Shown: positions 1-6,124, counted from the stretch's first letter. The stretch is DNA of 6,124 nt from a virus (IMGVR_UViG_3300020029_000001:1-6124), one strand, 5' to 3'. The notes: generated from the letters alone by a model not told the origin. Translations and numbers: made by a program.

Positions 1-121
1 CCAAAGTATTATAACGAGGCTCTGCTTGATCCGTCCTGGTTTATTCGAAAATTCAACGAACGCCTACGTCACAAACTCGGTCATTCGTTTAAACATGCTT
101 TTTTCCAGGAGTTTGGTACTC
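1..121. repeat. Terminal redundancy, left copy (exact duplicate of 6004-6124); signature of a circular 6003-nt molecule
   Basis: Read base by base, 1-121 (ccaaagtattataacgagg...ccaggagtttggtactc) is identical to 6004-6124. The Rep reading frame passes from 6003 into 6004 (=1) without interruption. Confidence 0.97.
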
Positions 122-807
122 ATCCAGAAACAGGAAGTGAGCCTCGATTGCATTTTCATGGCTTCTTATTTGGCACAAACGTCCTCTATAACACGATTCG
201 TTCTGCTGTTCGAGACCTTGGTTTTGTTTGGTTAGCGAAAGCAACCCACAAGCGTGCTCGTTACTGCGTTAAGTACGTCACTAAGCAAATTCAATTCAAC
301 CCCGATGAAATTTCGGATAAATATGTTACCGTAAATGGAAACCTTACACCTTTATCTTGCCTCCTCCAACATCGCCGTTATACGCGAAAATTCGTATCTG
401 CTGGCGTTGGTGACTTTCTTGGTTATATGCCTCGTCCTTCTTCTCGTGTCTCGTCGTGGTCTTATTTTGATATTGAGAAGCGTATCAATTATAATTACTC
501 GATTCCTCGATATTATCTTAGATACCTTAAACCGGAAGACGACGTTATTCGCTCGGTTGCCGCTGCTGATGCTTATTCACGTTTTAGCAAGTCTCCTCTG
601 GTTAAGCGTATTGTGTCTCTGTGTGTTGAGCGGTTCAACCTCAATTCCTCCGTATCCCGTAGAGAGAGCTATACGTGGGAGCAAAAGCAAATAATGCGTT
701 TTTCCGCCTCCTCTCACAAGATGCCTGATTTCGATCCTCCAACGTGGCTGGATTTGGACATTCTTCAATTTTGGAGAGATCACTATAAACTTCAACTAAA
801 CATTTAA
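1..807 (+). CDS. VP4: Replication initiation protein (Microviridae VP4 / phiX174 A-like HUH rolling-circle endonuclease), C-terminal 268 codons; the 5' part lies at 5740-6003 across the circular junction
   Basis: Frame 1 is open from base 1 (PKYYNEALLDPSWFIRKFNERLRHKLGHSFKHAFFQEFGTHPETGSEPRLHFHGFLFG...). The HUH motif is LHFHGFLF (148-171; H at 151-153 and 157-159). The two-tyrosine catalytic motif is YCVKYVTK (262-285; YxxKYxxK as in phiX174 protein A). The stop is at 805-807. The track's start at 148 is an internal TTG, not the true start. Confidence 0.93.
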   Translation, partial: PKYYNEALLDPSWFIRKFNERLRHKLGHSFKHAFFQEFGTHPETGSEPRLHFHGFLFGTNVLYNTIRSAVRDLGFVWLAKATHKRARYCVKYVTKQIQFNPDEISDKYVTVNGNLTPLSCLLQHRRYTRKFVSAGVGDFLGYMPRPSSRVSSWSYFDIEKRINYNYSIPRYYLRYLKPEDDVIRSVAAADAYSRFSKSPLVKRIVSLCVERFNLNSSVSRRESYTWEQKQIMRFSASSHKMPDFDPPTWLDLDILQFWRDHYKLQLNI

Positions 808-810
808 TTT

Positions 811-2604
811 ATGGGAAAACAACCTTTTATTTCGCATGCCGTAAACGGTTATTCTCGATACGACGTTCCCGAGAGTAAGGCGTTTACGTGTACACCAGGT
901 ATTTTATATCCGGTGCGGATCGATTTTATCAATGCTCGAGATCGCGTATCCATTGAGCAAGGCATCGACGTTCGTAGCAATTCGCTCGCCGTTCCGTCAT
1001 TCAATCCTTACACCATTCGTTTGCATCGTTTTTGGGTGCCGCTTCAGTTGTATCACCCTGAGTTGAGGACGAATAGTAGTAAGTTTGATATGAATAATTT
1101 GAGCTTGAACTTCGTTGCCGCTTCGTCAACCGCTTCTTACGCATTCACTTACAATAACTATCCCTATTCCAACTCGTTGCTTCGTTGGTTACGCATTATT
1201 CCCGCTTCTATCCCGGCAACAACTTCTAGTAACGTTCCTATGTCGCCGAACCTTACGACCGCTCAATTGGGATATCCCTTAGGTTGGTGCACTGCCGATT
1301 CTTATCTTGCTTATTGGGATATCGTCCGCAATTACTATGGTTATTCCCAGTGGGGACTTTACTCTTTTGCTTGGCCCAGCACTTGGTGGTTCGTCCCTAA
1401 TAGCACTGGTACTGCGTATAATGTCCCTCAGTTCGCTGACAAATCGGTGTTTTTCTCGCAAAGATTCGGAAATCTCGAATATCTTGATGCTTATTATGAA
1501 AGCCAATTTTACCCTTCGGCTGTAGGTTCGTCGAACAATACGTATAATAGAGGAAATCTTTTTTCCCAGATATTACTTTCAGACCTTGGCGCTACGATTA
1601 CTGCTTCCAGAGATGGTTACCCTGTTTCTACTATTTATCCTGGAAGCACCTCGCTAACTACCGCAGGCCCCGCGAATCAATTTGCTACTAACCCTGGTAC
1701 TTCGACCGTCACTACGCTTGGGGCGTTTTTAGTGTCTCATCCGATGGCTGTTGTACCTTCAAACCCCGATCGATATAGTCGCCTGCTCCCCGTCGGCAGT
1801 TCTGAGGGTGTTTCTATGACCGGCGTTTCAACTATACCACAGTTGGCTATTGCTTCTCGTCTTCAAGAATATAAGGATTTGCTTGGTGCTGGTGGTAGTC
1901 GATATAGCGATTGGTTGGAAACATTCTTTGCATCGAAAATCGAGCACGTTGATCGTCCTAAACTTTTATTTAGCGCCTCACAGACCGTTAATGTTCAGGT
2001 TGTTATGAATCAGGCCGGTGCTAACAATTTCGAAAGCGATCAATACTCCATGCCTGCCCTTGGACAGCAAGGTGGCGCTATCGCTTTTAACGATCGCCTT
2101 GGTCGTCGACAGTCCTATTACTTCCGCGAACCTGGTTATTTGATTGACATGCTGAGTATTCGCCCCGTCTACTATTGGGCAGGCGTCTACCCTGATTATC
2201 TCCATTACACTGGTGCTGATTATTTTAATCCGATCTATAACGACATTGGATATCAGGATGTTCCTGGGTTCCAGTTTGGTTTCGGAACTACTTCGGCCTC
2301 GGAGACCGTAGCCTACGAACCGTGTTTTAACGAGTTTCGATCCTCGTATGACGAGGTTCTTGGTCAGCTGTCTCGATTCCAAGGTACTGCTACCAGTGTA
2401 CCTCTTTATTCTTATTGGGTTCAACAGCGCGTTTTGTCGGCGAGCTATAATCAGTATTACTCCCTTCTGTTCGTGGATATTGATAATGTAAACTCTCCGT
2501 TCGCTTCCAAGACGGAAGATAACTTTTTCGTTAACCTTTCGTATTCTGTTCAGAAGAAGAACTTAGTTAATAAAACATTTGCAACCCGTTTGTCTAATCG
2601 TTAA
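811..2604 (+). CDS. VP1: Major capsid protein (Microviridae VP1 / F-like), 597 aa
   Basis: This is the longest ORF. It contains blocks I recognise as conserved in gokushovirus-type VP1. These are the N-terminal G.L.P...(I/V)..D...... FNPYTIRLHRFWVPLQLY block, SYLAYWDIVRNYYG, AIASRLQEYKDLLGAGGSRYSDWLETFF (GGSRY at 1891-1905), RPKLLFSAS, and YEPCFNEFRSSYDEVLGQL near the C-terminus. It starts 3 nt after the Rep stop. Confidence 0.95.
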   Translation: MGKQPFISHAVNGYSRYDVPESKAFTCTPGILYPVRIDFINARDRVSIEQGIDVRSNSLAVPSFNPYTIRLHRFWVPLQLYHPELRTNSSKFDMNNLSLNFVAASSTASYAFTYNNYPYSNSLLRWLRIIPASIPATTSSNVPMSPNLTTAQLGYPLGWCTADSYLAYWDIVRNYYGYSQWGLYSFAWPSTWWFVPNSTGTAYNVPQFADKSVFFSQRFGNLEYLDAYYESQFYPSAVGSSNNTYNRGNLFSQILLSDLGATITASRDGYPVSTIYPGSTSLTTAGPANQFATNPGTSTVTTLGAFLVSHPMAVVPSNPDRYSRLLPVGSSEGVSMTGVSTIPQLAIASRLQEYKDLLGAGGSRYSDWLETFFASKIEHVDRPKLLFSASQTVNVQVVMNQAGANNFESDQYSMPALGQQGGAIAFNDRLGRRQSYYFREPGYLIDMLSIRPVYYWAGVYPDYLHYTGADYFNPIYNDIGYQDVPGFQFGFGTTSASETVAYEPCFNEFRSSYDEVLGQLSRFQGTATSVPLYSYWVQQRVLSASYNQYYSLLFVDIDNVNSPFASKTEDNFFVNLSYSVQKKNLVNKTFATRLSNR

Positions 2605-2616
2605 TATATTGATCTT

Positions 2617-2913
2617 ATGGCACTTGATTGGTTACTTGAAGATTCACCCGCCTATATCTCTCGTGGTCAGCGTATCCTTTCCGTTCTTAATGGCTCTGGG
2701 TCCGTTGACGTCCTTCCTGGTCGTCCGGATGTGATAGCCGAACCTTCTGATTTTGAGAAGGGAGAGAAGTTCAACCCTGATATAGATTTCGATCCTAACT
2801 CCTTTTCTCGTATGGATAAGTTTGACGGCCTCGAGGTTGGACAGGAACTTATTGATTCTCAGTTAGATAAGTCTAAGTCTACCTCAAAGCCTTCCGATTC
2901 TGAAGAAAAATAG
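2617..2913 (+). CDS. Hypothetical acidic protein, 98 aa (possible scaffolding-type protein; function not established)
   Basis: ATG-initiated ORF starting 12 nt after the VP1 stop, on the same strand. About one residue in five is D/E (DIDFDPNSF, DSQLDKSKSTSKPSDSEEK tail). There is no competing ORF. I recognise no family motif. Confidence 0.55.
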   Translation: MALDWLLEDSPAYISRGQRILSVLNGSGSVDVLPGRPDVIAEPSDFEKGEKFNPDIDFDPNSFSRMDKFDGLEVGQELIDSQLDKSKSTSKPSDSEEK

Positions 2914-2943
2914 TATATCCTTTACTTGAAGATATATGCTACG

Positions 2944-3021
2944 TGCGCGGACCCCTTCTGTAAGAGTCCGTGAATTTCTGAAGGTTATTGGTAACGACTG
3001 CAGGAGAGGCCGCGCATTTTT
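2944..3021 (+). terminator. Long imperfect GC-clamped hairpin followed by a T5 run; possible intrinsic terminator or ssDNA structural element after the VP1/ORF98 unit
   Basis: tgcgcgg (2944-2950) pairs 7/7 with ccgcgca (3010-3016). After a bulged a2951, cc (2952-2953) pairs with gg (3008-3009). cttctg (2955-2960) pairs with caggag (3001-3006) with one T.G. An inner stem agtc (2965-2968) pairs with gact (2996-2999). ttttt follows at 3017-3021. The enclosed loop is long for a classical terminator. Confidence 0.3.
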
Positions 3022-3060
3022 CTATCGTTCTTTATTTAATTGTTTACACCATTGTGGCGA

Positions 3061-3116
3061 GGTGTCGCATTTCGCGGTTCGGAGAACCGCCCCGAACGAA
3101 GTGAGGGTGCGGCACC
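3061..3116 (+). other. GC-rich nested stem-loop with two mutually exclusive inner folds (structured DNA/RNA element of unknown role)
   Basis: The outer stem ggtgtcgc (3061-3068) pairs with gcggcacc (3109-3116), 8 pairs with one T.G. The inner perfect hairpin is gcggttc (3074-3080) / gaaccgc (3084-3090) with loop gga. An alternative fold is gttcgg (3077-3082) / ccgaac (3092-3097) plus ttc (3071-3073) / gaa (3098-3100). Confidence 0.5.
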
Positions 3117-3142
3117 GTAGCTTCCCTTAAATTTTCAATATC

Positions 3143-3334
3143 ATGTCAGACGCTAAACAACCTTTCTATAAATCAAAGGCTTTCTGGACGCTCGTTTCAT
3201 CTATCATTGCTGCGTTGGCTGCCTTTTTTCTCTCTTCTTGTTCAGCTCAAGCTAGGATGCAGCGTAGTGGCGTTCATATTGACACAGTTCGCGTTGATTA
3301 CATCATTCGTTCTAACAATTTAACCCACATATAG
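3143..3334 (+). CDS. Small predicted lipoprotein / membrane peptide, 63 aa (candidate lysis or superinfection-exclusion factor)
   Basis: The sequence has the layout of a type II signal peptide. The n-region is Lys-bearing (MSDAKQPFYKSKAF) and the h-region is WTLVSSIIAALAAFF. The lipobox is L-S-S-C, with Cys33 encoded at 3239-3241. The mature peptide is 31 aa. The stop TAG (3332-3334) lies 1 nt before the VP2 ATG. Confidence 0.6.
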   Translation: MSDAKQPFYKSKAFWTLVSSIIAALAAFFLSSCSAQARMQRSGVHIDTVRVDYIIRSNNLTHI

Positions 3335-3335
3335 T

Positions 3336-4586
3336 ATGCCTGATCATATTGTTGCCTCTTCCTTTGGCCAGGCTCTTGGTCAGTCGGCCGCATCTACTGG
3401 TACTACCGGTTTAATTTCTGGCGCGCTCGGTCAACTTTTTGGAGGCATGAATGCCCGCCGACAGTGGAAATATCAGCAAAAACAAATGGCTCTTCAGCAA
3501 AAGTACTCTTTAGAGCAAATGCAAAAACAATCTGAGTTATCCTACGCTAATTGGCAGAAACAGTTCGATTATGAGAATGCTTACAACGATCCTTCGAAGG
3601 TCTTTGATCGTTATTTAAAGGCTGGTGTAACCCCCGCCGCCGCTTTAGGCTCTTCCGGTGTTGGCGTAAATGCCACTATGTCAGGAGGTTCTGCGTCTAC
3701 ACCCTCTGCTTCTGGTCCCTCCGGCGGCTCCCCGATTGCCCCTGGTGGCTTTGCTCCTGTTGATCCTACCTCTATTGCTCAAAATATGATTGCCCAGTCT
3801 ACGGTTGACCGCAATACTGCTGCCGCTAATCGAGATGACGCGGAGGCTGATTTAATGCGTGGTAATACGCACAGCCTTGAATGGCGTAAAGATATGGATA
3901 CTCTTGAAAAGAAAGCTCTTGAGCACAACATTAATAACGTACAAGAACTCGTTCGTCTTAATCGTGCTCTTGCTGATATACACGCTGCTGATGCTGAGTA
4001 CGCTGATCTTATGGCTACTTACAAATTTCAAGACTTTGTGGCTATGTACGCGAAGCATGTCGAGGAAGCGAATCAGATTAAGCGATTCAATGATAAGTAT
4101 TTCGACTCTGTTTATGCTGCACAGGTCGCTCGAGATTATGCTGCTGCCTTCGAATCTGCCGCCTCTGGCGACGTCTTGAATGTTGAATCTGAAATACGTA
4201 AAGTTAATCTGGCTGATCTTCGCGAGTGGTTCGCCCTTAATTGGGATTCGGAAATCGACGTTCCCGAGGTTAATGAGAAGGGCAAACCTACCGGCAAGAC
4301 GATTAAGATGACAGGTCGCCAGATTCATCAGAGACTAATGGGCTTAGCCGCCTCGGAAGGTGAGCAGGGACTCTCAGGCCGTTGGTTTCAAAACCGATCA
4401 AGTAAAAACGCTTTTGGCTATAGTATGGCTAGAACTGCTTTGTCTGGCGCCATAGCCATCGCCGGCTCGGCTGTCGCGAAGCGTCCTGTTTCTGTCGGTT
4501 ATGAAGAAAGTAGAGAAAATTACGATAAATACGGTGAGTATTCTGGAGGCTCGAGAGTCACCCGTCGCAATATGATGACAAAATGA
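3336..4586 (+). CDS. VP2: Minor capsid / DNA pilot protein (Microviridae VP2, phiX174 H analogue), 416 aa
   Basis: The N-terminus is Gly-zipper-like (GQALGQSAASTGTTGLISGALGQLFGG). It is followed by a Q/K-rich helical block ending in YENAYNDPSKVFDRYLKAGVTPAAALG. That ending resembles the conserved ...YN.P..Q..R...AGLNP... signature of gokushovirus-type VP2. Next come a G/S/P/A linker and a long charged helical region. The position downstream of VP1 is canonical. Confidence 0.8.
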   Translation: MPDHIVASSFGQALGQSAASTGTTGLISGALGQLFGGMNARRQWKYQQKQMALQQKYSLEQMQKQSELSYANWQKQFDYENAYNDPSKVFDRYLKAGVTPAAALGSSGVGVNATMSGGSASTPSASGPSGGSPIAPGGFAPVDPTSIAQNMIAQSTVDRNTAAANRDDAEADLMRGNTHSLEWRKDMDTLEKKALEHNINNVQELVRLNRALADIHAADAEYADLMATYKFQDFVAMYAKHVEEANQIKRFNDKYFDSVYAAQVARDYAAAFESAASGDVLNVESEIRKVNLADLREWFALNWDSEIDVPEVNEKGKPTGKTIKMTGRQIHQRLMGLAASEGEQGLSGRWFQNRSSKNAFGYSMARTALSGAIAIAGSAVAKRPVSVGYEESRENYDKYGEYSGGSRVTRRNMMTK

Positions 4587-4632
4587 ACAATCTCCCCGAC
4601 CTTTTGAACTTTACTACTCATTCTTTTTGCCG

Positions 4633-4640
4633 TATATTTG
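4633..4640 (+). promoter_or_regulatory. Candidate Bacteroides-type -7 promoter element (TAnnTTTG)
   Basis: tatatttg matches the Bacteroides -7 consensus TAnnTTTG exactly. It sits in the 80-nt spacer, 27 nt upstream of the ATG at 4667. TTTG motifs lie upstream at 4603-4606 and 4626-4629, but neither has the usual ~19-21 nt spacing. The same 8-mer pattern also occurs inside coding regions (1080, 2817, 5563, 5710), so a chance match is plausible. Confidence 0.25.
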
Positions 4641-4666
4641 TATCGTAAACCAATAACCACACTACC

Positions 4667-4987
4667 ATGAAAAAAGTAAGTAAAAAGTCCAGAACTGACG
4701 ATCTGTTAATTGACCTTGTAGAGTACATGTTCGTTGAGTGGCTTGTTCGTCGAGGTGTATTTACCGCTTTTAAGTCGAATTACGAGCATGCCTTTTCGCT
4801 TCGTGCGGGCTTCCGTGAACGCCTTCGCGGTCAGATTCGACGCGCTCTCAATGGTTCTGGTTTCGGCGTAAGCCACCTTATCACTTCCTCGTTTCTGTTT
4901 ACTTCGACACCTGAAGGTGTCAAGTTTTGGGGCAAAGAGTCTGCCGCCTGGGAGCGTTTTTGCGTTAAATTCCAAGTAAAACTTTAA
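4667..4987 (+). CDS. Hypothetical protein, 106 aa
   Basis: ATG ORF with an A-rich leader and a Lys-rich N-terminus (MKKVSKKSR). It is basic and helical-looking, with the C-terminal motif FLFTSTPEGVKFWGKESAAWERF. It is the first gene after the VP2 spacer. The only overlapping ORF is antisense. Confidence 0.6.
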   Translation: MKKVSKKSRTDDLLIDLVEYMFVEWLVRRGVFTAFKSNYEHAFSLRAGFRERLRGQIRRALNGSGFGVSHLITSSFLFTSTPEGVKFWGKESAAWERFCVKFQVKL

Positions 4988-4998
4988 ATTATATTACT

Positions 4999-5322
4999 AT
5001 GACACAGATTCATATCGTTGTCCGGCGTGTTAGTCCGGCCCTCAAGGTTGACCTCGTCCAGATAGGTCGTCTCAAAGATGGTCAGTTTGATCCACTTCCT
5101 CTCGGCGCTTTTGCGAACACTCCTATTGCACGCTTCTTGGAGAGTTCGGATATTAGCGACTCACTTTACGTCAAACACTCGAAAATTACTGATCTTATTG
5201 CTGCTTGTGAAGGTCTCCCCGGCTTTGGCGTCGAGTTTTTTGACAATACGATAGTTCTCATGTTCGATTTTGATCTCAACTACGATGAAGGCGCGACGAA
5301 AGAAGAAGGGAAAGGGCACTAA
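4999..5322 (+). CDS. Hypothetical protein, 107 aa, acidic C-terminal tail
   Basis: ATG ORF starting 11 nt after the preceding stop, on the same strand. It ends in FDFDLNYDEGATKEEGKGH. I recognise no family motif. Confidence 0.6.
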   Translation: MTQIHIVVRRVSPALKVDLVQIGRLKDGQFDPLPLGAFANTPIARFLESSDISDSLYVKHSKITDLIAACEGLPGFGVEFFDNTIVLMFDFDLNYDEGATKEEGKGH

Positions 5323-5365
5323 AGTTGTGACCCGCCCGCTTGGTGGAAGAGTTCTTTGATGCAGT

Positions 5366-5397
5366 GGACCTGTGGGAGACTCTTCTCCTGCAGGTTC
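5366..5397 (+). other. Stable hairpin in the ORF107-ORF66 spacer
   Basis: cctgtgggaga (5369-5379) pairs with tctcctgcagg (5384-5394), 11 pairs including two central G.T/T.G, with loop ctct (5380-5383). It can extend through a5368-t5395, g5367.t5396 and g5366-c5397. No T-run follows. Confidence 0.55.
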
Positions 5398-5417
5398 CCT
5401 CATTGCTATATACCCTT

Positions 5418-5513
5418 CGAGCCGTTAAGAGCGCGGCGAGTAAGTGTTTCCGGAGCCGATGATATCGCGGACGCGAGATCGAGGCCCGAAACAGCGCAGC
5501 CCGCTTAGGCTCG
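5418..5513 (+). other. About 96-nt nested, imperfect extended hairpin (candidate ssDNA origin/primosome-type or regulatory structure)
   Basis: Three concentric inverted repeats are present. The outer one is cgagcc (5418-5423) / ggctcg (5508-5513), plus taag (5426-5429) / ctta (5504-5507). The middle one is gtttccgg (5446-5453) / cccgaaac (5485-5492), with 7 of 8 pairs. The apical hairpin is gatatcgc (5461-5468) / gcgagatc (5473-5480), with 7 of 8 pairs and loop ggac. Confidence 0.45.
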
Positions 5514-5539
5514 TGTTTTGTGAATTAATTTTTTTAACC

Positions 5540-5740
5540 ATGGATTGCATCGACTTTAGACCTAGTTTTGCCCCCATTGTTAACGGCTCCCCGCTTCGTT
5601 ATTCCGTTGGCATGTACCGCGGTAAGAAGCGAATTATCGTCGCCTGGTTTTCCGACGAATCTCCTGCGTTCGAGTACCTTGCTCGTTGTCGTCGTGATAA
5701 TCCTTACGCTAAGTTTGATTGTATTCAAAGTTTGTTCTAA
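5540..5740 (+). CDS. Hypothetical small protein, 66 aa, translationally coupled to Rep
   Basis: I prefer the ATG at 5540 (preceded by gaattaatttttttaacc) over the track's GTG at 5444. The 32-codon extension from 5444 would run through the structured GC-rich spacer. The stop TAA (5738-5740) shares its last base with the Rep ATG (5740-5742), reading TAATG. Confidence 0.5.
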   Translation: MDCIDFRPSFAPIVNGSPLRYSVGMYRGKKRIIVAWFSDESPAFEYLARCRRDNPYAKFDCIQSLF

Positions 5741-6124
5741 TGCCTTGTTCTTCTCCCATATGGATACGTAATCGGCGCTATTTCGACAAGAAGAACCCTT
5801 GTCGTGATGGCTCCGATGTTGCTAAGTCCGCCCTGGCCCTTCGTCCCTGGGATATCGCCCGCCAGTGGCTTATGGTTCCGTGTGGAAAATGCGAAGACTG
5901 TCTGCGTCGTCAGCGTAATGATTGGTTCGTTCGGCTCGAACGCGAGCTTGCTCGTTGTAAGGCTGATAGTCTGCAGGCTATTTTTATTACAATCACGATC
6001 GCCCCAAAGTATTATAACGAGGCTCTGCTTGATCCGTCCTGGTTTATTCGAAAATTCAACGAACGCCTACGTCACAAACTCGGTCATTCGTTTAAACATG
6101 CTTTTTTCCAGGAGTTTGGTACTC
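5740..6124 (+). CDS. VP4: Replication initiation protein VP4, N-terminal part (runs off the window end; continues at base 1 on the circle)
   Basis: The ATG at 5740 opens MPCSSPIWIRNRRYFDKKNPCRDG...WLMVPCGKCEDCLRRQRNDWFVRLERELARCKADSLQAIFITITIAPKYYNE... It has the typical microvirus VP4 N-terminus (M-x-C-x-x-P). It has a PCGxCxxC cysteine cluster (Cys codons at 5881-5883, 5890-5892 and 5899-5901). RCR motif I is FITIT (5983-5997). There is no stop before the window end, and the frame is the same as 1-807. Confidence 0.92.
   Translation, partial: MPCSSPIWIRNRRYFDKKNPCRDGSDVAKSALALRPWDIARQWLMVPCGKCEDCLRRQRNDWFVRLERELARCKADSLQAIFITITIAPKYYNEALLDPSWFIRKFNERLRHKLGHSFKHAFFQEFGT
6004..6124. repeat. 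Terminal redundancy, right copy (exact duplicate of 1-121)
   Basis: 121/121 identity with 1-121. Confidence 0.97.

What the first reader, a model, noticed from the sequence alone, without database searches (positions are those of the whole stretch)
3143..3334. Tiny lipoprotein gene directly upstream of VP2: candidate lysis or superinfection-exclusion factor
The 63-aa ORF has the complete layout of a type II (lipoprotein) signal. It has Lys residues in the n-region, an ~17-residue hydrophobic core, and the lipobox L-S-S-C (Cys33). Processing would leave a 31-aa lipopeptide (CSAQARMQRSGVHIDTVRVDYIIRSNNLTHI). It ends 1 nt before the VP2 start, so it is probably co-expressed with a structural gene. 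No core Microviridae protein is a lipoprotein. The only well-characterised microvirus lysis protein (phiX174 E) is an unrelated N-terminal TM peptide, and non-phiX microviruses have no established lysis gene. Known roles for small phage lipoproteins are outer-membrane spanin function (Rz1-type) and receptor masking (T5 Llp, Cor). Either role would be new for this family.
Basis: partly seen in the sequence, partly recalled or inferred. Interest (0 to 1): 0.72.

Follow-up and report, generated by a model that had tools for sequence, protein, structure and literature searches.

The report
Conserved tiny lipoprotein in gut microviruses
A 63-codon gene just before the DNA-pilot gene of this 6-kb gut microvirus is real, is the best-conserved gene in the genome, and encodes a lipid-anchored 31-residue beta-hairpin peptide that probably attacks or modifies the host cell envelope (lysis most likely, exclusion of rival phages second), but its function is not shown.

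Summary
ORF 3143-3334 encodes 63 aa with Lys-rich N-terminus, a 20-residue uncharged helix, lipobox L-S-S-C33, and stops 1 nt before the VP2 ATG. It is a genuine gene: 79 of 79 usable relatives carry it, dN/dS is 0.056 with near-saturated synonymous sites, and it is the most conserved protein of the genome. The lipobox Cys is invariant, and residue -1 is S/G/A in 167 of 167 family members. The same hairpin also occurs behind an unrelated signal peptide that again ends in a lipobox. The mature part is predicted to be a cationic amphipathic beta-hairpin with an invariant G-x-H-x-D tip. It has no acidic Bacteroidota surface-export signal, so it should face the periplasm. A second microvirus clade, including Alistipes prophages, has Rep and VP1 under 30% identical but keeps the module at 62-80%. 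No known family matches it. Function is inferred only: lysis or release effector is my best guess (about 0.4), superinfection exclusion next. The elimination argument for lysis is weakened. A 119-aa hydrophobic ORF overprinted in Rep (335-694) shows strong suppression of synonymous change and is a rival lysis candidate. One NCBI record already calls the protein "lipoprotein".

The parts
3143..3334 (+). Lipoprotein precursor gene, 63 codons plus TAG
   Evidence: ORF listed. 384 clusters at 86-98% identity. Present in 79/79 usable relatives. dN/dS 0.056.
3143..3238 (+). Signal peptide, codons 1-32: n-region MSDAKQPFYKSK, h-region A13-S32
   Evidence: Kyte-Doolittle 19-residue maximum 2.0, the only such segment among the non-overlapping genes. 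AF2 helix 12-32. dN/dS 0.05.
3230..3241 (+). Lipobox L30-S31-S32-C33; C33 (3239-3241) is the predicted lipidation and cleavage site
   Evidence: PS51257 rule met. Cys invariant, -1 = S153/G10/A4, in 167 sequences. Lipobox retained behind an unrelated signal peptide in L084.
3239..3331 (+). Mature 31-aa lipopeptide: strand S34-S42 (3242-3268), turn G43-D47 (3269-3283), strand T48-R56 (3284-3310)
   Evidence: AF2 on 24 diverse sequences, mean pLDDT 82, E34-42/E48-56. Alternating polar/apolar faces, 4 Arg, 2 Asp, 2 His. G43, H45, D47 invariant across the family. No D/E at +2..+6 in 164/167.
3332..3338 (+). TAG-T-ATG junction between the lipoprotein gene and VP2 (probable termination-reinitiation coupling)
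   Evidence: Stop, one base, then ATG in 70/70 relatives. No Shine-Dalgarno-like sequence before any gene.
3336..4586 (+). VP2 DNA pilot protein gene, downstream partner in this clade
   Evidence: phrog_8689 pilot protein, E 2e-8. 45-86% identity among relatives whose lipoprotein is typically 84-97% identical.
2920..3034 (+). Conserved non-coding element directly upstream: CTTTACTTGAnGATATATG, long hairpin (stem 2943-2950 / 3010-3017), then TTTTTCTATCGTTCTTTA. Candidate terminator/attenuator and possibly an origin.
   Evidence: Nearly invariant in 52 relatives, with G-C to A-U covariation. No codon periodicity. The stem is rebuilt with different sequence in L085. Flank conserved in 79 loci.
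3035..3130 (+). About 96-nt GC-rich insertion in the 5' leader of the lipoprotein gene; boundaries approximate
   Evidence: Present in the window and 16 of 70 relatives, absent from the 54 others. Folds into a hairpin. Exact core found only in 13 microvirus contigs of this type. No Rfam match.

Best explanation
ORF 3143-3334 is a real, strongly constrained gene for a Bacteroidota-type lipoprotein precursor.

Inferred pathway (not shown): the Lys-rich N-terminus and the 20-residue helix take the precursor through Sec. Lgt lipidates C33 and signal peptidase II cuts before it. [quoted passage not shown]

Predicted structure: the peptide folds as a cationic, amphipathic two-stranded beta-hairpin. 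Its invariant G-x-H-x-D tip points away from the membrane.

Inferred function: the hairpin binds a conserved periplasmic or membrane component of the Bacteroidales envelope. As it accumulates together with VP2, it compromises the envelope so that progeny are released. In other words, it would be the lysis or release effector of a phage that has no endolysin. In layout it works like the small lysis lipoproteins of colicin plasmids, but it is not related to them. It may act together with, or be secondary to, the hydrophobic protein overprinted in Rep.
For: Gene reality and constraint:
- dN/dS is 0.056 with pS 0.60, and codon-position 3 varies four to nine times more than positions 1 and 2.
- Median identity to relatives is 90.5%, the highest of all genes (Rep 88.8, VP1 68.6, VP2 69.6).

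Lipoprotein identity:
- The PS51257 rule is met.
- The Cys is invariant and residue -1 is S/G/A in 167/167.
- Two unrelated signal peptides both end in a lipobox directly before the same hairpin.
- Several unrelated about 30-aa mature peptides follow the same signal peptide and Cys. One of them, type B, is also predicted to be a beta-hairpin.

Periplasmic orientation:
- No D/E at +2..+6 in 164/167.
- CS(D/E)2 is needed for surface exposure in Bacteroides (PMC6222051).

Host:
- The only hits in 185,579 species genomes are two Alistipes prophages.
- No Shine-Dalgarno sequences are present.

Host-directed, cassette-like module:
- It is 62-80% identical between clades whose Rep and VP1 are 24-30% identical.
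- It is present in all 9 genomes of the second clade.

Lysis argument:
- No peptidase, endolysin or holin family was found in any ORF.
- This is the only non-overlapping gene with a membrane-spanning segment.
- phiHBP1-like Bacteroides microviruses carry an M15 peptidase and no such lipoprotein. The 85 lipoprotein-bearing loci carry no M15.
- Precedent: colicin lysis proteins are 47-aa lipoprotein precursors with 28-aa mature lipopeptides, and they permeabilise the envelope (PMC2896534).
Against: - No experiment, and no SPase II predictor could be run.
- The h-region is long (20 residues), so an uncleaved membrane anchor is not excluded.
- The elimination argument is weak. A 119-aa, 2-3 TM ORF in the +1 frame of Rep (335-694) keeps the same start and stop in 53/64 relatives. 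It coincides with a drop of Rep third-position entropy from about 1.1-1.3 to 0.33-0.55. It could be the E-like lysis gene.
- The M15 versus lipoprotein complementarity is confounded by phylogeny and rests on only 4 M15 genomes.
- A colicin-type permeabilisation does not by itself breach peptidoglycan for 25-nm virions.
- The gene may be the first one after the main non-coding region, which would suit an early exclusion function as well.
- In the second clade most copies run on as 170-230-aa ORFs ending in a J-like basic tail. The model does not explain this.
Confidence: 0.4

Rival explanations
1. Superinfection exclusion or progeny protection. The periplasm-facing lipopeptide binds the periplasmic face of the phage receptor (for example a TonB-dependent transporter, as T5 Llp does with FhuA) or blocks the incoming pilot/DNA conduit. 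Infected or lysogenic cells and their debris then no longer take up related microviruses.
For: - Small phage lipoproteins with this role are well known (Llp, Cor; own knowledge).
- The module occurs in Alistipes prophages.
- The gene may be the first one after the main non-coding region in both clades: one search shows no convincing ORF in the about 900 nt before it in L081, while L084 has small upstream ORFs; this was not tested systematically.
- Mature hairpins are swapped between lineages (types A, B and others), as expected in an arms race.
- Type B co-segregates with the adjacent VP2 lineage rather than with VP1.
Against: - Type A is almost invariant while VP1 and VP2, the host-range determinants, diverge to 45-70%.
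- It is kept at 62-80% across clades with VP2 about 30% identical.
- It is universal rather than patchy (79/79 and 9/9).
- The window's clade has no prophage among 185,579 species genomes.
- No similarity to Llp, Cor or any PADLOC family beyond weak signal-peptide-level hits.
Confidence: 0.25
2. Uncleaved bitopic membrane protein. The N-terminal hydrophobic helix is a permanent anchor (E-like or holin-like), the Cys is not lipidated, and the helix itself is the effector against a membrane enzyme.
For: - The uncharged stretch of 20 residues is long enough to span a bilayer.
- The helix is as constrained as the mature part (dN/dS 0.05).
- It is kept in front of several unrelated C-terminal peptides.
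- Known single-gene lysis proteins act through a TM helix (own knowledge; PMC12506998 abstract).
Against: - Residue -1 is restricted to S/G/A and the Cys is invariant in 167/167.
- An unrelated N-terminal helix in L084, P0147 and P0155 again ends in [ST/CS/PS]-C directly before the same hairpin.
- Charge bias favours N-in/C-out.
Confidence: 0.1
3. Accessory envelope factor with another role. Examples are outer-membrane disruption after another protein (such as the Rep-embedded ORF 335-694) has caused the primary lesion, or modulation of host envelope biogenesis during a chronic or carrier infection.
For: - There is a second membrane-protein candidate in the genome.
- Cationic peptides that disrupt the outer membrane at lysis have a precedent (phiKT gp28, bioRxiv 10.1101/515445).
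- The Bacteroides microvirus phiHBP1 gives turbid plaques (PMC13064476).
Against: - The embedded ORF is not detectable in the second clade, which still keeps the lipoprotein.
- There is no endolysin to make an outer-membrane step rate-limiting.
Confidence: 0.2

Closest known systems
Colicin lysis proteins / bacteriocin release proteins (Pfam PF02402 Lysis_col)
   Same: Both are very small lipoprotein precursors with a mature lipopeptide of about 28-33 aa. Both are encoded on a small selfish replicon without a holin-endolysin system. Both are expressed together with the cargo that has to leave the cell. In BRPs both the signal peptide and the mature part are functional (PMC2896534; references in PMC5727409).
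   Different: No sequence relationship (no Pfam hit at E <= 0.1). The host is Bacteroidota, not Enterobacteria. The mature part is a predicted beta-hairpin. Activation of outer-membrane phospholipase A is unknown here. The cargo is a 25-nm virion, which also needs the peptidoglycan to be breached.
T5 Llp and Cor (phi80, N15) superinfection-exclusion lipoproteins
   Same: Small phage-encoded lipoproteins that stay on the periplasmic side and act on an envelope protein. The gene sits next to a host-entry gene.
   Different: Llp is a 61-aa folded, disulfide-bonded domain from a dsDNA phage (own knowledge). There is no sequence or fold match here. The gene here is universal and far more conserved than the entry proteins.
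o-spanin Rz1 / unimolecular spanin
   Same: Phage lipoprotein of 40-60 aa acting in lysis (PMC6139136).
   Different: Spanins need an i-spanin partner or a C-terminal TM segment, and they need an endolysin. They are Pro-rich with Cys for disulfides. None of these features is present.
phiX174 E and other single-gene lysis proteins
   Same: One small membrane-targeted protein in a tiny genome that lacks a muralytic enzyme.
   Different: E is overprinted in gene D, keeps its N-terminal TM helix and has no lipobox. Here the gene is free-standing and has a lipobox. The E-like architecture in this genome is instead ORF 335-694 inside Rep.
Cationic amphipathic beta-hairpin antimicrobial peptides (protegrin, thanatin; phage phiKT gp28 as a lysis-associated cationic peptide)
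   Same: Size, net positive charge and a two-faced hairpin.
   Different: Those peptides are soluble, often disulfide-stapled, and act from outside or after endolysin action. This one would be lipid-anchored inside the periplasm. The resemblance is by shape only and was not tested.

Membership tests
Bacterial lipoprotein precursor (SPase II substrate; PROSITE PS51257 rule) | K or R within the first 7 residues, and an uncharged h-region before the lipobox | tested here: met
   K5 is present. A13-S32 is uncharged, with Kyte-Doolittle 19-residue maximum 2.0.
Bacterial lipoprotein precursor (SPase II substrate; PROSITE PS51257 rule) | Lipobox {DERK}6-[LIVMFWSTAG]2-[LIVMFYSTAGCQ]-[AGS]-C with the Cys at position 15-35 | tested here: met
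   AALAAF-FL-S-S-C33. It is the only one of 35 ATG-ORFs that passes. The chance rate is 0.16 per shuffled genome.
Bacterial lipoprotein precursor (SPase II substrate; PROSITE PS51257 rule) | Evolutionary retention of the Cys and of a small residue at -1 | tested here: met
   167/167 sequences. Also kept behind an unrelated signal peptide.
Bacterial lipoprotein precursor (SPase II substrate; PROSITE PS51257 rule) | Diacylglyceryl modification by Lgt and globomycin-sensitive cleavage by Lsp | not testable with these tools
   Needs labelling and globomycin experiments. SignalP and LipoP were not available.
Bacteroidota surface-exposed lipoprotein (LES-dependent) | Acidic residues at about +3/+4 after the Cys (CS(D/E)2, K-(D/E)2, Q-A-(D/E)2) | tested here: not met
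   The sequence is C-S-A-Q-A-R-M-Q-R. There are 0 acidic residues at +2..+6 in 164/167 members, and two basic residues at +2..+9 in 148/167. Criterion from PMC6222051.
Colicin lysis protein (Pfam PF02402) | Match to the family profile | tested here: not met
   No Pfam-A hit at E <= 0.1. No NCBIfam hit at E <= 1.
Colicin lysis protein (Pfam PF02402) | Precursor under 70 aa with a lipobox and a mature lipopeptide of about 30 aa | tested here: met
   63 aa, mature part 31 aa. BRP dimensions from PMC2896534.
Two-component or unimolecular spanin | Cognate i-spanin gene (type II TM plus periplasmic coiled coil) overlapping or adjacent, or a C-terminal TM segment, plus an endolysin in the genome | tested here: not met
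   There is no C-terminal hydrophobic segment. No endolysin, holin or peptidase family was found. The only neighbour is VP2, and in the second clade the gene is not next to VP2.
Llp / Cor exclusion lipoproteins | Sequence or fold relationship to Llp or Cor | tested here: not met
   No Pfam, PHROG, PADLOC or PDB sequence match, and no Foldseek match with E <= 0.001.
Llp / Cor exclusion lipoproteins | Blocks infection by binding the receptor | not testable with these tools
   Needs a cultured host and phage.
phiX174 E-type single-gene lysis protein | Uncleaved N-terminal TM helix; gene overprinted in another gene | tested here: not met
   The ORF is free-standing, with unconstrained third positions (pS 0.60), and it has a lipobox.

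The most novel reading that the evidence does not exclude
The hairpin lipopeptide is a new class of single-gene lysis effector, a lipoprotein 'protein antibiotic'. It would kill Bacteroidales from the periplasmic side by binding a conserved envelope-biogenesis component through its invariant G-x-H-x-D tip. This would explain how the many gut microviruses that lack a peptidase lyse their hosts. The alternative hairpins (type B and others) would then be interchangeable warheads on one delivery signal.
Probability: 0.3. Interest if true: 0.85.

Novelty: new variant of a known kind. Interest (0 to 1): 0.6.

Why it matters
How microviruses other than phiX174 leave their hosts is an old open question (PMC3394797). 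These phages are among the most abundant in animal guts. This gene is a concrete candidate that can be synthesised. It is small, universal in two deep clades of Bacteroidales-associated microviruses, and more conserved than the capsid and replication genes. That conservation implies a conserved host target. If it is the lysis effector, it would point to a new vulnerable step in the Bacteroidota envelope. It would also be a new way for a virus to use the host lipoprotein pathway. If instead it is an exclusion factor, it would be the first for the family. The comparative data also correct public annotation, because the 100-aa database forms are artefacts.

Tried and rejected
- **Family libraries.** Pfam, NCBIfam and PHROGs give nothing. 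The only hit is phrog_902 at E 0.096 over the helix.
- **PADLOC PDC-M02A.** E is 0.01 to 7e-4, but only 3 of 24 family members hit it. I treat this as similarity at the lipobox level. No paper mentions PDC-M02.
- **Structure comparison.** The PDB sequence search has nothing below E 0.78. The Foldseek search has nothing with E <= 0.001.
- **Rfam on the whole window.** No match.
- **The 100-aa database form.** The upstream 37 codons show no codon periodicity. They are a conserved hairpin element, and in the window the frame is interrupted by TAA at 3128-3130.
- **A lipoprotein-VP2 fusion suggested by GenBank MG945498.** The two genes are in different frames, and the VP2 start is mis-set.
- **L067 as a relative lacking the gene.** It is a chimeric contig.
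- **Alternative frames inside the ORF.** The +1 frame has at least one stop in 69/70 relatives, and the other frames have many. Third positions vary freely, so there is no dual coding.
- **Hits P0129 and P0174.** These are eukaryote-like repeat proteins and are false positives.
- **M15 peptidase versus lipoprotein complementarity.** The result is consistent (85 versus 4 loci with no overlap), but the sample is too small and phylogenetically confounded.
- **Promoter and terminator scan.** It uses sigma-70 rules and is not informative for Bacteroidota.
- **Literature searches.** I found no study of a microvirus lipoprotein.

Full report
**What the window is**

The window is a complete circular microvirus genome. 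Bases 1-121 repeat at 6004-6124, so the genome is 6003 nt. The gene order is:
- Rep, 5740 across the junction to 807
- VP1, 811-2604 (Phage_F / phrog_514)
- a 98-aa ORF, 2617-2913
- a 229-nt non-coding stretch
- the ORF in question, 3143-3334
- VP2, 3336-4586 (phrog_8689, pilot protein)
- then small ORFs

No gene has a Shine-Dalgarno sequence. All starts sit in A/T-rich leaders.

**The observation**

The ORF, its translation, the lipobox L-S-S-C33, the 31-aa mature part and the one-base gap to the VP2 ATG are exactly as described. The uncharged stretch is 20 residues (A13-S32). The PROSITE lipoprotein rule is met by this ORF alone among 35 ATG-ORFs. But 15% of shuffled genomes also produce one such ORF, so the motif alone proves little.

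**It is a real gene under strong selection**

- The protein search found 384 clusters at 86-98% identity.
- A VP2-based scan of viral contigs gave 80 loci. All but one carry the ORF directly before VP2. The exception, L067, is a chimeric contig.
- Over the window and 70 relatives (71 sequences), pN is 0.069, pS is 0.60 and dN/dS is 0.056.
- Entropy by codon position is 0.25/0.11/1.03.
- The signal part (dN/dS 0.05) is as constrained as the mature part (0.07). Every other frame is interrupted by stops in nearly all relatives.
- With a median 90.5% identity to the window, it is the best conserved protein of the genome (Rep 88.8, VP1 68.6, VP2 69.6).
- The stop-N-ATG junction is kept in 70/70 relatives.

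**The 100-aa database forms are artefacts**

About half of the database entries are 100 aa long and start MLRARTP... One of them is NCBI DAU60727.1, "MAG TPA: lipoprotein [Microviridae sp.]". This extension is not coding:
- It has no codon periodicity (0.13/0.14/0.20) and is far more conserved than synonymous sites.
- It folds as a hairpin with covarying pairs.
- The stem is rebuilt with a different sequence in a more distant relative.
- In the window and 16 of 70 relatives, a 96-nt insertion separates it from the gene and brings in a stop.

**Evidence that it is a lipoprotein**

- In 167 family members the Cys is invariant. Residue -1 is S, G or A in all, and -2 is mostly S/A/T/V.
- The strongest point is modularity.
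  - The usual signal peptide (..SKKFWTLVAAIVAALAAFF..) is found in front of at least four unrelated about 30-aa mature peptides.
  - Conversely, the type A hairpin is found behind an unrelated signal peptide (..PPWARISVIALLAALAVVLSLTSC in an Alistipes MAG; similar in P0147 and P0155).
  - In every combination a lipobox Cys sits at the junction.
- AlphaFold2 on 24 diverse sequences (mean pLDDT 82) gives a helix at 12-32 and a hairpin at 34-42/48-56.
- The strands alternate polar and apolar residues, and the peptide carries 4 Arg, 2 Asp and 2 His.
- G43, H45 and D47 at the hairpin tip are invariant across the whole family.
- Type B is also predicted to be a helix plus a hairpin, at lower confidence (pLDDT 70).
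- No acidic residue follows the Cys in 164/167 members. In Bacteroides the CS(D/E)2 signal is required for surface exposure (PMC6222051). The peptide should therefore stay on the periplasmic side.

**Distribution and host**

- A profile search of 1.84 billion representatives found 65 clusters. All that I checked are microviral, apart from two repeat-protein false positives.
- GenBank holds the gene in 30 gut microvirus records from pig, civet, deer, rodents, lemurs and tortoise. It is unannotated or labelled "hypothetical" there.
- A scan of one genome for each of 185,579 species found it only in two Alistipes genomes. Both copies lie inside microvirus prophages.
- A further prophage lies in a 660-kb metagenomic contig.
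- In this second clade Rep is 28-30% identical and VP1 24-29% identical to the window. The lipoprotein module is nevertheless 62-80% identical.
- All nine genomes of that clade carry it.
- There the gene lies upstream of Rep, not of VP2. In L081 no convincing ORF fills the roughly 900 nt before it, so it may be the first gene after the main non-coding region there as in the window's clade. I did not test this systematically, and L084 has small ORFs upstream.

**What it probably does**

Nothing in Pfam, NCBIfam, PHROGs, PADLOC, the PDB or Foldseek identifies it. The function is therefore inferred. Conservation that exceeds that of the hallmark genes, across clades that share only the host order, points to a conserved host target rather than a phage partner.

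Arguments for lysis:
- The genome has no peptidase, endolysin or holin.
- This is the only non-overlapping gene with a membrane-spanning segment.
- Bacteroides phage phiHBP1 and its relatives carry an M15 peptidase and no such lipoprotein. The 85 lipoprotein-bearing loci carry no M15.
- Colicin lysis proteins give a precedent for a 28-aa lipopeptide that permeabilises the envelope and is lethal when overproduced (PMC2896534). Their signal peptide is functional too (references in PMC5727409).

Arguments for exclusion:
- There are Llp/Cor precedents.
- The module occurs in prophages.
- Hairpin types are swapped between lineages.
- Type B co-segregates with the neighbouring VP2 lineage.

Arguments against exclusion:
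- The gene is universal rather than patchy.
- Type A stays nearly unchanged while VP1 and VP2 diverge.

**A finding that weakens the lysis-by-elimination argument**

The +1 frame of Rep holds a 119-aa ORF (335-694) with two or three hydrophobic segments. It has the same start and stop in 53 of 64 relatives. Rep's third-position entropy falls from about 1.1-1.3 to 0.33-0.55 exactly over this stretch, while positions 1 and 2 become more variable. That is the signature of an overprinted gene, in the position where phiX174 has B and K. A synonymous-codon shuffle of one genome alone did not make the open frame significant (P = 0.12). The ORF is not detectable in the second clade. It is a serious rival, or a partner, for the lysis role.

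**Verdict**

- The lipoprotein reading is well supported (about 0.85).
- The function is open. My estimates are 0.4 for lysis or release, 0.25 for exclusion, and the rest for other envelope roles.
- I found no paper on it. Public annotation has reached only the word "lipoprotein".

Noticed in passing
window 335-694 (+), inside Rep: A 119-aa hydrophobic ORF (2-3 TM segments) lies in the +1 frame of Rep. It has the same start and stop in 53/64 relatives. Rep third-position entropy drops from about 1.1-1.3 to 0.33-0.55 over exactly this stretch. It is probably an overprinted membrane protein and a candidate E/K-like lysis or accessory gene.
   Followed up: partly
window 5285-5359 (+): An unannotated 24-aa basic ORF, MKARRKKKGKGTKVVTRPLGGRVL, overlaps the end of the 107-aa ORF. 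It is present in 74/80 relatives. Its size and its C-terminal ..LGG..L motif resemble the J DNA-packaging proteins of alpha3 and phiX174 (resemblance from memory).
   Followed up: partly
L081 1512-2114; L083 6935-7585; L090-L094: In the second clade the lipoprotein ORF has no stop after the hairpin. It runs on for 110-160 codons through the +1 frame of another ORF and ends in the J-like tail RRGGRRG..PK.KTIPLGGSHL. About 35 clusters are 159-223 aa long. I could not decide whether this long product is real, processed, or a by-product of stop-poor +1 frames.
   Followed up: partly
window 2920-3034: A non-coding element is almost invariant in 52-79 relatives. It consists of CTTTACTTGAnGATATATG (which recalls the phiX174 origin core ACTTGATA, from memory), a long hairpin with covarying stem pairs, and then TTTTTCTATCGTTCTTTA. 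It is a candidate origin and/or terminator-attenuator between the capsid module and the lipoprotein-VP2 module.
   Followed up: partly
window about 3035-3130: A 96-nt GC-rich insertion lies in the leader of the lipoprotein gene. It is present in the window and 16 of 70 relatives and is nearly identical among carriers. L057 has one compensatory stem change. The exact core occurs only in 13 microvirus contigs of this type, and there is no Rfam match.
   Followed up: partly
window 1-121 and 6004-6124: An exact 121-nt terminal direct repeat. The record is a circular genome of 6003 nt, and Rep runs across the junction.
   Followed up: yes
window 5444-5740: The 98-aa GTG-started ORF is probably only 66 aa, starting at ATG 5540. 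Gene callers on identical relatives aa, and the upstream part carries stops in 14 relatives.
   Followed up: partly
L042, L060, L061, L064, L071 (for example L060 1764-1961): A type B allele has the same signal peptide and lipobox but an unrelated 35-aa mature peptide, CTTRHYVVQSASSVKSGDTTRTTITYEQVGNFKRP. It co-segregates with the VP2 lineage, not with VP1. Further mature types occur in P0169, P0171, P0176, P0178 and P0181.
   Followed up: partly
L085 (GenBank MG945498.1) 3396-3581 and 3403-5028: The deposited 'similar to VP2' feature starts too far upstream, in another frame, and so hides the 61-aa lipoprotein ORF. Several GenBank records do not annotate the gene at all.
   Followed up: yes
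L067 1-600: This IMG/VR contig is a chimera. A GC-rich GroES-like and scaffold-like segment is fused in frame to residue 59 of a microvirus VP2.
   Followed up: yes
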